Part shown: one piece after another, positions 1 to 27,918 of the stretch
Layout of the letters: each line of letters starts with the position of its first letter
Numbering within the stretch: position 1 is the stretch's first letter
Source of the DNA: a virus
Virus genome (UHGV): UHGV-0137059
Length of the DNA: 27,918 nucleotides
Strand: one strand, 5' to 3'
Notes under the pieces: model-generated
Databases searched by the model: none
What the model was told of the DNA's origin: nothing
Seen by the model: only the letters and a program-made list of their open reading frames with translations
Translations under genes and position numbers: made by a program

Positions 1-192
1 AACTACCTGTTCTTCGGTTCGGATCATGGAGGAGAGCGGGGAGCGCTGCTGTACAGCCTGATCGGGACATGCAAACTGAACGGAGTGGAGCCAGAAAGCT
101 ACCTTCGCCATGTGCTTGATGTTATAGCTGACTGGCCGATAAACCGGGTCAGCGAACTACTCCCCTGGCGCGTAGCACTGCCAACTGAATAA
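1..192 (+). CDS. IS66-family transposase, C-terminal fragment (5' end outside window)
   Basis: Hand translation: NYLFFGSDHGGERGALLYSLIGTCKLNGVEPESYLRHVLDVIADWPINRVSELLPWRVALPTE, stop TAA at 190-192; matches the conserved C-terminal block of IS66-family TnpC from recall. Confidence 0.7.
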   Translation, partial: NYLFFGSDHGGERGALLYSLIGTCKLNGVEPESYLRHVLDVIADWPINRVSELLPWRVALPTE

Positions 193-229
193 CACATCCC
201 CGTCAATACGGTTCTCGCTGCACGCTTAC
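1..229 (+). mobile_element. Right end of an IS66-family insertion sequence (left part lies outside the window); terminus ends ...CGCTTAC at 223-229
   Basis: Frame-1 translation of 1-192 gives a conserved IS66-family transposase C-terminus; the last 7 bp before the phage junction (CGCTTAC) are the reverse complement of the GTAAGCG terminus typical of IS66-family inverted repeats; the phage gp7 reading frame breaks exactly at 229/230. Confidence 0.7.
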
Positions 230-353
230 CATACTTCTGAGCTTCTGCGGCATACTTTGCGCTTTTATCAGAGCTGCCACCTTTCCCGCCTTTTTCAGGG
301 CAATAAGGTTCCTCGCCGCGCAGTTTTCTGCCCAGCTTAAATGCATATAACAT
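230..353 (-). pseudogene. N-terminal 41 codons of P22-like gene 7 (DNA ejection protein), truncated by the IS66 insertion
   Basis: ORF 99-353(-) begins MLYAFKLGRKLRGEEPYCPEKGGKGGSSDK, as recalled for P22 gp7; synteny gp26-gp14-gp7 is P22-like; beyond codon 41 the frame runs into IS sequence. Confidence 0.65.
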
Positions 354-355
354 GG

Positions 356-811
356 CTATCTCCCGTGATTCAGGAAGTCGATTAGTTCTTCGCGTGTGGC
401 GCTGTAAAACGTCACGTCATCCACGCCTTTGAAGTATTTCTTGATGGTTCCTACACGATTAAGGCCAATCATTGCGCAATACATCTGACCGTGGCGGAAT
501 TTGCGTGCAGCGAACGATGTGACGCACTGAACGGTGGTGTTAGTCAGAATGTATCGCCAGAACGCCAGCCCGATTTCCTTGCTGAATCCACGAACCTCTG
601 GCAGGTACATGGCGTGGCAATCGAATGTAAGCGGCTGAATCTCCTGATAGTAAACAATGCCGCCAAACTGACCGTGCACGTTAACCTCAAAGTAACGGCA
701 TTCAGGCTTGTAGTCGTATCCATCACCGTTGTTGCTACCAGCGATAATGTCGGGGTGATTTCCCACGGCTTCTATCAGGTCGATGTTTCGTGTTGGTTTG
801 AATGTAATCAT
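356..811 (-). CDS. P22 gp14-like head/tail assembly protein (151 aa)
   Basis: Lies between the tail-needle gene and gene 7 as in P22; start codon overlaps the upstream stop (TGATG). Identity is by synteny, not sequence recall. Confidence 0.6.
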   Translation of the reverse strand: MITFKPTRNIDLIEAVGNHPDIIAGSNNGDGYDYKPECRYFEVNVHGQFGGIVYYQEIQPLTFDCHAMYLPEVRGFSKEIGLAFWRYILTNTTVQCVTSFAARKFRHGQMYCAMIGLNRVGTIKKYFKGVDDVTFYSATREELIDFLNHGR

Positions 812-1512
812 CAGTCAATCAGCCCATGTAATCTAAGTGCTGTTTCAAGCGCCAGAATACGCTGCCGCGCCTGCTCCAAACCTGTAGCGATAGCTGCGAC
901 TTCGGATTGTGTGTACGTAGTGCCGACCGTGTATGACTGGTTAGCGTTGAATGAGCCAAGAAGAGGTGTACCTGTGGCTGCAGTCCATCCGGTATTTCTT
1001 GCTCCAACAACTTGAATTCCATCAACTGAATATGATGTTTTTACATCCAGCGGTGACGCAAGAGACTGCAATTCGGTTACGGTTTTCGATACGTAATCAC
1101 TCTTAATGCCAGAGACATCGTTTTCTACGTCATCCAGTCTTTGGTCAACAGTGACCAGATGCGCCTGAATATCGATAACCTCATCCAGCAAGTAATCAAC
1201 ATCGCTACGCAGTACGACTATCTTCCCTTCGGCGGTTGTTAACCTGACCTCAAGGAGATTTATCGCTTTTGTGTTTGCGGTGATTCTTGAATCGTGATCT
1301 GCCAGTTCGACGTCCTGTTCATCGTTTTTCACCTGAGCATCGTAAGCGCCCTGACCAGCCTGATTTGCCTTCCCGGCAATTGCGCCGACATCAGCCCCCT
1401 GATTAATGACATACAGCAGGTAAGACTGGCTGAATATATTGCGTGGAAGGATTGATGTATCGAGCCGCGTCGCCTGCACAATAACAGGTGTATTGAGATT
1501 CGAATCAGCCAT
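811..1512 (-). CDS. Tail needle protein (P22 gp26-like, 233 aa)
   Basis: 233 aa; N-terminal [36 protein letters not shown] and C-terminal ...LRLHGLID match recalled P22 gp26; coiled-coil heptad region in the middle. Confidence 0.85.
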
Positions 1513-2930
1513 TACTCAATCCTTATCTGGCAACCTGACAGAGTGACAGGTGACTTCGTGATAACGCGCAATTTGAAACCGACATTTTTCCTGATGCGCC
1601 CGACACGCTTCCACAAAACGCGTTTGTCGTAAACGAACGGTTCATTCTGCTCAATCATCTGCTCACGCCCGTAATTGATGCCGTCAGTGGTTGCAGAGAG
1701 AAAAAGGCGGTCAGCATACTGCGCAACGCCAGTTGACGATTCAACCTCAAAGTCAAACACTCTGGCGTTATCCGCTTTGAACAACGGAGTAAACAGCAGG
1801 TGTTCCTGCTGCTTGTCGTACTGGCTGCTGATATCGAACTGCAATTTCCCGGTCACGGACTCCAGCTTATCTCCGCACGTTATCTGATTGCCTTCGTAAA
1901 TGAAGTCGATAGCGCGGTACACATCGTCATACAGGCCTGTTTTCAGCACACACCATTGCGGACCATTGGAGCTTGAAGATGCGTCGTATACGAGGACGTG
2001 GCGCGGCAGGTGAATAATCAGCAGCTCATGCGCATCAAACCGCAACGATTCCATCACACCATCAGCCAGTTCATCAGCAGTGTAGGAGCGTAGTATTTTC
2101 TCAATGCTCGCGCTGGCGATTGGTGATACCTGACCGGAACCGATGATGTATACAGACGGCGCACCTGTTGCCGGATTGCTGATGAATGCATAAGAATCAG
2201 CAAACGGCGTTTTGCAGTAAGTTCCGGCGATGCCTTTTTGCACCATCAGCGATGGCTGTGCGACATACAACGCGGCACCAACAGTGGTTGCACCAGTCAG
2301 GGAGAAATATTCAATCGTCGATGAACCAAAGCAGACGATGAAATCTCGCCATGTTCCGATGCCGATGATGCCGTCCGGCTGCGATTCTGCGCGATATTGT
2401 GCACTGTAACGGTCAGGATGCGATTCGTCTTCAAGGTCAGTGATAAACCATGAATCAGTTCCGTCTTTTGACCACGCATAACGCCCACGTAAGCGCGTAA
2501 TGTCGCGAACTGAACCTAACTCATACTGAGTGAATCCACTGTCTGTAGGCCAGTTTGAGACGGCTTTAACCGTACCATCATAGCGATACTCGACCAGTTG
2601 ACCATTAACGCCTACCGCCTGTGATGTCCGACCATGCGCCATTGATACACGACCACTTCCGGCGACATCACCAACCTCGCTTTCTCCTTTGTACAGTTTG
2701 CCACCACACACGCGATAAACAGCACTCTGCGCCATGTTGTACTCGACGCCGCGCGATACACCGTTCACATCAGAGCGTTTGGCAATGCCCGGGAATGAGC
2801 GAAGATATCCGCTGCTGTTGAGAATTTCTTTGGGTGTAGCCAGCATATTCACTGGCAGATAGTCGATATATTCGGCGTTTCGGAAGTCTTTGCCGACACC
2901 TTTCATAAGCGGAAGTTGCTGAATCGGCAT
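1512..2930 (-). CDS. Head completion / packaged-DNA stabilisation protein (P22 gp10-like, 472 aa)
   Basis: 472 aa starting [16 protein letters not shown] and ending ...LSGCQIRIE; same length and termini as recalled for P22 gp10. Confidence 0.85.
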
Positions 2931-2939
2931 TTATTCACC

Positions 2940-3401
2940 TCACGTACTCGGATCATCTTTCTCGATGTAAAACCGATTCCACGTAAACGCGCTTTTGTTA
3001 CCACTACCGCGAGGCATGTCATTTCGCCGCTCAAGTGGTGGTATTTTGGTTAAAGCGATACAGATTGTTTGATATGCACTGTCAGCAGCGGTAAGGAGAG
3101 CGTCTGACGGCTGAATGACGTTATCCATGCACACTTGCACAGCGAGCTTCAAAGCGACGCCATCATTTGCCCATGCAGGGATACCTGAATCATCGTCAGG
3201 TAACGGCATGATGCCGTTACCTGTATCAGCAAACTGATATCCAAGCTCGATACCTTTAGCCTGCCATGCTGCCATCATGTCTTCGAGGTCATTAATGGCA
3301 TCTTCAATTGCCTGAGGGTCGGCATCTGTCAACGTGGCATTGGAATACAGCCCGGCTTTTCGTAAAGCCTTAAGAACGAGATCACCCTTCGTTTTCGCCA
3401 T
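2940..3401 (-). CDS. Head-to-tail adaptor (P22 gp4-like, 153 aa)
   Basis: N-terminal KTKGDLVLKALRKAG..ATLTD..PQAIEDAINDLEDMMAAW resembles recalled gp4; sits between the coat and gp10 genes. Confidence 0.7.
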   Translation of the reverse strand: MAKTKGDLVLKALRKAGLYSNATLTDADPQAIEDAINDLEDMMAAWQAKGIELGYQFADTGNGIMPLPDDDSGIPAWANDGVALKLAVQVCMDNVIQPSDALLTAADSAYQTICIALTKIPPLERRNDMPRGSGNKSAFTWNRFYIEKDDPST

Positions 3402-3570
3402 CTTCTTCCGCCTTAGCCACTTTATGCTTCGTTGCGGTTTCTTCAGGAGTTTTTACCCAGCCTTTTTTCAGGTGAGATTTAACTTCTTCGTCATCAACAA
3501 TGATGTAATCGACAGCAAACTGACCACAGGTGATCATGTTGCCAGGCTTATAGAGCATTGTTCGTGCCAT
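3382..3570 (-). CDS. Small hypothetical protein (62 aa) between the coat and gp4 genes
   Basis: ATG at 3570 preceded by GGGAGAAGAC ribosome-binding site; overlaps the gp4 start by 20 nt; acidic C-terminus. Function unknown. Confidence 0.5.
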   Translation of the reverse strand: MARTMLYKPGNMITCGQFAVDYIIVDDEEVKSHLKKGWVKTPEETATKHKVAKAEEDGENEG

Positions 3571-3580
3571 TGTCTTCTCC

Positions 3581-3606
3581 CAATAAAAATGGGGCCGAAG
3601 CCCCAC
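3581..3606 (-). terminator. Rho-independent terminator (partial read-through likely) just downstream of the coat gene
   Basis: Minus-strand GGGGCTTCGGCCCC hairpin (plus 3591-3604) followed by ATTTTTATT. Confidence 0.6.
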
Positions 3607-3611
3607 CAAAA

Positions 3612-4865
3612 TTACTGCCCGGCAATAACGATGCCCGTATATTCAGGAACAAGTACAGAGCAACCGTACAGGGTGGTGAAACGCGCAGTGGTTACACCTT
3701 TGATGTGGTCGAAGGCGTAAGACATGATCAGCGTAGCGCCCTGCTCGGTGGTTGCTGTCATTACCTGTGGACCCTGACCAGTTGGGAACGCCAGCTTGCC
3801 GTACATCAGTTCAACAGAACCATCAGCCCAGAACAGGTTAGCCGGTGCGGCATTTTTGTTGAGAATGGTGATTGCTGCGCTACTTGCCGCATTAGCATCA
3901 ACGTTTGCATATGGTCGGCTGGCGACATCCGCGTTGTCAGGCGGCAGAATTTTCGGGGAGATAGTTACTGTCGTTCCGCTTACTGCCAGAACGCGGAATA
4001 CCTGCGGCTGCCCGGTGGTATCTTTGGTGATCTGGTGTACAGAATTCACCCCTGCGATGGTAAACGCATCGCCAACCTGCAAACCTTCAGCAGATACCGT
4101 AATGGTCCCCTGTCGGTTATCCACTGGCATATCGTTAGCATCTTTGGCTTCAACCTTGTGCGCAGGTGCTGCTGCCAGCGTAATGGAAGTTGCTGTACCC
4201 TTCGGAACACGACCAGAAATATCGGTCTTGTAGCTATCGAAGGACGCAACCGGAGGGATTTGCGCTTTTTCGTATGCTGTCAGGGTTGCGCCCTGAGCAT
4301 AGGCACGGTGACCAAGCTCGCCAGCAAGGTCTTTGTAGTTGAAGGGGTTCCAGAAAGAGCGACGGTTGATACCCTGAGGTACACCAATCGCCGTCATGGT
4401 GGCATCAATACCTGCCGCACAGTTCCACAAATCACGGCCCTGTGAACCTGTGGTTGAGTCAGCCATCGTGATCACGTTAGTAGCACGCTGCGTAACCATG
4501 GAAATCAGGTCAGAGTCAATCTGTGCAGCAAGGCGCATACCTGCGGCGCGACCAGCTTCAGTTTTATGTTCCGGGTCACGCATTTCACGCGCATCCAGAG
4601 TGTACAGAATGTTTTTCGGCTCCTTGAACACAGAAGGAACAAGGCGCTGAACCAGTGCTGTTGGCGTTTTGCCGCTGAGGTCTAGGCCTTCCTCAATGTT
4701 CATGTGGTAATGCTGCGGACGATACAGAACATCACCTGCTCGCTGCATTGCTGTATCACCGGGACGGAATTTTTTAGCGTTACGGGAAACTACGCAGGCG
4801 GCCTCAAAGCCTTCAACGTAGTTTTCGAACATGATTTCAAGGTCTTTTGCTAATTGGTTAGCCAT
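3612..4865 (-). CDS. Major capsid (coat) protein, P22-like fold (417 aa)
   Basis: Position after scaffold gene; C-terminal NLFWADGSVELM motif resembles P22 coat NVFWADDAIRIV; ribosome-binding site CGGAG upstream of ATG 4865. Confidence 0.85.
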   Translation of the reverse strand: MANQLAKDLEIMFENYVEGFEAACVVSRNAKKFRPGDTAMQRAGDVLYRPQHYHMNIEEGLDLSGKTPTALVQRLVPSVFKEPKNILYTLDAREMRDPEHKTEAGRAAGMRLAAQIDSDLISMVTQRATNVITMADSTTGSQGRDLWNCAAGIDATMTAIGVPQGINRRSFWNPFNYKDLAGELGHRAYAQGATLTAYEKAQIPPVASFDSYKTDISGRVPKGTATSITLAAAPAHKVEAKDANDMPVDNRQGTITVSAEGLQVGDAFTIAGVNSVHQITKDTTGQPQVFRVLAVSGTTVTISPKILPPDNADVASRPYANVDANAASSAAITILNKNAAPANLFWADGSVELMYGKLAFPTGQGPQVMTATTEQGATLIMSYAFDHIKGVTTARFTTLYGCSVLVPEYTGIVIAGQ

Positions 4866-4883
4866 GCTTAATGCTCCGATAGG

Positions 4884-5777
4884 TTATTTTTTTGCCTTTT
4901 TAGCGGCGAAATACGGCGTCCAGTCACCAGTTTCCAGCGCCTTGGCTTTCAATTTGACGAGGTTGTTGATTACTGCGCCGTTGCTCCCCTTAACTGTCGG
5001 GGTTGTGGCTGCCGTGGTTTTTGCTTTTGGCATGATTCTGGCCTTCGATTCGATACGTTCCAGCAGACGACCAATTGCTACGGGGTTGGTAGCTTCTGCC
5101 AGTTGCTTGCGCAGTTCATCGTTGCGACCGAGTGCCAGAACAACGATTTCCGGCTTCTCTGACTCAAACAGGATCGCGTTTTGTGTCTCGATGGGGATTT
5201 CCTCGAGTACGGCCTGCTCAGCTTCCTGATAGCCAGGAACTTTGAGAGCCTTAACACGTTGCTGATATTTGGATAATCGCTCTTGATAGGCAGCCTGAAG
5301 CTCCTGCTCCTTCTGCTTGCGAGCCATCTCCTGTTGCTGGTACTTGCCGTTATCCTCTGCCCACTTAGCCATGCGTTGCTGGTAGATTTCTTCATCGAAA
5401 CCGATGTCCTCATCATCCAGTTTTGGCATTCGCGGTGGTTGAGTGATTACCGGCTGCTGCTCGACGGGTTTCTGAGACTGACGCATCAGCTCTTTCAGCT
5501 CACGGTCTTTCTCTTTAATCGTCTTGCGCAGGTGTTTTACCAGTCCATGCTCTGCGCCATCTTCGCTGGTTGGCGAATCCAGCTTTTCGTCACCAAAGTA
5601 GAATTCCTGTTCTGATTCGTCGTCATCAGTTTCAGTAGCTTCCTCTGCATCATTGCCGGAGGACTCACTGCCATCTTCTGTTTCGACTTCTTCAGCCAGT
5701 TCGACATCATCAGGAATCTGCTCTGACGCGTCGGTTTCGATTTCAACTTCTGGTGTGTTTTCTGCCATCTGGTCCAT
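4884..5777 (-). CDS. Scaffolding protein (297 aa)
   Basis: Highly acidic N-terminus, helical Q/E/K-rich body, basic C-terminus; between portal and coat genes. Confidence 0.8.
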   Translation of the reverse strand: MDQMAENTPEVEIETDASEQIPDDVELAEEVETEDGSESSGNDAEEATETDDDESEQEFYFGDEKLDSPTSEDGAEHGLVKHLRKTIKEKDRELKELMRQSQKPVEQQPVITQPPRMPKLDDEDIGFDEEIYQQRMAKWAEDNGKYQQQEMARKQKEQELQAAYQERLSKYQQRVKALKVPGYQEAEQAVLEEIPIETQNAILFESEKPEIVVLALGRNDELRKQLAEATNPVAIGRLLERIESKARIMPKAKTTAATTPTVKGSNGAVINNLVKLKAKALETGDWTPYFAAKKAKK

Positions 5778-5867
5778 TTGTTACCCCTGTTTACTCGATG
5801 TTCAGCCCATCGGAAGGCAATAGGGTGCCAGGCCTCATAAAGACAGCCATTGCACGTTATGGGTTAA

Positions 5868-8072
5868 TTACTGCTGTGGTTGTTGCTGAGTTGATTTTTG
5901 CAGGATGCTGCTGATGTCCATGCGCTGCGCATGGCCCTGTGCCTGACTTTTCAGGACAAGCTCCGCATCAGCACGGGCATTGTCTCCTTGCTGTTGCTGG
6001 AACTGTCCGAGCAGTTTCAGAGCCTCGCGGATATCAGATTTCTGCTGGCTATCGGCAGATGCGAGGATTTTCACAACATTTGCCGCTGCAACCTGAGCAT
6101 CAGTCTGTGCCTGGAATGCTTTAACCTGAATGGCTGCCTGTTCGTTCTGCGCTTTCTGCAATTCAGCCTGACCAGCAAGAAGCTGACCTTGCGCAGCAAC
6201 CATAGCCGGATCCGGCTGACTGGCCTGTTGTTGTTTCGCCTGCTCAACCATCTGCTGTTCTTCTGGTGTTCTCGGCTTAATAACGCCAGACAGAAGCAAC
6301 TGATTGCGGTTGTATTCTTTAAGGTCGTCCATCCCTTCGCCGTCCATATTGTCGAGAATCATCGACGATACAAGGTCATGCTTCGGCGTTCCTGGCGGGA
6401 TAAGTGCCAGCATGGAAAGCAACGACTTAACCGTTGCATCACGGCGAGTAGCGAACGACTGACCGACATCGACAGTCACTTCATAGTTACCCTGCGAAAG
6501 GTCGTTAAGCGCGATAACCTTCCCTGTCTGACGGTCAACCACTTCACCAGTCATCAGCGCCACGTCATCGCTGCCATCCTCATTAACGATGCGCATTGGC
6601 GTATCGCTGCCATAGACTTCACGAGCCATAGAAAGCCACACGACGCCAGCACGGCGCATGGATTTAGCCATGTTGTCCATGTAGATATAGGACTGCGTGT
6701 CCATCCGGTTAAAGATGCTATCAACGGTATCGGTAGCGACGTTGCTCGGCATGTTCTCAAGCTGCGACGCACCTGTAATTTGCTGAATAGCCGTTCCGGT
6801 GTACTGCAATAGCCCGGCAAGAGCAGGAGGCATTTGTGTCGGAGGTGTCCAGCCAGCAACCTGAGCCTCTGAAATGACCGTTCCGTTTTTGTCCTTCTTG
6901 CTGGTCATGGGAAGAACTGCAGGTCTTTTCTTATTCCTCTCTGCCCAGTGATTCATTAATGGACCGGGAATGAAATCAACATCCACGATAGGAATGCCAT
7001 CACCGCCAGCCTGAGTAGCATTATCTGCAATCATGGAAACCATCAGGTTCTCAAGACGCTGTGCATCCATCGCTTTTGCTGCGTGGCCTTCGATTCGCTC
7101 CTGATTATCAACAAATGAACGACGCCCATATACCGGGATGAGAGGAATATGTTCGCCCGGAATACGCTTCGGTTCTTCCAGCCATTCAGCGCCAGACAGA
7201 AGACCGCAATAAACTCGGCGTTTCTTCACCGTTCGCTCGCCAATCAGTTCGAATGCACCATCGGTCAGCTCGTCGACAATATCTTTGATTTGCTCTTCAT
7301 CATAGATTGCCGTTTCTCCGCTGACAGGGTTACGCCATGCTGTGAGCTTCACCTTCTCTATGCGGACTTCGTAGTAGCGTCCAACATAGATGGCATCTGG
7401 CGTTGACCAGTCATATTGAGTGCCAGTGTCATCACGAGAAAGGCTTGCCGCGATGGAATCAGGGTATTCAGCCTCGAACGCTTTAGGCGTCATGGAGAAC
7501 ATTTCCATAGCCCACATAGCATCAGAACGGTCATATTGCTTGCTGTCCTGATCGAAGAAGACGCATGTCGCTGGGTCGTAAACAGGAAGAAGGCTGATGC
7601 GTCGCTGCTCGTTACTCGGATCCATTTCATCTTCGTAATCGGCACACATGCGGAAACAACCGAATCCGCCCGTTACAGCATCATCAAATGCGTTATCACA
7701 CGCTTCGCCACCGGATGTTTCCTGATAGTCAGCGCGGAATTTGCCGTTCATCTTTTCGGCTAACGCTTCCGATGCCTTATCGTCCTTAGGCCTGAATTTA
7801 ACGCTGATGCGATTCTGTCGATACTCGCCAATGATGCGATCACATTCACGGGCAATCTTATTCAGTTCAAAGCGCGGGTAATGCTCAAACCTGCCTTCAT
7901 CAAATGAGTAACCAGCGTTTGTGCTGCCTTCCCACTGTGCGCCGGACACCCGGACGAAACGTTGAGCCTCAATAATCTGCTCACGCATATCCTTCGTTGC
8001 TGACCAGGCATTATCAAAGTTGCACAGCACCTTGCGATGCCAGTCAGTCATCTTTCTATCATCAGCCATCAT
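5868..8072 (-). CDS. Portal protein (about 734 aa)
   Basis: Large ORF between terminase and scaffold genes; Q-rich C-terminal tail as in P22-like portals; likely ATG at 8072 overlapping the terminase stop (the tabulated 8084 start is a TTG). Confidence 0.85.
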   Translation of the reverse strand: MMADDRKMTDWHRKVLCNFDNAWSATKDMREQIIEAQRFVRVSGAQWEGSTNAGYSFDEGRFEHYPRFELNKIARECDRIIGEYRQNRISVKFRPKDDKASEALAEKMNGKFRADYQETSGGEACDNAFDDAVTGGFGCFRMCADYEDEMDPSNEQRRISLLPVYDPATCVFFDQDSKQYDRSDAMWAMEMFSMTPKAFEAEYPDSIAASLSRDDTGTQYDWSTPDAIYVGRYYEVRIEKVKLTAWRNPVSGETAIYDEEQIKDIVDELTDGAFELIGERTVKKRRVYCGLLSGAEWLEEPKRIPGEHIPLIPVYGRRSFVDNQERIEGHAAKAMDAQRLENLMVSMIADNATQAGGDGIPIVDVDFIPGPLMNHWAERNKKRPAVLPMTSKKDKNGTVISEAQVAGWTPPTQMPPALAGLLQYTGTAIQQITGASQLENMPSNVATDTVDSIFNRMDTQSYIYMDNMAKSMRRAGVVWLSMAREVYGSDTPMRIVNEDGSDDVALMTGEVVDRQTGKVIALNDLSQGNYEVTVDVGQSFATRRDATVKSLLSMLALIPPGTPKHDLVSSMILDNMDGEGMDDLKEYNRNQLLLSGVIKPRTPEEQQMVEQAKQQQASQPDPAMVAAQGQLLAGQAELQKAQNEQAAIQVKAFQAQTDAQVAAANVVKILASADSQQKSDIREALKLLGQFQQQQGDNARADAELVLKSQAQGHAQRMDISSILQKSTQQQPQQ

Positions 8073-9565
8073 CCAACTCCGCAAGGTATGTTGTAGCTTG
8101 AGTAATCAATCTCTTTAGGATCTTTGATGTCTCGCATCTGTATTGCAAAACGCCTCATCATGTAGCCATAGCGAACAGCAGAAAGGATGTCGTCATTTAG
8201 CTTGACGATCTTCCCGTTCTCATCGCGGTGATACAGACGAAACTCTTCAAAGAATGGCTCGCAGGTGTTAAATACCTTGAAACGACCGTCGAGCATCATG
8301 TCGCGTATCTCTGCTATCCCGGGTTCGACCGCATTACCTCCATCAGGCCATGTTGCATGATCTGGCAACATGTCGAACCCAGCTTCGGCGTATTGTTCCT
8401 TGAGCTGAGCGCCGCCTCCCTTTTCGTGCTGATGCCCGTCATGAGGCCAAGCCGTAGGGGTGTTTTTGCTCCATGCTTTAACAGCACTCCATGCCTCTGT
8501 CGCCTTCTTCTGTTTGGCCTTCCAGACGCGAGAAAGATAAATCACGTCCTCGTCTTTATCCCACCAAAGCTGGATATGTGCCTGTGGGTGATCCCATCCG
8601 AAGTCCATTGCATTGATGACGTAGAAGTGATCAGGACACTCGAACGGCTGACACTTAATCGTCTCTTCCGGTATCTGGAAGATTCGACCGCTACCCATCG
8701 TAGGAATACCGCGAGCACGCGCCTCTCTCTCATGCTCAGGATAGGATGCGATGATTTGCTCTTTCTGCTCGTCGGTGTAGTGCTCAGCGTCATAGATGGT
8801 CATGTTGACCACTTTCTGCGACTTGCTGGGGTTCTTCAGGAACTTGGTAACAACGTCAGACATCCCCATCAGCGGGGTAAACGTCAGAATTGAGAATTGC
8901 CCGTATTTGTTGGTACGGGTAAGACCTTCGCCATAAATGCTGTATGGTGGCTCTTCGTCAAACCACACGCCGTGGATTGTGTCACCCTGCCAGCGAGCGC
9001 GGCCTTGCGAGTATGGCTTGAAGTAGCAGATTGAAATGCCATTTTCAACGCCATCAGCCGTGTGATGCTTAACCAGAAGATGATCAACAAGGTTCGGAAA
9101 GAAAGGAGACTTCTTCCAGCTAATGATGTCCTCTTTCGGTATGGAACCGTAGCCCGGCTCGTCATTCTCTTCAATACGACCGCACAGGATGCGTTGAGTC
9201 GTTTTGGTTACCGTCTCGTTTGTCTCGCCACCAATCCAGAAGACAACAGGCTCATAGAAACGCTTACCTTTCCACTCCCCACCATATTTACCATCAGCCG
9301 GATAGCCTTTTGTTCCAGGATAACGCCCTGTAAGGTGAAACGCGACTTCAGCAGCACCAGTAAATGACTTACCAAGCTGGTTGCCAGCCATAAAACATCG
9401 CTCTGGATAGTCATGTCCGGCGTCGATGAACTCACGCTGTTTGCTGTATGGCGTAAATTCATATAGCAGGTGTGTGTTCCGGTAGTTCTCTTCTTCTTCG
9501 AGTAGCTCGAGCAATTCGATTTGCTCTTCGTCGCTCAGGTTATCAAGAATCGCGTCCAGTTCCAC
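8069..9565 (-). CDS. Terminase large subunit (498 aa)
   Basis: Size and position (after small terminase, before portal); codon at 9565 is GTG; overlaps small-terminase 3' end by 23 nt. Confidence 0.85.
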
Positions 9566-10031
9566 GGTTGAATAGCTCCTTGATACGAGAGCGTCGCTTA
9601 TCGCGATCTCCCTTATCAGGTGTCACGTCTTCAACTTGCGACTGCTCTTTGAGGCCCAAATCACGGGCGATGATGTTAGCGTTGAGAAGGTCAGCGGCTG
9701 CGCCAGAGAATTTCTGGTCGTAGATGACCTGTTCTGCTCGCGTAACGACTTCAGATAAATCTTCTCGCAGGCGATATGTGCGCCATGTTTCAAGCGTCAC
9801 ATCAATGAACAGAGTGAGTCCGGTAATGGTCATCGCTCGCATCTTGGCGATAGGCTCTTGTATCACTTCACCCTGATACGAGAATGCCTTCATCTCCCAT
9901 AGCGGGTTAGCTTCTACCCACTCGAAGTATTCACAACAAGCAGCCCACAGCGCCTCGGGCGACTCGAATTTAGGATTTCGCCCATGACTACTGCGGGCCT
10001 CCCAAAATCGGTTGCCCTTTGGTGCTGCCAT
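9543..10031 (-). CDS. Terminase small subunit (P22 gp3-like, 162 aa from second ATG)
   Basis: [38 protein letters not shown]... matches recalled P22 gp3; start placed at second ATG (10031). Confidence 0.85.
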
Positions 10032-10066
10032 ATTCATCTCACTTAATTGTCATTTCAGGTTGAGCA

Positions 10067-10309
10067 TCATGCTCCGGTAGTGAACAGGTCTAACGCTTCC
10101 TTCGATTTACGCACCGCTTCGATAGTGCGGGTAGTGATATCTGAATTAGCGCCGCCTGACTGGAAGTGAATTTTGAATAGCTCAAGCTTCAGTTCGTCAG
10201 TGCCAATAAATTGAAATGCTTCCTCTGCGGCTGCGTTCTGGTTCATGACCAGTTTGTAAATCTCTAACTGGAATTTCTGTTCTTCAGTCATGGGAATAAT
10301 CTCTGCCAT
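10067..10309 (-). CDS. Small conserved protein (80 aa), equivalent to P22 orf80 upstream of gene 3
   Basis: 80 aa, directly upstream of small terminase; ribosome-binding site GGAG present. Confidence 0.6.
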   Translation of the reverse strand: MAEIIPMTEEQKFQLEIYKLVMNQNAAAEEAFQFIGTDELKLELFKIHFQSGGANSDITTRTIEAVRKSKEALDLFTTGA

Positions 10310-10565
10310 TGTTGGCTCCGTTTATCCGTTAAAAGGGATATCAGTTAAGTTATCCCGTGTAGGGTATAAGCCATTGTCGAGACCACTCATTGAATGGCCT
10401 CTGCAATAACCGATGTCTTTCCATCAGTCCGCCACCACAAAGAATCTTTTTTGCCATAAGGCAGGAGGTTCATCTTTCAGTGGCTGCCAGTGTTATTTCC
10501 CCACTTACTGGCTTGGGTTGTTTCGTGGTACTGCCGTAATGCAAAAACTGGATTAACCTGCGAAA

Positions 10566-11096
10566 TCACACCATTCCGGGCAAATACATTTGCACTTCAT
10601 TTGCCGCTCTCTCACGTGCAACATGAAGCAATCTTTTTCGCCCACCAACGCCCCACTTAGCCATTTGGCTTGCGCACTGGCTTATCGCTTTGGTTTCAGT
10701 ATTGATGATGTGATCGATTCTATTCAGACGGGACATTGCGCCAACGCCGAGACGGACAACCGTTTTGAAAACTTCATAAACTTCGATTTCAAATTCCGGC
10801 TTAATCCATGCTGCATATCTGATTGCCAGAAGTTCAACCCCCCACACACCTGGTTCTGCACCACCTTTGATTATTTTAAGTGGTTGAATTTGTTCCAAAG
10901 TGCTTTTTTGCACTTTGGCCTTCAGTGCTTTTATGAAGCGTTTTATCTGCGCGCTACGCAAAAACTGGCTTGGGCGCTGTTGCTCTGTAGCCTCTTCATT
11001 TGCAACTGCTGCTGCATGGAGATCGTTTAAGTTGTAGCGTCCATCCTCATCAACACGAACGGACACACCATTGACAATAACTGTTGGGTACTTCAT
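10566..11096 (-). CDS. KilA-N domain protein (176 aa)
   Basis: N-terminal VIVNGVSVRVDEDGRYNLNDLHAAA resembles the KilA-N/APSES DNA-binding motif; family assignment from recall only. Confidence 0.55.
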   Translation of the reverse strand: MKYPTVIVNGVSVRVDEDGRYNLNDLHAAAVANEEATEQQRPSQFLRSAQIKRFIKALKAKVQKSTLEQIQPLKIIKGGAEPGVWGVELLAIRYAAWIKPEFEIEVYEVFKTVVRLGVGAMSRLNRIDHIINTETKAISQCASQMAKWGVGGRKRLLHVARERAANEVQMYLPGMV

Positions 11097-11239
11097 CAGT
11101 GATTACCTTTTAGTGATGAACCTTGTCACACAGGATTCCGGCCCACAGAAAGGCACCGATCACCAAACCGGCATCCTCAAGGGTCATCCTGAAAGGTTCT
11201 GTGTTCAGAAGTCGCGCGTGTGAAGCGCGTTTGTTGCAG

Positions 11240-11267
11240 ATATAAAAAAGCCCCGCGAATGCGAGGC
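11240..11267 (-). terminator. Putative rho-independent terminator downstream of Rz
   Basis: Minus-strand GCCUCGC-AUUC-GCGGGGC hairpin (one G.U pair) followed by TTTTTTATAT. Confidence 0.5.
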
Positions 11268-11442
11268 TAAATCCTGGTGTTTGTAATGAACTGGCTCTTA
11301 TCTCAACGCAGCCCCTTACTGCGCGCCAGATGCTCAACTTCAAGCATCAGCAATGAGATGTTTAATCTGGATTCACTCCAGAAGTGATCACCACCCTGTC
11401 TACAGAGCCAGATGTGAAGGATGATGAGTAAAATTATCGCTA

Positions 11443-11910
11443 TCATCGAAGGCATTGCGTCCTGATGTATTCCTGAAGCGTTCTCAGTGCTGTTTGGTCG
11501 CGGATAATTCCGTCCCGGATACCGAGAACGTTTCGTCCAGCAACTGGAGAGAGTTCGACGGTGGCATCATTGCCCATGCCGGAGGCGCTGGAGGTTTCGG
11601 CTGAGGATGGCACAGGGCATTTTCCTTTGACGAACACCCGACCACCATTATCAAGCTTGCGCCGAAGAGCATCATTTTCAGCTTTCGCATCAGCTAACTC
11701 CTTCGTGTATTTAGCATCGAGTGCATCAGCAGCACGCTGGCGTTGCTGCATGTCAGTAATGGTGGCGGTCGCCTGCTTCAGCTCACTGACTTTTTTATCA
11801 CGCTGTTCTTTGTAGGCGATGGCGTTATCACGGTAATGATTGACCGCCCACGACAGGCAGACGATGATGCAGATAACCAGAGCGGAGATAATCGCGGTTA
11901 CTCTGTTCAT
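11443..11910 (-). CDS. Rz: i-spanin Rz (155 aa)
   Basis: [31 protein letters not shown]... very close to recalled lambda Rz. Confidence 0.9.
11484..11690 (-). CDS. Rz1: o-spanin Rz1 lipoprotein, embedded in Rz in the +1 frame
   Basis: KLKMML...VVGCSS lipobox followed by proline-rich [11 protein letters not shown], as in lambda Rz1; exact start uncertain. Confidence 0.8.
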
Positions 11911-12383
11911 ACCTCAATCTCTCTGATCGTTCCACCCGCTTCTTTGAATTTTGCAATCAGGCTGTCAGCCTTATGCTCGAACTGACCATAACCAGCGCCC
12001 GGCAGTGAAGCCCAGATATTACTGCAACGGTCGATTGCCTGACGGATATCACCGCGATCAATCATCGGTAAAGCGCCACGCTCCTTAATCTGCTGCAGTG
12101 CAACAGCGTCCTGGCTTTTCGGAGAGAAGTCTTTCAGGCCAAGCTGCTTACGATAGGCATCCCACCAACGGGAAAGAAGTTGGTAACGTCCGGCCGCTGT
12201 TGATTTGAGTTTGGGGTTTAGCGTGACAAGTTTGCGAGGGTGATCGGAGTAATCAGTGAATAGCTCTCCGCCAACAATGACGTCATAACCATGATTTCTG
12301 GTTTTCTGTCGTCCGTTATCAGTTCCCTCTGACCACGCCAGCATATCGAGGAACGCCTTACGTTGATTATTGATTTCCACCAT
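11907..12383 (-). CDS. R: Endolysin R, lytic transglycosylase (158 aa)
   Basis: [39 protein letters not shown]... near-identical to recalled lambda R. Confidence 0.95.
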
Positions 12384-12690
12384 CTTCTACTCCGGCTTTT
12401 TTAGCAGCGAAGCGTTTGATAAGCGAACCAATCGAGTCAGTACCGATGTAGCCGATGAACACGCTCGTTATATAAGCGAGATTGCTACTTAGTCCGGCGA
12501 AGTCGAGAAGGTCACGAATGAACCAGGCGATAATGGCGCACATCGTTGCGTCGATTACTGTTTTTGTAAACGCACCGCCATTATATCTGCCGCGAAGGTA
12601 CGCCATTGCAAACGCAAGGATTGCCCCGATGCCTTGTTCCTTTGCCGCGAGAATGGCGGCTAACAGGTCATGTTTTTCTGGCATCTTCAT
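12367..12690 (-). CDS. S: Holin/antiholin S (107 aa, dual-start motif Met1-Lys-Met3)
   Basis: [39 protein letters not shown]... matches recalled lambda S. Confidence 0.95.
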
Positions 12691-12980
12691 GTCTTACCCC
12701 CAATAAGGGGATTTGCTCTATTTAATTAGGAATAAGGTCGGTTACTGATAGAACAAATCCAGGCTACTGTGTTTAGTAATCAGATTTGTTCGTGACCGAT
12801 ATGCACGGGCAAAACGGCAGGGGGTTGTTAGCGCAACCTCATGCCACCCGCTTTCACGAAGCCAGCCATTGCGCTGGTTTTCTTTTATGCAAAGCACACC
12901 GCACCGTAGCCACAGCGGATAAGGTGATTATTTTTGTCTGTCTGGTATTTGGTTTGATGTGCTTTCAGAAAGGTCGTGAT

Positions 12981-13085
12981 TAAAACGCAAAAAGCCCCGA
13001 GCTATTAACTCAGGGCTTTATTTAACGAGTGCATTTATCCATCGTTGGGTCAAATTTACCCAACTTTATTCAAAAAGTCAATATC
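12981..13085 (-). promoter_or_regulatory. Late promoter pR' (-35 TTGACT, -10 TAAATT), qut region and tR' terminator of the short 6S-like transcript
   Basis: Minus strand reads TTGACTTTTTGAATAAAGTTGGGTAAATTTGACCCAACGATGG..., close to recalled lambda pR'; hairpin AGCCCTGAG...CTCGGGGCT followed by TTTTTGCGTTTTA at 12981-13017. Confidence 0.8.
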
Positions 13086-13123
13086 ATGCCGTAAAGATGT
13101 TGCCATCCGTGGCAATCATGCTG

Positions 13124-13747
13124 CTAACGTGTGACCGCATTCAAAATGTTGTCTGCGATTGACTCTTCTTTGTGGCATTGCACCACCAGAGCGTCATACA
13201 GCGGCTTAACAGTGCGTGACCAGGTTGGTTGGGTAAGATTTGGGATTAGCATCGTCACAGCGCGATATGCGGCGCTTGCTGGCATCCTTGAATAGCCGAC
13301 ACCTTTGCATCTTCCGCACTCTTTCTCAACAACTCTCCCCCACTGCTCTGTTTTTGCTATATCAACCGCACGGCCTGTACCGTGGCAATCTCTGCATCTT
13401 GCGCCCGGCGTCGCGGCACTACGGCAATAATCCGCATAAGCGAATGTTGCGAGCACTTGCAGTACCTTTGCCTTAGTATTTCCTTCAAGCTTTGCCACAC
13501 CACGGTATTTCCCCGATACCTTGTGTGCAAATTGCATCAGATAGTTGATAGCCTTTTGTTTGTCGTTCTGGCTGAGTTCATGCTTACCGCAGAATGCAGC
13601 CATTCCGAATCCGGCTTGTGATTGCGCCATCCCCATAGCAGCCATCACATCAGTACCGGAAAGAGAGTCAGAAGCCGTAGCCCGTGGTGAGTCGCTCATC
13701 ATCGGGCTTTTTGGCGAATGAAATTTAGCTACACTTTCGAGTCTCAT
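13124..13747 (-). CDS. Q: Late-gene antiterminator Q (207 aa)
   Basis: MRLESVAKFHSPKSPMMSDSPRATASDSLSGTDVMAAMGMAQ... matches recalled lambda Q over its full length. Confidence 0.95.
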   Translation of the reverse strand: MRLESVAKFHSPKSPMMSDSPRATASDSLSGTDVMAAMGMAQSQAGFGMAAFCGKHELSQNDKQKAINYLMQFAHKVSGKYRGVAKLEGNTKAKVLQVLATFAYADYCRSAATPGARCRDCHGTGRAVDIAKTEQWGRVVEKECGRCKGVGYSRMPASAAYRAVTMLIPNLTQPTWSRTVKPLYDALVVQCHKEESIADNILNAVTR

Positions 13748-13932
13748 GGTCTACCCCTCTTGCCCTGTTTGACCATCAGGACGCCGTTAACTATTACGTG
13801 ACGCTCACCTTTGCTGTCTCGGTTGTACTTGAGCACTGTTCCTCTTGCACAGGAAAGCATCCTCGCCACCTCGGTCTGATTGCCTCGTGTCTGGATAAGA
13901 AGCTCTGGTATCGTTTGAATTGTGGCGTTCAT
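13744..13932 (-). CDS. ninH: NinH-like protein (62 aa)
   Basis: TIPELLIQTRGNQTEVARMLSCARGTVLKY resembles lambda NinH; directly upstream of Q. Confidence 0.75.
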   Translation of the reverse strand: MNATIQTIPELLIQTRGNQTEVARMLSCARGTVLKYNRDSKGERHVIVNGVLMVKQGKRGRP

Positions 13933-14291
13933 GCGTTCTCCAGTTCGGTGATTTTTATTCCAAGCCGTCCGCCTGGTACTTTCACACCACGAATTACGCG
14001 AATGTCATCGAATTGCTCGTCGTCTTCCGCAAATCCGGCGTGGATAAGGGAATCGAGTAAACCTTTCAGGATGTTATCGAGGTCGCGGCGGCGGGAGTCT
14101 GGAACGTCTGCGATGACTTTGATGCGGAGTCGTGATTTGGTGAAAATGTCTAACTTGAGTTGGCGGATGATTTGCTGAACGTCTTTTCGGTATTTCTGGC
14201 CTTTATCGCTGATGTAGTATTGGCTTCCCCGTCTTCGCCAGTAGGTGTTCACCGACGGCGGGTATGGAAGCACAAACTGATATTCGTTCAT
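13929..14291 (-). CDS. rusA: RusA Holliday-junction resolvase (120 aa)
   Basis: 120 aa with PDSRRRDLDNILKGLLDSLIHAGF, the RusA catalytic-region signature (DxRRRDLDN). Confidence 0.9.
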   Translation of the reverse strand: MNEYQFVLPYPPSVNTYWRRRGSQYYISDKGQKYRKDVQQIIRQLKLDIFTKSRLRIKVIADVPDSRRRDLDNILKGLLDSLIHAGFAEDDEQFDDIRVIRGVKVPGGRLGIKITELENA

Positions 14292-14578
14292 GGCTTAATC
14301 TTCCCCTCCTTCAGCAGTATCGCCTGCGTCCTGATCACGCCTTCCAGGTGGTAAAGTCTGGCGTCTTTGTTGTCGAGGTTATGGGTGCGTCGGTCGATTT
14401 CATCGTGACACGCGCTACAAGCCCATGCGCCGATCAGGTCGTCAGGTTTCATTCCCGTTCCGCAAATTCCAGCCATCCGGTAATGTGCCAGAACTGTAGT
14501 TTCAGGGTTGCCATTGCATACGCCGTAAATACGTACCTGGCATTCTCTGCCGCGTGCTTCTTTGCGTAGGTTAGCCAT
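14288..14578 (-). CDS. Cys-rich nin-region protein, DUF1364/YbcO-like (96 aa)
   Basis: 96 aa with multiple Cys and His (C..C..C..C..CSACHDE); placement next to rusA mirrors ybcO-rusA in DLP12 (recall). Confidence 0.6.
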   Translation of the reverse strand: MANLRKEARGRECQVRIYGVCNGNPETTVLAHYRMAGICGTGMKPDDLIGAWACSACHDEIDRRTHNLDNKDARLYHLEGVIRTQAILLKEGKIKP

Positions 14579-15300
14579 TAAGCAGCCTCCCCGGTTACTT
14601 TCAGCATTCCGTTATCGAGCAGCTTTCTGGTCAGCCACTGTTGACCACGCCCGGTGATTTTTGTGGTGAACGATATCTGTATTCCGTGATTTGTGTTGAC
14701 CGCTGTTTCTTTCACTGTGAAATAGCCGCGATCCATATATTCCTGCATTGGCACATTGCGCCGGGAACCTGAAGCAATAAGGATTTTGTGATCGCGCATC
14801 CACGCAAACAGTTTGTTTGGACCAATACCAACAACCTTTGCAAAGTTTCCAATCAAAATTCCGCTGGCCTCGCCAACGCGATCGGCAAACTCAACTTTAG
14901 GTGCGGCAATTGCGAGCTGGTTTTCCAGTTGCATTTTCTGCTCAGCAAGATCAGCAGCAAGGCGCAACGCTTCCGGTAACGTTTTTGGGATATTAACCGC
15001 AGTTTCTTCAAGCTCTCGCCAACGGTCAACAAGACGAGCGGTGAACTCTGGCGACAACTGGGCAACAACGACAATACTGTCTCGCTTACCTTGTTCGCCC
15101 TCGAAGACGTAATGCTCGTACTGAACACTGAACCCTAAGTTATTGATTCTTTCGGAAACCTCAATTTGAGGAAGCCGGATAACACCATTTTTAGCCAGCG
15201 TTTCGATGGTACGTTTCACATTGTCATGACGCTTACCCACCAACTCAGCGATTTCAATGCTTGTCATTTTGATGGCATTGCCATTTATTAACTCATTCAT
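14578..15300 (-). CDS. Rha-family regulatory protein with C-terminal KilAC/antirepressor-like domain (240 aa)
   Basis: N-terminal MTSIEIAELVGKRHDNVKRTIETL resembles the Rha family signature; C-terminal half resembles KilAC/ANT domain. Confidence 0.7.
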   Translation of the reverse strand: MNELINGNAIKMTSIEIAELVGKRHDNVKRTIETLAKNGVIRLPQIEVSERINNLGFSVQYEHYVFEGEQGKRDSIVVVAQLSPEFTARLVDRWRELEETAVNIPKTLPEALRLAADLAEQKMQLENQLAIAAPKVEFADRVGEASGILIGNFAKVVGIGPNKLFAWMRDHKILIASGSRRNVPMQEYMDRGYFTVKETAVNTNHGIQISFTTKITGRGQQWLTRKLLDNGMLKVTGEAA

Positions 15301-15469
15301 CGTCTTCTTCCTCGTACATTGAGCTATTCGGATCGCTCATCAGCTCTGCGCAGCAATCGGAGCATACGTGAACTTCCAGCACATGCAGTTTCTGACCGCA
15401 GTTAGCGCACGTTAAAGCTCGCTCGACGCTTTCTTTCTGGTATTGAAGGGATTGGGATGGGCTAAGCAT
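15293..15469 (-). CDS. ninF: NinF (58 aa from internal ATG at 15469)
   Basis: MLSPSQSLQYQKESVERALTCANCGQKLHVLEVHVC... matches recalled lambda NinF. Confidence 0.8.
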   Translation of the reverse strand: MLSPSQSLQYQKESVERALTCANCGQKLHVLEVHVCSDCCAELMSDPNSSMYEEEDDE

Positions 15470-15863
15470 GGCTTTCACCATTAAAAAGTCGCTTGTAAGC
15501 ATCAATGTCTCGTTTTGCTTCACCAAGCTTTCGTCTTAATTCCATGTTTTCTGATTCAAGCTTTTCCATGTCTTGTTGGTATCGATCGCGGTGTTCTTTC
15601 CATGCTTTTCGATACGCCTTCATGTATGTCGTATTGGCCTTTCTCTTTGCCTGACGAACTGCGTGGTGGTTTTTCACAAACCAGTCAGGGTCGTTAAATG
15701 CTGCTCTGGCGCATGTATACCAATAATTTGTTGCCTCCCTGTTTAGCCAATAAATACTGATAAATGGCAACTGTATCGACACCATTTTTCGTTGAGACTC
15801 TTTCTCGCCAAACATGTGCCCTTTTTTGATGCTAAGGCCAAATCCAGGTTGAATTAAAAGCAT
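15462..15863 (-). CDS. Hypothetical nin-region protein (133 aa), basic helical C-terminus
   Basis: ATG at 15863 preceded by GAGGAA ribosome-binding site; not recognised. Confidence 0.6.
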   Translation of the reverse strand: MLLIQPGFGLSIKKGHMFGEKESQRKMVSIQLPFISIYWLNREATNYWYTCARAAFNDPDWFVKNHHAVRQAKRKANTTYMKAYRKAWKEHRDRYQQDMEKLESENMELRRKLGEAKRDIDAYKRLFNGESHA

Positions 15864-16038
15864 TGTTATTTCCTCGCACGATGTCTAAGCCACCGGATAT
15901 CCCACAGGTGAGCCGTGTAGTTGAAGGTTTTTACGTCAGATTCTTTTGGGATTGGCTTGCGTTTATTTCTGGAGCGTTTCGTTGGAAGGTATTTGCAGTT
16001 TTCGCAGATGATGTCGGTGAAACTTCGTCGCTGTCGCC

Positions 16039-16566
16039 TCATGCCGCCCTCCTGACGCCCTGCCCGATCGCCATCAATGCCGCTTTGGATACGGTAGTAA
16101 ACATCCGTCTAGGACTGATGAACGGTCGCCAAATCAGCAGCATGGAGCCTTTGCTGTTTCCCTTCTTCTCCAGCCCTGTCGATGGTTCGATAAAATTAAT
16201 CCGTCCATCAGTGATAATGCGAACTTCGTCAACACTCTCCAGAGCCTTGCTGAACCATCCGACAGACATATCCTCTGGCACAAGCATCACTACCGTCTGG
16301 CGCTGTTGTATGCACTGCTCAGCGGCTTTTTCCACCCACGGCCTGATATTGCTGTACGGTGGGTTATTCCAGATTGCACCGTGGCTTATCCACTCAGAAT
16401 TTAGCGCGTCGTCAGCCTCAGTTAGCCAGTGAGCGCACAGAGCATTTTTGTCGCTCGCTGCCGAATCCAGCCAGAATCCAAACTCAATATCCAGTGCATC
16501 AAAAAGCCAAAGCGGCGTTTGCCAGCAGTCCTTGTCGTGTGCTGGCGTATTTGATTTGATAGTCAT
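16039..16566 (-). CDS. Orphan phage DNA N6-adenine methyltransferase, Dam-like (175 aa from ATG at 16566)
   Basis: NPPY catalytic motif ([14 protein letters not shown]) and [13 protein letters not shown]-terminal block typical of phage Dam family; ATGA overlap with ninB stop. Confidence 0.8.
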
Positions 16567-17003
16567 GCAGCCCGATCTCCCCATCTCGCTTTCCACTCCA
16601 GAGCCAGTCTCGCTTCGTCTGACCACTTAACGCCACGCTCTGTACCGAATGCCTGTATAAGCTCTAATAGCTCCGCAAATTCGCCTACACGCATCCTGCT
16701 GGTTGACTGGCCTATTACCACAAAGCCATTCCCGGCAAGGTTAGGAACAACATCCTGCTGCTTTAATGCTGCGGTAAACACACACTTCCAGCTTTCTGCA
16801 TCCAGCCAGCGACCATGCCATTCAACCTGACGAGAGACGTCACCAAGGCAAGCCCAAAGCTTTCGATTCTGGTCTAAGCTGCGGTTGCGTTCCTGAATGG
16901 TTACTACGATTGGTTTGGTTGGGTCTGGAAGGATTTGCTGGATAGCTTGAATGGCGTTTTGCTGATGTGCTGGAGATCGAATTTCAAAGGTTAGTTTTTT
17001 CAT
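16563..17003 (-). CDS. ninB: NinB recombination protein (146 aa from ATG at 17003)
   Basis: MKKLTFEIRSPAHQQNAIQAIQQILPDPTKPIVVTIQERNRSLDQNRKLWACLGDV... matches recalled lambda NinB; strong GGGGGAGAGGGAAG ribosome-binding site. Confidence 0.9.
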   Translation of the reverse strand: MKKLTFEIRSPAHQQNAIQAIQQILPDPTKPIVVTIQERNRSLDQNRKLWACLGDVSRQVEWHGRWLDAESWKCVFTAALKQQDVVPNLAGNGFVVIGQSTSRMRVGEFAELLELIQAFGTERGVKWSDEARLALEWKARWGDRAA

Positions 17004-17020
17004 GACTTCCCTCTCCCCCA

Positions 17021-17051
17021 AATAAAAAGGCCTGCGATTACCAGCAGGCCT
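17021..17051 (-). terminator. tR2-like rho-independent terminator between ren and ninB
   Basis: Perfect 8-bp stem AGGCCTGC/GCAGGCCT with 8-nt loop, followed on the minus strand by TTTTTATTT. Confidence 0.75.
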
Positions 17052-17076
17052 GTTATTAGCTCAGTGATGTAGATGG

Positions 17077-17367
17077 TCATCTTTTAACTCCATATACTGC
17101 CAATACCCGTTTCATCGCGGCACTCTGGCGACACTCCTTAAAAATCAGGTTCGTGCTCATCTTTCCTTCCCGTTCTTCCTTGGTAGCAAACCGATAATAC
17201 ACCGTTCGCCAGACCTTACCTTCGATAACCAGAAGACCTGCCCGTGCCATTTTAGCCGCGGCCTGATTTATGCTGGTTACTGTTGCGCCTGTTAGCGCGG
17301 CAACGTCCGGCGCACAGAAGCTCTTGTGCGTCTCCAGATAATGAATAATTGCCTCTTTGCCCGTCAT
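17077..17367 (-). CDS. ren: Ren (96 aa)
   Basis: MTGKEAIIHYLETHKSFCAPDVAALTGATVTSINQAAAKMARAG... matches recalled lambda Ren. Confidence 0.9.
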   Translation of the reverse strand: MTGKEAIIHYLETHKSFCAPDVAALTGATVTSINQAAAKMARAGLLVIEGKVWRTVYYRFATKEEREGKMSTNLIFKECRQSAAMKRVLAVYGVKR

Positions 17368-18065
17368 ACAGTTGCTCCTTTCAGTCCGAACTTCGCTTTG
17401 ATTTCTGCGATCTTCGCCAGAGCCTGAGCCCGGTTAAGTGGTCTACCGCCCATGACAGGAAGTTGTTTTACTGGTTCAGGTATAGCCTCACCACGGTTAA
17501 TTCGTGCGGTCATACAGGACAGTTCATCGGCAGCCTTGCGCCGTAATTCCGCGTCAGTCAACGCATTGGCCCGCATGTTCTGATACAGGTTGGTAACCAG
17601 CCAGTAGTGCGCGTTTGATTTCCACGGATAAGACTCTGCATCCGGATACAGCCCGCGCTTCCGGCAATACTCGTAAACCATATCAACCAGCTCGCTGGCG
17701 TTTGGCAGCCCGGCGGTAACGGATGCTTCTTCCCGGCACCAGGCGACAAACTGCCCGGGTGATGGCAGGAATGGTCGATTCTGCCGACGGGCTACGCGCA
17801 TTCCTGCGTTAACCTGTTCCATTGTGGTGATCCCGTTTTCCCGGAAAGCCAGAACCCACTGGCGGCGGATTTCGTTCAGTTCGTTCTGGTCACGGTTAGC
17901 CAGACTCGCCGGGAAAGTTGCCAGTAACTGGCTGAACACACCGTTGATGATCTGCGCTACCTGCTGTACCTGCGGCTTTTCGTCGTACTGTTCCGGCATG
18001 TTGTTGGCGATCCGACGCATCTGCTCACGGTCAAAGTTAACCATCTGTGCGGCGATGTTTTTCAT
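17364..18065 (-). CDS. P: Replication protein P, DnaB helicase loader (233 aa)
   Basis: MKNIAAQMVNFDREQMRRIANNMPEQYDEKPQ... matches recalled lambda P; same length. Confidence 0.95.
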   Translation of the reverse strand: MKNIAAQMVNFDREQMRRIANNMPEQYDEKPQVQQVAQIINGVFSQLLATFPASLANRDQNELNEIRRQWVLAFRENGITTMEQVNAGMRVARRQNRPFLPSPGQFVAWCREEASVTAGLPNASELVDMVYEYCRKRGLYPDAESYPWKSNAHYWLVTNLYQNMRANALTDAELRRKAADELSCMTARINRGEAIPEPVKQLPVMGGRPLNRAQALAKIAEIKAKFGLKGATV

Positions 18066-18961
18066 AGATCCACCCCGTAAATCCAGTCTGTGTTTGTCAG
18101 GTCGAGTTTTGGTTTGCTGGCTGTCACGACTGCCTGTTGCTTGTTACGGTTGATTTCGAGCTGGGTCCACTTGTCGCGGAGTTTGGCCGGACTAAGCACG
18201 TTACCGGACCAGAAGTTGTCCTGGCATGCCCAGCGGAACAGCACGCACATGTCGCGGTGGTTACGTCCGTCACGTTCACGCATCAGGCGGATATCGTTAG
18301 CCCACCCTGCAAAATTCGGTTTTCTGGCTGATGGCGCGATGGTCTTCACCATGTCAAACATCCACTCTGCGGCGGTCAGGTCTTCTGCTGTCCCCCACTT
18401 GCTGCCGCTCTGAATTGCAGCATCCGGTTTCACCACAGAAAGATCGTTTTCTGGCTGGTCAGAGGATTCGCCAGAATTCTCTGACGAATAATCTTTTCTT
18501 TTTTCTTTTGTAATAGTGTCTTTTGTGTCCCTCTGTTTTGAGGGATAGCAATCCCCCAATTTGAGGGATGTTTTATCCCTCGTTTTAGGGGATTTTCCCT
18601 CGTTTTGAGGGATACACCATTCTGAGATGTTTTTATTTGGTCCAAACATGCCGCCTTGCTGCTTGATAATATTCATTCTGACGAGTTCTAACTTGGCTTC
18701 ATTGCACCGTTTGACGGGTAACTTTGTAATCTCGCTAAGTTGAGAATCGGTGATTCTGTCCATTGGTTTATTCCACCCATAGGTTTTACGCAGAATGGCA
18801 AGCAGCACTTTAAACTGTCGCTTGGTCAGATCTGCGCCCGAATAAGCCTCAAGCAGCATATTTGATAGTCTGGCGTAACCATCATCGAGATCTGCCACAT
18901 TACGCTCCTGTCCGGCAAAGTTACCTCTGCCGAAGTTGAGTATTTTTGCTGTATTTGTCAT
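18062..18961 (-). CDS. O: Replication initiator O (299 aa)
   Basis: MTNTAKILNFGRGNFAGQERNVADLDDGYARLSNMLLEAY... matches recalled lambda O; iteron origin embedded. Confidence 0.95.
   Translation of the reverse strand: MTNTAKILNFGRGNFAGQERNVADLDDGYARLSNMLLEAYSGADLTKRQFKVLLAILRKTYGWNKPMDRITDSQLSEITKLPVKRCNEAKLELVRMNIIKQQGGMFGPNKNISEWCIPQNEGKSPKTRDKTSLKLGDCYPSKQRDTKDTITKEKRKDYSSENSGESSDQPENDLSVVKPDAAIQSGSKWGTAEDLTAAEWMFDMVKTIAPSARKPNFAGWANDIRLMRERDGRNHRDMCVLFRWACQDNFWSGNVLSPAKLRDKWTQLEINRNKQQAVVTASKPKLDLTNTDWIYGVDL
18480..18612 (-). other. Lambda-type replication origin inside O: four iterons plus adjacent AT-rich region
   Basis: Four roughly 18-bp inverted-repeat iterons of form TCCCTC(N6)GAGGGA at 18528-18545, 18552-18568, 18576-18592 and 18596-18612; AT-rich tract at 18480-18527. 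Confidence 0.85.
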
Positions 18962-18971
18962 AATGACTCCT

Positions 18972-19048
18972 GTTGATAGATCCAGTAATGACCTCAGAAC
19001 TCCATCTGGATTTGTTCAGAACGCTCGGTTGCCGCCGGGCGTTTTTTA
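18972..19048 (+). ncRNA. oop: oop antisense RNA overlapping the 3' end of cII, with its terminator
   Basis: Plus strand GTTGATAGATCCAGTAATGACCTCAGAACTCCATCTGGATTTGTTCAGAACGCTCGGTTGCCGCCGGGCGTTTTTTATT matches recalled lambda oop; terminator hairpin 19023-19040 plus T-run. Confidence 0.8.
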
Positions 19049-19287
19049 TTGGTGAGAATCGCAGCAACTTGTCGCGCCAATCGAGCCATGTCGTCGTCAA
19101 CGACCCCCCATTCAAGAACAGCAAGCAGCATTGAGAACTTTGGAATCCAGTCCCTCTTCCACCTGCTGATCTGCGACTTATCAACGCCCACAGCTTCCGC
19201 TGTCTTCTCAGTTCCAAGCATTGCGATTTTGTTAAGCAACGCACTCTCGATTCGTAGAGCCTCGTTGCGTTTGTTTGCACGAACCAT
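18994..19287 (-). CDS. cII: Transcriptional activator cII (97 aa from ATG at 19287)
   Basis: MVRANKRNEALRIESALLNKIAMLGTEKTAEAVGVDKSQISRWKRDWIPKF... matches recalled lambda cII. Confidence 0.95.
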   Translation of the reverse strand: MVRANKRNEALRIESALLNKIAMLGTEKTAEAVGVDKSQISRWKRDWIPKFSMLLAVLEWGVVDDDMARLARQVAAILTNKKRPAATERSEQIQMEF

Positions 19288-19366
19288 ATGTAAGTATTTC
19301 CTTAGATAACAATTGATTGAATGTATGCAAATAAATGCATACACCATAGGTGTGGTTTAATTTGAT

Positions 19367-19398
19367 GCCCTTTTTCAGGGCTGGGATGTGTAAGAGCG
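19367..19398 (-). promoter_or_regulatory. nutR (boxA CGCTCTTACA, boxB GCCCTGAAAAAGGGC); tR1 region lies just downstream toward cII
   Basis: Reverse complement of 19367-19398 gives lambda-type boxA and boxB hairpin between cro and cII. Confidence 0.8.
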
Positions 19399-19406
19399 GG
19401 AATGTC

Positions 19407-20762
<1,356 letters not shown>

Positions 20763-20812
20763 TCCCCACCTCAATCTCGATAACCAAAAAACAAACTATT
20801 TTCCGTTTAAAA

Positions 20813-20881
20813 ACAATGGAGTTTGTTTTTCACGCCCCTTTTTTACAATATTTCTTGTTTACAACATACAATCTTTCTTGT
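20813..20881. promoter_or_regulatory. Left operator with three 434-type sites (20813-20826, 20845-20858, 20868-20881) and pL reading rightward into N
   Basis: ACAATGGAGTTTGT, ACAATATTTCTTGT, ACAATCTTTCTTGT all fit ACAA(N6)TTGT. Confidence 0.75.
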
Positions 20882-20926
20882 AATTTTAAGCCATCAGCAG
20901 GACGCACTGACCACCATTGAAGGTGA

Positions 20927-20957
20927 TGCTCTTAAAAATTAAGCCCTGAAGAAGGGC
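20927..20957 (+). promoter_or_regulatory. nutL (boxA GCTCTTAAAAATTAA, boxB GCCCTGAAGAAGGGC)
   Basis: Matches recalled lambda nutL almost exactly; between pL and N. Confidence 0.85.
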
Positions 20958-21115
20958 AGCATTCAAAGCAGAAGGCTTTGGGGTGTGTGATACGAAACGA
21001 AGCATTGGCCGGAAGTGCGAATCCGGATTAGCTGCAAATGAGCCAATCGTGGGGTGTTTTCGTTCAGGACTACGACTCACACACACCACCAAAGCTAACT
21101 GACAAGAGAATCCAG

Positions 21116-21439
21116 ATGGATGCACAAACACGCCGCCGCGAACGTCGCGCAGAGAAACAGGCTCAATGGAAAGCAGCAAATCCCCTGTTGGTTGGGGTAA
21201 GCGCAAAACCAGTTAACCGCCCTATTCTCTCGCTGAATCGCAAACCGAAATCACGAGTAGAAAGCGCACTGAATCCGATAGACCTTACGGTGCTGGCTGA
21301 ATACCACGAACAGATTGAAAGCAACCTGCAACGTATTGAGCGCAAGAATCATCGAGTTTGGTATAGCAAGCCAAGTGAGTTCGGTATAACTTGTCAAGGA
21401 AGACAAAAGGTTAAAGGGAAATCCATTCCATTGGCATGA
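21116..21439 (+). CDS. N: Antitermination protein N (107 aa from ATG at 21116)
   Basis: MDAQTRRRERRAEKQAQWKAANPLLVGVSAKPVNRPILSLNRKPKSRVESALNPIDLTVLAEYH... matches recalled lambda N, including the arginine-rich motif. Confidence 0.95.
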   Translation: MDAQTRRRERRAEKQAQWKAANPLLVGVSAKPVNRPILSLNRKPKSRVESALNPIDLTVLAEYHEQIESNLQRIERKNHRVWYSKPSEFGITCQGRQKVKGKSIPLA

Positions 21440-21447
21440 GGTACGTA

Positions 21448-22317
21448 ATGAAGAAAATTGATTACAAGTCCATACCAAAACCAATAGACTCAGCATCAGA
21501 GCGAAAAAAACACAAAAAAGAGGCTGAAAAATTAGCAAATTATATCAGTTTTATTAGAAACAATGCTCACGGCGATGGCGACAGGAAGTTGCTTTCAGAT
21601 GCCCGGACCCAAGCGTTCAGCATACTTCGTAAGCAGATGCAATATCGTCTTCATCCAGGCTACATAATTGAAATTCGCCCGACTGAAAGACAATTGTTCT
21701 TATTAAACTCTGTCTTTGACTTTGTAAACGTAGTTGGAGATCTTATCGACAGGTCTGTAGATAAGGCTCCTGATACAAATAGTTTTCTTCTAACAAATAA
21801 AGAATACTTATATGGTAAATTTGGTATAAACGGATGGCAAAAATATGTACGATTCTTACGTGCATTCGTTGATGCGTATAAAAATTCCGACATGATTTAT
21901 ACATATTTGCCTGGTGGTAATAATTGTACGCTTTCGGCAGACAATAGAATATTCATACCTATACTTGGTCTTGGGCTGATTAATGCAGTAAATGAAAGAG
22001 ATGTTATAATTGTTAAGCAGTGGCGAAAGCATGAGGGATATAGATATCTGCCATGCTTTGATATATTAAAAATACAGAATAAATTCTATGTAAAAATTAA
22101 ATATAAAGAAGATGTTTTCTTCCTCAGAAAAAACAAAGATCTTTTACAAGAACTTTCTGGGACAATAGATGTCATCGTAGGTTCTAGGTTTATAAAAGAA
22201 CTGAAAGAAAGCAGGTCTTTCTCTCGTGTAGAGATAAGCGAGTCAGAGTTATGGGGTATATCAAATAATCCTGTAAACCACGCTCACCAACGAAATCCAA
22301 ACAAAAAGTGGTCATAA
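21448..22317 (+). CDS. Hypothetical protein (289 aa), strongly AT-rich cargo gene immediately downstream of N
   Basis: ATG at 21448 with GAGGT ribosome-binding site; base composition visibly much lower GC than flanking phage genes (long A/T runs, K/N/I/Y-rich product); no recognisable motif; followed directly by a terminator hairpin. Confidence 0.7.
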   Translation: MKKIDYKSIPKPIDSASERKKHKKEAEKLANYISFIRNNAHGDGDRKLLSDARTQAFSILRKQMQYRLHPGYIIEIRPTERQLFLLNSVFDFVNVVGDLIDRSVDKAPDTNSFLLTNKEYLYGKFGINGWQKYVRFLRAFVDAYKNSDMIYTYLPGGNNCTLSADNRIFIPILGLGLINAVNERDVIIVKQWRKHEGYRYLPCFDILKIQNKFYVKIKYKEDVFFLRKNKDLLQELSGTIDVIVGSRFIKELKESRSFSRVEISESELWGISNNPVNHAHQRNPNKKWS

Positions 22318-22340
22318 CCCGCTCAGGCGGGTTTCATTTT
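22318..22340 (+). terminator. Intrinsic terminator (tL-like) directly after the 289-aa ORF
   Basis: CCCGC-TCAG-GCGGG hairpin followed by TTTCATTTT. Confidence 0.6.
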
Positions 22341-22457
22341 CACGCAAACAACAGAATAAACACTGCACTGTGTATTCATTCCAACGAGTGAATACACGGA
22401 GCAATGTCGCTCGTAACTAAACAGGAGTCGACTTGTTCTGATTATTGGAAATCTTCT

Positions 22458-22487
22458 TTGCCCTCCAGTATGAGGGCAATTTTTTTG
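22458..22487 (+). terminator. Strong intrinsic terminator/attenuator hairpin immediately upstream of the coiled-coil gene ribosome-binding site
   Basis: 8-bp stem TTGCCCTC/GAGGGCAA with 6-nt loop followed by TTTTTTT, then GACGGAGG ribosome-binding site and ATG at 22499. Confidence 0.65.
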
Positions 22488-22498
22488 ACGGAGGATAT

Positions 22499-23467
22499 AT
22501 GAGTGAAGTAACAGATTTAGTTGTTATTGAAAAAGCAAATGCAATGACTGTATTTCAGTCTGCCGACCAGATTGAAGAAATCCTTCAAAAGGTTGAACGT
22601 GAAGTTATGTCCTTTGTGCCTGATATCACAACGGCAAAGGGCAGAAAGGAGATCGCTTCTCTGGCGTATAAAGTTGCGCAGACGAAAACATATCTCGATG
22701 GTCTTGGCAAAGACCTTGTTGCTGAACTGAAGGAAATTCCAAAGCTAATTGATGCCAACCGCAAGACAGTGCGCGATCGCCTTGATGAACTGAAAGCCAA
22801 GGCGCGCCAGCCTCTTACTGATTATGAGGAAGAACAGGCGCGGATTAAAGCCGAAGAAGAAGCTAAGGCAGCAGCTGAAGCTCTCGCAAAGCAAATTGAG
22901 TCTGACCATGAAATAGCGATTTTGATGGATCGCGAATTTGACCGCCAAAGAGAAGAGGCAAGACTCAAAGCGGAGCAGGAAAAGCGAGAGCATGAAGAAC
23001 GCTTAAAAAGAGAAGCTGAAGAGAAAGCCAGAGCAGAAGCCGAAGCAAAGGCAAAAGCCGAAATTGAAGCAGCAGCAAGGCGAGAAGCAGAAGCTAAGGC
23101 CGCAGCGGAACGTGCAGAGCGTGAACGCATTGAAGCCGAGCAACGAGCACAGCGCGACGCAAAAGAGGCAGCAGAACGAGCTGAAAGAGAAAAGCAGGCA
23201 GCAATTGAAGCAGAACGCAGAAAAGCACAGGAGGAGGCTGAACGAATCCGGCGCGAGGCTGAAGCAAAAGAGCAAGCCAGAATAGCAGAAGAAAAAAGAA
23301 TCAAGGAAGAAGAAGAGCGTAGAGCAAAGGATAAAGCTCACCGGAAAGAAGTAAATAACAAAATACTTGCTGACCTTATCAAGGTTGGCGCATCAGAAGA
23401 TGTTGCTAAAAATATCATAACAGCCATCGTAAAAGGCGAAGTATTCGCAACAAAAATAACCTACTAA
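22499..23467 (+). CDS. Hypothetical protein (322 aa) with long central E/R/K/A-rich single-helix or coiled-coil region
   Basis: ATG at 22499 with GGAGG ribosome-binding site; about 130-aa N-terminal domain, about 150 aa of charged repeats (AEAEAKAKAEIEAAARREAEAKAAAERAERERIEAEQ...), short C-terminal domain; not recognised. Confidence 0.7.
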   Translation: MSEVTDLVVIEKANAMTVFQSADQIEEILQKVEREVMSFVPDITTAKGRKEIASLAYKVAQTKTYLDGLGKDLVAELKEIPKLIDANRKTVRDRLDELKAKARQPLTDYEEEQARIKAEEEAKAAAEALAKQIESDHEIAILMDREFDRQREEARLKAEQEKREHEERLKREAEEKARAEAEAKAKAEIEAAARREAEAKAAAERAERERIEAEQRAQRDAKEAAERAEREKQAAIEAERRKAQEEAERIRREAEAKEQARIAEEKRIKEEEERRAKDKAHRKEVNNKILADLIKVGASEDVAKNIITAIVKGEVFATKITY

Positions 23468-23491
23468 TAAAACCAACATAAGGAACCACCC

Positions 23492-23623
23492 ATGATTTAC
23501 GCAATCGCGGGAGGCGCTCGCATGGGTGCCTTCCAACTAAATGAATCTTTACTTGAACGAATCACCCGTAAATTACGTGACGGATGGAAAAGAGTTGAGG
23601 TCTTATTATGCGCAATGAAATAG
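23492..23623 (+). CDS. cIII: cIII-like FtsH inhibitor (43 aa)
   Basis: Hand translation MIYAIAGGARMGAFQLNESLLERITRKLRDGWKRVEVLLCAMK; core ESLLERITRKLRDGWKR matches recalled lambda cIII; ribosome-binding site AAGGA. Confidence 0.75.
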   Translation: MIYAIAGGARMGAFQLNESLLERITRKLRDGWKRVEVLLCAMK

Positions 23624-23760
23624 CCATCAATCACCAGATGCTTCGTGCTGCACAGAACAAAGCAGTAATAGCCAGATTTATTGGTGATTCAAAAATGTGG
23701 CTTGAAGCAAATAAAGCGATGAAATCAGCTATCAACCTTCCGTGGTATCGCAGGAAATGA
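23608..23760 (+). CDS. kil: Kil-like host cell-division inhibitor (50 aa)
   Basis: Hand translation MRNEIAINHQMLRAAQNKAVIARFIGDSKMWLEANKAMKSAINLPWYRRK; IARFIGDSKM resembles lambda Kil; overlaps cIII 3' end as kil/cIII do in lambda. Confidence 0.6.
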   Translation: MRNEIAINHQMLRAAQNKAVIARFIGDSKMWLEANKAMKSAINLPWYRRK

Positions 23761-23927
23761 GTTTTACAGATAACTGGTCAGACGAAGAATTCATTCGTCA
23801 GATGAAAGAATTAATCGGTAACGAAGGAGATATTCATGTCACTTGCAACCACAGTGAAGGAGAGCAAGTTACAGAGACGCATGTACACGCAGCAGGCGTT
23901 AATGTATCGCCAGAAGGGAGATCGTGA
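23757..23927 (+). CDS. Small acidic hypothetical protein (56 aa), possibly an Arf-like accessory protein upstream of erf
   Basis: ATG at 23757 overlaps kil stop (ATGA); product MSFTDNWSDEEFIRQMKELIGNEGD...; identity uncertain. Confidence 0.45.
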   Translation: MSFTDNWSDEEFIRQMKELIGNEGDIHVTCNHSEGEQVTETHVHAAGVNVSPEGRS

Positions 23928-24016
23928 AGGAGTGCGGGTATGTCTTAATTTGTCCCGAGTCGAAGTATTAAATCAGCGTTACTTCCTTGGGCCATGTCCA
24001 TTCTGAGAACAATCAT

Positions 24017-24622
24017 ATGAGCAAAGAATTTTACGCAAGACTGGCAGCTATTCAGGAAAATCTGAACGCGCCCAAGAATCAGTACAACTCATTCGGTAAA
24101 TATAAATACAGAAGCTGCGAAGACATTCTTGAAGGCGTTAAGCCGTTACTGAATGGCCTGTTTTTATCAATCAGCGATGAAGTTGTGTTGATTGGTGATC
24201 GGTATTACGTGAAAGCCACGGCAACTATTACCGATGGCGAAAACAGTCATACGGCAACCGCCCTTGCACGAGAGGAAGAAAGCAAGAAAGGAATGGATTC
24301 TGCACAAGTTACTGGAGCTACAAGCTCTTATGCACGCAAGTATTGCCTCAATGGTTTGTTCGGCATAGATGATGCGAAAGATGCAGATACAGACGAGCAT
24401 AAACATCAGCAGAACGCAGCAGCAAAGCAATCAAAGCCATCACCTACACCTGAACAGGTTTTAAAGGCATTCACTGACGCAGCAATGCAGAAAAACACCG
24501 TGGAAGAGCTTAAACAGGCGTTCGCCAAAGCGTGGAAGATGCTCGAAGGCACACCGGAGCAGCACAAAGCGCAGGACGTTTACAACATCAGACGAGACGA
24601 ATTAGAAGGAGCGGCTGCTTAA
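24017..24622 (+). CDS. erf: Erf single-strand annealing recombinase (201 aa from ATG at 24017)
   Basis: MSKEFYARLAAIQENLNAPKNQYNSFGKYKYRSCEDILEGVKPLLNGLFLSISDEVVLIGDRYYVKATATITDGENSH... matches recalled P22 Erf. Confidence 0.9.
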   Translation: MSKEFYARLAAIQENLNAPKNQYNSFGKYKYRSCEDILEGVKPLLNGLFLSISDEVVLIGDRYYVKATATITDGENSHTATALAREEESKKGMDSAQVTGATSSYARKYCLNGLFGIDDAKDADTDEHKHQQNAAAKQSKPSPTPEQVLKAFTDAAMQKNTVEELKQAFAKAWKMLEGTPEQHKAQDVYNIRRDELEGAAA

Positions 24623-25005
24623 TGGCACATTCGATTACTGTAAGACTAAACAAACCCGCAAGAGAGTTTCAGGCCGGGGAAAATATCGGATTCAACATCC
24701 GTGCTGGCGTTCAGTATTACGATCGCCAGACAAAAAAGAAAGAATGGACAAACTACAGCGCCGTTGTATTTGCCAAGCCGGGAGCGCAAGCGGATTACTA
24801 CCGTAGTGTTCTTGTTGAAGGTGGCATTGTGGAAATTACCGGAGAAAACATCAGGGTTGATGTTTATCAGGGGCAAAATGGTCAATCAATCACTCTTGAA
24901 TTACTGAATGCAAAGATTGGATTTGCAGCTTCAGGAAATGGCCCGCAGCAGCAAAGTAGTAACCAGCAGAACACTCCTGTATACGACGATTCCATCCCAT
25001 TCTGA
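24622..25005 (+). CDS. SSB-like single-stranded DNA-binding protein (127 aa) with C-terminal acidic tip DDSIPF
   Basis: Start ATG overlaps erf stop (TAATG); OB-fold-like core, Gln/Gly-rich linker, C-terminus ...YDDSIPF like the E. coli SSB tail DDDIPF. Confidence 0.75.
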   Translation: MAHSITVRLNKPAREFQAGENIGFNIRAGVQYYDRQTKKKEWTNYSAVVFAKPGAQADYYRSVLVEGGIVEITGENIRVDVYQGQNGQSITLELLNAKIGFAASGNGPQQQSSNQQNTPVYDDSIPF

Positions 25006-25028
25006 TTCAGAAAAATAAGGATTTAATC

Positions 25029-25325
25029 ATGCCAGCGCCTCTGTATGGTGCGGATGACCCGCGCCGCTGTTCCGGCAATTCCGTATCGGAGGTGCTGGAA
25101 AATATCAAGAATAATCTCGACGCGTTTCTTGCTCTGCCACCAGAAACAAAAGAAGAACGGAAGTACCGACGCGATATACAACTCGCAGAAAAACAGGAAA
25201 AAGACCGAATAAACGAAACATCAATCCGACCATTCCGCAAAGCCACATATACCCACTTCCCTGAATATATCGACCCGCGCCTGCGTAATTACCGCTCACG
25301 CTATGGCGCTATCAGTAATGACTGA
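25029..25325 (+). CDS. abc2: Abc2 anti-RecBCD protein (98 aa)
   Basis: [22 protein letters not shown]...[11 protein letters not shown]...RYGAISND; length and termini match recalled P22 Abc2. Confidence 0.8.
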
Positions 25326-25335
25326 GGAATTTACC

Positions 25336-25503
25336 ATGAGAGGACTTGCATACAATCCCGGCATTCTTCCGGCAGAAATGATTATTCGCCAACGCGTAAA
25401 GCCAATGCCATCGAGAGAGGAATTGCTTAAGAGAAATAGTTTCGGTTCTGTTAATGACAACAAATATCTGAATGCGATGTTGCGTAAAGGAGGCAAGCAG
25501 TGA
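25336..25503 (+). CDS. Small hypothetical protein (55 aa; alternative start 25318), possibly Abc1-like
   Basis: ATG at 25336 preceded by GAGGA ribosome-binding site; follows abc2 as abc1 does in P22; sequence not recognised. Confidence 0.4.
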
Positions 25504-25799
25504 GTGTATGTCTTATTGATAAACGTCGACGTGGGCAACAAATACCATCTGTTGGAATGCCGAATCACACATGGTTTTGCGTACTTGATATCGATGGTAT
25601 GGATGCGTTGGTTGACACTCGTCATTACTGCGATACCGCAACAGCTACTCCGGCGAAAGCAAAGAAAATGGCTGCTCTGATAGAAAACTGGACTCCACCT
25701 GATGGTTGGTGCAATGGGAATGATCGAGATTGGCATGAAAAAATGAAGGGCTATATCTGCGATTTTTTACGTAAATGCAACGGCTTCAGGGTGATGTGA
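25500..25799 (+). CDS. Hypothetical Cys/His-containing protein (99 aa), GTG start
   Basis: GTG at 25500 with strong AAGGAGG ribosome-binding site 7 nt upstream; GTGA overlap with upstream stop. Confidence 0.55.
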
Positions 25800-25800
25800 T

Positions 25801-26418
25801 ATGACCAAAATAAACTATCAGGCACTGCGTGAGGCGGCAGAACGTGCAATTCCGGCAATGGAATGCCTGTTAATGTTGCCAGTTGATGATGATCTGATAA
25901 GCGAACAGGAACTTAAAGATTACGGTGTGGATATTGATGCGCTCAACGCCTTCAAATTTCTGACCGGACCAGAAACCGTGCTGGCGCTGCTGGATGAACG
26001 GGAAAGAAACCAGCAATACATCAAACGCCGCGACCAGGAGAACGAGGATATTGCGCTAACAGTAGGGAAACTGCGTGTTGAGCTTGAAACAGCAAAATCA
26101 AAACTCAACGAGCAGCGTGAGTATTACGAAGGTGTTATCTCGGATGGGAGTAAGCGTATTGCTAAACTGGAAAGCAACGAAGTCCGTGAAGACGGAAACC
26201 AGTTTCTTGTTGTTCGCCATCCTGGGAAGACTCCTGTTATCAAGCACTGCACTGGTGACCTGGAAGAGTTTCTGCGGCAGTTAATCGAACAAGACCCGTT
26301 AGTAACTATCGACATCATTACGCATCGCTATTACGGGGTTGGAGGTCAATGGGTTCAGGATGCAGGTGAGTATCTGCATATGATGTCTGACGCTGGCATT
26401 CGCATCAAAGGAGAGTGA
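25801..26418 (+). CDS. Ead/Ea22-like early protein (205 aa)
   Basis: N-terminal KINYQALREAAE and internal LLDERERNQQYIKRRDQENEDIA resemble recalled Ea22-family proteins; coiled-coil middle. Confidence 0.65.
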   Translation: MTKINYQALREAAERAIPAMECLLMLPVDDDLISEQELKDYGVDIDALNAFKFLTGPETVLALLDERERNQQYIKRRDQENEDIALTVGKLRVELETAKSKLNEQREYYEGVISDGSKRIAKLESNEVREDGNQFLVVRHPGKTPVIKHCTGDLEEFLRQLIEQDPLVTIDIITHRYYGVGGQWVQDAGEYLHMMSDAGIRIKGE

Positions 26419-26419
26419 G

Positions 26420-26611
26420 ATGGACGGACAAATATCAATCGTTCGACCAGGAGCATGTGACGATCGCGAAATACGAATAATTATTCGTCTGGCAATGGGG
26501 AAAGCAATAACTGCTCTCATTACCCCAGAAAATTTCGCATTAGCTTTAACAGGAAAGTCAGACCTGCCAGTAGAGCTAAAGCTGCGAAATGTTGAGATTA
26601 AGGTGAAATAG
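26420..26611 (+). CDS. Small hypothetical protein (63 aa)
   Basis: ATG at 26420 with AAGGAGA ribosome-binding site. Confidence 0.5.
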   Translation: MDGQISIVRPGACDDREIRIIIRLAMGKAITALITPENFALALTGKSDLPVELKLRNVEIKVK

Positions 26612-26613
26612 CT

Positions 26614-27189
26614 ATGACCACTATTACCAAAGAACGTATCGAATTATTCATTAAAAATCCGCTTGATAACGGGCTTACCCGTGGCGAACAAATGGAAGTG
26701 GCACGGATTGCACTGGCATCACTGGGAGCAGAACCTGTAAGCCAAACTTACAACTTGCCAGAATTAATCGAAGGCATGGAGGTTTCCATTGATGTAAGCA
26801 CTTGTGATGCGGATTTAGGTAATCGCTATTTCGGTACCGTCACCGAGGCGTTAGAACTTGATACTGCCAAGAATGGTTACATCCTCCTGGTTCAGGACGC
26901 AGAGCCAAACTTCGATATAAATGGCAACTCTCCGGTAACTCCGGATGGTTGGGTTATAGTGCCGAAGAAACTAACCGCTGAGAACGGCGCTAAGGGTGTG
27001 CTATCCGGTGAATTTTCAGAAACTACGTTTATAAGCTGCCCGGAATGCTTTGGTGATGATGATTGCGAAACTTGTGACGGCAGCGGGAGAATCGAAATCA
27101 AGGTTCCAGTCAGTTGGACAACTATCAAAACTATTTGGGCTAAAGGGTGTGAGTACTTTTCAATAGTAGCACCGCAGCAAGATGGGTGA
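26614..27189 (+). CDS. Hypothetical protein (191 aa) with C-terminal DnaJ-type CxxCxG...CxxCxGxG zinc-finger motif
   Basis: CPECFGDDDCETCDGSGRIE near C-terminus; ribosome-binding site AAGGTGA. Confidence 0.6.
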   Translation: MTTITKERIELFIKNPLDNGLTRGEQMEVARIALASLGAEPVSQTYNLPELIEGMEVSIDVSTCDADLGNRYFGTVTEALELDTAKNGYILLVQDAEPNFDINGNSPVTPDGWVIVPKKLTAENGAKGVLSGEFSETTFISCPECFGDDDCETCDGSGRIEIKVPVSWTTIKTIWAKGCEYFSIVAPQQDG

Positions 27190-27316
27190 TGAAAACAAGT
27201 GTTTATAACTTAAAAGCATTAAAAAATCGCTTATAGATCAAAAGAAATCTACGTCAAATATTACTATATTTCAATGTGTTATAATTACCCCGTACATAAA
27301 ATGGGGGGGACACAAA

Positions 27317-27559
27317 ATGTTCAAACGCTGCATCACCAAGTGTGGAAGCACACCTGACATCCAAGCTTTTATTAATGAAGATGGTAAGCTTGTTGTTGAG
27401 AGGAGTGGTCCTTTTATTAGCAAACAACTTATCATTACCTCTCCAGCGGAGATGGCCGGGGAATGGATAGTTTCTGAACCAGAGGAGTTGCACATCCCGC
27501 TTCCTTATGGCCCTCAGGGACTGATTTATAACCGTTATGTTCAGAAGGAGGCGGGTTGA
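27317..27559 (+). CDS. Small hypothetical protein (80 aa) behind an AT-rich promoter-like region
   Basis: ATG at 27317 preceded by GGGGGGG ribosome-binding site and AT-rich sequence with TATAAT-like hexamers (27200-27300). Confidence 0.5.
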   Translation: MFKRCITKCGSTPDIQAFINEDGKLVVERSGPFISKQLIITSPAEMAGEWIVSEPEELHIPLPYGPQGLIYNRYVQKEAG

Positions 27560-27838
27560 CAATGTCAGGCATAACATCGCCGAGAAATCGAAAGAAAAAC
27601 AGAACAAGGTAAACGTTGACCTTGCAGCATCAGGCATGGAGTACAGAGAGCGCCTTAACATACCTGTTATCACTGAGCAGGTATCATGAGAGCAACCTGA
27701 GCACTCACGCGAGTATTTCATGGAGCGCATCAGATACTATCGCGAGCAGTCGTTAAACATGCCCAAGGGAAGCAACCCATGGTATATCGATATGGATGAA
27801 CAGAACGCCAAGAAGTAAACGCAATTTGAACGAATGCG

Positions 27839-27895
27839 AACCCGCCGAGTGCGGGTTTTCTTTTATCTGAACTCGCTACGGCGAGTTTTGTTTTA
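27839..27895 (+). terminator. Tandem rho-independent terminators
   Basis: CCCGC-CGAGT-GCGGG followed by TTTTCTTTTAT (27841-27866), then ACTCGC-TACG-GCGAGT followed by TTTGTTTTA (27871-27895); next ATG with GGAG ribosome-binding site at 27908. Confidence 0.65.
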
Positions 27896-27918
27896 TGGAG
27901 ATGATAAATGCACTTCCG

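Follow-up and report, generated by a model that had tools for sequence, protein, structure and literature searches.

The stretch of viral DNA analysed here (27,918 nucleotides, hereafter the window) begins inside an insertion sequence (IS) and then runs into the 5' end of gene 7, a DNA-ejection gene of P22-type phages. This arrangement raises the question of whether the IS marks a prophage that has lost the rest of its late region and is decaying, or a single insertion into a prophage that is otherwise complete. As set out below, we consider it very likely that an ISKpn24-type element made a simple insertion into gene 7 of an otherwise complete P22-like prophage, and that the end of the window is a contig break. 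The phage is a CUS-3/HK620-type E. coli relative of P22, not P22 itself.

Exact look-up of an 84-residue chimeric open reading frame (ORF) that spans the junction (Table 1) identified the window as the entire metagenome contig ERZ781265 NODE_428_length_27918 (SPAdes; coverage about 33); locus L004 corresponds to window 1-10353 in reverse complement. Position 1 is the contig end within a multi-copy IS, that is to say, the sequence stops there at an assembly break in a repeat and not at a biological truncation. A contig end inside an IS says nothing on what follows, and the window therefore holds no information on the phage DNA past the element. The structure past the IS was read not from the window's own sample but from E. 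coli 1368KP (NZ_CM173843.1, isolated from a human in the Czech Republic) and from one independent metagenome contig (ERZ1304033, locus L005). The 1368KP chromosome differs from the window by 9 mismatches in 27,918 bases and is 100% identical to it over window 1-1500. Locus L001 is the part of this chromosome that lies to the left of and spans the IS, and L002 is the opposite end of the prophage on the same chromosome. Eight of the 9 differences cluster in the Rz-type lysis gene (window 11443-11910; sites 11490-11824), where they cause 4 amino-acid changes, and the remaining one lies at window 9043 in the large terminase gene (N175D). The cluster looks like a small recombination patch or the consensus of mixed strains.

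The minus-strand ORF that starts at the ATG at 353 reads MLYAFKLGRKLRGEEPYCPEKGGKGGSSDKSAKYAAEAQKY (41 residues) and departs from gp7 at window 229/230. The CGCTTAC motif (window 223-229) joins the gp7 sequence exactly at the IS terminus, and the plus-strand translation of window 1-192, which ends in ...NYLFFGSDHGGERGALLYSLIGTCKLNGVEPESYLRHVLDVIADWPINRVSELLPWRVALPTE followed by a stop, matches the Pfam family DDE_Tnp_IS66_C (PF13817) with 66 bits against a cut-off of 30. A preliminary description of the window had placed the break of the gp7 frame at this point, next to a CGCTTAC terminus and the C-terminus of an IS66-type transposase; the ORF, the Pfam match and the alignment of the element show it to have been accurate to the base. 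That CGCTTAC is a chance 7-mer was ruled out, as the whole of window 1-229 matches the end of a 2,454-bp element with 100% identity.

Table 1. Features at the gene 7 junction, in window coordinates unless a locus is named.
Feature	Position	Strand	Evidence or remark
Right-hand 229 bp of the 2,454-bp ISKpn24-type IS66-family insertion sequence	1..229	+	100% identity to the NZ_CM173843.1 copy, L001 17776-20229
tnpC 3' end (IS66 DDE transposase), last 63 codons and stop TAA at 190-192	1..192	+	Pfam PF13817
Right terminal inverted repeat, imperfect, about 23 bp, ending ...ACGCTTAC	206..229	+	Reverse complement begins GTAAGCGT, like the left end; alignment of the element's two ends
tnpA, tnpB, tnpC	L001 17857-18261, 18258-18605, 18654-20192	one strand, consecutive	1368KP annotation; only the last 192 nt of tnpC inside the window
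Right copy of the 8-bp target-site duplication CATACTTC	230..237		Left copy at L001 17768-17775, beyond the window
5' fragment of P22-type gene 7 (DNA-ejection protein), codons 1-41 and one base	230..353	-	Identical to the N-terminus of intact gp7 homologues
Chimeric 84-aa ORF: gp7 residues 1-41, then 43 IS-encoded residues antisense to tnpC	99..353	-	Marker of the insertion allele
Gene 14 homologue (DUF2824), directly upstream of gene 7 in the late operon, intact	356..811	-	PF11039, 178 bits; annotated as 14 or head assembly in CUS-3, HK620 and IME10
Gene 26 homologue (tail needle, 233 aa), intact	811..1512	-	PHROG 1219 tail needle protein, 1-233/233; phage annotations

In 1368KP the element measures 2,454 bp and is bounded by GTAAGCG...CGCTTAC; its left end reads GTAAGCGTCGTCTCAGCACCGT, and its right end, reverse-complemented, reads GTAAGCGTGCAGCGAGAACCGT. 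RefSeq annotates tnpC, tnpB and tnpA of an "IS66-like element ISKpn24 family" leftward of the window's share of the chromosome. The 3 products passed curated IS66 cut-offs: (i) TnpA scored 83 bits with NF047595 (cut-off 74); (ii) TnpB scored 120 bits with NF033819 (cut-off 50) and 131 bits with PF05717; and (iii) TnpC (512 aa) scored 460 bits with NF033517 (cut-off 180) and 349 bits with PF03050, and it also matched PF13007, PF13005 and PF13817. Han and co-workers are said to have reported in 2001 that the imperfect terminal inverted repeats of the IS66 family begin 5'-GTAAGCG. The family is characterized by the tnpABC organisation and an 8-bp target-site duplication (PMC6778807). The earlier assignment to IS66 thus holds for the tnpA/tnpB/tnpC genes, the GTAAGCG termini and the 8-bp duplication alike.

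Over the whole 2,454 bp, matches of 99.2-99.6% were obtained to ISKpn24-family copies on plasmids and chromosomes of Klebsiella, Enterobacter, Cronobacter and E. coli, and the name ISKpn24 rests on the RefSeq/NCBI pipeline annotation of these copies and of the 1368KP copy. The element shares with ISKpn24 (relatives ISEc22, IS679 and IS66) the gene order tnpA-tnpB-tnpC, a transposase with LZ, zinc-finger, DDE_Tnp_IS66 and C-terminal domains, the termini GTAAGCG...CGCTTAC and the 8-bp target duplication. There is no structural difference between them, and the present copy is particular only in its insertion site inside a phage ejection gene. It is a complete ISKpn24-type element of the IS66 family and is apparently active. 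Such elements are common: 2,119 records of the plasmid collection span at least 80% of the element, and related IS66-family sequence is present in 3,961 of the 5,426 complete E. coli genomes.

The sequence CATACTTC stands on both sides of the IS in 1368KP and in L005 as a perfect 8-bp duplication. In strain 20AR0300, in which gene 7 is uninterrupted, a single CATACTTC is located at the exact insertion point, and the 1368KP left flank runs straight into the right flank. The split, at codon 42, leaves 41 codons of gene 7 as a 5' piece in the window and 190 codons as a 3' piece past the IS, which is oriented antisense to the phage late operon. Deletion of the IS and of one duplicate restored an ORF of 231 residues that matches the Pfam family P22_gp7 (PF25688) over positions 1-229 of 230 with 440 bits (E 2.6e-132); NCBIfam contained no model matching gp7. 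The rebuilt gp7 is 100% identical to gp7 of the isolated Salmonella phage UPF_BP1 over residues 1-167, the low-complexity C-terminus being masked, and 96% identical to that of 20AR0300, with a junction free of gaps. These data describe a simple transposition event, after which the 2 fragments of gene 7 have remained undecayed.

Misassembly typically occurs at IS elements, and the window is a metagenome contig built by SPAdes, so the join of IS and gp7 could in principle be an assembler's chimera that hides an intact gene 7. We give this reading next to no credence, however, because the identical junction occurs in an isolate chromosome and in 4 further metagenome contigs, the join lies exactly at the IS terminus, and a perfect 8-bp duplication with a matching empty site is the signature of real transposition. 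An intact gene 7 elsewhere, which the preliminary description had named as evidence against its reading, was also looked for, and a sensitive DNA search of the 1368KP chromosome revealed a single gene 7 locus and no second one.

Upstream of gene 7, beyond genes 14 and 26, the window's late operon continues with intact homologues of genes 10 and 4 and of the coat protein gene. The order of the late operon is 26-14-7-20-16, corresponding to tail needle, DUF2824 (14), gene 7, Inj_translocase (20) and PHROG 770 (16). Beyond the IS in 1368KP, a pseudogene annotated as "DNA transfer protein, missing N-terminus" is the 3' part of gene 7; the 5' part, on the other side of the element, bears a pseudogene flag as well. 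It is followed by gene 20 (471 aa; Pfam Inj_translocase; full-length PHROG 917) and gene 16 (612 aa; full-length PHROG 770). Past gene 16 lies an immI-type region composed of 2 Arc/Mnt-family genes (arc and mnt) and an antirepressor gene (ant), and then a 695-aa tailspike, an acyltransferase and the host genes ybhB and bioA. The tail needle and the tailspike have full-length matches to PHROG or Pfam families. A gene of the Rap1a/Tai family (type VI effector immunity-like; L001 13168-13503) occupies the sieA/immI position beside mnt, and the acyltransferase gene (L001 8627-9400), located between the tailspike gene and attL, may be an O-antigen-modifying conversion gene.

Extending the sequence leftward, as the preliminary description had proposed, was thus possible by way of 1368KP and recovered the other IS end, the 8-bp duplication, the remainder of gp7, gp20, gp16 and the tailspike. 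The alternative it offered, a loss of the remaining late region, is refuted in the 2 assemblies that span the element, since in both 1368KP and L005 the IS is followed by the 3' part of gene 7 and by gene 20 at full length, and gene 16, immI, the tailspike gene and attL are present in 1368KP.

The same loss could still be confined to the source population, where the IS would mark the edge of a deletion or rearrangement that removed the 3' part of gene 7 together with genes 20, 16 and the tailspike gene. The window stops inside the IS and shows nothing past it directly, and 2 further metagenome contigs, L006 (3037-4196) and L007 (3456-3523), keep the identical junction of the gp7 fragment with the IS and run at the far IS end into unrelated DNA, where the 8-mers fail to match, as recombination between IS copies would leave (compare PMC6778807 for IS66). 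However, L006 and L007 are short-read contigs that cross a multi-copy repeat of 2.45 kb, where assemblers often join the wrong exits, and the far flank of L006 is mobile-island sequence, the region of a gene with a maltose-acetyltransferase domain that occurs in 26 E. coli genomes and on plasmids. In strain AW1.7, the region corresponding to the L006 flank showed no adjoining ISKpn24. The 2 contigs may be chimeras from assembly through the repeat or true recombinants between IS copies. In 1368KP, the only finished genome with the junction, and in L005, the insertion is simple, with matching duplications and an intact gene 20 beyond the IS. We therefore regard a deletion in the source population as unlikely and retain the simple insertion as the preferred reading.

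The remainder of the 1368KP prophage is consistent with a complete element. Perfect copies of the 15-bp lambda att core GCTTTTTTATACTAA bound the prophage (L001 8306 and L002 9591; record 3167441 and 3208590), which sits in the classical lambda attB, flanked by ybhB and ybhC, and spans 41,149 bp between the cores. The xis (excisionase) and int (integrase) genes are annotated as intact, as are the repressor, replication, lysis, packaging and head genes, the ejection genes besides gene 7, and the tailspike gene. Apart from gene 7, the 1368KP annotation flags no pseudogene in an essential module. The phage genome measures 38,687 bp without the IS and 41.1 kb with it. The headful of P22 is 43.4 kb (PMC8402733), so that terminally redundant packaging should stay possible with the IS in place, assuming a P22-sized head. 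The other flagged ORFs are small accessory ones of the early region: a holE-like gene (DNA polymerase III theta) has an internal stop (window 27537-27818; record 3206672-3206953), and a small ORF next to it is annotated as truncated. These lesions are accessory and are no evidence of a loss of essential function.

The junction is rare. It was found in 1 of the 5,426 complete E. coli genomes (1368KP), compared with 356 that contain the adjacent phage region at high coverage. The exact chimeric ORF was found in 5 ENA metagenome contigs, the window's own included, and an exact-pattern scan with the 31-nt junction returned no hit among the GTDB species representatives and JGI metagenome contigs. 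L005 contains both junctions, the duplication, the 3' fragment of gene 7 and a full-length gene 20, and is collinear with 1368KP without gaps. Compared with L001 15749-24296, L005 has 52 mismatches, all of them in the phage flanks (in genes 10, 26, 14 and 20, with a single one in the 3' fragment of gene 7); the IS itself is free of them. These mismatches could have arisen through post-insertion recombination between P22-like prophages, or from several strains being merged in the metagenome consensus.

Whether the shared junction was inherited or arose repeatedly depends on the target preference of the element. The flanks of 31 independent right ends of ISKpn24/ISEc22-type elements (L011-L040, L001, L008 and L010) contained no strict target sequence; the 8-bp duplication has a weakly A/T-rich centre, and T and G at the 2 bases just past it occur in 16 of the 31 right ends each. 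Since these flanks share no strict target, the junction common to 1368KP and the metagenome contigs most likely reflects common descent and not recurrent insertion. A target hot-spot had been suspected on the grounds that the top ISEc22 matches run 10-11 bases past the IS end; it was rejected on the same 31 flanks, the extended matches being mainly an effect of ranking.

The presence of one allele in an isolate from the Czech Republic and in 5 metagenome contigs, the window's own included, is also what a domesticated prophage might show, in which the gene 7 knockout is selectively retained and keeps immunity and cargo without infectious phage: a phage incapable of infection reaches several samples only vertically, in a persisting host lineage. 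We judge such selection very improbable. As its genes for lysis, replication, excision and morphogenesis are all intact, the prophage should still be lethal to the host when induced, and a gene 7 knockout spares the host nothing of this cost. Furthermore, there are no secondary lesions, the gene 7 fragments are undecayed and give a perfect ORF when rebuilt, and the allele is found in only 1 of 5,426 complete genomes as against 356 with the closely related uninterrupted region. Neutral hitch-hiking of a recent IS hop accounts for these data.

The case for domestication or decay made in the preliminary description therefore falls short: the prophage carries one clean insertion, both att cores, int and xis, and otherwise no pseudogene in an essential module. 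Its description of the prophage as defective stands insofar as an essential function, that of gene 7, is inactivated, but not in the sense of a loss of further modules or of erosion into multiple pseudogenes. What we observe is one recent IS mutation, at most a first step of decay, and the evidence fits a single hop carried vertically. The lesion resembles those of other IS-disrupted enterobacterial prophages, in which an essential virion gene is inactivated by an IS in an integrated lambdoid prophage. The cryptic or defective prophages Rac, DLP12 and Qin, by contrast, have many deletions and pseudogenes, whereas the single clean and reversible-looking lesion seen here would stand at the start of that path.

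The consequences of the insertion can be anticipated from P22. Late transcription in P22-like phages is antiterminated by Q/gp23. As the late transcript is antiterminated and gene 20 retains its own ribosome-binding site (AAGGGG), expression probably persists downstream of the IS, and strong polarity on genes 20, 16 and the tailspike gene is not expected. The IS contains 5 terminator-like sites, compared with 3.3 ± 1.8 in shuffled sequences, which is no enrichment.

In P22, gp7, gp16 and gp20 are each required for DNA delivery (PMC8402733, PMC4992974), and gp7 residues 21-154 mediate incorporation into the procapsid (PMC8402733). Particles lacking gp7 (delta-7) are morphologically normal, and a host protease removes residues 1-20 of gp7 (PMC4992974). 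The 41-residue N-terminal stub encoded here would be reduced to 21 residues by this cleavage, which is far short of the 21-154 segment; the 84-residue chimeric product would thus include only 21 mature gp7 residues and should be non-functional. Given the split at codon 42, the P22 genetics (PMC8402733, PMC4992974) and the single gene 7 locus in the 1368KP chromosome, non-infectious virions are to be expected, in agreement with what the preliminary description had predicted for a disrupted gene 7.

The closest parallels are the P22 mutants 7-amH1375 and delta-7, which have lost essential gp7 and retain genes 14, 20, 16, 26 and 9. Gene 7 nulls of P22 are known to make DNA-filled, morphologically normal particles that fail in DNA delivery (PMC8402733, PMC4992974), and the same is predicted here. 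The P22 lesions are a nonsense mutation or a deletion, whereas the present one is a 2.46-kb insertion at codon 42, which may add some polarity and which leaves the N-terminal stub. The course of events that we propose is as follows. The IS transposed into codon 42 of gene 7 and duplicated the 8 bp. With gp7 lost, excision, replication, lysis and the assembly of DNA-filled, tailed particles would persist and DNA delivery would fail, as in P22 gene 7 mutants. The lysogen would keep immunity and any conversion or cargo functions, and the allele would pass vertically with the host lineage. The prophage would accordingly be inducible and yield normal-looking but non-infectious particles, and for 1368KP and its relatives we predict lysis and particles upon induction, but no plaques.

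This outlook would change if the split gene 7 were not a null allele. The 3' fragment has no native start, and the nearest in-frame ATGs are one within the IS, which would add a foreign leader of 28 residues, and Met54. A start at the IS-borne ATG would give a candidate fusion of 28 IS-encoded residues (MDSVHHIW...TLT) with gp7 residues 40-231. No recognisable Shine-Dalgarno sequence was detected at either ATG. We think there is little chance that this fusion works or, failing that, that selection keeps a non-infectious prophage across countries, although either would account for the same allele in several unrelated samples. With a working fusion, the phage would still spread by infection and the IS would be its cargo.

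The 1368KP chromosome carries a second copy of the IS, 100% identical to the first (L008 3001-5454; NZ_CM173843.1 257783-260236) and flanked by the duplication GAAGCCCC. This copy adjoins silS-silE-copM and overlaps an AAA ATPase gene. It is a plausible, and likely, donor of the gene 7 insertion, and its position suggests that the IS came in with a metal-resistance island. The likely route of the element thus leads from a sil/cop metal-resistance island, of the kind found on Klebsiella plasmids, into the resident prophage.

That a known IS inactivates a prophage gene by insertion is an ordinary and familiar phenomenon, and RefSeq already flags this gene as a pseudogene. The likely route of the IS is a small example of how imported mobile elements start the decay of a prophage, and the importance of the locus beyond annotation is slight. 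For annotation it matters in that a prophage predictor would score the 41-kb element as intact, yet infectious progeny are probably impossible.

Two further observations concern related elements. An ISEc22 copy in E. coli MY203L1 (L010 660-3100) has the same termini, is flanked by the duplication CCTGCTTC and interrupts a prophage tail-fibre gene, so that here, too, a phage virion gene has been knocked out by an IS66-family element. In addition, Escherichia sp. MOD1-EC7003 shows a large expansion of ISKpn24/ISEc22-type elements, with more than 20 of its contig ends lying inside the IS.

Follow-up and report, generated by a model that had tools for sequence, protein, structure and literature searches.

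The DNA analysed here, referred to below as the window, is a 27,918-nt viral sequence (UHGV-0137059) that carries on its + strand a 289-aa gene at 21448..22317, stop codon included. The gene lies directly 3′ of its conserved upstream partner, a lambda-type antiterminator gene N (107 aa, MDAQTRRRERRAEKQAQWKAANPLL..., 21116..21439, +). At this region the window is ~97.5% identical to phage 434, in which the upstream gene is annotated as N and the homologue of the 289-aa gene, CPT_434_48 (96.9% amino-acid identity), as a 'Nun C-terminal peptide-containing protein'. An earlier note on this DNA placed the ORF and its length correctly, directly behind N, and called it an orphan without motif. The latter description does not hold, since the protein contains the Nun C-terminal peptide, corresponds to CPT_434_48, matches phrog_12139 over its full length (E 3e-203), and is encoded in 93 of 5426 complete E. 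coli genomes (~1.7%). A literature search found no paper on CPT_434_48 or the 289-aa protein.

The homologues all begin at the equivalent of 21448, and the phage 434 gene is annotated likewise; a second possible ATG, at 21436, shares the sequence ATGA with the N stop codon. As the earlier note had said, the gene has its own ribosome-binding site, a GAGG Shine-Dalgarno sequence (21438..21441, +) located 6 nt 5′ of the ATG at 21448, where an RBS is annotated in 434. This sequence overlaps the N stop codon (TGA, 21437-21439), and translation of the 289-aa gene is probably coupled to that of N. Downstream lie a cIII-like ORF (23492-23623) and a kil-like ORF (23608-23760), and the gene's assignment to the slot between N and cIII was correct. 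In lambda, ral and sieB occupy the equivalent slot, and lambda DNA aligns only with N and with the region after the gene. Like lambda ral and sieB and P22 gene 17, the 289-aa gene is moron-like and AT-rich, and a conflict role is to be expected of it, but its product has no sequence similarity to theirs: there was no match to these families in Pfam, PHROG or NCBIfam. The homology to Ral or SieB that the earlier note had named as a refuting result was thus not found. A functional tie to the downstream 322-aa coiled-coil gene was considered and rejected, because neither 434 nor the majority of carrier loci contain it; there ea10 takes its place.

The pL leader contains a predicted nutL boxB hairpin (GCCCTGAAGAAGGGC, 20943..20957, +), read from the sequence and matching the nutL stem-loop annotated in 434 (L001 3943-3959, offset 17000), so that the operon uses a lambda-type N/nut system. 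No + strand terminator was found between pL and the 289-aa gene, and the first one follows the gene; the gene should therefore be co-transcribed with N, antitermination not being needed. Thus, of the previous proposal that the gene is expressed from pL with N antitermination, co-transcription from pL stands and the need for antitermination falls away. The gene does end at a terminator, as had been claimed: an intrinsic terminator (AACCCGCTCAGGCGGGTT + TCATTTTCAC, 22316..22343, hairpin 22316-22333, +) overlaps the stop codon, and a second one (TTGCCCTCCAGTATGAGGGCAA + T7, 22458..22489, hairpin 22458-22479, +), annotated in 434, precedes the next gene. The region has five terminator-like sites versus 1.3 ± 1.3 in shuffled sequences, and the terminator region that makes up the DNA downstream of the gene also occurs in lambdoid phages that do not have the gene. 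A search for a promoter belonging to the 289-aa gene gave five promoter-like sites versus 4.8 expected, which is chance level. Since pL is shut down by repression in lysogens and a separate promoter is not evident, Nun-style exclusion by a resident prophage is doubtful. An Rfam scan found no RNA, and Rfam likewise gives no nut or put match on HK022 itself.

The GC content of the 289-aa gene is 0.351 (GC3 0.307), whereas the window averages 0.480, with an sd of 0.036 among stretches of 870 nt, and N, cI and the 322-aa gene have values of 0.483, 0.460 and 0.461. It is the lowest-GC 870-nt stretch in the entire window, 3.6 sd under the mean. This windowed check bears out the AT-richness that had been noted, but not the recent horizontal acquisition read from it. 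Seven homologues from phages, which have diverged so far that synonymous sites are saturated, each have a GC content 6-14 points lower than their own flanks; low GC is an old trait of the cassette, seen in the whole family, and not a mark of recent arrival.

Structural insight came from an AlphaFold model (ma8fd0cad179d) built on a 16-sequence alignment, in which residues 10-220 are modelled at pLDDT 72-95 and ~71-220 are confident; a model from 5 sequences was set aside (pLDDT 50.5). Residues 1-70 (21448..21657, +) form a basic (net +9) two-helix hairpin (helices 16-38 and 43-65, pLDDT 82-95). Residues 71-220 (21658..22107, +) are predicted to resemble a TnpB/Cas12-like WED+REC lobe, laid out as a strand (IIEIRP), a helical bundle, and a beta-barrel with CTLS, IFIPILGLGLI and KFYVKIKY. 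Residues 221-275 (22108..22272, +) comprise a long helix and then a disordered linker with SFSRVEI, a motif common to distant relatives (column block S(F/Y)SRV(E/D)(I/F)). Residues 14-30 (SERKKHKKEAEKLANY) were considered as a lambda-N-like ARM and dropped, being poorly conserved and modelled within the well-packed helical hairpin.

In three libraries, the best fold matches of residues ~71-220 were TnpB, Cas12 and Fanzor. A Foldseek search of the PDB placed dCas12f on top (prob 0.85) and one of BFVD placed giant-virus TnpB-type transposases on top (prob 0.89, 0.77 and 0.57), no Foldseek match passing E 1e-3. By hhalign the region is colinear with residues 1-188 of ISDra2 TnpB, scoring above 30 shuffled controls, yet with a probability of only 5%. 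We therefore assign the body to a TnpB-like WED+REC fold with moderate confidence, on the basis of the predicted structure. In the predicted structure, residues ~71-220 resemble the WED+REC lobe of TnpB, Cas12f and Fanzor (IS200/IS605 OrfB; PDB 8H1J, 8EXA, 9UDI) in order and fold, with P-x3-Q-x3-L in the first strand, the helical bundle, and I-x-I/L-P-x-L-G and K-F/W-Y-V in the barrel. Unlike these proteins, the 289-aa protein has no RuvC domain, TNB/zinc finger or D-E-D catalytic residues, because it ends after the WED-like lobe; past the WED-like barrel (~220) the model has one helix and a disordered tail only. The RuvC/TnpB Pfam families PF01385 and PF07282 gave no match in 24 superfamily members, even at E 10, and the RuvC nuclease domain is absent from the protein. 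The comparison differs further in that no guide or omega RNA is evident, the gene lies outside any transposon, and its product carries an RNA polymerase (RNAP)-arrest tail.

At the sequence level, a permissive Pfam scan of the 24 members returned nothing consistent and no TnpB models, the superfamily profile had no match among PDB sequences, and Pfam, NCBIfam and PADLOC scans of the 289-aa protein gave no match. The comparison with defence databases proposed in the earlier note thus yielded no matching model for this protein (PADLOC-DB v2). Nuclease-dead derivatives of the TldR and dCas12f type reportedly have the entire TnpB/Cas12 fold with an inactivated RuvC domain and use guide RNAs, whereas the 289-aa protein appears to retain only the N-terminal lobe and would act, if at all, via an appended Nun peptide. 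What the two would share is re-use of a TnpB-derived recognition module on RNAP or transcription (bioRxiv 10.1101/2023.11.30.569447; PMC12259091).

Distant relatives of the body end in a different tail, GGLPSLGKRR, and do not have the N-terminal helical hairpin (residues 1-70), which is confined to the Nun-tailed subfamily. They occur in BREX operons, flanked by brxC and pglX, and also in a DISARM-like island; a PADLOC scan of a BREX-embedded relative gave no match. The previous guess that the gene is conflict cargo fits the presence of body relatives in BREX and other defence loci, together with the Nun-type tail.

This tail, VNHAHQRNPNKKWS, comprises the last 14 residues of the protein (residues 276-289, 22273..22314, +) and is identical at 14/14 positions to the RNAP-arrest peptide of HK022 Nun (V96-S109). 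The PHROG Nun family (phrog_5632) matches it by its positions 93-112 only (E 4e-5), chain N (Nun) of PDB 6ALG matches it at E 1e-3, and in tblastn with Nun as query only Nun residues 69-110 align (36% identity). In an alignment of homologues that are 41-48% identical overall, tail residues V, N, H, A, H, R, K, K and W are invariant. Seven of these correspond to Nun N97, H98, H100, R102, K106, K107 and W108, which contact RNAP or nucleic acid in cryo-EM, and the column of N103, the no-contact control residue, varies (PMC5386594). After the motif comes either S or at once a stop codon. Nun minus its last 13 residues does not bind RNAP (PMC5386594), and nut RNA merely tethers Nun, being dispensable in vitro. 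Nun H93 and R94 have no counterpart in the stretch immediately ahead of the tail; the R94A substitution strongly weakens Nun binding (PMC5386594), and given the absence of these residues intrinsic RNAP affinity may be lower than Nun's. Residues 247-289 are predicted to be disordered, as the tail is in Nun, and this fits extended binding, which requires it.

In E. coli, DNA alignment shows the tail plus ~85 nt downstream, including the terminator, to be nearly base-for-base the same as in HK022 nun, so that the E. coli copy alone cannot separate selection from a recombination junction; the selection argument accordingly rests on the diverged homologues. The shared stretch behaves as one mosaic module, and with the downstream DNA the tail has a lambdoid-like GC of 0.436, against 0.348 for the body. 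These features, and the existence within defence loci of body relatives without the Nun tail, would suit a protein whose function lies all in its TnpB-like body, which might, for instance, regulate by binding DNA or RNA, or else inhibit a BREX-like defence or serve as its decoy. Its Nun-like end would then be incidental, kept since tail plus terminator form a recombination boundary among lambdoid phages. We consider this distinctly unlikely because the diverged homologues speak against it. The DNA 3′ of the stop codon is not conserved among them, and the peptide is kept across synonymous changes: tails of two loci (L003 and L004) differ by 9 synonymous and 0 non-synonymous changes. Tail pN is 0.00-0.13 with pS high to saturated (at least 0.5), compared with a body pN of 0.21-0.44, making the tail the most constrained part of the protein, and its conserved positions are the RNAP-contact residues. 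The tail is thus under strong purifying selection. In a scan of IMG/VR for tail-coding DNA, all but one of the 121 matches (120) had the motif at the extreme C-terminal end of an ORF, the carriers being numerous small, unrelated ARM proteins together with the 290-aa family; as the tail ends ORFs of unrelated carriers, it is a portable effector.

Besides the identical peptide, with RNAP-contact residues conserved across the 289-aa family, HK022 nun and the 289-aa gene share a terminator module at the gene end and a position at the start of the pL operon. In the window, 434, HK022 nun and three further loci (L003, L004, L006), a terminator hairpin comes immediately after the stop codon. One could imagine from this, and from co-transcription and probable translational coupling with N, that the protein acts in cis, arresting the polymerase that has just transcribed its gene at the stop-overlapping terminator on the pL transcript, and so timing the switch from immediate-early to N-dependent delayed-early expression. 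Such autoregulation seems very improbable, since HK022 grows lytically and forms lysogens as usual when nun is mutated, lambda and lambda imm434 do without the gene, having ral and sieB instead, and there is nothing unusual in a terminator that closes a transcription unit.

Upstream of about residue 263, resemblance to Nun ends. The protein has no arginine-rich boxB-binding motif, and its 289 residues with a folded ~220-aa body differ from the 109-aa disordered Nun; nor does it fit the small size of the Nun family (about 80-125 aa, largely disordered). Because the 434 gene coexists with a lambda-type N and nut, its product cannot target lambda boxB as Nun does.

N is followed by a 289-aa-type gene, either 1-10 nt away or slightly overlapping, in five lineages (L003, L006, L034, L053, L101) spanning three ARM types of N. 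In two other loci (L004, L126) the gene lies behind an HK022-like pL/putL-like leader, in exactly nun's position; the putL-like call in L004 is based on near-identity to the HK022 leader and two predicted stem-loops, the folding energy of which is no better than in shuffled sequences (z = 0.03). Small Nun-like proteins also occupy the slot behind N.

Tight linkage to N or to a putL-like leader, and immediate-early expression with no terminator ahead of the gene, would be consistent with an untargeted shut-off of the host. A high dose of Nun tail on a stable scaffold would arrest all unmodified host and competitor elongation complexes, those modified by N or put being immune, and the body would provide stability or a general affinity for RNAP or DNA, not sequence specificity. 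Over-produced Nun arrests any elongation complex and is toxic without nut sites; moreover, the Nun tail and N enter by the same route, and RNAP modified by put is resistant to arrest by Nun. Nevertheless, a mere scaffold would not need 275 aa of body that have conserved motifs and a TnpB-like nucleic-acid-binding fold, and protection of Q-modified late transcription is not obvious. To our knowledge, shut-off of host transcription is not known for lambda-like phages, and we regard this explanation as unlikely.

We give about even chances to a different interpretation, that the protein arrests transcription through a Nun-type effector, for which a TnpB-like body that binds nucleic acid is the tether, and that it has a role in phage conflicts. 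The two-module protein would be produced from pL, along with N, as soon as infection or induction begins. Its disordered tail would be the same effector as in HK022 Nun, threading from the RNAP surface, beside the upstream DNA, into the active-site cleft and preventing translocation by cross-linking RNAP to the nucleic-acid scaffold. The folded body (~71-220) and the N-terminal helical hairpin would be the tether replacing Nun's arginine-rich boxB-binding motif. As the body resembles the guide-RNA/target-DNA-binding WED+REC lobe of TnpB/Cas12, without the nuclease domain, its most likely action is to bind some specific feature of RNA or DNA and so to raise the local tail concentration at target elongation complexes. 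The phage's own transcription would presumably be spared, its elongation complexes being modified by N or, in the N-less lineage, by put RNA. In lytic growth the protein would probably serve to exclude other mobile elements or to compete with them.

Until now Nun has been regarded as a one-off: one small protein for which lambda is the only target known and no further function has been described. The present results indicate that its RNAP-jamming peptide is a portable module, attached to unrelated small ARM proteins and to a 290-aa family with a TnpB-like body that occurs in a phage as classic as 434. If the tethered-effector interpretation is true, it provides a natural case of transcription arrest addressed by a TnpB-derived domain, explains as self-immunity of antiterminated polymerases why these genes ride directly behind N or put, and offers an entry point to a gene, as yet uncharacterised, that some BREX operons contain. 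More speculatively, and in our view with a rather low likelihood, these proteins may be the first 'WED/REC-only' TnpB derivatives with swappable C-terminal effector peptides. The lobe, possibly guided, would address Nun-peptide arrest, N- or put-modified polymerases would be immune, and the GGLPSLGKRR peptide of the BREX branch would hit another machine. Were this so, the TnpB/Cas12 world would be tied to the classic N/Nun paradigm of transcription control.

A '45-aa mini Nun ORF' of Stx phage PA28 proved to be a mis-annotated full-length nun. The 'N' annotation of PA28 is plausible despite its match to the HK022 leader: intact N-like ORFs of ~100 aa precede nun in many contigs, whereas HK022 has only a remnant.

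The 289-aa protein encoded behind N ends in a peptide identical to the C-terminus of HK022 Nun, an RNA polymerase (RNAP) arrest protein. Its last 14 residues (VNHAHQRNPNKKWS; Nun query sequence checked, 100% identity) match positions 93–112 of the PHROG Nun family (E 4e-5) and PDB 6ALG chain N (E 1e-3), the sole PDB relative found in that sequence search. This diagnostic tail had been missed in the earlier note, which saw no motif in the product. Nor is the gene the orphan it was called there. Window positions 21000–22485 are 97.5% identical to Escherichia phage 434 (OL657226), whose record names the gene CPT_434_48 (UMO75312.1) and calls its product a "Nun C-terminal peptide-containing protein"; one GenBank annotation thus already notes the tail. 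The protein is a full-length member of phrog_12139 (E 3e-203), a family with no assigned function, and its gene is present in 93 of 5426 complete E. coli genomes, always chromosomal and always labelled "hypothetical protein". About 10 of these 93 copies (H126–H129) are disrupted or truncated, one by an IS1 insertion and others retaining only query bases 317–870 or 643–870, which would fit either sporadic counter-selection against a toxic gene or plain prophage decay. The family has very few members: five clusters came out of a search of 5.8 billion sequences, and exhaustive profile searching of 1.8 billion representatives brought a few more. Members are 68%, 48%, 41% and 37% identical to the window protein. 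Our literature search found no paper on the gene; because lambda imm434, like lambda, carries ral and sieB in its place, classic imm434-hybrid work never touched it.

The gene spans 21448–22317 (+). A Shine-Dalgarno sequence, GAGG, lies at 21438–21441 (+), 6 nt ahead of the ATG. There is an in-frame upstream ATG at 21436, overlapping the N stop codon as ATGA; all aligned homologues use the start equivalent to 21448, as does the annotation of the phage 434 record. The upstream region holds cro, a 434-type cI (19729–20361), nutL boxB (20943–20957, +) and a lambda-type N (21116–21439, +). Terminator-like hairpins follow at 22316–22333 (+), overlapping the stop codon, and at 22458–22479 (+); further downstream come a 322-aa coiled-coil ORF, cIII-like and kil-like ORFs, an ERF recombinase (Pfam E 2e-44) and an SSB-like ORF. 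With a GC content of 0.351 (GC3 0.307) against a window mean of 0.480 (sd among 870-nt stretches 0.036), the gene is the lowest-GC 870-nt stretch of the entire 27.9 kb; its neighbors have 0.45–0.48. The factual points noted earlier, i.e., the ORF, its AT-rich composition, own ribosome-binding site, terminator and slot behind N, thus all hold in the window.

The further reading of this composition as recent horizontal acquisition went too far. All seven phage-borne homologues lie 6–14 GC points below their own flanks (0.346 vs 0.471 in 434, and at the other loci 0.334 vs 0.473 in L006, 0.397 vs 0.489 in L003, 0.380 vs 0.506 in L004, 0.365 vs 0.439 in L034, 0.348 vs 0.438 in L053 and 0.442 vs 0.501 in L101). 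Because these homologues have diverged to synonymous saturation and are nevertheless all low in GC, low GC is a long-standing trait of the cassette, as often in morons, and does not point to recent arrival. In the window itself, the body has a GC content of 0.348, and the tail with the sequence just downstream (22272–22420) has 0.436, a value usual for lambdoid DNA.

The E. coli copies match the 3′ end of HK022 nun with hardly a base difference over the tail codons and ~85 nt 3′ of them, terminator included, the likeness extending to the HK022 IS903 insertion; tail and downstream DNA there form a shared mosaic module. The tail might accordingly be viewed as a junction scar. This explanation was rejected since the peptide is kept in diverged homologues whose downstream DNA is not conserved, yet in which each gene has its own hairpin right after the stop codon; these features argue that the tail is kept by selection as a peptide. 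By Nei-Gojobori counts, constraint on the protein is strongest in the tail, at pN 0.00–0.13 with pS high to saturated (≥0.5), compared to a pN of 0.21–0.44 for the body. Between the homologues at L003 and L004, its 14 codons show nine synonymous changes and no non-synonymous ones. The invariant columns among members down to 37% identity are V, N, H, A, H, x, R, x, x, x, K, K, W. In the cryo-EM structure of Nun with the elongation complex, N97, H98, H100, R102, K106, K107 and W108 contact RNAP, RNA and DNA; N103 makes no contacts and N103A behaves as wild type; and removal of the last 13 residues of Nun abolishes both RNAP binding and arrest (PMC5386594). The variable tail positions in the 289-aa family correspond to Nun Q101, N103, P104 and N105.

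The tail is not confined to this family. Scanning IMG/VR for DNA able to encode N-H-A-H-x-R-x3-K-K-W gave at least 120 loci. All but one of 121 matches place the motif at the very C-terminus of an ORF, with the stop codon either directly next or after one S. Among the matches listed, ~90 carriers are small proteins (83–123 aa) with at least 10 unrelated N-terminal halves, most having arginine-rich motifs (ARMs) and some starting like lambda N (MDAQARRRE...); ~25 belong to the 290-aa family, including the further diverged L034, L053, L101 and L126. The effector peptide has thus been joined to many different tethers, in agreement with the report that nut RNA only tethers Nun close to the elongation complex and can be dispensed with in vitro (PMC4496710). 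One viral contig (L077) has two small Nun-tailed ORFs in tandem (3257–3292 and 3556–3591, − strand), namely an 88-aa ORF that has a lambda-N-like ARM and an unrelated 79-aa ORF. Hafnia phage Pocitis76 (OL512804.1, 31359–32035) has a 43% tblastn match to Nun, which is broken in two across 677 bp and coincides with two "transcriptional regulator" annotations, and may represent another architecture with a Nun-like tail.

The position of the gene follows a simple grammar. In the window, 434, L003, L006, L034, L053 and L101 it starts ≤10 nt from the N stop codon or overlaps the end of N. The N proteins ahead of it have three ARM types: lambda-type, ARNRRSERRAELQADY, and SSAARRRERLKSAA, which we take to be H-19B-like. 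As the gene stays with N in E. coli loci L062, L089 and L124 although the repressor differs, its linkage is to N and not to immunity. L004 and L126 have no N; there the gene opens the pL operon and is preceded by a leader matching that between cI and nun in HK022, with a ~75-nt core almost identical to HK022 at the place of putL and folding into two stem-loops. In an HK022-type phage the gene thus sits precisely where nun would. Conversely, a small Nun-tailed protein lies 7 nt behind a genuine lambda-type N in L073, and most nun-bearing viral contigs have an intact ~100-aa N-like ORF (MVTIVWKESKGTAKSRYKARRAELIAERR...) ending just before nun (L098, ~2590–2900; also L047 and L133). HK022 itself (L007, 1137–1500) has only a 3′ remnant of this ORF, beside its putL-containing leader, and may derive from an N-plus-nun ancestor. 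Since both follow N or a putL-like leader, the 290-aa gene and nun are positional alternatives. The early-left region of L034 (reverse-complement coordinates 1108–3579) has two N-type genes, the order being H-19B-like N, the 290-aa homologue, an HNH-like 200-aa ORF and a second N-like ORF (95 aa) that ends ...SRGKSIPLI like lambda N.

Clues to the body came from structure prediction. AlphaFold gave a poor model with five sequences (pLDDT 50.5) and a better one with 16, distant relatives included (pLDDT 74.4, pTM 0.70); residues 10–220 are mostly at pLDDT 80–95 (worst ten-residue block 72) and residues 247–289 are disordered. The model has a basic two-helix hairpin (residues 16–65), one strand (72–77), a helical bundle (80–145), a small β-barrel (152–217) and a long helix (223–255) leading into the disordered tail. 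The Foldseek search that the earlier note had proposed gave fairly weak matches but put TnpB/Cas12 proteins first in both the PDB and the viral library. The best PDB matches were dCas12f (prob 0.85), Cas12p, Cas12f and Cas-lambda, none passing E 1e-3; in the viral library a mimivirus TnpB-type transposase came first (E 2.5e-3, prob 0.89), other top matches being Klosneuvirus and Edafosvirus transposases and a Cas12f1-like protein. Against a TnpB N-lobe profile of 83 sequences (ISDra2 verified against 8BF8), body residues 71–98 (GYIIEIRPTERQLFLLNSVF...) align with TnpB 6–33. A permissive setting gave a colinear alignment of residues 66–233 with TnpB 1–188, pairing RIFIPILGLGLI with RLKLPKLGWVK and NKFYVKIKY with EGHYEASVLC; its score was 24.7 compared to a maximum of 16.5 (mean 12.3) for 30 column-shuffled controls, at an HH probability of only 5%. 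With moderate confidence, the body would thus be a WED+REC lobe of TnpB/Cas12 type. Unlike TnpB and Cas12, the protein ends after the WED-like barrel, with no RuvC or TNB counterpart, and no family member matches a TnpB Pfam model. It is therefore not a TnpB, and probably derives from, or converges on, the nucleic-acid-binding half of one.

Exhaustive profile searching also found ~20 further proteins of 210–330 aa that share a core with the body (P-x3-Q-x3-L-D-x-LF-GP, FLL-NK, CSIS, Y-PI-x2-LGL, RY-x3-F, and also S(F/Y)SRV(E/D)(I/F)) and have no counterpart of residues 1–70. Where the phage branch has the Nun tail, these relatives (P0011–P0039, alignment columns 501–544) end in a strongly conserved basic peptide, ...(D/N)F-x2-L-x-G-x2-V-x-GGLPSLGKRR, for which no match to a known interaction motif was made. 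The genes for P0035 and P0036 lie within genuine BREX operons, flanked by brxC and pglX, an arrangement seen in four independent contigs (PADLOC: BrxA 3e-93, BrxB 4e-73, BrxC 0, PglX 0). P0032 lies in the order ParB_N – relative – NYN/OST-HTH – 1003-aa RelA/SpoT – PLD – MZB helicase, a DISARM-like island that looks like a composite defense island. Relatives in such loci with a different tail suggest that the body family is associated with defense loci and carries interchangeable C-terminal peptides. No PADLOC model covers these relatives, nor do they figure in a survey of BREX diversity from 2026. The BREX loci L008–L011 (e.g., L010, 2128–14867) run BrxA-BrxB-BrxC-[288-aa relative]-PglX and continue with three genes lacking a PADLOC model (376 aa, 423 aa and an HSP70-like one of ~610 aa); no PglZ was seen within 7 kb downstream, and these loci may be an unusual BREX variant or contain a second embedded system. 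Judging from the searchable literature, the differently tailed relatives within BREX operons are new, as are the apparent selection on the Nun tail across a diverged family, its portability, the predicted TnpB-like body, and the grammar of the slot behind N or put.

No terminator-like site on the + strand precedes the gene between pL and its stop codon, which the first such site overlaps. The gene should consequently be immediate-early with N and independent of antitermination, although the earlier note had it expressed with N antitermination. Promoter-like sites are at chance level (five found, 4.8 expected), which makes expression from a repressed prophage doubtful, in contrast to Nun, which acts from the HK022 prophage. 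A second difference from Nun is that the protein cannot target lambda boxB, because the window phage itself uses lambda-type N and nut. The literature offers a reason why such a gene could be safe for its carrier, since RNAP modified by put is reported to read through arrest by Nun (PMC8632103; PMC5386594); we infer that N- or put-modified complexes would be immune to the protein. The evidence best supports a mechanism in which a predicted TnpB-like nucleic-acid-binding tether delivers a Nun-type block of RNAP translocation; the protein would be produced along with N as lytic growth begins, for use against competitors or the host. The general guess of a defense or conflict role made earlier is plausible in this light, even though it overlooked the tail and read too much into composition.

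Two neighboring regions deserve mention. Downstream, the window departs from phage 434 at 22499–25005 (+): 434 has ea10-cIII-kil-gam-bet-exo where the window has the 322-aa (a Glu/Lys/Ala-rich coiled coil, phrog_1376, labelled "TolA" in mEp043), cIII-like, kil-like, ERF and SSB-like ORFs, a different recombination module unlinked to the 289-aa gene. Upstream, a 158-aa ORF (20286–20762, +) overlapping the 3′ end of cI matches phrog_2651 and is the counterpart of Hex, the "repressor protection protein" of phage 434 (PMID 23303392); the 434 record gives Hex a later start (134 aa) and remarks that the original paper inferred the wrong start codon.

Follow-up and report, generated by a model that had tools for sequence, protein, structure and literature searches.

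How should the 180-bp spacer between the 289-aa gene (21448-22317) and the 322-aa gene (22499-23467) of this lambdoid prophage be read: as a leader that conditions the expression of the downstream gene, or as a gene in its own right? An earlier note on this DNA had described a structured leader with two terminator hairpins and, between them, a perfect inverted repeat taken for a protein operator or an RNA processing or binding site. The DNA analysed (hereafter the window, 27,918 nucleotides of the virus genome UHGV-0137059) is a lambdoid prophage that matches a locus of E. coli 1368KP with 100% identity. Its + strand carries the early-left operon in the order 434-like operators, nutL, N, 289-aa gene, spacer, 322-aa coiled-coil gene, cIII, kil and erf-type recombination genes (Table 1). 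When nutL is aligned with that of lambda, boxB is identical and boxA differs by 1 base; together with the N gene it sits in the same transcription unit, upstream of both terminators. The ACAAT…TTGT operator-like repeats found upstream of nutL (20830-20880) look 434-type. The prophage is a typical lambdoid mosaic, combining 434-type operator-like repeats, a lambda-type nutL/N and erf/P22-type recombination genes. Our analysis indicates that the spacer is very probably a composite of known elements of the lambdoid early-left operon, namely the terminator of a nun module (terminator 1) followed by an island made of a hairpin and of PreS/tL2a. The leader reading had missed that the 88 nt going from the repeat to the T-run correspond to a trans-acting, Hfq-dependent small RNA, PreS, of which terminator 2 is the 3' end.

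Table 1. Coordinates of the features of the early-left operon discussed in the text (positions in the window).
Feature	Position	Strand	Description
nutL	20928..20957	+	boxA-like GCTCTTAA (20928-20935); boxB GCCCTGAAGAAGGGC (20943-20957); N antitermination loading site
N antitermination protein gene	21116..21439	+	annotated in RefSeq at the E. coli 1368KP locus (100% identity)
289-aa gene	21448..22317	+	PHROG 12139 (function unknown); A+T-rich; follows N; same gene at the same place in phage 434
Terminator 1	22316..22342	+	7-bp G+C-rich stem AACCCGC/GCGGGTT (22316-22333); loop TCAG; interrupted U-tract
Pre-PreS hairpin	22364..22403	+	core 22370-22397 (12-bp stem, CAAC loop); lower stem GCAC/GAGC
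PreS (LPR1) homolog, 88 nt	22399..22486	+	5' stem-loop GAGC/GCUC (22399-22412), single-stranded seed, terminator hairpin with U-tail
PreS seed	22434..22451	+	TGTTCTGATTATTGGAAA; identical to lambda; region removed in lambda lpr1Δseed; contains M1 (CTG) and M2 (GAA)
Terminator 2 (lambda tL2a)	22458..22486	+	8-bp stem, 6-nt loop, T7; 3' end of PreS
Shine-Dalgarno and 322-aa coiled-coil gene	22490..23467	+	GGAGG (22490-22494); ATG 22499; homolog of Sf6 gene 33; cIII and kil next

The folding of the region was compared with that of shuffled sequences. Its 196 nt fold at -69.1 kcal/mol, against -44.1 ± 3.9 kcal/mol for dinucleotide shuffles (z = -6.4), none of the 200 shuffles being as good, and the minus strand folds worse (-59.7 kcal/mol). 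This z-score, together with a repeat expected 0.01 times per window, shows that the three structures described earlier are real, and each hairpin is stable when folded as RNA (-11.4 kcal/mol for terminator 1, -14.2 kcal/mol for the repeat and -22.6 kcal/mol for its extended form, -13.2 kcal/mol for terminator 2). Both terminators are picked up by a consensus terminator scan, on the + strand only. An intrinsic-terminator-like hairpin is indeed present where terminator 1 had been placed (22318-22340), with limits that become 22316-22342: the stem overlaps the TAA stop codon of the 289-aa gene (22315-22317), with TTTCATTTT running from it to 22342. Terminator 2, given before as 22458-22487, is present too, with the stem TTGCCCTC/GAGGGCAA at 22458-22479 and the T7 run at 22480-22486. 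Its T-run stops at 22486, which is 3 nt (not about 10) ahead of the Shine-Dalgarno sequence and 12 nt ahead of the ATG, the latter being at 22499 and not at 22500.

The inverted repeat GTGTATTCA-N10-TGAATACAC is exact at 22370-22397, as described, and the chance expectation for such a pattern is 0.01 per window even with 3 mismatches allowed. The 9 bp first counted are nevertheless only a part of the structure. As RNA, the repeat forms a 12-bp stem, including one U·G pair, closed by a CAAC tetraloop, and the flanking GCAC and GAGC extend it to approximately 17 bp over 22364-22403; the folding of this extended hairpin is equalled by just 0.05% of random 46-nt windows taken from the sequence. 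In the lower stem, GCAC (22365-22368) pairs with the GAGC that forms positions +1 to +4 of PreS, leaving a conserved A×A mismatch opposite +2. The hairpin core ends at 22397 and PreS +1 is at 22399, with 1 nt between them.

Terminator 1 is best understood from the gene that precedes it. The 289-aa protein ends in 14 residues, VNHAHQRNPNKKWS, that HK022 Nun shares exactly at its own C-terminus, and this tail also matches PHROG 5632. The phage 434 counterpart, a 289-aa 'Nun C-terminal peptide-containing protein', has an annotated terminator behind it and ea10 after that, and the terminator 1 sequence is found there too, 3' of the Nun-tail gene. Terminator 1 also follows the stop codon of nun in HK022, the sequence from there to the hairpin being likewise the same. 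Because the Nun tail is identical and the same terminator comes after nun in HK022, terminator 1 is identified as native to the nun-type module (HK022, HK75, 434), downstream of its gene, and it arrived with the 3' end of nun when another coding body was joined on. It is rare, being found in 1-3 of 137 PreS loci, and lies outside the widely conserved block. The 289-aa protein may be a fusion reusing the RNA polymerase-contacting tail of Nun, the HK022 transcription-arrest protein. For the two flanking proteins (289-aa and 322-aa), Pfam and PADLOC searches gave no match and PHROGs gave solely families of unknown function.

The rest of the spacer has a much wider distribution. In a BLAST search against 50,697 phage records, the spacer appears as a mosaic of two conserved pieces, 22250-22485 (96.6% to phage 434) and 22346-22560 (98.6% to Sf6 and mEp234), and the segment 22346-22487 aligns almost base-for-base with the ral-ea10 intergenic segment of lambda, with 434 and with Sf6. 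The matches start at 22346, 22365 or exactly 22399 and stop at 22483-22490. Across 137 loci anchored at PreS +1, the identity to the window is at least 0.86 within an island of approximately 22365-22486, and at background level, with unrelated flanks, on both sides of it. After the T-run come ea10 (lambda, 434), an Sf6 gene 33-like gene (the window, Sf6, mEp043), gene 17 (P22) or the cIII leader (HK97, HK022). Since PreS remains unchanged in front of these different downstream genes, we consider it as an autonomous module. The conserved island occurs in hundreds of lambdoid phages and in thousands of E. coli prophages. It also has a name in the Sf6 record, where bsq4 (AF547987, 24156-24268) is equivalent to 22365-22477 of the window, i.e., to the hairpin and PreS island, but is treated as a conserved recombination junction ('boundary sequence') of lambdoid mosaics. 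The sequence comparison suggests instead that the conservation of bsq4 reflects a functional sRNA gene and its hairpin.

The small RNA in question was described in lambda. LPR1, later renamed PreS, is an Hfq-bound sRNA of the ral-ea10 spacer found by RIL-seq, its 3' end is tL2a, and its +1 sequence, GAGCAATGTCG, is defined by the cloning and T7-template primers P810, P1103 and P1107 (10.1101/2024.10.31.621285). This +1 sequence maps to 22399, and we therefore place the prophage copy at 22399-22486. The copy and lambda PreS are identical at 84 of 88 positions (95.5%), without gaps, which places it above the cut-off of the conservation search made by the preprint authors (at least 92% identity to lambda LPR1 over its length; 10.1101/2024.10.31.621285). 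The four substitutions are at 22428, 22470, 22478 and 22486 (the end of the T-run), all of them outside the seed. At the 3' end, a G+C-rich terminator hairpin is followed by poly-U, as expected of this sRNA. In the host genome that carries this exact prophage, the dnaA-dnaN junction has exactly the sequence used for the reporter in the preprint, and the duplex predicted between the PreS seed and this junction has an energy of -32.1 kcal/mol. The prophage copy thus resembles lambda PreS in its position in the pL operon, its +1 sequence, its seed, its terminator architecture and its host target site. It differs in its flanks, with the Nun-tail gene upstream instead of ral and the Sf6 gene 33-like gene downstream instead of ea10; the expression measurements are those made on lambda.

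In lambda, PreS is seen as bands of approximately 88 and 68 nt that are enriched on Hfq; it is restricted to the lytic cycle, absent in lysogens and visible at 10 min or less after induction (10.1101/2024.10.31.621285). It raises the translation of dnaN by opening the ribosome-binding site and represses alaS, compensatory mutations confirming both effects, and deletion of its seed leads to less phage DNA replication and to a lower spontaneous phage yield (10.1101/2024.10.31.621285). These functional claims come from the preprint (10.1101/2024.10.31.621285) and from a 2025 review that cites it and names PreS as an established phage sRNA. By homology, expression, Hfq binding, termination efficiency and N read-through would be similar in this prophage. 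PreS has no model in Rfam 15, in which the window gives no match at the gathering score and only chance-level matches below it, and PreS is not annotated in any of the GenBank/RefSeq records inspected. A 32-aa ORF that starts inside PreS (22404-22502) was considered and rejected as coding; it has no Shine-Dalgarno sequence, and its ATG is ATA in the P22-type copies.

Variants and matches of PreS were also observed elsewhere. P22 (record 1501-1610) and other Salmonella/P22-type phages carry diverged PreS bodies of approximately 100 nt, in which an additional insert precedes a terminator stem of another kind and the seed, GUUCUGGUUA…, is altered, the 5' stem-loop GAGC/GCUC being invariant throughout. 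These diverged bodies may be host-adapted variants of PreS. A scan of genome contigs with the seed gave 21 matches, mostly on short or roughly 48.5-kb low-coverage contigs from unrelated taxa, and exact matches were found in assemblies of Pseudoxanthomonas, Shewanella, Bradyrhizobium, Kitasatospora, Neobacillus and others. The matches in unrelated taxa are almost certainly due to contamination of the assemblies by lambda DNA and are of no use for describing diversity.

Terminator 2 is the counterpart of lambda tL2a, reportedly presented by Luk and Szybalski in 1983 as the first site of the tL2 terminator cluster of the lambda early-left operon. In the Sf6 record, the homologous T7 hairpin is labelled 'homology to phage lambda; tL2A', and our literature search on 'tL2a' returned unrelated papers only. 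The hairpin and T-run of this prophage are homologous to those of lambda and, as in lambda, nutL and N of the lambda type lie upstream in the operon; the differences are a stem closed by U-A in this prophage and by U·G in lambda, and a run of 7 T against 6. Owing to the U-A closure and the longer T-run, the prophage copy would be slightly stronger on paper. By analogy with lambda, terminator 2 is expected to act both as the Hfq-binding 3' end of PreS and as a transcription barrier before the 322-aa gene. The earlier note had proposed that the expression of this gene is conditional, on N antitermination or on a dedicated regulator. The first part agrees with our data, since a lambda-type nutL and N are found upstream on the same strand and terminator 2 is homologous to tL2a, so that N-dependent expression is expected; the second, the dedicated regulator, is unsupported.

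By extension from lambda, the following sequence of events can be proposed. Upon induction of the prophage, transcription from pL would cross nutL; polymerases without N modification would stop at terminator 1 or at tL2a, and those modified by N would continue past both into the 322-aa gene, cIII, kil and the recombination genes. Transcripts ending at tL2a, or trimmed back to it, would be cut just 3' of the hairpin, thereby releasing PreS. If it behaves as in lambda, PreS would then bind Hfq via its U-tail and pair with host mRNAs via its seed at 22434-22451, and it would activate dnaN translation and repress alaS, aiding phage DNA replication.

To describe the hairpin that precedes PreS, we collected 141 loci, from the phage records and by scanning IMG/VR for the 5' end of PreS, GAGCAATNTCGCTCGTAAC. 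A strong hairpin stands at the same place in 140 of them, built from at least four unrelated stem families, to which wobble and loop variants are added: the lambda type (GTGTATTCATTC/GAGTGAATACAC), the type of P22 and mEp043 (TATAGCAGATT/AGTCTGCTATG), a third (AATGCGGA…TCCGCATT) and a fourth (AATGACCATT…AGTGGTCATT). These families reassort with lambda-type and P22-type PreS bodies and with different downstream genes. HK022 is the sole locus of the 141 without an intact hairpin, because of an IS-like insertion. There (X16093, ~430-450 and ~1480-1500), the hairpin loop is split by approximately 1.1 kb bearing the signature of an IS element, with terminal inverted repeats GGCTTTGTTGAATAAAT / ATTTATTCAACAAAGCC and a 9-bp target duplication, TCATTCCAA; we take this insertion to be of the IS903 type.

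The conservation of pairing is not uniform along the helix. Counting from PreS +1, the pairs -2 to -9 are kept in all but one case among 26 distinct sequences, with 2-5 pair types at each position, and there is hardly any variation in the three pairs at the top (A-U, U·G, U-A). A wobble or a mismatch occupies position -1, +1 forms a C-G pair, and +3 and +4 pair with the conserved upstream GCAC; +2 is almost always mismatched (A×A in 21 and G×A in 4). In one variant, the mismatch and the wobble have become Watson-Crick pairs and the stem is perfect over 18 bp. RNAalifold predicts the hairpin independently, with 8 compensatory pairs in which both sides have changed. In the specified structure 95% of the cells are paired, compared with 22-52% when the partners are slid, and none of 500 shuffles reaches the observed covariation score, it being understood that the hairpin families represent a few swap events and not many independent substitutions. 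The conserved U·G at -11, and an A-to-G variant that makes another U·G, are neutral in RNA and break the DNA palindrome. When further copies of the repeat or enriched half-sites were searched for across the window, none was found above chance, so the search for the repeat elsewhere that the earlier note had suggested shows it to be unique; a scan for sigma-70-like -10/-35 or promoter-like sites found none between 22085 and 23763. The conserved U·G pairs, the strand asymmetry, the single copy and the absence of a promoter therefore point to a + strand RNA structure and not to a protein operator. The operator proposed earlier is thus not retained, its half-sites being swapped with the pairing kept, and the alternative offered with it, an RNA processing or binding site, is a better fit to these pairing-conserving swaps and to the G·U wobbles of the + strand.

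What, then, could be the function of this RNA structure? Our favoured hypothesis is that the hairpin helps to define the 5' end of PreS, as a processing determinant. We go further only tentatively, the chances being somewhat below even, in proposing that it is a dedicated maturation signal by which an endonuclease, RNase III being the most plausible one, would be guided to free PreS from the transcript of pL, and that the 'boundary sequence' would be a mobile hairpin-plus-sRNA cassette instead of a recombination scar. The signal would consist of a variable 8-bp middle, a near-invariant top, a weak pair at -1, the A×A mismatch opposite +2 and the GCAC/GAGC lower stem. A comparison can be made with CpxQ and SroC, sRNAs that derive from an mRNA 3' end or an internal terminator and are cut by RNase E in A/U-rich single-stranded RNA. 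As for these sRNAs, PreS shares its terminator with a longer transcript, would need an endonucleolytic 5' cut and has an Hfq-type 3' end; unlike theirs, its 5' end lies right against a conserved helix.

Three features make RNase III a candidate: +1 lies inside the lower stem, the cut would fall 12-13 bp from the loop, and U·G and G-C pairs stand between the predicted staggered cuts in the lambda type. T7 R1.1, the lambda N-leader and sib are hairpin substrates of RNase III, and a known site for this enzyme lies in the same operon as the PreS hairpin; searching the literature for sites of RNase III within this operon brought up nothing specific. The pre-PreS helix resembles these substrates in being weak or mismatched near the putative cut and in the 12-13 bp from cut to loop. 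It is shorter, however: approximately 18 positions with 1-2 mismatches (~17 bp), of which approximately 5 lie below the putative cut, as compared with two turns or so (~22 bp) for RNase III sites, and its cleavage is a hypothesis. At RNase III sites mapped in vivo, pairing is the rule at the two positions that separate the staggered cuts, G-C being usual there (PMC6212723). The U·G and G-C found between the predicted cuts in lambda-type hairpins fit this rule, whereas the C×U and U·G of P22-type variants break it.

The main rival is a passive hairpin, which would stabilise the 3' end of the upstream mRNA against 3' exonucleases after PreS has been cut off, or would act as a folding insulator that prevents variable upstream sequence from pairing with PreS, another nuclease such as RNase E making the PreS 5' end. 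In loci of the HK97 and P22 types, the hairpin does stand approximately 5 nt after the upstream stop codon, in a conserved GAATAAGCAC context, which agrees with such a role, as does its position at a mosaic junction beside many different upstream genes, suited to an insulator; a 12-bp stem is also short for RNase III. We put the chances of this explanation clearly below even. Against it stands the exact register between the base of the hairpin and PreS +1, which all families keep, as they do the weak -1 pair and the mismatch opposite +2; a terminator hairpin is, besides, already available to the upstream gene in this window. Furthermore, the motif of RNase E is A/U-rich, and the 5' end of PreS, between G and GAGC, is unlike it.

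Far less probable is that PreS would be a primary transcript from its own promoter overlapping the repeat, the hairpin being then a promoter-associated DNA element. The preprint clones PreS from a defined +1 and is silent on the origin of the 5' end, on its biogenesis and on the upstream hairpin (10.1101/2024.10.31.621285), which leaves room for such a promoter, but our scan detected neither a sigma-70-like -10 nor a -35, and the would-be -10 coincides with the 3' arm of the hairpin, which is completely different in the four families. The absence of lambda PreS in lysogens and its presence at 10 min or less after induction fit a dependence on pL (10.1101/2024.10.31.621285). The least probable of the explanations, and a very improbable one, is a purely cis-acting leader in which a dedicated phage regulator would gate the 322-aa gene through the repeat, as its operator in DNA or its site in RNA: a perfect 9+9 palindrome that is very improbable by chance and that is placed between two terminators, upstream of a gene, would suit it, but the repeat occurs just once in the window, without enrichment of half-sites, the interval from 22085 to 23763 lacks a promoter-like site, P22, mEp043 and other loci wholly replace the stem sequence and keep its pairing and position, the stem variants reassort freely with PreS bodies and downstream genes, the U·G at -11 and the A-to-G variant are tolerated in RNA and would disrupt a DNA palindrome, and the island is constant while the gene behind it varies (ea10, Sf6 gene 33-like, P22 gene 17, cIII).

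Taken together, these data concern an element that is already known, and the new lead is a hairpin, conserved in structure and swapped in sequence, that lies flush with the PreS 5' end. The added value of the analysis is the correct annotation of this prophage, in which the spacer should read as a PreS sRNA gene and tL2a and not as an unknown leader, along with covariation evidence for a structured element at the 5' end of PreS. Such a hairpin gives a concrete, testable handle on the maturation of PreS, a point left open by the preprint, and the combination of hairpin and sRNA offers a functional reason for a classic 'boundary sequence' of lambdoid mosaics.

Follow-up and report, generated by a model that had tools for sequence, protein, structure and literature searches.

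The gene at positions 24622..25005 (+ strand) of the DNA that we analysed, a virus sequence of 27,918 nucleotides (in the following, the window), belongs to the known HK97 gp40 type and is thus not a new gene. We consider it likely that it encodes a gp40-lineage phage single-strand DNA-binding protein (SSB), which would coat single-stranded DNA (ssDNA), load the annealase Erf through its C-terminal tip and be able to use those host proteins that are partners of the SSB C-terminus (SSB-Ct). The protein most likely represents a compact branch of the bacterial SSB fold that has diverged strongly. Membership in the gp40 lineage, also named SSB-1b, is given by the identity to HK97 gp40, by a match to PHROG 44 and by the location of the gene in the slot between an annealase gene and abc2. 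An earlier note on this DNA, which was made from the sequence alone, had interpreted the gene in a similar way; that reading was largely right, and it had already been published as a prediction.

The gene, its start site and its neighbours

Most of a lambdoid E. coli phage or prophage, mosaic and P22-like, is contained in the window, which resembles E212, CUS-3, phiv205-1 and Sf6 over the structural, lysis and replication genes. The SSB-like gene is located in the early-left (PL) operon, between erf and abc2. The upstream gene erf (24017..24622, + strand) encodes a single-strand annealing protein of 201 aa (Pfam ERF, 2.4e-44) that is 75% identical to P22 Erf. In the ORF list this gene begins with TTG at 23987; however, the alignment with P22 Erf begins at M11 of the TTG ORF, and based on this comparison the start of erf is most likely the ATG at 24017. 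The next gene of the operon, abc2 (25029..25325, + strand; Pfam Anti-RecBCD_p2, 1.5e-44), encodes an anti-RecBCD protein with 71% identity to P22 Abc2. When scanning for regulatory signals, we found no promoter-like sites in erf, in the SSB-like gene or in the gap before abc2. From erf to abc2 there are two weak terminator-like matches compared to 2.9 expected from shuffles, one in erf (+ strand) and one in the SSB-like gene (- strand).

The coding sequence comprises 127 codons followed by TGA and is supported by the ORF call, the identity to HK97 gp40, the match to PHROG 44 and the ratio of nonsynonymous to synonymous changes (dN/dS). The earlier note had described an ORF of 127 aa with an ATG that overlaps the erf stop, and we can confirm this arrangement: the ATG (24622-24624) shares one base, A24622, with the TAA of erf (24620-24622), which results in the 1-nt stop/start overlap TAATG (24620..24624, + strand). 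Translation of the SSB-like gene is probably coupled to erf via this overlap. A Shine-Dalgarno-like AAGGAG, read from the sequence, is present in the 3' end of erf (24606..24611, + strand), 10 nt before the ATG, and may serve as the Shine-Dalgarno sequence of the SSB-like gene. A longer ORF with a GTG start (24532-25005) was rejected because the starts of the homologs correspond to the ATG at 24622; nearly all full-length homologs start with M-A/S-H-S/T-I/V-T or, one residue later, with M-H-S-I-T.

Comparison with moderately diverged homologs resulted in a dN/dS of 0.09-0.14 for the SSB-like gene. In distant pairs the synonymous sites are saturated, with pN still at 0.08-0.26. The SSB-like gene is thus a real coding gene under purifying selection. 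In phage mEp234, which is viable, an IS element interrupts the gene downstream of about codon 49; therefore, the gene is dispensable for plaque growth, which counts against our preferred explanation.

The association with annealase genes extends across the family. Among 98 related loci, 89 have an Erf homolog as the adjacent upstream gene, and the two genes almost always overlap by the same single nucleotide; three of the nine loci that lack an upstream Erf are cut off upstream. Erf is also found upstream of distant relatives, namely in Edwardsiella phage GF-2 and in two metagenomic phage contigs. Elsewhere the neighbour differs: the Yersinia relative lies downstream of a Rad52/Sak-type annealase, the Leminorella relative downstream of a Sak4-like AAA_24 protein, and a few relatives have no recognisable annealase directly upstream. 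The linkage of the family to Erf is thus tight but not exclusive. The suggestion of the earlier note that the protein works with Erf is in agreement with the large majority of loci, whereas the loci with a Sak4-like, a Rad52-like or no annealase speak against Erf as the sole partner.

This genomic context also bears on the possibility that the protein is an SSB for theta or rolling-circle replication, in which case the adjacency to erf would reflect operon history only. The fold and tip of E. coli SSB recruit parts of the replisome, and the SSB fold and tip of the phage protein would do so too. Furthermore, some relatives adjoin no annealase. However, the gene resides in the PL recombination module and not in the O/P replication module across the immunity region, and the 1-nt overlap is near-constant with annealase genes of several different families. 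In addition, mEp234 represents a natural IS knockout in a viable phage. We thus regard a dedicated replication SSB as an unlikely explanation.

Predicted fold, DNA-contact positions and family

We modelled the protein with AF2 using 58 relatives (mean pLDDT 84.6, pTM 0.72). In this model, residues 3-103 (24628..24930, + strand; pLDDT of this block 84-97) fold into a beta barrel of OB topology that includes one helix, with strands at residues 3-8, 14-18, 21-34, 39-51, 69-74, 76-84, 87-95 and 98-103 and the helix at residues 55-63, and residues 107-127 are disordered. The earlier note had proposed an OB fold, and both the predicted barrel and its structural matches agree with this proposal. In a Foldseek search of the PDB, the best 50 matches are without exception SSBs (bacterial, mitochondrial or apicoplast) or PriB, with E between 1.2e-5 and 6e-4 and a probability of 1.0, and the matches in the viral structure library BFVD are phage SSBs. 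The fold similarity to the PDB matches is moderate, with a TM of 0.4-0.55 and an rmsd of 5-6 A, which counts against the protein being an SSB. By its predicted fold, the protein belongs to the SSB structural class.

PriB is found among these fold matches with an E of 2.4e-4. PriB proteins have no acidic C-terminal tail and are encoded in the cellular rpsF-priB-rpsR operon. We rejected an identity as PriB, as the phage protein has an SSB-Ct tail and is set in a phage recombination operon.

In E. coli SSB, W40, W54, F60 and W88 are the classical residues that stack on ssDNA. To these we assigned equivalent positions by an hhalign alignment with E. coli SSB (93% probability, residues 32-94 against 41-102), so that the pairing reflects this alignment and not the structure of a complex. 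W40 corresponds to Y32, which is Y in 57 of the 58 relatives and H in one, and W54 corresponds to W42 (W in 57, Y in one). F60 corresponds to F50, which is F in all 58, and W88 corresponds to Y82 (Y in 46, F in 12). The four stacking-equivalent positions are hence aromatic in 57-58 of the 58 relatives.

When comparing the protein to sequence models, we find that the curated SSB models do not pick it up. There is no Pfam match at E<=1, PF00436 included, and TIGR00621 'ssb' scores 13.5 bits compared to a cut-off of 53.95 (E 0.069); both results count against an SSB. The relative from phage GF-2 matches the Pfam SSB family with an E of 0.0028, which is below threshold. The protein does, in contrast, match PHROG 44, which is described as 'single strand DNA binding protein', at 2.9e-27. 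A PDB search with the single sequence of the protein returned nothing meaningful, and the best hit of a PDB search with the family profile was a Streptomyces SSB at an E of 0.52, which likewise counts against an SSB. PADLOC yielded no match for either the SSB-like protein or Erf.

The family is small and self-contained. At E<=1e-3, the family profile retrieved no more than 211 cluster representatives from 1.84 billion, and canonical SSBs were not reached. A locus scan of IMG/VR revealed near-identical copies only (97-100% identity); the diversity of the family is drawn from the genome scan and metagenome look-ups. Of 5,426 complete E. coli genomes, 579 carry the gene, which PGAP still annotates there as 'hypothetical protein'. 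Members of the family are called SSB by PHROGs and in some GenBank and JGI records. A firm SSB label would improve the annotation of prophages.

The C-terminal tip and the C-terminal module of Erf

The last residues of the protein, VYDDSIPF (residues 120-127; 24979..25002, + strand), form an acidic tip that resembles the SSB-Ct. The earlier note had pointed out the resemblance of the DDSIPF end to the tip of E. coli SSB, and this resemblance holds when the K-12 gene is fetched and translated. The phage protein ends in ...NTPVYDDSIPF and E. coli K-12 SSB in ...PPMDFDDDIPF; the two agree at five of the last seven positions, with Y instead of F at position -7. Position counts over about 150 relatives result in the tip consensus [FWY]-D-D-[DS]-I-P-F, which is the SSB-Ct consensus. 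Of 225 distinct relatives with a length of 115 aa or more, 152 end in P[FYW], and the exact host-type PPMDFDDDIPF is present in Edwardsiella phage GF-2 and in the Yersinia and Leminorella prophage homologs. The window contains 182 stop-to-stop ORFs with 60 codons or more, of which only this one ends in [DE][DE]x[ILVMP]PF. As the tip is rare in the window and conserved across the family, we conclude that the SSB-like tail is not due to chance. About a third of the relatives lack the IPF tip, which counts against an SSB; these are mostly marine or Vibrio-type proteins with Q-rich tails such as ...NFQQPR, or truncated or frameshifted entries.

Between the OB domain and the tip lies a disordered linker rich in Q, N, S and P (residues 104-119; 24931..24978, + strand; pLDDT <50 for residues 107-121). 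The mean pairwise identity among relatives is 0.67 in the OB domain, 0.32 in the linker and 0.63 in the last six residues. In the relatives, the linker has a length of 20-112 aa and consists of 36% Q and 13% P.

The similarity of the tip to that of the host might also indicate that the protein is a host-takeover decoy, which titrates SSB-Ct clients (RecO, ExoI, PriA, chi and others) or replaces host SSB on DNA and thereby steers repair and replication restart of the host in favour of the phage. This takes further the suggestion of the earlier note that the protein could compete with host SSB for RecO, ExoI or PriA. The close fit of the tip to the host SSB-Ct consensus, the exact host tail of some relatives and the neighbouring abc2, whose product hijacks the host RecBCD, are all consistent with such a function. 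On the other hand, the strict conservation of the stacking aromatic positions would argue for real DNA binding rather than for a free decoy. The same tip is retained in canonical phage SSBs, and its presence alone need hence not mean antagonism. In phage HK620, moreover, the tip of an SSB recruits the annealase of the phage itself. Because the DNA-contact positions are strictly conserved and ordinary phage SSBs keep the same tip, we rate the decoy lower than a gp40-lineage SSB and consider it improbable.

Our analysis shows the fold class, the conservation including that of the stacking positions, the disordered linker, the tip, the gene order and the purifying selection, whereas ssDNA binding, oligomeric state, contact with Erf and any role in vivo are inferred, along the following lines. 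The gene is transcribed in the PL operon, and the protein would be made together with Erf. It would then coat the ssDNA that arises during phage replication or through the action of RecBCD modified by Abc2, and its tip would hand the coated ssDNA to Erf, possibly via the three-helix module at the C-terminus of Erf. The same tip could let the protein use host proteins that read the SSB-Ct. The tip-dependent loading is proposed by analogy with an unrelated SSB that occupies the same slot in HK620.

The module comprises residues 146-201 of Erf (24452..24619, + strand) and is predicted to be a three-helix bundle (AF2 pLDDT 89.2). In the annealing domain, Erf of the window shares about 90% of its residues with P22 Erf, whereas the last ~45 residues diverge sharply. 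The module is common to annealases with four different Pfam cores, where it is found at the C-terminus with 33-48% identity. It is found with an ERF core in P22, mEp554, Vibrio phage BT-1011 and Serratia and Rahnella prophages, with a RecT core in phages Tyrion and TL-2011b, with an AAA_24 or Sak4-like core in Erwinia phage EhrS_59 and a Leminorella prophage, and with a Rad52_Rad22 core in a Yersinia prophage. A protein search with the 56-aa module retrieved near-identical fragments only.

It is plausible that annealases with this module have a host-type partner in common, and the SSB-Ct tip readily suggests itself as this partner; the module would then be a candidate docking domain that binds the SSB tip. 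The idea that the module is a portable SSB-Ct receptor, and that the gp40-type tip has been kept host-like so that a single adaptor on the annealase recognises the SSBs of host and phage alike, is a tentative one that we hold to be possible and rather less probable than its opposite. If it were true, a swappable code of tips and receptors would explain the free mixing of recombination modules, and recombineering systems based on Erf or Sak could be made portable between hosts. The portable annealase module is the part of this analysis that is most worth following up.

Two further observations concern the distribution of the module. A module specific to gp40-type SSBs was rejected, as some annealases that carry it have a canonical SSB gene downstream and others have no phage SSB gene there; the latter cases count against a handover of ssDNA via the module. 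In the two tip-less gp40 homologs that were examined, a tiny sample, the preceding Erf protein is without the module.

Published work is in general support of a tip-dependent handover: the compatibility of annealases with their host is decided by the SSB-Ct, and the C-terminus of Redbeta binds Exo and the SSB-Ct (both as cited in PMC13490951; also PMC12315714). When the model of the Erf module was compared to the PDB with Foldseek, there was no match with an E below 1, and the C-terminal domain of Redbeta was absent from the best 50 matches. As this search gave no significant match, the analogy to Redbeta is without structural support.

Comparison with known recombination modules

The closest counterpart is HK97 gp40, which has 94.5% protein identity and is essentially the same gene type. 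The DNA of erf and the SSB-like gene is 98.1% identical between the window and HK97, and the order of erf, the SSB-like gene and abc2 is the same. More generally, 46 phage records contain the complete block of erf and the SSB-like gene; most of them are 96-99% identical to it in DNA, and three Salmonella phage records are ~85% identical. Phages bearing the block include HK97, HK022, HK106, HK542, mEp043, mEp213, Sf101, CUS-3 and several Stx phages.

HK97 gp40 was named 'SSB-1b' in Genome Research in 2025 based on its AlphaFold 3 fold (PMC12315714). The same study describes the recombination module type 'HK75', which consists of an anti-RecBCD protein, an SSB and an annealase and contains no nuclease (PMC12315714); its main text makes no mention of the acidic tip or of the conserved aromatic positions. 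A 2026 preprint refers to the HK75 homolog Gp31 as still uncharacterized. To this published prediction, our analysis adds the stacking positions, the tip statistics, the size of the family, the IS knockout and the portable annealase module. These additions are incremental. The conceptual gain is small, because it is already established that phage recombination modules can encode an SSB and that SSB tips take part in loading annealases.

Compared to E. coli SSB, which represents the families PF00436 and TIGR00621, the protein is alike in the class of its OB barrel, in the four aligned stacking aromatic positions, in the disordered linker rich in Q, P and G and in the [F/Y]DDxIPF tip. It differs in length, with 127 aa compared to 178 aa, and the identity in structural alignments is 14-18%. 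In addition, His55 of E. coli SSB, a residue of the tetramer, is not conserved in the hhalign alignment.

In P22, the identical genomic position is occupied by abc1, which has the same 1-nt overlap with erf. This exact slot between erf and abc2 would fit a functional analog of Abc1 that acts with Abc2 on RecBCD and not on ssDNA. However, Abc1 has neither a Q/N-rich linker nor an acidic IPF tail, and relatives of the SSB-like protein are also present in phages without abc2. Homology to Abc1 was ruled out, as there is no sequence similarity between the two proteins (no local alignment at E<=100). We consider an analog of Abc1 to be very unlikely, and a gp40-lineage SSB remains our preferred explanation.

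A precedent for such an SSB is HkaK ('SSB-2') of phage HK620. Its gene has the same slot in a P22-like PL operon, in which the annealase gene is followed by the SSB gene and abc2. A homology of the two proteins was rejected, since BLASTP gave no alignment better than E 73, and the resemblance is one of position and tail only. HkaK has been experimentally proven to be the cognate SSB of Sak4 in HK620 (PMC5928155). HkaK depends on its final six residues, NDYPPF, both for bringing Sak4 to ssDNA coated with SSB and for stimulating annealing and recombineering (PMC5928155). Like the SSB-like protein, HkaK thus has a C-terminal tip, here of the xDxxPPF type; its partner annealase, however, is Sak4 and not Erf. 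The HK620 precedent suggests that co-expression of the SSB-like gene could raise the efficiency or portability of recombineering with Erf.

A candidate docking module at the end of Erf

The mechanical open reading frame for erf (window 23987-24622) starts at TTG 23987. Because the alignment with P22 Erf opens at ATG 24017 (MSKEFYARL...), the true product is probably 201 aa long. For its last ~55 aa (window 24452-24619, the 3' end of erf), a three-helix bundle is predicted; this C-module also occurs at other loci (L087-L090, L092, L100, L101, L102, L103, L104 and L105). There it sits at the end of annealases with four unrelated Pfam cores, namely ERF, RecT, AAA_24 (Sak4-like) and Rad52_Rad22 (33-48% identity). 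Downstream of these annealases we found a gp40-type SSB, a canonical SSB or no phage SSB. The C-module therefore looks like a portable partner-docking domain; a Foldseek search of the PDB returned no structural relative.

Two gp40 homologs on metagenomic phage contigs lack the IPF tip and end in ...NNNRG (L095 2433-3483) and ...NFNQPQR (L096 2393-3522). Both lie directly downstream of an Erf that has no three-helix C-module. With n=2 loci only, it is possible that the IPF tip and the C-module co-vary.

Neighbouring genes and a natural knockout

Upstream of the SSB-like gene, the same operon encodes a 340-aa protein (window 22445-23467, + strand) whose middle is long, repetitive and rich in E/A/K/R. 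It has no match in Pfam and matches only PHROGs without known function (phrog_1376 and phrog_21365); its homolog in phage mEp234 is annotated as 'TolA'. In a large group of Vibrio phages with a gp40 homolog, the overlapping upstream gene encodes a 193-aa protein that belongs to no known family (phrog_11517, no match in Pfam; L003 2420-3001 in Vibrio phage 1.144.O). It is preceded by a PDDEXK exonuclease and may be an unrecognised annealase.

In mEp234 (PV340539.1), an insertion with two transposase genes splits the gp40 homolog after about codon 49 (L106 2106-3400), and abc2 is apparently absent as well. This viable phage is thus a natural knockout of the gp40 homolog; it was scored as SSB-positive in a 2025 survey of Rec modules (PMC12315714).

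Tail variants compared with E. coli SSB

Clients of E. coli SSB read the terminal Phe carboxylate of its tail. Some phage SSBs, canonical and gp40-type alike, continue for ~15 residues beyond the ...DDDIPF tip, which would bury this carboxylate. Such extensions, which share the motif [AS]-x-[IV]-G-L-[QM]-[YFH], are found in phage mEp554 (L104 1974-2441), Vibrio phage BT-1011 (L105 1981-2529) and proteins P0126, P0156 and P0159. The exact host-type tail, (N)EPPMDFDDDIPF, ends the gp40-family proteins of Edwardsiella phage GF-2 (L002 3001-3399), of two Yersinia loci (L090 and L091) and of a Leminorella locus (L092). Their OB domains are nonetheless of the diverged gp40 type, which suggests that the tails were swapped with those of canonical ssb genes or else converged strongly.

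Follow-up and report, generated by a model that had tools for sequence, protein, structure and literature searches.

The window, by which we mean the whole 27,918-nucleotide stretch of viral DNA that was analyzed (UHGV virus genome UHGV-0137059), harbors an intact gene for an acidic protein (pI 4.2) with six cysteines and not a single histidine (Table 1). Both the ORF list and the sequence itself show the ATG start and the 191 codons of this open reading frame, which an earlier sequence-only reading of the same DNA had picked out correctly. A Shine-Dalgarno-like AAGGTG precedes the target, and the stop codon of the preceding 63-codon ORF is located between this element and the target ATG, so that the two genes are translationally coupled. 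Genes are arranged in the order erf, abc2, DUF7739, ea22, 63-aa ORF, target and 80-aa ORF, and in E. coli genomes whose copy is 100% or 98.8% identical, the excisionase and integrase genes by ybhC lie further along. This gene order, together with the downstream xis, int and ybhC in the matching E. coli prophages, places the target in the non-essential early-left 'ea' (exo-xis) region, in agreement with the early-region placement proposed from the sequence alone. The gene lies in the PL operon, between the recombination genes/ea22 and xis-int, which is where lambdoid 'ea'/exo-xis mosaic proteins are encoded. Its host element is a P22/HK620-like lambdoid prophage, and the lambda O and P genes that had been ascribed to this prophage are indeed present in the other arm.

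A probably spurious 158-codon ORF on the minus strand (27254-27730) overlaps the 80-aa ORF, and related prophages have a DNA polymerase III theta-like pseudogene next in line. Two consecutive GC-rich hairpins at ~27838-27895 on the plus strand, cccgccgagtgcgggttttctttt and ctcgctacggcgagttttgtttt, are each followed by a T-run and look like tandem intrinsic terminators that might close the ea region. The same prophage encodes another small Cys4 protein, a NinF-like ORF (PF05810; 15293-15526, minus strand) with the arrangement CxxC-x11-CxxC (CANCGQKLHVLEVHVCSDC).

Table 1. Features of the target gene, its protein product and its prophage setting. Positions are nucleotides of the window unless a different locus is named.
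Feature	Position	Strand	Remarks
Target ORF	26614-27189	+	ATG start, 191 codons, intact; from ORF list and sequence
N-terminal helical cassette, aa 1-45	26614-26748	+	phrog_3323, phrog_10451, phrog_660; common to many prophage proteins
Acidic spacer, aa 46-103	26749-26922	+	poorly modelled
Module joint GNSPVTPDGW, aa 104-113	26923-26952	+
Module first half, aa 114-141, VIVPKKLTAENGAKGVLSGEFSETTFIS	26953-27036	+	short helix and beta-strand 1
Cys4 knuckle loop, aa 142-158, CPECFGDDDCETCDGSG	27037-27087	+	hairpin tip; predicted single zinc site
Module second half, aa 159-183	27088-27162	+	beta-strand 2 (RIEIKVPVS) and amphipathic helix (WTTIKTIWAKGCEYF)
Shine-Dalgarno-like AAGGTG	26600-26605	+	8 nt 5' of target ATG; read from sequence
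Upstream 63-codon ORF	26420-26611	+	stop at 26609-26611
Ead/Ea22-like gene, 205 aa	25801-26418	+	directly before 63-codon ORF
DUF7739 gene	25500-25799		flanks target
abc2, anti-RecBCD	25029-25325		flanks target, 1.3 kb upstream
ERF recombinase (erf)	23987-24622		flanks target
80-aa ORF, function unknown	27317-27559	+	phrog_9613, E=2.6e-50; 3' of target
Lambda-type O	18062-18961	-	other arm of prophage
Lambda-type P	17364-18065	-	other arm of prophage
Q antiterminator	13124-13747	-	PF03589, E=1.3e-57; full motifs CRDCHGTG and CGRCKGVG
Intact ORF treated inconsistently by PGAP	window 26614-27189; L001 6001-6576; L002 6001-6576

The target protein is a mosaic. From residue 1 to about residue 113-114 it is 98% identical to HK620 hkaE, and its N-terminal cassette (residues 1-45) is identical in hkaE and conserved in gp108 of Salmonella phage 118970_sal3. 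AF2 predicts helices at residues 6-14 and 23-37 of this cassette, with pLDDT values of 60-70. The spacer that follows is rich in acidic residues (12 D/E vs 2 K/R over residues 46-108), and pLDDT falls below 50 for residues 38-105 of the full-length model. GNSPVTPDGW is the last stretch that the target and hkaE have in common; hkaE then enters DUF551, while the target diverges after W113 and does not match the DUF551 model PF04448. The same ten residues precede the module in other fusion proteins (Klebsiella S13b_78 and the consensus of 147 representatives). From its sequence context, this stretch looks like a recombination joint for domain shuffling, situated at the point where DUF551 and the Cys module are swapped. 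In a three-way alignment, gp108 of 118970_sal3 agrees with the target over its first ~49 residues, at the joint and in the C-terminal part, and its middle is unrelated. Among the 120 closest database proteins, residues ~38-191 stand behind at least ten different N-termini, including Ead/Ea22, DUF550 and DUF551. Full-length homologs of the same length as the target number 27. The target is the positional and N-terminal counterpart of HK620 hkaE and P22 eaA.

Database annotation of this gene is inconsistent. Many NCBI proteins of identical length are named 'molecular chaperone DnaJ', a misnomer that is supported by no NCBIfam or Pfam model; an NCBIfam search with the target returned no match. 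In the RefSeq/PGAP annotation of strain IAI1, codons 1-46 are a 'partial' pseudogene and codons 55-191 a 'molecular chaperone DnaJ'. For strain 1368KP, which is identical to the window, RefSeq annotates the 46-codon fragment alone though the frame is open. Elsewhere, this C-terminal DNA goes under the label 'ead/Ea22-like' or 'hypothetical'. Literature searches on the motif, on hkaE and on DnaJ-like zinc fingers in prophages found nothing on the module family.

The C-terminal module is widely distributed. An exhaustive search with residues 105-191 yielded 1,316 clusters at 50% identity, 827 of them at E<=1e-10, from phages of Proteobacteria, and the module DNA is carried by 191 of 5,426 complete E. 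coli genomes. Such numbers do not agree with the sequence-only reading, in which a phage protein of this kind was considered unusual. The module match is almost always C-terminal, in proteins of 95-442 aa. Searched alone, the last 70 residues matched 23 phage records, with identities of 74-82% in phages of Enterobacter, Klebsiella and Salmonella and of ~45% in those of Serratia, Pseudomonas and Vibrio. Pfam domains located before the module in the 147 representatives include the dATP/dGTP pyrophosphohydrolase PF04447 (9 proteins), DUF551 (8), Ead_Ea22 (5), DUF3850/ASCH and Lar (1), and most representatives have none. These fusion partners may reflect promiscuous recombination and not a shared function. 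A further search, seeded with three distant phage copies, retrieved 73 proteins, many of which are standalone proteins of 74-100 aa that consist of the module alone; they occur in a Cupriavidus prophage, in Vibrio and Pseudomonas phages and in metagenomes. No constant neighbor gene was found in the gene neighborhoods of these standalone copies, and genomic context therefore yields no functional clue. No Pfam or NCBIfam model covers the ~70-75-aa module, which falls within PHROG 60 (phrog_60, E=4e-41), a group of unknown function.

Conservation within the module is concentrated in a well-defined scaffold. Among 95 sequences, P117, L120, T121, A122, E123, N124, G125, A126, K127, G132, E133 and F134 are invariant or near-invariant, as are C151, C154, W168, K172 and I174. 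The resulting pattern, 'P..LTAENGAK..L.GEF ... W..IK.I', is present in the target with all of its scaffold residues. Other than C151 and C154, the invariant residues flank the Cys loop. In the second half of the module, W168 is the invariant position, while K172 and I174 are near-invariant.

Structure prediction, one of the checks that had been suggested for the DnaJ hypothesis, gave a confident fold for the module and no DnaJ among its structural neighbors. The full-length model, built with the 95-sequence alignment, is good over residues 110-185. When the module was modelled alone, the mean pLDDT was 86.8 and the pTM 0.66, with a pLDDT of 86 for the Cys-loop block. After an extended N-terminal segment, the modelled chain forms a short helix and then beta-strands 1 and 2, which are connected by the Cys loop, and it ends in an amphipathic helix of 16 residues (H-E-loop-E-H). 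In this model the four cysteines are gathered at the tip of the hairpin, a predicted arrangement that fits one structural zinc site. Searches of the PDB with Foldseek gave no significant match (best E=0.49 with the full model and E=2.6 with the module), nor did a search of the viral BFVD library with the module, whose best match (E=0.07) was to unnamed small phage proteins. Structures of DnaJ, Anti-TRAP and Ea22 are absent among the Foldseek matches; with regard to the Cys-rich domains 1EXK, 2CTT and 1NLT, the PDB results contained no DnaJ entry.

The cysteine motif itself reads C142-P-E-C145-F-G-D-D-D-C151-E-T-C154-D-G-S-G-R-I-E (nt 27037-27096), with a spacing of C142-x2-C145-x5-C151-x2-C154, and the translation ends ...ISCPECFGDDDCETCDGSGRIEIKVPVSW..., as quoted in the sequence-only reading. 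The CxxCxGxG repeat pattern that had been recognized there survives in part: the DnaJ-type knuckle signature is conserved, while the full CxxCxGxG is found only in the second motif (CETCDGSG), the first being CxxCxGxx (CPECFGDD). In 200,000 shuffles of the protein, the probability that its six cysteines form CxxC-x(2-20)-CxxC by chance was 8.7e-4. All four cysteines are invariant in the 147 representatives, which form a close enterobacterial subgroup (68-100% identity), and each of the four is present in 57-63 of 70 diverse relatives. Given the shuffling result and this conservation, the cysteine arrangement exceeds chance. Conservation of the four cysteines also makes it most likely that they bind one zinc ion, and we treat the loop as a putative zinc site.

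A census of the Cys loop in 67 diverse relatives with recognizable anchors revealed considerable variation. CxxC...CxxC is present in 42 of these relatives, and 16 others have at least four cysteines in a different spacing (e.g., CCC...CxxC), so that at least four cysteines are kept in 58 of 67. The nine relatives without a four-Cys site comprise one with three cysteines, two with one or two, and six with none. A complete CxxCxGxG is absent from 24 of the 67, occurs once in 33 and twice in 10, and the length of the loop ranges from 17 to 45 aa. Within the C-terminal module, conservation is lowest in this loop. Since Cys-free members exist, zinc is dispensable for the fold. Dispensability of zinc is no proof of a functionally passive loop, however, and as the most variable element the loop could set target specificity. 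In gp108 of Salmonella phage 118970_sal3 (L011 2501-3082), C142 is replaced by Phe (ISFPECLADEECESCDGSG) and the other three cysteines and the scaffold are retained, which suggests either a three-Cys site or a relaxed need for zinc.

A Cys4 loop in an early phage protein brings to mind a nucleic-acid-binding zinc ribbon, in which case the target would be a transcription or replication regulator like Q or the TraR/DksA-type C4 proteins. C4 zinc ribbons encoded in phage early regions are often regulators, and TraR/DksA genes are found nearby in related prophages. However, the module has a net acidic composition (13 D/E vs 7 K/R), which argues against nucleic-acid binding. In addition, the module has no likeness to Q, TraR or DksA, its cysteine pairs are separated by 5 residues and not by ~17, and cysteines are missing in some relatives. 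We therefore regard a regulator of this type as very unlikely.

The sequence-only reading had suggested a different idea, namely that the protein is a copy of the client-binding zinc finger of DnaJ, which could compete with or modulate DnaJ/DnaK, for instance in O/P replication of a prophage that carries lambda-type O and P. Apart from the CxxCxGxG signature, several weak profile matches speak for such a mimic. In searches against the PDB, the family profile matched DNAJA3 (2ctt) at E=0.006 and E. coli DnaJ (1exk) at E=0.04, hhalign aligned the family with the DnaJ Cys-rich domain at 55% probability over 29 columns, and 13 of 79 relatives gave weak sub-threshold matches to PF00684. The target, however, matched neither PF00684 nor the J domain PF00226 at E<=1, nor was there a match to DnaJ_C/CTD-I/II (PF01556), and the lack of histidine means that it contains no HPD motif. 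Since the 2ctt alignment reached upstream of the cysteines, we tested whether the module is a fragment of DnaJ. When a profile was built from the flank without the cysteines, no PDB chain matched it at E<=10, and its scores with all filters off were -0.1 bits for E. coli DnaJ, -0.9 for DNAJA3 and -1.2 for Ydj1. Even the full family profile reached just 8.4 bits against DnaJ and 6.7 against Ydj1, where the DnaJ and Ydj1 sequences used were confirmed in part by alignments. The negative flank scores indicate that the module resembles DnaJ in the CxxC pair only. The idea behind this test, in which the module would be CTD-I and zinc centre I of a type I J-protein, was accordingly rejected, the flank match being put down to chance.

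The geometry of the zinc sites is a second point of divergence. In DnaJ (PDB 1EXK), zinc sites are formed by motifs 1 and 4 and by motifs 2 and 3. Adjacent DnaJ motifs, including those to which the module aligns (1 and 2 or 3 and 4), consequently share no zinc, whereas the two motifs of the target, 5 residues apart, would have to. An internal control is provided by the Q antiterminator encoded elsewhere in the window: it bears two full motifs, and its match to PF00684 (E=1.3e-4) surpasses that of the target, so the CxxCxGxG signature is not specific to chaperones, and its occurrence in a phage protein is again nothing unusual. Moreover, the Cys loop is missing in some relatives. The module occurs in many different prophage backbones, adjoins a PriCT-2 protein in Pseudomonas phage pAN and, in a Vibrio phage of 79 kb, is found close to a DNA primase. 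As these nearby annotated genes point to other replication modules, there is no visible link to O/P and DnaJ-dependent replication, and the proposed connection with chaperone-dependent lambda replication is not supported. We conclude that the target is neither a chaperone nor a member of the DnaJ family, and that mimicry of DnaJ is highly improbable.

The acidity of the protein could also be that of a counter-defense decoy, an early protein that mimics DNA or otherwise neutralizes host restriction or defense. Its low pI and acidic spacer would be in keeping with this role, as would its location in an accessory region in which the anti-RecBCD gene abc2 lies 1.3 kb upstream, and the module is found in fusions to Lar_restr_allev and PF04447. 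These fusions are few, however, with one Lar and nine PF04447 proteins in 147, and may be recombination noise. PADLOC matched the Cys motif alone (E=0.015), and no function is attached to the PHROG. A role as decoy thus seems quite unlikely.

A further possibility is suggested by Anti-TRAP of B. subtilis (PF15777), a small protein-binding protein in which two adjacent DnaJ-type motifs form one zinc site and are followed by a helix. By this analogy, the two adjacent motifs of the target would likewise make up one zinc site ahead of an oligomerizing helix, and the oligomer would block an oligomeric host protein. Anti-TRAP gave the best hhalign probability (69%, slightly above the 55% for DnaJ), with both CxxC pairs in register. 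PF15777 is also the only named Pfam match of the full-length protein (E=0.68; 0.078 for the module alone), and the model shows the same order of zinc knuckle, strand and amphipathic helix in a protein that is small and acidic. Nevertheless, the PF15777 scores of 10.4 bits (full length) and 13.4 bits (module) remain far from the cut-off of 32, no Anti-TRAP structure was among the Foldseek matches at E<=10, and the LTAENGAK..GEF segment has no Anti-TRAP equivalent. The Anti-TRAP spacer is also longer than that of the target. We consider an Anti-TRAP-like protein unlikely. There is little probability in a more far-reaching version, in which the C-terminal ~70 aa constitute an undescribed, widespread phage domain that could plug a host hub in the manner of Anti-TRAP, with the DnaK/DnaJ hub as the boldest form of the idea.

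Taken together, it seems reasonably probable that the target is an accessory mosaic protein with a zinc-stapled, protein-binding head, although our confidence in the binding function itself is lower. It is a common representative of the mosaic accessory proteins known from lambda/P22-type prophages. We place its gene among the non-essential, delayed-early accessory genes in the leftward (PL) operon. The product is a mosaic of three parts: the helical cassette (residues 1-45), the acidic and probably flexible spacer (residues 46-103), and, beyond the joint, a portable C-terminal domain. Zinc at the hairpin tip would staple the Cys loop, its role thus being structural, and a patch outside the loop, made up of T121, E123, N124, K127, E133, W168 and K172, is the more likely functional surface. 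By analogy with the C-terminal domains of Ea22, the C-terminal domain of the target could be a 'head' that docks onto a host or phage factor. We favor a protein-binding head since the module is compact and acidic and its invariant polar patch lies away from the zinc loop.

The value of these findings lies mainly in annotation, given that the intact gene is split, skipped or misnamed in thousands of enterobacterial genomes. As a distinct and definable domain, the module merits a family model of its own. Being abundant, compact and confidently modelled, it would also lend itself readily to a screen for binding partners. Nothing here points to a new mechanism or to a link with chaperone-dependent replication. 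Products of the exo-xis/ea region influence the lysis-lysogeny decision and host physiology, and the module adds one more interchangeable head to this region.

The relationship of the target to known systems can be summarized by comparison with further groups of proteins, beginning with those whose name it has been given. Like type I DnaJ proteins (PF00684), the module has CxxCxGxG-type knuckles at the tip of a beta-hairpin, and its weak profile likeness to them extends over the CxxC pair. DnaJ has two zinc sites, whereas the target has two motifs with a 5-residue spacer and one possible site, and it lacks the J domain, the G/F region and CTD-I/II. The Cys-rich domain of DnaJ contains four CxxCxGxG motifs (PMC5818400). 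A parallel in terms of nomenclature is offered by the plastid J-domain-less proteins BSD2/ZnJ2, OR and PSA2, which, like the target, carry the DnaJ name solely on account of their CxxCxGxG motifs. They have four motifs and documented holdase activity (PMC5818400); the target differs from them in having two motifs, set in a different conserved scaffold, although BSD2_CRD was matched weakly by two relatives. With regard to genomic position, the counterparts are the hkaE (HK620)/P22 eaA-type genes, whose products are annotated as DUF551 proteins. They occupy the same slot as the target, with an ead/Ea22-like gene and then a 63-codon ORF on one side and xis/int on the other. There, hkaE carries a C-terminal DUF551, and the target carries the Cys4 module instead.

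In terms of architecture, the comparison leads to Ea22. Lambda Ea22 is described as an N-terminal part followed by a coiled coil and by an acidic C-terminal domain that is interchangeable and probably binds a host protein or ligand (PMC10834534). There is no relation between the module and this lambda Ea22 domain (hhalign 0.05%). The Ea22 protein encoded upstream of the target (25801-26418, plus strand) matches the lambda Ea22 C-terminal domain (8DSX) with its residues 125-205 (E=1.8e-51) and Ead_Ea22 with its N-terminus. Since this is a genuine lambda-type ea22, the prophage holds both an ea22 gene and an hkaE-type gene with a different head. The target differs from lambda Ea22 in that it has no Ead_Ea22 domain, and some relatives of the module (P0077 and others) have an Ead_Ea22 N-terminus and coiled coil that carry the Cys module. 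Lambda Ea22 and its Stx-phage variants (8DSX) resemble the target in their overall design, in which a conserved front is combined with an acidic C-terminal head that is exchanged, and both are encoded in the exo-xis/ea region.

Follow-up and report, generated by a model that had tools for sequence, protein, structure and literature searches.

A probable moron-type cassette with a rare small gene and a decayed theta/Hot-like gene near the int/xis end of a P22-like lambdoid prophage

The right end of the 27,918-nt stretch of viral DNA analysed here (the window) most probably carries, with a probability of about three in four, an accessory cassette of the moron type together with a decayed theta gene, located in the exo-xis/ea region of a P22-like lambdoid prophage. 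As a moron-type cassette plus pseudogene the region is unremarkable; its features are collected in Table 1. Morons are often expressed from the prophage; the concept, said to date from Juhala and Hendrix in 2000, reportedly describes a gene that brings a promoter and a terminator of its own and has been inserted where two genes adjoin in related phages.

Position and layout of the cassette

Over query positions 27100-27918 the window is 100% identical to the genome of E. coli 1368KP (NZ_CM173843.1), the annotation of which identifies a P22-like lambdoid prophage with structural, lysis, nin and replication genes on the minus strand and a cI-like repressor, N, recombination genes and Ea22-like genes on the plus strand. 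Extending the window rightward in this genome, a check proposed in an earlier reading made from the letters alone (the sequence-only reading), yields a homologue of lambda orf55 (55 aa), an excisionase, an integrase and the host gene ybhC, in this order. This arrangement places the cassette in the early-left (pL) operon, at its int/xis end as had been suspected, and the new gene seen to start just before the end of the window is the orf55 homologue. All genes of the exo-xis region are co-oriented and belong to the pL operon, and the C-terminal end of the upstream Ea22-like gene is essentially shared by 30 of the 31 IMG/VR copies of the locus. The 1368KP prophage is itself defective, since its left end has a DNA-transfer gene cut short by an IS66-family element.

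Table 1. Features at the right end of the window
Feature	Position	Strand	Remark
AT-rich intergenic region 5' of p80, with promoter core and leader of ~25 nt	27190-27316	+	GC 0.28
Presumed regulator-binding box ATCTACGTCA	27247-27256	+	CTACGTC at 27249-27255; invariant in 6 diverged members
Extended -10 TGTTATAAT	27277-27285	+	TGnTAnnnT at the same spacing in all diverged homologues
G7 run, Shine-Dalgarno of p80	27303-27309	+	length-polymorphic homopolymer
p80, gene for an 80-aa protein (WP_000476264.1, phrog_9613)	27317-27559	+	predicted small six-stranded beta-barrel
AAGGAGG, Shine-Dalgarno of the former theta gene	27545-27551	+	GAGGGGG or GGGAGG at the same spacing in intact relatives
DNA polymerase III theta / P1 Hot-like pseudogene	27562-27818	+	original ATG 27562, original stop 27816-27818
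Terminator 1, closes the cassette (GAACCCGC-CGAGT-GCGGGTT, then T-run)	27838-27866	+	predicted; in the slot of lambda's predicted t3
Terminator 2, intrinsic terminator of the backbone	27869-27896	+	predicted; homologue of lambda's predicted t4
First codons of the lambda orf55 homologue (55 aa)	27908-27918	+	xis and int beyond the window

The p80 family occupies different places in different prophages: its members are found beside xis-int in Pectobacterium or in the nin region in Citrobacter-type loci and metagenomic contigs, and the genes downstream differ (theta, a 158-aa protein or an HNH_2 nuclease). In Pectobacterium (locus L022) a hairpin, AACCCGC-CCTGT-GCGGGTTTTTT, homologous to terminator 1, follows directly 3' of the p80 homologue, so the basic unit consists of promoter, p80 and terminator; a terminator-like hairpin is likewise found 3' of the p80 homologue in locus L025. 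Both the window and locus L059, of the Citrobacter type, have a theta gene between p80 and the end of the unit. The autonomously transcribed moron proposed in the sequence-only reading gains support from these terminators and from a promoter core that is kept across homologues of 45-70% protein identity at different prophage positions. With a promoter-like element, a gene and a terminator at a variable position between conserved flanks the cassette resembles morons, and the factor-independent terminator that is expected downstream was found in silico as terminator 1. It differs from typical morons in that it carries a dead second gene, and its conserved upstream box suggests regulation rather than constitutive expression.

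The tandem terminators noted earlier are present as two hairpins with T-runs (27838-27858 and 27869-27888). Terminator 1 has 8 base pairs (5 GC) followed by TCTTTTATCT, with a folding energy of -12.4 kcal/mol (z -2.0); terminator 2 has 8 base pairs (4 GC) followed by TGTTTTATGG, with -11.9 kcal/mol (z -4.7). Both are thus predicted Rho-independent terminators, composed of a GC-rich hairpin and a U-tract. A match of the Rfam family rsmX spanning both hairpins remained below threshold (24 versus 56 bits) and was judged to be due to chance. For terminator 2, conserved copies were found in 126 phage records as well as 2255 of 5426 complete E. coli genomes, and two alternative genes follow it in different prophages, which makes it a recombination (mosaic) junction as well.

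The corresponding segment of lambda, ea8.5 - t3 - t4 - orf55 - t5 - xis, has the same architecture; t3, t4 and t5 are predicted terminators (Bloch et al. 2014, PMC4195576, Table 4). Window and lambda share a terminator of the form GAACTCGC-TACG-GCG(A/G)GTTTTGTTTTATGGAGA, which in lambda's predicted t4 reads GAACTCGC-TACG-GCGGGTTTTGTTTTATGGAGA, and then orf55, xis and int. Positions 27853-27918 of the window match lambda 29340-29275 with 95.5% identity, the homology starting inside the T-run of terminator 1. The insertion slot upstream is variable: it holds p80 and the theta pseudogene here and ea8.5 in lambda, the hairpin of terminator 1 differs in sequence from t3, and in the lambda sequence we saw no comparable AT-rich promoter island before ea8.5.

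The promoter core and the p80 gene

The AT-rich island described in the sequence-only reading is pronounced: positions 27189-27288 have a GC content of 0.22 compared to a mean of 0.48 (sd 0.057) for the window, the second-lowest value among the 100-nt segments of the 27.9 kb. The upstream region is kept in a relative with a protein identity of only 70%. TATAAT-like hexamers had been noted in the island, and one of them belongs to a perfect extended -10 element, TGTTATAAT, with a predicted transcription start at about 27292-27294; the pattern TGNTATAAT occurs three times in the window (0.6 expected). The promoter prediction that had been proposed as a check gave a divided answer: the extended -10 is perfect, but a scan for two-hexamer -35/-10 promoters returned zero plus-strand sites in the region, because there is no usable -35 upstream of TGTTATAAT.

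In place of a -35 there is a conserved box. The heptamer CTACGTC is invariant in six members of the family with proteins down to 45% identity, and the perfect extended -10 is kept along with it across these six diverged homologues, again with no -35. The end of the box and the -10 hexamer are separated by 24 nt, so that the box lies at roughly -37 to -43; the window contains no second exact copy, and loci L021 and L022 each carry two directly repeated copies at a spacing of 21 nt (two helical turns). Every member of the p80 family has a core of the form (A)TCTACGTC(A), 23-24 nt, TGnTAnnnT with a total length of 38-39 nt, located 27-41 nt 5' of the ATG. Identity to the window amounts to 69-87% for the core, 60-74% for the coding sequence and 39-58% for the leader. 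A core that is better conserved than the coding sequence supports an autonomous and probably regulated promoter upstream of p80. In a promoter that lacks a -35, the position of the box would fit a class-II-type activator site or an operator, and CTACGTC is probably a regulator site standing in for the absent -35. The box was found only together with p80, which points to p80 itself or a conserved host factor as the regulator; a backbone-specific regulator is unlikely since the core moves with the gene across backbones, genera and positions. From this conservation pattern we infer that one of the two, p80 or a host factor, acts on the box.

Alternatively, the cassette could lack an autonomous promoter and be transcribed only within the N-antiterminated pL operon, the AT-rich island and its TATAAT-like sequence being incidental to a mosaic junction. 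The location of the co-oriented exo-xis genes wholly in the pL operon and the empty plus-strand result of the standard scan are what this explanation would predict. However, it leaves unexplained why the core, with its fixed internal spacing, is the best-conserved segment of the locus among such diverged proteins, why it accompanies p80 into the nin region and into other genera, and why the p80 genes of L022 and L025 are followed by hairpins of their own, which amounts to a self-contained layout. We therefore regard transcription from pL alone as unlikely, if by no means negligible, and retain the autonomous promoter.

A second alternative places the box in a leftward promoter on the minus strand (with TTGACG or TTGAAA as -35) that would produce antisense RNA across the Ea22-like gene. 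The promoter scan does report a minus-strand site, TTGAAA-17-TAGATT at 27274-27246, and the reverse complement of the box, TTGACGTAG, matches the -35 consensus at five of six positions. In distant members, however, the minus-strand hexamer is changed to TGGACG, TCGACG or ATGACG, and that strand has no -10 at a fixed distance, whereas TGnTAnnnT is present on the plus strand in all members. For want of a conserved -10 we rejected the minus-strand readings of the box as very improbable.

The 80-aa ORF pointed out in the sequence-only reading is a real, very rare gene under purifying selection, and the G-rich ribosome-binding site described there is the G7 run, which ends 7 nt before ATG 27317. 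The length of this run varies among the copies (G6 in 25, G7 in 4 and G5 in 1); the position is occupied by GGGGAGA in the sister lineage (loci L054-L057) and by GAGGAG or GAGGA in distant homologues. Within the sister lineage p80 is 94-98% identical to that of the window, and homologous proteins are 45-70% identical. The homologues are 74-80 aa long in three genera with the position of the Shine-Dalgarno sequence conserved, and they keep the motifs AF.NED..LVVER, P.E.AG.W and YGPQGLIY. Compared to the Citrobacter-type homologue dN/dS is ~0.12.

The protein matches phrog_9613, to which PHROG assigns no function, end to end (E 3e-50). Searches of Pfam, NCBIfam and PADLOC gave no match, its profile matched no PDB sequence at E<=10, and scanning the GTDB genome representatives with an alignment of p80 yielded nothing. 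A word-indexed search of 5.8 billion proteins returned nine clusters, and three further homologues with 46-52% identity were obtained by exhaustive HMMER search of 1.84 billion representatives; the family stems from prophages of E. coli, Citrobacter and Pectobacterium and from metagenomes. One additional candidate, P0134 (864 aa, E 6e-4), was dismissed as a false positive, being a repeat protein of low complexity. With a diverse alignment of five sequences AF2 confidently predicts a small beta-barrel protein (pLDDT 83, pTM 0.74); structure comparison of the model gave no informative neighbour. An earlier model built from four near-identical sequences (pLDDT 40) was discarded.

That the 80-aa ORF is a chance reading frame in decaying prophage DNA rather than a gene might be argued from its extreme rarity, its lack of Pfam and NCBIfam matches and a premature stop in one copy. 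Set against length-matched ORFs with common motifs and a fixed Shine-Dalgarno position in three genera, the low dN/dS and the confident fold prediction, this explanation is hardly credible. A 158-aa minus-strand ORF (27254-27730) has no family match and was judged spurious, because it would be broken by a 2-nt deletion present in L056 and L057.

The theta/Hot-like pseudogene

Downstream of p80 the sequence-only reading had listed short ORFs of 16, 17 and 32 codons, one of them with a strong AAGGAGG ribosome-binding site, and had considered a decayed gene. All three ORFs are present (27562-27612, 27636-27689 and 27720-27818), the AAGGAGG lies 10 nt before ATG 27562, and the comparison with related prophages that had been suggested identifies the ORFs as fragments of one longer gene: they are pieces of a theta/Hot homologue that has suffered a frameshift and a nonsense mutation and has intact relatives with 68-79% identity. 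Apart from a single TGA between them, the 17- and 32-codon ORFs are continuous in frame; the 16-codon ORF is an out-of-frame stub that begins at the true ATG.

With the TGA read as Arg in the family searches, the translation of the pseudogene matches PF06440 with 100.9 bits (cut-off 34.6; E=3e-29; positions 2-67 of the 70-position profile) and phrog_1105, 'DNA polymerase III theta subunit', with E 2e-32. Its score against NF008207 (91.4 bits, E=2e-26) is below the cut-off of 97 bits, which indicates a Hot-like paralogue and not a HolE equivalog. PGAP labels the locus 'DNA polymerase III subunit theta, internal stop' and lets the pseudogene start at the in-frame ATG 27537. A tblastn search yielded apparently intact relatives with 68-70% identity in Klebsiella phages and prophages, in P1 (hot) and in HK639; intact proteins of 85 aa are 72-79% identical and have the N-terminus MSGHNIAEKSKE. 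The end-to-end match of phrog_10131 to a 50-aa N-terminal fragment of theta shows that the split gene has already been catalogued as separate families of 'unknown function': phrog_10131 and phrog_29833 are theta fragments that are not labelled as theta in PHROG.

Two lesions were placed by DNA alignment with four intact theta genes. The first is a 1-nt deletion in codon 4, between 27570 and 27571 (GGCCAT or GGTCAT to GGCAT): the window reads ATGTCAGGC-ATAAC at this site, intact genes read ATGTCAGGTCATAAC and the Citrobacter-type copy ATGTCAGGCCATAGC. The deletion puts the Shine-Dalgarno-linked ATG 27562 out of frame and thus creates the 16-codon ORF. The second is a nonsense codon at codon 43 (CGA to TGA, 27687-27689), where relatives have an Arg codon, CGT or AGA. 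At this locus there is no intact ORF of 76-87 aa from the Shine-Dalgarno-linked start. Frameshift and in-frame TGA together make the locus a theta-family pseudogene and not a functional member of the family.

We surveyed the lesions in 35 copies of the window type (31 IMG/VR loci, three RefSeq genomes and L010). The 1-nt deletion is present in 35 of 35, while the TGA is confined to the 32 copies of the main lineage, which include the window; in the sister lineage L054-L057 the codon is still CGA, from which TGA derives directly. The frameshift must consequently have come first. Further damage is specific to single lineages: two main-lineage copies (L041 and L006/cM2a) read TGA TAG, L055 has another 1-nt deletion and L056 and L057 have a 2-nt deletion. 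Such separate later damage is the signature of a pseudogene and not of recoding, and the gene has decayed stepwise, by a shared frameshift followed by lineage-specific lesions. Between the theta remnants of the window and L054 there are six non-synonymous and zero synonymous differences. This doubly damaged allele is met again in a nin region (L011), there as a recombinant whose 3' end has been swapped for that of another theta allele.

A theta copy of at least 95% identity occurs in ~91 of 5426 complete E. coli genomes. These copies, which carry the TGA allele, are all at least 99% identical, and identity falls to 60-80% for the theta genes next in similarity; the abundance of the allele consequently reflects recent spread and not conservation. 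A 93-aa protein, P0010, has W at the site of the stop and was considered as an intact theta allele. It was rejected since its own DNA has TGA, so that the 93-aa protein is a gene-calling artefact in which TGA was read as Trp.

One could also imagine that the theta homologue is functional through recoding, with frameshifting near codon 4 and read-through of the UGA. That the TGA allele occurs in ~90 E. coli genomes and also outside the present context, in the nin region (L011), could be taken in its favour, as could the theta frame being open from ATG 27537. But this count is explained by recent spread, ATG 27537 has no Shine-Dalgarno sequence and lies within p80, and the differences between the window and L054 are all non-synonymous. 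No recoding signal is conserved in diverged homologues with an intact flanking ORF: the sister lineage has CGA and indels, and other copies have extra frameshifts or a second adjacent stop. Recoding can practically be dismissed.

Over 71 residues the translation of the pseudogene is ~70% identical to P1 Hot. It represents a small accessory gene of temperate phages, as do hot and the nin-region theta genes of Klebsiella, Citrobacter and E. coli prophages; it lies in the exo-xis region, whereas the intact copies from lambdoid prophages that we examined sit in the nin region. A functional member of the family would be expected to bind the proofreading subunit epsilon (DnaQ) and to stabilise it. 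According to the citations in PMC7556043, Hot can take the place of theta in the Pol III core and suppression of dnaQ49 was shown for P1 Hot (Chikova and Schaaper 2005), and P1 hot is expressed in lysogens (Chikova and Schaaper 2007).

Proposed mechanism and significance

In the lysogen the sigma-70 extended -10 promoter would be regulated and would transcribe p80, with the theta remnant forming an untranslated tail of ~280 nt of the transcript; translation starting at the AAGGAGG-linked ATG would end after 16 codons owing to the 1-nt deletion. The transcript would stop at terminator 1, with terminator 2 as a back-up. The two terminators may at the same time bar transcripts that are not antiterminated from entering orf55-xis-int and so keep these genes silent. 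After induction or during lytic growth, N-modified transcription from pL would be expected to read through all of these elements. The intact ancestor of the theta remnant presumably acted like P1 Hot. What the sequences show are the identities of the genes, the lesions with their order, the conserved promoter core and terminators and the place in the genome; promoter activity in the lysogen, regulation via the box and function of the terminators we infer.

More speculatively, the CTACGTC promoter and p80 may form an autoregulated mobile unit among Enterobacterales prophages, with a phenotype in the lysogen, in which p80 binds its own box, either single or in tandem at the 21-nt spacing. We consider this a long shot. 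If it were true, p80 would be the founding member of a new family of small phage regulators, and exclusion, anti-defence or control of neighbouring genes would be candidate phenotypes of the lysogen.

The immediate benefit of the analysis is a clean-up, as the mini-ORFs, two PHROG families and one 93-aa protein can all be traced to one decaying Hot/theta gene, of which they are fragments or artefacts; the ordered lesions of this gene illustrate the erosion of prophage accessory genes. The novelty is modest: a very rare small gene family and a promoter core with an invariant CTACGTC that is better conserved than the protein. Lambda's predicted t4, given its presence in so many of the complete E. 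coli genomes, is a widely conserved junction that joins alternative modules, and the p80 cassette is a testable candidate for a regulated prophage moron.

Mosaic junctions at and around terminator 2

Among prophages, two unrelated genes, orf55 and a gene encoding 113 aa, alternate directly 3′ of terminator 2 (…TTTTGTTTTATGGAGA); besides the window this was observed in L049, L052, L037 and the sister lineage (L054-L057). Terminator 2 therefore acts as a conserved linker where mosaic segments join. Both terminator hairpins were also covered by a sub-threshold rsmX match in Rfam (27756-27891, E 0.03), which scored 24.2 bits against a gathering score of 56 and was judged to be due to chance.

A second junction was found upstream of p80, the 80-aa gene preceding the theta pseudogene. 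The 191-aa ORF located there shares its C-terminal end with other genomes, where the N-terminal parts go under various names (Ea22-like, DnaJ, DUF550 and pyrophosphohydrolase); a mosaic junction thus lies inside the ORF. In the matching genome 1368KP, PGAP annotates only the first 138 nt of this ORF, as a partial pseudogene.

Recombinant and interrupted copies were found elsewhere. The Logan contig SRR7613723 (L011) carries a chimera in a nin region: sequence resembling terminator 2 and the 21 opening codons of orf55 have been joined, in the same reading frame, to the final 24 of p80, giving the 45-aa product P0009. Next comes the theta allele with both lesions that is also present in the window, its 3′ end exchanged for that of another theta allele. 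In the IMG/VR genome UViG_643348546 (L030) homology to the window breaks off abruptly within the hairpin of terminator 1, where GAGTGCG gives way to unrelated sequence; we read this break as the end of a putative inserted transposable element.

Features of the window and of related loci
Feature	Location	Description
191-aa ORF	26614-27189	Ea22/phrog_60-like body, DnaJ-type zinc-finger tail (CPECFGDDDCETCDGSGR)
p80 Shine-Dalgarno	27303-27309	homopolymeric G run
Terminator 2 junction	27869-27907	conserved linker
Alternative gene 1, orf55		ATGCACTTCCG…
Alternative gene 2, 113 aa		ATGTCAGATTTGGCTATGAAGG…
Intact theta genes	L013:3960-4000, L016:1065-1105, L059:3245-3301	own TATAAT
orf55-p80 chimera	L011:4960-5400	nin region
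Interrupted copy	L030:3600-3760	putative element end
158-aa gene	L022:5284-5760	adjoins xis-int
HNH_2 gene, 260 aa	L025:2966-3748	nin region
WP_001383906.1, 293 aa	21436-22317	hypothetical gene, just downstream of N
AT-rich stretch	22057-22156	GC 0.19
Prophage left end	1-353	truncation

Start of p80 and reading of the theta gene

The Shine-Dalgarno sequence of p80 differs in the length of its G run among otherwise near-identical copies: G6 was counted 25 times, G7 four times (including the window) and G5 once, while the sister lineage has GGGGAGA at this position. In G6 copies an upstream ATG at 27274, within the -10 element, falls in frame with p80, and a 94-aa form (P0001) is present in databases. 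In the Citrobacter-type homologue a stop closes the frame upstream of p80.

Intact theta genes of the nin region carry a TATAAT of their own (CCCTATAAT or TGTATAAT) ∼30 nt upstream of the ATG, which suggests that they, too, may be transcribed independently; where these genes have this leader, the window has the final 10 codons of p80. Database entries for the theta gene include artefacts. P0010 (L012), a 93-aa theta protein, is spuriously intact because the metagenome gene caller read the in-frame TGA as Trp, and PHROGs keeps the two halves of the pseudogene as separate families of unknown function (phrog_10131 and phrog_29833).

Left end of the prophage and accessory genes

An IS66-family element, whose ISKpn24-like transposase ends at ∼192, cuts off the left end of the prophage and leaves a fragment of the DNA-transfer (ejection) protein gene (∼231-353); the prophage is therefore defective in this strain. 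Within the window, AT content peaks inside the gene for WP_001383906.1, which also contains a second perfect TGTTATAAT (22002, + strand). This gene, too, may be of foreign origin, with an accessory or exclusion role.

In other prophages the p80 homologue is followed by different genes: in Pectobacterium (L022) by one for a conserved 158-aa protein without a family match, and in L025 by one for an HNH_2 nuclease-domain protein. PADLOC yielded only a weak HNH match for these genes, which may be cargo and candidates for defence functions.
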